DNA of 10,375 bases from an uncultured archaeon (GCA_963787445.1 CAWBCT010000019.1:1-10375); one strand, 5' to 3'; numbered from the stretch's first letter, positions 1 to 10,375 are shown. The notes: a model not told the origin generated them from the sequence alone. Numbers and translations: made by a program.

Positions 1-2
1 AC

Positions 3-152
3 GCAGACATACCCCTCAAAGTTCGGGAGGAGATAATACTCGTTCTTGATGGAGAGCCCATAACTTGGAATGCAGCGTATATAGAGATAAAGAATGATAC
101 TGCGAATTCAGATAAGATACTCAGTAAGCTTACGGAGATGGAGTTGATATGA
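3..152 (+). CDS. 5'-truncated small hypothetical protein (C-terminal 49 aa), first visible gene of the protease cassette
   Basis: Frame 3 is open from the window edge: ADIPLKVREEIILVLDGEPITWNAAYIEIKNDTANSDKILSKLTEMELI*. The stop TGA at 150-152 overlaps the next ATG at 149-151 (ATGA coupling). Not in the ORF track because its start lies outside the window. Confidence 0.8.
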   Translation, partial: ADIPLKVREEIILVLDGEPITWNAAYIEIKNDTANSDKILSKLTEMELI

Positions 153-370
153 GCAAACAAATATCCAAAGAGGTAAAGGAGTTAGTAATTGCAAGGCTTG
201 AGGTTATGTCAAGCAGCATGAGAATCTCTATAGGCTCCTATGGAACATTTTCCAAAGAGGATCTTAAGAAGCACGTTGAAGCGGAGGACCCAATCGGTAA
301 AAAAGTGATAGAGGTGCAGATGTCCTTCCTGCGCTCGATAAAAGACGGCAAGCTCTATATTCAGAGTTAA
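149..370 (+). CDS. Small hypothetical protein (73 aa), predicted helix-hairpin-helix-helix architecture
   Basis: Complete ORF, ATGA-coupled to the upstream gene and ending 4 nt before the protease ORF. Amphipathic helical pattern. GGAG lies upstream of the start. Confidence 0.85.
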   Translation: MSKQISKEVKELVIARLEVMSSSMRISIGSYGTFSKEDLKKHVEAEDPIGKKVIEVQMSFLRSIKDGKLYIQS

Positions 371-374
371 CTAG

Positions 375-1022
375 ATGGGATGCGTTATGGAACGTCGCAT
401 GCTCGTAACCCTCCCTGACTACGACATGACAACGCACTATCTTTCTGTTTGGGGTAGAAAATCGATAAATGCTGCAGAGGAACATAACATTCAAGTAACC
501 ACATTGGAGAAGGAGAAGGTAAATAGGAAGAATGTCGAAAGTTACCTTTCTGGATTCAAGTTCAATGTAGTATTCCTCAATGGGCATGGAAGCCCTCAGC
601 TTGTAACAGGCCATCTGGAAGAGCCGGTTATAATTCTCGGTAAAAATGAAGCTGCACTTAAGGGTACGATAACTTACGCAGTATCGTGCAGTTCCGCCAA
701 GGAACTTGGTGACAGCACAATACTTGCAGGAGCACGTTGCTACGTAGGCTATACAGAGGATTTCATTTTTGTTCTAGATGATAATAACTCAACACACCCG
801 TCTGAGGATAAGCTTGCTGGATTGTTCCTAGAACATACGTATGTTTTCATGAACGGGCTGTTCAGGGGGGCTTCGGTGGGTGATGCGTATGAAAAGGCGC
901 GGGAGTCGTTGTGGTCTAGCATATCCATAGCTGAAAGCAGCGGCAATAAAGGGATACTCAGCTGGCTGGTTTGGGACTACTACGCATTCGTGCTGAAGGG
1001 CGATGGCAGCGCAATGCTGTGA
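375..1022 (+). CDS. Stand-alone caspase-hemoglobinase-fold (clan CD; peptidase C25/gingipain- or CHAT-like) cysteine protease
   Basis: A hydrophobic strand precedes the His-Gly motif VVFLNGHG (H71) and another precedes the Cys motif ITYAVSC (C105). These are followed by GARCYVGY and GASVGDAY, segments typical of C25/caspase-like folds. No signal peptide is visible. The start could instead be the ATG at 387. Confidence 0.75.
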   Translation: MGCVMERRMLVTLPDYDMTTHYLSVWGRKSINAAEEHNIQVTTLEKEKVNRKNVESYLSGFKFNVVFLNGHGSPQLVTGHLEEPVIILGKNEAALKGTITYAVSCSSAKELGDSTILAGARCYVGYTEDFIFVLDDNNSTHPSEDKLAGLFLEHTYVFMNGLFRGASVGDAYEKARESLWSSISIAESSGNKGILSWLVWDYYAFVLKGDGSAML

Positions 1023-1031
1023 AAGGTTGGG

Positions 1032-4000
1032 TTAGACCTTCTCCACAGCTATGTTCGCGGTCTCCCCTTCGATCTCGAACAGCTTCGCGTTGGGAGAGGC
1101 CGCTTCAACCAGTACAGTCGCGTTCACGTCCTTCTTGATCTTAACCATATTCTCCTTCACCAACCCGGCGAGCAGCGGCGAGCCGGTGTAGTGAACCCTT
1201 ACCCTATCGGGCTTTCTCAACTGCATCTCCTTGCGGAGGAGCTGGATGTGCCTCTCGAACTCCCTGATGAGAGCCTCGGACTGGAGCTCCTTGTCGATCT
1301 GCGGGTCGATGTAGGCTATGCCAGCGCGGAAGGGAACGCTGTTGGGCTTGGAGGCCTTCTCGAGCAGGGTAAAGTGCTCCTTGGTCACCTCAACGGGCCC
1401 CTTGGAAGTATGGAGCGTAAACACCCCCCTGGTTGAGATGCCAGCCTCGAGCGCCTTGGCGTCGGCACCCTTCAAGGCCTCAGCAACGGCCGAGGCCTTA
1501 TCCTTGAAGGAGGGGCCAAGCTTCGCGAACATAGGGCGGATCTCCACCTCAAAGTCCTCGGTGCGCTTGACTTCGAGGTGCTTCAAATTAGTATAGTCTT
1601 CCACAAGCCTTGCGAACCGTTGCAGAGACTGCTCAGATTCCGCCTTGTGGACTTCAAGGGTTGCCTTCGATAAGGGTTGCCTCAACTTGATGTTCGCCTT
1701 CTCCCTGCTGCTCAATATGGCAGTGACCGAGTCCATCGCAAGATCAAATCCAGTCTCAACCTCTGTATTAATCATCTTCTTGCTAACTTTTGGCCAGTCA
1801 TTCAGGAAGATGCTCTCTGCTGAGCCCTCTTTCTTGTAATATTTCAGATAAAGATACTCTGAAGTGAACGGGATGAACGGCGAATAGGCCGTGATCAGTG
1901 TATAAAGTAGGTAGTTAATTAGGTCCAGGGTCTTCTTTGCCTCTGACCTGCTCCCATCGATTATCCTCTTCTTGGCTATCTTGAGGTAGAATCTGCTCAA
2001 ATCATTAAGGCAGAACTCGCCTAGAGCGTTATTCGCTACCTGAACTTCGTACTTCTCAAGAGACTCACTCGCCGTCTTCAGAGTAGAGTTTAGCCTCGAC
2101 ACAATCCAAACATCCTCCAAATTACTCTTATCATTAATTCTTGGCTTCTTGATCTTGTCTGCCTTGTAGTCTATCGCAGAGGCGTAATCCTCAAACAACT
2201 GGAAAACGTTATACAAAATGTTAATCTTCTTGCTCGCCTCCTTTATCTCATCCTTCTTGAACTGCAAATCAAGCCACTGCGTATGGCTGGAAACCCATAA
2301 TCGATACGCATCCGCGCTGGTAAACGTCAAAAGTTCCTTCAATGAGATGTAATTGCCCCAACTCTTGTGCATCTCCCTTCCATCTTCAGCAAGTAGCATC
2401 CCGTCTATTACCACATTCTTGAAGGGGGTCTTCCCATAGACCATGACGCTGCTCTTCAGTAGTACAGAGAACCACCCCCTTAGTTGGTCCTTACCCTCAA
2501 GATGAAGGCAGCAGGGAACAGCCTCTCGAACTCCTCCTTGCTCAGGCTTGCCACGAAGGCGATGCTCGCATCGAACCAGACATCGGCCACATCGCTTATG
2601 CGGCGCATATGCCCTTGCACTTAGGGCAATCGAGTAAGATTGCATCTACATGAGGCCTATGAAGGTCATGAAGTTTTGCCACTGCCTCCTTATTGTGGGC
2701 CTTCTCTGATAACTCATGAACAGATCCGATAACCTCAATGTGCTTGCACTTGCTCGCACTCCCAGATCGGAATAGGAGTTCCCCAATATCTTTGCCTGGA
2801 GAAACACCAGTCAGGCGAGTTCTGGAGCACATCTCCATCCAAGATTGCGCTTCGGCAGGGTGCCAAGAGACCTTTCGGTTCTCCTTAATTATCTTCTTCT
2901 TGACCTTCTGCACGTTCAGGAACCACTGACGAGTGCCAATCATGATTAGTTTGGTATTGCATCTCCAACAATGAGGATAACTGTGAACTACATTGCCCAC
3001 ATCAAAAGGGCTCCCGTAGTCTTTAAGTATGACAATACCTTCTCATTTGCCTCACCAGGAACAGCGATGCCTTCCAAGGTTCCTGCATCAGAAGTATAGT
3101 GTGCATGTAAGTCAAGAGGCACAAGATTGGTAGTTTGTTCTTCTTGCCTGCCGCATAGTCCTCTGCGCCGTGACCAGGCGCTATGTGGACAAGGCCGCTT
3201 CCTTCAGTTGAGGAGACCAGGCCCTCTTCAAAGATGACCTTGTGAAACTTCCTGAACTCCTTCTGCTTTGGTATCTGGTCCTCAAGAGGGCTCAGATACT
3301 TTATCCCTTCAAGTTCGCTACCGTAGAACTCACTTTCAACGACAGCGCTCTCTCCAAGGACATCAACAACCGCATCAAGACGGCTTTGGGCAATTATGAG
3401 TGACTTGCTGCCAACTGTTGCCTTCACATAACGTCCTTTGGGGTTTACTGCCACGGCTATGTTGGCAGGTATGGTCCATGGTGTGGTGGTCCAGATGAGC
3501 AGGTAGGTGTTGTCATCTATCTTTATCTTTGGCCTTGACGCCTTCGCATCCACCTTGAATGCGACAAATATGGCCGGGTCCTTCTCATCCGAGTAGGAGA
3601 CCTCGAGGGTTCCCTGCGCAAGGACTGTCTCGCAGTGCGTGCAGTAGAGCATGGACTTGAGATCCGAGTAAAGAAGTCCTTTCTCGTACTCTTTCTTAAG
3701 TATCGACCATCCTGCCTCTATGAACTCCCTTTTGTATGCAAAGTACGCATTGTCAAAGTCAAGGGACATGCCGAAGCGCAGATAGTCTCTTTTCATATTA
3801 GGTATAAGGGCGTCGACGAACTCTTTGCAGCGCTTGATGAAGCTCTCGACCCCGATTCCGGTCTCGATATCCCTCTTGGAGGTTATCTTAAGCTCCCTCT
3901 CCACCTTATTTTCGATAGGAAGGCCATGGACGTCGTAGCCGGCGCGGTCATGGACATCCCAACCGTTGAGGCGCCTATACCTCAGAAGGATGTCCTTGAC

Positions 4001-4167
4001 ATCCTTTACCCAGATTTGACCAGGATGAAGCTCGCCGGAGGCGTAAGGGGGCCGTCTAGGAAGTAGAAGGGTTTCTTGCCCTTGTTCTTGGCGCGTGTCT
4101 TCTCGAGGATGCCGTTCTCGCTCCAGTACTTAAGAACCTCCTCTTCGTTCTTATTAAGGTCGAACAC
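1032..4167 (-). CDS. ileS: Isoleucine--tRNA ligase (archaeal/eukaryote-like type 2), interrupted by about 7 single-base indels
   Basis: GTG start at 4167 ([19 protein letters not shown]...FYFLDGP[P][10 protein letters not shown]). Motifs recovered across frames: [10 protein letters not shown], editing-domain WTTTPWT and [61 protein letters not shown], and a type-2 C-terminus ([16 protein letters not shown]). Frame breaks lie near 4049, 3118, 2997, 2833, 2753, 2611 and 2501. Confidence 0.95.
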
Positions 4168-4244
4168 GTAGACACCAATGAATAAGAATATAGGCGATGT
4201 GAAGCTCTTAAAGGTTTTGTGTTCTAGAGACTAATGACTAAAAG

Positions 4245-4752
4245 ATGGAAGTGAACCAGATGCACGTTGAAGTACATTATAGAAAGGGTGAAAGTAACAA
4301 AAAGTTCAATCAGATAGTTGGAGTTGTTTCGTCCGCATTAAGTGAACTTGAAGGGAATGAACGCATTAGCAGAATTATTAACCAAATTAACCGAAAAATA
4401 AACTAAAAATGTCAGGAAGCTTGGCAGGATGGAGATAAATTATACAATATCTTTGGTGACCGTTTTGGATACCGATTTGACATCTATAATTGGAAAAAAT
4501 AAGACAGCAATTGAGATTGAGGAAAGTGAGGTAAAGTATATCTGGAGAGACTACGTAAAATTGGTAATGGGTTACAGAAAGGGATACGTAGTTAATGCGG
4601 TATTAATTTGTCCATTGAGTTATCATGAGCAGAAAATGAAGACAGGGGTTCCGATTTACTCCACTGCAAAAAAGATTTCCGAATTTATGAGTGATCTTTT
4701 GTGGATGAAGAATCTTGTAATTATAGGATATAGAAAAGGAGATAAAAAATAG
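4245..4752 (+). pseudogene. Disrupted PD-(D/E)xK restriction endonuclease, BamHI/BglII/BstYI-like (about 168 codons)
   Basis: ATG 4245 reads MEVNQMHVEVHY...NRKIN, then an in-frame TAA (4404-4406), then continues KCQEAWQDGDKLYNIFGDRFGYRFDIYNWK. A frameshift in the A6 run (4494-4499) joins the tracked ORF at NKTAIEIEESEVKYIWRDYVKL...NAVLICP. The reconstructed FDIY-x5-TAIEIE...RDYVKL resembles the D...ExE/ExQ nuclease core. It lies directly upstream of vsr and a methyltransferase stub. Confidence 0.55.
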
Positions 4753-4767
4753 AAAGCGTGACCTAGT

Positions 4768-5171
4768 ATGGATGTTTTATCTAAGAAACAACGAAGTTAC
4801 TGTATGTCAATGATAAAATCAAAAAACACAAAACCAGAAATTTTAGTAAAAAATATGCTTAAGGGATTGTACTTTGGTTATCAACCAGATATTTATGGGA
4901 GACCAGATTTCGCATCAAAAAAAAAAGAATTGCAATTTTTATTGATGGGTGTTTCTGGCATAAATGTTGAACATGTTTCCAAAAACCATCATCTAACCAA
5001 AAATTTTGGTTAAACAAAATAAATAAAAATGTGGGAAGAGACAGGAAAGTAGGCAAAAATTTGAGATCTGAAGGATGGACTGTGATTAGAATAAGTGAGT
5101 GCCAGGTTAAGAATAGTATAAATACACTACAATTGAAAGATTTAATTGGGGTAAACTCTAATGACAATTAA
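4768..5171 (+). pseudogene. vsr: Very-short-patch repair endonuclease, disrupted
   Basis: The N-terminus MDVLSKKQRSYCMSMIKSKNTKPE...GRPDF is diagnostic. After a frameshift in the A10 run (4917-4926) it continues RIAIFIDGCFWHKC*TCFQKPSSNQKFWLNKINKNVGRDRKVGKNLRSEGWTVIRISEC, with an in-frame TGA at 4968-4970 and a final TAA at 5169-5171. Confidence 0.9.
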
Positions 5172-5229
5172 AATATTGGATTTGTTTGCTGGTGCCGGAG
5201 GTTTGTCGCTTGGTTTTTTCGCCATTTGA
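5161..5229 (+). pseudogene. dcm: N-terminal stub of a DNA cytosine-5 methyltransferase (motif I only)
   Basis: MTIKILDLFAGAGGLSLGFFAI* contains the C5-MTase SAM-binding motif I (DLFAGAGG) and overlaps the vsr 3' end. I could not find motif IV (PC) or motif VI (ENV) downstream. Confidence 0.85.
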
Positions 5230-5377
5230 GTTACCTTTTTCATAGCGTATTTAAATTTCCCATTACCTACTTAATTTCTTATGATTCTTATATGTTCGCT
5301 TTGTCTAGAAATAGAAATTTGTAGAATACGAGATTTAACAAGCCTTAACCCGTCTGGCTTACGCTCTTCACGCTATC

Positions 5378-5707
5378 TTACCTCCTTCTAAGACTCATAA
5401 ACGATCTTCGTCTGCTTTCAACAGCCTTACCTTTAACACCACCCTCTTCGTCTTCCTCTTCTTCCCCTTGCGTAGTAGCACTTCCTTGATTTGAGAACCC
5501 CTTCTGCAGGTCGTTCCTGTTCAGTACCAGCCCATCCCAGATGGCTAAGGCTCCAGGATCCCTCCTTAGGGCTGACTCGGCGAAGACTCTAAGTAGGTCT
5601 AATTTTTTTATCGGGGCACTTTCCGGAGTGACGAGAGGAGTCCTAGTCGCTGGCGCTCTCGTTTTGGTTCTGACTTCAGCTACCATTTCCTCGATTAAAT
5701 AACTCAT
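5378..5707 (-). CDS. Hypothetical protein (109 aa) with an acidic tract and Arg-rich C-terminus
   Basis: ATG-initiated ORF that fills the gap between the RM remnant and the NUDIX gene, with an AT-rich upstream region. No recognisable motif. Confidence 0.5.
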   Translation of the reverse strand: MSYLIEEMVAEVRTKTRAPATRTPLVTPESAPIKKLDLLRVFAESALRRDPGALAIWDGLVLNRNDLQKGFSNQGSATTQGEEEEDEEGGVKGKAVESRRRSFMSLRRR

Positions 5708-5834
5708 TCCAAATATTTATACATTCTGTACAGTTGGATCTTTATCAAAGGAAAAGGTGTGATACACACAATATCAATATTGGTCGCAACTGATTAATAA
5801 CCTTTTTGTTTAGGTATTCGCATCGGGTGTTTTG

Positions 5835-6287
5835 GTGAAGAAGTGTCTGGTTTCTACGACTATTGTGTTTGACAAGGATCATAAGAATGTAATATTGCTC
5901 AATCATAAGAAACTTGAGGTATGGATGCCACCTGGAGGCCATATTGAACTAGGAGAACTGCCACCTAAAGCGGCGTCGAGGGAGGAAATGAAAGAGACGG
6001 TCGAAAAGTGAAGCTACTATACACAAAGAACAAGGTTAAAGGGAGACGGGAACGAGAGAGGTCCAGAACCACGTAGGACATTAACGAGAACGTAGAGGAA
6101 AAGGACGAGCCCCATCTGCATTTCGATATGGTCTACATAGCTGAAGCAGAGAGCAAAAACGCCGCTATGAGCCATGAATGACAGACATGGGATGGTTTGA
6201 CAGGAAATGAATACAACAGTTGAAGATGTTCCCTAATGTCCGTTCAGTGCTGAGGCTGCCTTCAAGGAGTTCGGCAGCAAAGAATAA
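5835..6287 (+). pseudogene. NUDIX hydrolase, multiply disrupted
   Basis: GTG at 5835 reads VKKCLVSTTIVFDKDHKNVILLNHKKLEVWMPPGGHIELGELPPKAASREEMKET (Nudix box). Fragments in other frames follow: NENVEEKDEPHLHFDMVYIAEA, DMGWFDRK*IQQLKMFPNVRSVL and EAAFKEFGSKE*. Confidence 0.8.
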
Positions 6288-6325
6288 AGTATATGGTTTT
6301 ATTGCTATAGTTTCTATCTGGTATT

Positions 6326-7938
6326 ATGAAGTTCAAGAACGAGTTCACCTACCGTAAGTTCCTTGAGGAAGGGAAAGAGACGGAATTCGATAGGCATTTC
6401 GATAATAGCGTGGCCAAGATACAAGTGGGACGCTCGGGAAGACCTTCCCAATTTACATAAACGGTAAAGAAGTCCGCACAAAAGAGGAATTAGTCGAGTA
6501 TTCTCCTATTAACGGCTCCTTGATCGGCAGATTCCAGAAAGGTGATAGAAACACAGCCATAGAGGCCATCTCAGCCGCCAAGGCAGCCTTCCACTCATGG
6601 TCAACCACTAACTACAAAGACAGGATCAAAATCCTCAGAAACGCTGCCTCCATAATCTCCACCAAGAAGTTCGAGCTCGCCGCCATCCTCAGCATAGAGA
6701 ATGGGAAGACGCGCTACGAGTCTATCGGAGAGGTGGACGAGGCGATAGACTTCATCAACTACTACTGCATAGAGATGGAGCGTAACAAGGGTTTCATCAG
6801 GAGGTCAAAGCTTATCGGCACTAAAGAAACCGTAAAAGCCGGTTTCCAGGGGGCTCCTGGCCAGAAGGAGAAGGCCACCATACTATTCAAGCCCTACGGG
6901 GTCTTCGGGGTGATCGCACCCTTCAACTTCCCAGTCTCCATCTCAACGGGCATGAGCGTGGGGGCCATGCTCACGGGCAACACAGTGGTGTTCAAGCCCT
7001 CCTGCACGGACAACGTGTCCATGCTTACCGGCCTCAAGCTTTACGAGATCTTCAAGGAGGCAGGGCTTCCGGACGGGGTGTTTAACTACGTAACAGGTCC
7101 AGGCTCAGAAGTGGGTGACGCCTTACTAACCAGCCCGGACGTCGCTGGCATCGCCTTCACCGGCTCCCGCGAGACCGGCCTGTCCATGATCGCCAAGTCC
7201 TACGCCCTCAGGCAGCAGAAGGTCTTCATAGTCGAGATGGGCGGGAAGAATGCCGCTATCGTTACTAAAAACGCCAACCTCGACGATGCGGCCTCGGGCA
7301 TAAGCAGCGCGGCCTTCGGCTTCAGCGGGCAGAAGTGCAGCGCCTGCTCGCGCGTCTACGTGCACGAGTCCGTGAAGGAGGAGTTCGTGAGCAAGCTGCT
7401 GGAGAGGACCAGGTCATTGAAGATAGGGGATCCTTTAATCAAGGGCAACTACATCGGCCCGCTCATAAGCGTGAAGGCGCTGGAGAGGTACAAGGAGACG
7501 GTTACGCAGCTCAGGAAGGAGCACATAATGACAGGAGGCAATCTGGTGGAGACGGGCGTGGAGGGCCTTTACGTGGAGCCGGTGGTCGCAGAGGCAGAGC
7601 ACGGCAACCCGCTGTTCAAGAAGGAGCTCTTCCTGCCAATATTGCTGGTTGACACTTACAAGAAGCTTGAGGATGCCATAAGGATGGCCAACGACTCCGA
7701 GTACGGGCTCACGGCCGGACTGTACAGCAAGAAGACATCGGAGATCAAGCAGTTCCTAAACTCCATAGAAGCGGGCACGGTTTACGTTAATAGGGCCGTA
7801 AGCGCCACAACGGGTGCGATAGTGGGCTTCCACACCTTCGTGGGCTGGAAGGGCAGCGGGCTCACCGGGAAGGGCACCGGGAGCAGGGAGTACCTCCAGC
7901 AGTTCATGCGCGAGCAGAGTCAGGCGGTGGTGAAGTAG
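6326..7938 (+). CDS. NAD-dependent aldehyde dehydrogenase, most like 1-pyrroline-5-carboxylate dehydrogenase (RocA/PruA-type); one frameshift near 6420-6427
   Basis: ALDH motifs IAPFNFP, FKPS, FTGS, catalytic EMGGKN, GQKCSACSR (P5CDH-type), ELFLP and YGLTAG. The true start is probably ATG 6326 (MKFKNEFTYRKF...), which joins TLGKTFPIYINGKEV...SPINGSLIGRF in the tracked frame. Confidence 0.85.
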
Positions 7939-8575
7939 GACTTGGATTGGACATATAGTAAGATTTTGCATAAAGTCGTTCTTTTGGCAATTTTCTTGCG
8001 TCTCTAAGCGTATCTCGCACCTTCCTGCGGAAAGCAGGCTTGTACTTTTCAAGATAGGAGTTAAGCCTCCTTGAGTCAAGACCTGGAAGTATGTTCTGCC
8101 ATAGCTCATCCCTTATGGCGCCTCCGAAGTAGAGCATGTCTATTATTGTCTTTTCCAAATCAGACACAGGAACCCAGAATCCATCTCGCTTTACAAGTCC
8201 ATACCCAAAGAATAGTTCTGGCTTCATCCGGTATACCAGATAATTAGCACCTAAAAACGTCCGTAGACCCATTCGGACATTCTTTGGCGTGATTACTATC
8301 GGATTTGTCCCTTGCATGGAGAGACCCCTTATTCTAAGAGCGTCCTCCAACCCGTAATATGAGGGAGAGAAAGCGAAGCATAGGACGACCATGTCTTGAT
8401 GGAACGTGTATATGCCCCTGGTTATCTTTGCTATAAGCCCCCGTTTGAGGAGGTTATGGATGAGGAGCCTGCGGTAACCCGCGCTAAGACCCTTTATGAT
8501 CTTGAGTTCGTTGACGTTGAATACGGGTTTGGTAGTGCTAGAAAACTCCTCTTTGATATTCTGAAGGTATCTCAC
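7904..8575 (-). CDS. abiEi: AbiEi-family antitoxin / transcriptional regulator (winged HTH plus AbiEi C-terminal domain)
   Basis: The wHTH end LIHNLLKRGLIAKITRGIY, plus PSYYGLEDALRIRGL and VSDLEKTIIDML, match the AbiEi/COG5340 pattern. The GTG start overlaps the toxin stop (GTGA). Confidence 0.8.
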   Translation of the reverse strand: MRYLQNIKEEFSSTTKPVFNVNELKIIKGLSAGYRRLLIHNLLKRGLIAKITRGIYTFHQDMVVLCFAFSPSYYGLEDALRIRGLSMQGTNPIVITPKNVRMGLRTFLGANYLVYRMKPELFFGYGLVKRDGFWVPVSDLEKTIIDMLYFGGAIRDELWQNILPGLDSRRLNSYLEKYKPAFRRKVRDTLRDARKLPKERLYAKSYYMSNPSPTSPPPDSARA

Positions 8576-9228
8576 TCTATCTCCCCCATTATCGTGTCTT
8601 TCATATCCTTAAGGGACGGAACAGGTCCGTTATAGACAATACTCTGAAGCTCCTTTTCGTTTACAGGTTCTTCGAGATGTTCTATGAACTTCTTCAGAGG
8701 CCTCCTAATGAGTTCCTTCTTACCCGAATAGGCAATCAACTGATATATATCGTAAATGTCTCTTGCATATTTTCTACTCTCGTATGCATCAATCTTCTCA
8801 AGTATGTACTGCTCAGCAGTAAGTGTGCGTAATTTCAGTGTTGTCCCATTTATCCGCTCAAATTCCCTGAAGCTTCCATTTTCCTTGTCTTCTGGACACT
8901 TGATGTCTACGCTCAGTTTTGACTTTGAATTGGAGATATAAATTCTCAGAGATCTGTTTGTCGCAGATATTTTATCGGTGTAGATTCCGAGCCTTTGGAG
9001 GTTCGCTGCGATTGAGTTCTTAATTATCTCGATGCTCCTTTCCGATGCAACGTAAAGATCTATGTCAAATGAGAATCTGTTTCCTGAATAGCATCGCCAG
9101 ATTCCCGTTCCTCCATGGAGCACAAAACTGTTGTCTATAGCGAATATTGTGTCGATAAACAAGTCCTGAAGCTCAGCCAGATCTATGAACTCTTGGTTCT
9201 TCAAGCTTAAGGCTATCGGAATTTTCAT
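8572..9228 (-). CDS. abiEii: AbiEii/AbiGii-family (DUF1814) nucleotidyltransferase toxin
   Basis: FVLHGGTGIWRCYSGNRFSFDIDL (GGT...RxSxDxD) and EKIDAYESRKYARDIYD (K...R...RDxYD) motifs. Confidence 0.9.
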   Translation of the reverse strand: MKIPIALSLKNQEFIDLAELQDLFIDTIFAIDNSFVLHGGTGIWRCYSGNRFSFDIDLYVASERSIEIIKNSIAANLQRLGIYTDKISATNRSLRIYISNSKSKLSVDIKCPEDKENGSFREFERINGTTLKLRTLTAEQYILEKIDAYESRKYARDIYDIYQLIAYSGKKELIRRPLKKFIEHLEEPVNEKELQSIVYNGPVPSLKDMKDTIMGEIE

Positions 9229-9236
9229 ATTACCAC

Positions 9237-9313
9237 AGTTATACTATAATATAATTATAGTAGGATATAAATATCTATCTTTTTATTTACAATAGTTATA
9301 TTATAATATAATT
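9237..9313. promoter_or_regulatory. Putative abiE promoter/operator: 20-bp direct repeat with palindromes flanking a TATA-like box
   Basis: AGTTATACTATAATATAATT (9237-9256) and AGTTATATTATAATATAATT (9294-9313) are 19/20 identical. There is a perfect inverted repeat TACTATAAT-ata-ATTATAGTA (9242-9262) and a perfect 16-bp palindrome TTATATTATAATATAA (9296-9311). A minus-strand TTTATAT box at 9265-9271 is preceded by a purine-rich BRE-like run. Confidence 0.6.
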
Positions 9314-9387
9314 TAGGTAAATATCAAAGGCTTTGAAGCGGGATGAGAAGACTTATATCGTTTTGACTTGCTTTAATACTGAATCAT

Positions 9388-9804
9388 ATGTGCCTAACCA
9401 AACTTATCTACGATCACACAAAGTTCGATACAGTTGAGATACTTGCTAAAGGTAAGAAACTCCGAGTCTGGCTCGCTGATTCTCCAACCAAGAACATGGT
9501 CGGATTAATGCACAGGCCAAAGATGGGCGCCGATGGGATGCTCTTTACACCGGACAGGGAGGCAAGGCACGGGATCTGGATGCTGAACATGAAGTTCCCG
9601 ATAGACATCCTCTGGCTTGACGGCTCAGGGAAGGTAGTTGACATTGCCCAGAATGCAAAACCATGCAAATCGATATTCAGCTGTCCCACTTACAGGCCAA
9701 AGAGCGACGCAAGGTACGTTTTGGAGCTGCCTTCCGGCAACGCCAAGCGGTTTGGGCTTAGAGAAGGGGCCAAGGTGGACTTGACAACAATTAATAATCT
9801 TTAA
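9388..9804 (+). CDS. DUF192 family protein
   Basis: Motifs LADSP...GLMHR, GMLF, IWMLNMKFPIDILWLD, and YVLELPSG. Confidence 0.9.
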   Translation: MCLTKLIYDHTKFDTVEILAKGKKLRVWLADSPTKNMVGLMHRPKMGADGMLFTPDREARHGIWMLNMKFPIDILWLDGSGKVVDIAQNAKPCKSIFSCPTYRPKSDARYVLELPSGNAKRFGLREGAKVDLTTINNL

Positions 9805-9805
9805 G

Positions 9806-9814
9806 TCGGGTGTT
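9806..9814 (+). promoter_or_regulatory. Likely GGTG-type Shine-Dalgarno site
   Basis: TCGGGTGTT lies just upstream of ATG 9819. The identical 9-mer at 5823-5831 precedes the NUDIX GTG, and GGTGT precedes the ileS GTG. Confidence 0.45.
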
Positions 9815-9818
9815 ATTC

Positions 9819-10375
9819 ATGCCAAAAGCAAAAAGGATTCAGAAGCAGCCGTTCGGAAGACTGGGCAGATGGCTGTTCGTGATACTCTTCATTGAGCTGC
9901 TGGTCATCTGGGCGAGGGCAGGCATCGCCATATACTACCTTTCGGGCACTACAATACCGGTGCACTACGGCCTGAATGGCGCCCCCAACGGCTACGGCAA
10001 CAGCGGCGTGTTCTACATCCTCGCAGTGGCGTTCAGCATAGCCCCGGTCCTCATAATGCTCATCTCCTACTACCGCTTCAAGCTGATAAACGACTACCCG
10101 TACCTGATAAACATGCCCGCCTTCTACGCGAGCATCATGAAGGTCTCTGAAAAGAGGAAGGGCTACTGGATAAACCGCTACTTCGAGCTGATACTGGCGC
10201 TGGGAGTGGTAGTCGCGCTGGTCTTCATCCTGCTGCTGGTCGAGCTGACGAACGCAGCCCAGACAGGCTATGCCAGCCCCGCGTTCGTCACCTGGTTCCC
10301 GATAGCGGCGATCCTGGTGATGGTCGGGCTGCTGTTCGTCCTGCTGAGGAACATGTACCGGGAGGTCTCGAAGGA
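9819..10375 (+). CDS. DUF1648-domain (SdpI/YhfL-like) membrane protein, runs off the window end
   Basis: ATG at 9819, open to the end: MPKAKRIQKQPFGRLGRWLFVILFIELLVIW...TIPVHYGLNGAPNGYG...YPYLINMP..., with about four hydrophobic segments. IPVHYGLNGAPNGYG is the DUF1648 signature. Confidence 0.85.
   Translation, partial: MPKAKRIQKQPFGRLGRWLFVILFIELLVIWARAGIAIYYLSGTTIPVHYGLNGAPNGYGNSGVFYILAVAFSIAPVLIMLISYYRFKLINDYPYLINMPAFYASIMKVSEKRKGYWINRYFELILALGVVVALVFILLLVELTNAAQTGYASPAFVTWFPIAAILVMVGLLFVLLRNMYREVSK

Follow-up and report, generated by a model that had tools for sequence, protein, structure and literature searches.

A cassette of three small genes, here named A, B and C, is passed on as a single, closely packed unit in DPANN archaea and CPR bacteria alike. 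It was found at the left end of the window, i.e., the whole stretch of DNA analysed, 10,375 nt from an uncultured archaeon. The last gene encodes a homologue of the clan CD cysteine peptidases that, according to its structural model, consists of the catalytic domain alone, and the two genes in front of it encode small proteins without known relatives. We propose, with somewhat better than even confidence, that the three proteins make up a latent minimal cytoplasmic clan CD cysteine endopeptidase complex, in which one or both of the small folded partners A and B control C in trans. The features of the cassette are as follows (window coordinates):

3-152, plus strand: gene A, 3' part, encoding a small soluble protein; 49 aa are present and the 5' end is open at the contig start
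149-370, plus strand: gene B, encoding a 73-aa soluble protein from an ATG start
375-1022, plus strand: gene C, a 215-aa ORF with an ATG start, encoding a single-domain homologue of clan CD cysteine peptidases
423-425, plus strand: codon of D17 in C, a conserved acidic residue and candidate S1 specificity residue
579-590, plus strand: codons aat ggg cat gga for N69-G70-H71-G72 in C; the Gly-His-Gly loop that follows strand 3 contains the putative catalytic His
687-689, plus strand: codon tgc for C105 in C, the putative catalytic nucleophile after strand 4

The stop codon of A and the start codon of B overlap as ATGA at 149-152, and a spacer of 4 nt (371-374) separates B from C; the ORF listing and the sequence agree exactly with the three co-oriented, packed genes described in an earlier note on this DNA. 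The real start of C is probably Met5 (nt 387), which gives a protein of 211 aa and a 16-nt gap after B, because the aligned homologues begin with M[QP]KRM[LI]VTLP. The stored gene call for C (P0001) has 207 aa; residue numbers in this work (H71, C105) are counted on the 215-aa ORF. Full-length A is about 61 aa long in all relatives, one of which (P0286, 61 aa) has the same sequence as the window's A at all 49 residues present, and by this comparison about 12 codons of A are missing from the window. The window is the entire contig C19 of its genome (G000; 1.05 Mb in 19 contigs, 82% complete, 5.4% contamination), and the assembly therefore holds nothing to the left of A. The suggestion of the earlier note that the cassette may extend leftward was not borne out: apart from those 12 or so codons the cassette ends with A, because full-length A has only about 61 aa and the genes upstream of it differ from locus to locus.

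The remainder of the contig carries several broken genes. On the minus strand at 1032-4167 an isoleucyl-tRNA synthetase (Pfam tRNA-synt_1 and Anticodon_1) is split over four frames (1032-2645, 2596-3000, 3023-3904 and 4006-4167), as a result of either assembly frameshifts or decay of the gene. Contig C16 (positions 1-1838, L002) repeats window positions 682-2519 with 96.7% identity and 6 gaps; the repeat starts within C at residue 104, its synthetase copy is broken at other places, and it is probably due to strain heterogeneity or redundant assembly rather than to another cassette that has an A and a B. A Vsr mismatch endonuclease gene on the plus strand is apparently split into 4768-5013 (Pfam Vsr) and 5031-5171 in another frame, and a lone 59-aa NUDIX fragment is found at 5832-6011 (plus strand), both of which again point to broken genes or to errors in the sequence of this contig. 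The minus strand also carries two overlapping genes, one AbiEi antitoxin-like (7904-8575) and the other resembling the AbiEii nucleotidyltransferase toxin (8572-9228); by sequence the two are a type IV toxin-antitoxin or abortive-infection pair. The GC content varies within the 10 kb from 0.33 (4501-5000) to 0.59 (1001-1500 and 7001-7500), and that of the cassette is 0.43-0.46.

The linkage of the three genes was followed in four collections of sequences. Nine loci came from genome contigs (Micrarchaeota, a MAG labelled Thaumarchaeota, Saccharibacteria, Paceibacterota and Woesearchaeota), and A-B-C lie on one strand in all seven that have upstream DNA (7/7), the other two (L006, L011) being cut by contig ends. 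In 301 sampled genomes of the window's phylum, 27 loci were found in 25 genomes besides G000, with the order A-B-C in 27/27; C matched 28 genomes of this phylum, including two weak partial matches (E about 1e-4) that have no adjoining A or B (L038, L039). In 301 sampled genomes of Patescibacteria, the phylum of the genome that contains L007, eight loci all show A-B-C (8/8), and C matched nine genomes, one of them weakly (L051). Metagenome contigs contributed 34 loci, with A-B-C in 31, i.e., in every one that has enough upstream DNA (31/31); the remaining three are two loci cut by the contig start (L100, L103) and a B-C remnant 92 nt from the contig start in which both B and C are frameshifted (L114). 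After removal of five duplicates (L023 contained in L003, L104 = L009, L094 = L008, and L088 and L046 = L007), 68 distinct loci with enough upstream DNA were counted from DPANN archaea and CPR bacteria, all with the order A-B-C, and 62 cassettes are non-redundant at 95% identity. The earlier note had suggested that clusters of this kind are found repeatedly in DPANN and CPR organisms, and had tied its proposal to the co-occurrence of the three genes; loci were indeed found in both groups, and the three genes stand together in every locus that could be examined.

The spacing and the evolutionary divergence of the genes are in keeping with this linkage. The intergenic gaps in 40 cassettes range from -38 to +33 nt, except in three cassettes with a broken C. 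Gene B was detected in 25/301 genomes of the window's phylum, all 25 of which also carry C, and B without C was seen in none; at the locus of the one C-holder missed by the B search (G071), a weak B adjoins C. The pairwise divergences of A, B and C are correlated with each other (r 0.69, 0.68 and 0.75). Covariation between the proteins, calculated as mutual information with APC over the 62 cassettes, amounted to phylogenetic noise dominated by two variable columns of B.

Protein C was modelled with AF2 from an alignment of 14 sequences, and the best model has a pLDDT of 92.1 and a pTM of 0.89, the other four of the five models having mean pLDDT values of 61-69. The best model contains strands at residues 8-13, 40-45, 65-69, 99-103, 122-126 and 205-209, a hairpin after strand 3, and helices, i.e., the sheet of clan CD with six strands (five parallel, one antiparallel), flanking helices and a small sheet section after strand 3. 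H71 lies two residues beyond strand 65-69 and C105 two residues beyond strand 99-103, and these positions after strands 3 and 4 agree with the definition of clan CD in PMC4357240. In a Foldseek search the top matches were SAVED-CHAT, separase, caspase-4, legumain and gingipains; every one of the 50 matches listed is a clan CD enzyme or a CHAT domain, and the aligned region of C runs from residue 1 to 215. Among those listed are enzyme-inhibitor complexes in which the partner is securin, cystatin, p35 or the RgpB prodomain, as well as legumain-type ligases. The whole 215-aa C aligns to the C-terminal catalytic subdomain of gingipain only (1cvr, residues 136-347). The model thus places C in the six-strand caspase/haemoglobinase fold, as a catalytic domain alone with the His-Cys dyad at the canonical places, and the clan CD assignment made by the earlier note holds in both the AF2 model and the Foldseek comparison. 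Inspection of the sequences also agrees with its remark that C lacks a signal peptide and a sensor domain, all 215 residues being occupied by the catalytic domain.

The putative catalytic residues, whose conservation the earlier note had made a condition of its proposal, are strongly conserved when the query is aligned with 144 relatives, each 195 aa or longer, taken from 161 proteins. H71, G72 and C105 are present in 145/145 sequences, G70, G79 and G125 in 144/145, D145 in 142/145, N69 and Y126 in 140/145, and P142 in 139/145; position 17, one position ahead of helix 1 (residues 18-36 in the model), carries Asp in 125 of the 145 and Glu in the other 20. Among 34 full-length C sequences derived from the loci, the His is found in 33/34 and the Cys in 34/34. 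The exception is a Paceibacterota locus (L009, 1638-2285; the same as L104), in which the corresponding stretch of C is FLNGYGDD, the catalytic His being replaced by Tyr; the Cys and the rest of that cassette are intact, and this C may be an inactive variant or the product of a sequencing error.

An exhaustive search with C retrieved 934 representative clusters with E<=1e-3, of which 413 reach 1e-10, with identities of 30-40% across the two domains of life. The best 150 of the 934 clusters are all 115-246 aa in length, and the family is on that account taken to consist of stand-alone domains. The sequence of the window's C gave no match to the Peptidase_C25 model (PF01364) at E<=1 and no significant match to the CHAT (PF12770) and caspase C14 (PF00656) models. 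When 130 relatives of C were searched against Pfam, Peptidase_C25 was matched by two (best E 7.2e-7) and CHAT by one (E 0.0098), and eleven other Pfam families gave single, unrelated matches; the two C25 matches are a faint sequence trace of the gingipain family. A profile built from the 130 relatives found nothing below E 0.25 among PDB sequences, and no gingipain. The nearest named Atlas clusters of C are CHAT (0.89) and C25 (0.87), both below the trust level. Judged by these sequence models, C represents a new protease family that falls in neither C25 nor CHAT.

The substrate preference of C can be predicted by analogy to gingipain R. In RgpB, according to PMC4357240, Asp163 on the first helix provides the only side chain that binds the P1 Arg, and the glycines flanking the catalytic His also touch P1. 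Like gingipain R, C has a Gly-His-Gly loop and an acidic residue (Asp/Glu) ahead of helix 1, and for this reason it probably cleaves after Arg or Lys; D17 is likened to Asp163 of RgpB by sequence position and predicted secondary structure, not by superposition. The invariant basic residues of the partner proteins (R20 in A; R16 and K52 in B) are candidate pseudo-substrate or cleavage sites.

Proteins A and B belong to families of similar size from Patescibacteria and DPANN lineages. The A family has 1756 members at E<=1e-3, each of them named hypothetical and lacking a Pfam domain; the B family comprises 1363 proteins without a Pfam domain, and every name given by the source is hypothetical. 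Both proteins are conserved along the full length. In A the residues F8, Y12, P16, R20, W34, T45, I51 and L55 (P0286 numbering) are invariant, and the invariant polar residues of B include R16, S27 and K52, G50 being invariant as well. The model of B is confident (pLDDT 91) and compact and ends in a strand-helix-helix with an invariant Gly at the helix-helix turn; compared with solved structures it gave no fold match, and no DNA-binding fold was found. The fold of A, as a guess from its hydrophobic pattern, could be helix-strand-strand-helix-helix. The net charge of both proteins is near neutral (medians -1 for A and 0 for B).

Searches for relatives of the partners outside their own families were negative. 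Profiles of 111 A and 114 B relatives found nothing below E 0.25 among PDB sequences; A, B and C gave nothing above chance against Pfam, NCBIfam, PADLOC and PHROGs; and the clusters nearest to A in the Atlas are exclusively unnamed or hypothetical. An assignment of B to IHF beta was not supported, the NCBIfam match (E 0.009) having 16 bits against a cutoff of 120 and the fold searches giving nothing in its favour. Common descent of A and B as paralogues was likewise unsupported, with hhalign probabilities of 2% for 8-sequence profiles and 0.4% for the profiles of 111 and 114 sequences. A and B are thus two partner families without known relatives.

The cassette is an accessory module, being patchily distributed and surrounded by different genes from one locus to the next. 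It is present in 26/301 sampled genomes of the window's phylum, in 0/4 other genomes of the window's genus and in 8/301 Patescibacteria, counts that refer to samples in which many genomes are incomplete; among high-quality genomes of the phylum C is found in 16/176, a tally that includes the two weak matches. In 141 flanking ORFs from 40 loci no family occurs in more than two distinct loci, and most neighbours are housekeeping genes (SRP54, tRNA synthetases, ScpAB, GreA, PyrBI). A mobile-element, toxin-antitoxin or defence-type gene lies within 3 kb at 9/39 distinct loci; such neighbours include tyrosine integrase, DDE transposase, PIN, PemK, CopG antitoxin, HNH, CARF, Fic and YhcG nuclease. 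The closest full cassette (L003, from a micrarchaeote of the same family as the window) lies between a gene for a tyrosine integrase on its upstream side and one for a HerA/AAA_10-like ATPase on its downstream side (4528-5529 and 7483-9252), which suggests that it lies in an integrated element. A scan of viral contigs yielded no relative among 32 pattern matches, and BFVD contributed no more than generic giant-virus proteins with a caspase domain and two proteins of phages (E about 5e-5).

In the tree of C, the clade of the window (7 rows, support 99/93) is placed among CPR rows and apart from the other clades of the phylum to which it belongs. Two or more changes of the archaea/bacteria label are required by the free tree, but the AU test does not reject a single bacterial clade (p 0.19). 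The operon is common to both domains.

In the proposed latent complex, A, B and C would presumably assemble, and A and/or B would keep C latent in trans, as an inhibitor or a prodomain-like partner, and perhaps serve also as adaptor, sensor or targeting factor, until a trigger frees the protease. Latency might be achieved by an invariant Arg or Lys offered to the S1 pocket of C. Most clan CD families, as compiled in Table 2 of PMC4357240, are self-inhibited by terminal regions or prodomains, and the same text describes how the RgpB prodomain inserts an Arg into the S1 pocket. A and/or B probably supply the latency, because nearly all clan CD enzymes have a prodomain, a terminal region or an inhibitor and C by itself has none. 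Several observations weigh against the latent complex. A and B are compact and strongly conserved, with more invariant polar residues than a simple inhibitor needs, and their conservation could reflect a function of their own, e.g., nucleic-acid binding or a role as enzyme subunit; one C has Tyr for the catalytic His; legumain-type clan CD enzymes can also ligate; and only one of the five models of C is confident. A bolder version would make the cassette the smallest caspase-type cell-fate switch known, i.e., a module of three proteins for abortive infection or addiction, restricted to the ultra-small, episymbiotic DPANN and CPR organisms, in which two partners of new fold restrain a bare catalytic domain until a signal arrives, and which has crossed the boundary between archaea and bacteria as an intact operon; we consider this distinctly unlikely.

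The evidence was also weighed under three other explanations. As a special case of the latent complex, the cassette could be a tripartite toxin-antitoxin or abortive-infection system, in which C would be a toxic protease, B the antitoxin and A a small autoregulator, and the sensing or loss of an invader would free C and lead to arrest or death of the cell. We think this possible though unlikely. The patchy distribution, the varying neighbours, the coupling of small upstream genes to a larger downstream gene and the AbiEi/AbiEii pair 7 kb away in the window are consistent with it, and so are the mobile-element, toxin-antitoxin or defence-type neighbours at 9/39 loci, although these may be there by chance and most neighbours are housekeeping genes. 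In five loci (L036, L037, L044, L049, L050) C is split, truncated or stop-bearing with A and B intact, and among loci with intact C none has a broken A or B, but such a five-to-none asymmetry is expected about 1 time in 11 from the gene lengths, (645/1045)^5. The system also has no PADLOC match and no relative on viral contigs, and a search of the 120 nt preceding A in 39 loci did not find a shared inverted repeat, i.e., the conserved palindrome that an autoregulated operon might have.

The same search bears on a second explanation, that of a protease-operated gene switch with A and/or B as small nucleic-acid-binding regulators that are cleaved or released by C; the action of CHAT proteases on anti-sigma or sigma-binding partners (DdvA; Csx29-Csx30) is what we take to be its parallel. 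The strand-helix-helix end of B with its invariant Gly is reminiscent of ribbon-helix-helix proteins, A and B have invariant basic and polar residues, and the IHF beta match of B, far under its cutoff, points in the same direction. Since B shows no DNA-binding fold, neither protein has a PDB sequence match, both are near neutral in charge, and the loci have no conserved operator-like repeat upstream and no linked target genes, a gene switch appears very unlikely to us. A comparably low probability is given to a maturation or housekeeping protease or transpeptidase that acts on particular proteins of episymbiotic cells, with A and B as chaperone-like assembly factors or processed substrates. 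The many housekeeping neighbours, the large, old-looking family of C with 30-40% identity across domains, and the inclusion of ligases and sortase-like enzymes in clan CD, with legumain-type ligases among the matches, would fit such a role. A core function is argued against because only 26/301 and 8/301 genomes hold the cassette and close relatives of the window's genome are without it; in addition, A and B are compact and conserved throughout, unlike typical processed precursors.

CPR bacteria and DPANN archaea account for a large share of microbial diversity, are mostly uncultured and have many genes without a known role. A compact, strictly conserved operon with a bare caspase/gingipain-type catalytic domain that is common to both groups would be a documented case of an operon shared by archaea and bacteria. 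Should the partners control the protease, the cassette would provide a minimal model for the latency and release of clan CD proteases and possibly a defence or addiction system in these organisms. To our knowledge, few defence systems have been described from CPR and DPANN organisms. Biochemical and structural tests should be easy, because all three proteins are short (61, 73 and 211 aa) and good folding is predicted for them.

In comparison with known systems, the cassette stands apart from each of its nearest counterparts. None of the families in PADLOC-DB 2.0, which covers known and candidate anti-phage systems, was matched by A, B or C at E<=1, and a literature search, with supplements and subscription journals outside its scope, found no paper describing the cassette among those listed, as judged by title and abstract. 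Closest to C by fold are the catalytic C-terminal subdomain of gingipain R (RgpB, MEROPS C25; 1cvr, 4ief) and the CHAT domains; C is 9-11% identical to RgpB and has no C25 model match. RgpB possesses a prodomain, an N-terminal subdomain, an Ig-like domain, a signal peptide and a secretion domain, whereas C has none of these because its 215 aa correspond to the catalytic core alone. In contrast to the secreted gingipain zymogen, C looks cytoplasmic, and its gene stands beside those of two small partners that are unrelated to it and unmatched in fold. From the CHAT-domain proteases of prokaryotic immunity, SAVED-CHAT (8tl0) and TPR-CHAT/Csx29, C differs in that it lacks SAVED, TPR and any further sensor domain, and neither CRISPR nor CBASS genes lie close to it.

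Separase-securin, caspase-p35/IAP and legumain-cystatin are clan CD enzymes with cognate protein inhibitors, but these inhibitors are unrelated to A and B by the fold searches with B and the PDB sequence searches with both, the pairs are eukaryotic or viral, and their enzymes are much larger than C or dimeric. The omega-epsilon-zeta system is a three-gene operon of regulator, antitoxin and toxin in small-small-large order. The cassette resembles it in this tight order and in being an accessory, patchy module; it differs in that no sequence or fold relation exists and its putative toxin would be a protease, not a kinase. The cassette falls within a class already known, that of clan CD proteases which have dedicated partners, and what is new in it is the protease family together with the two partner families.
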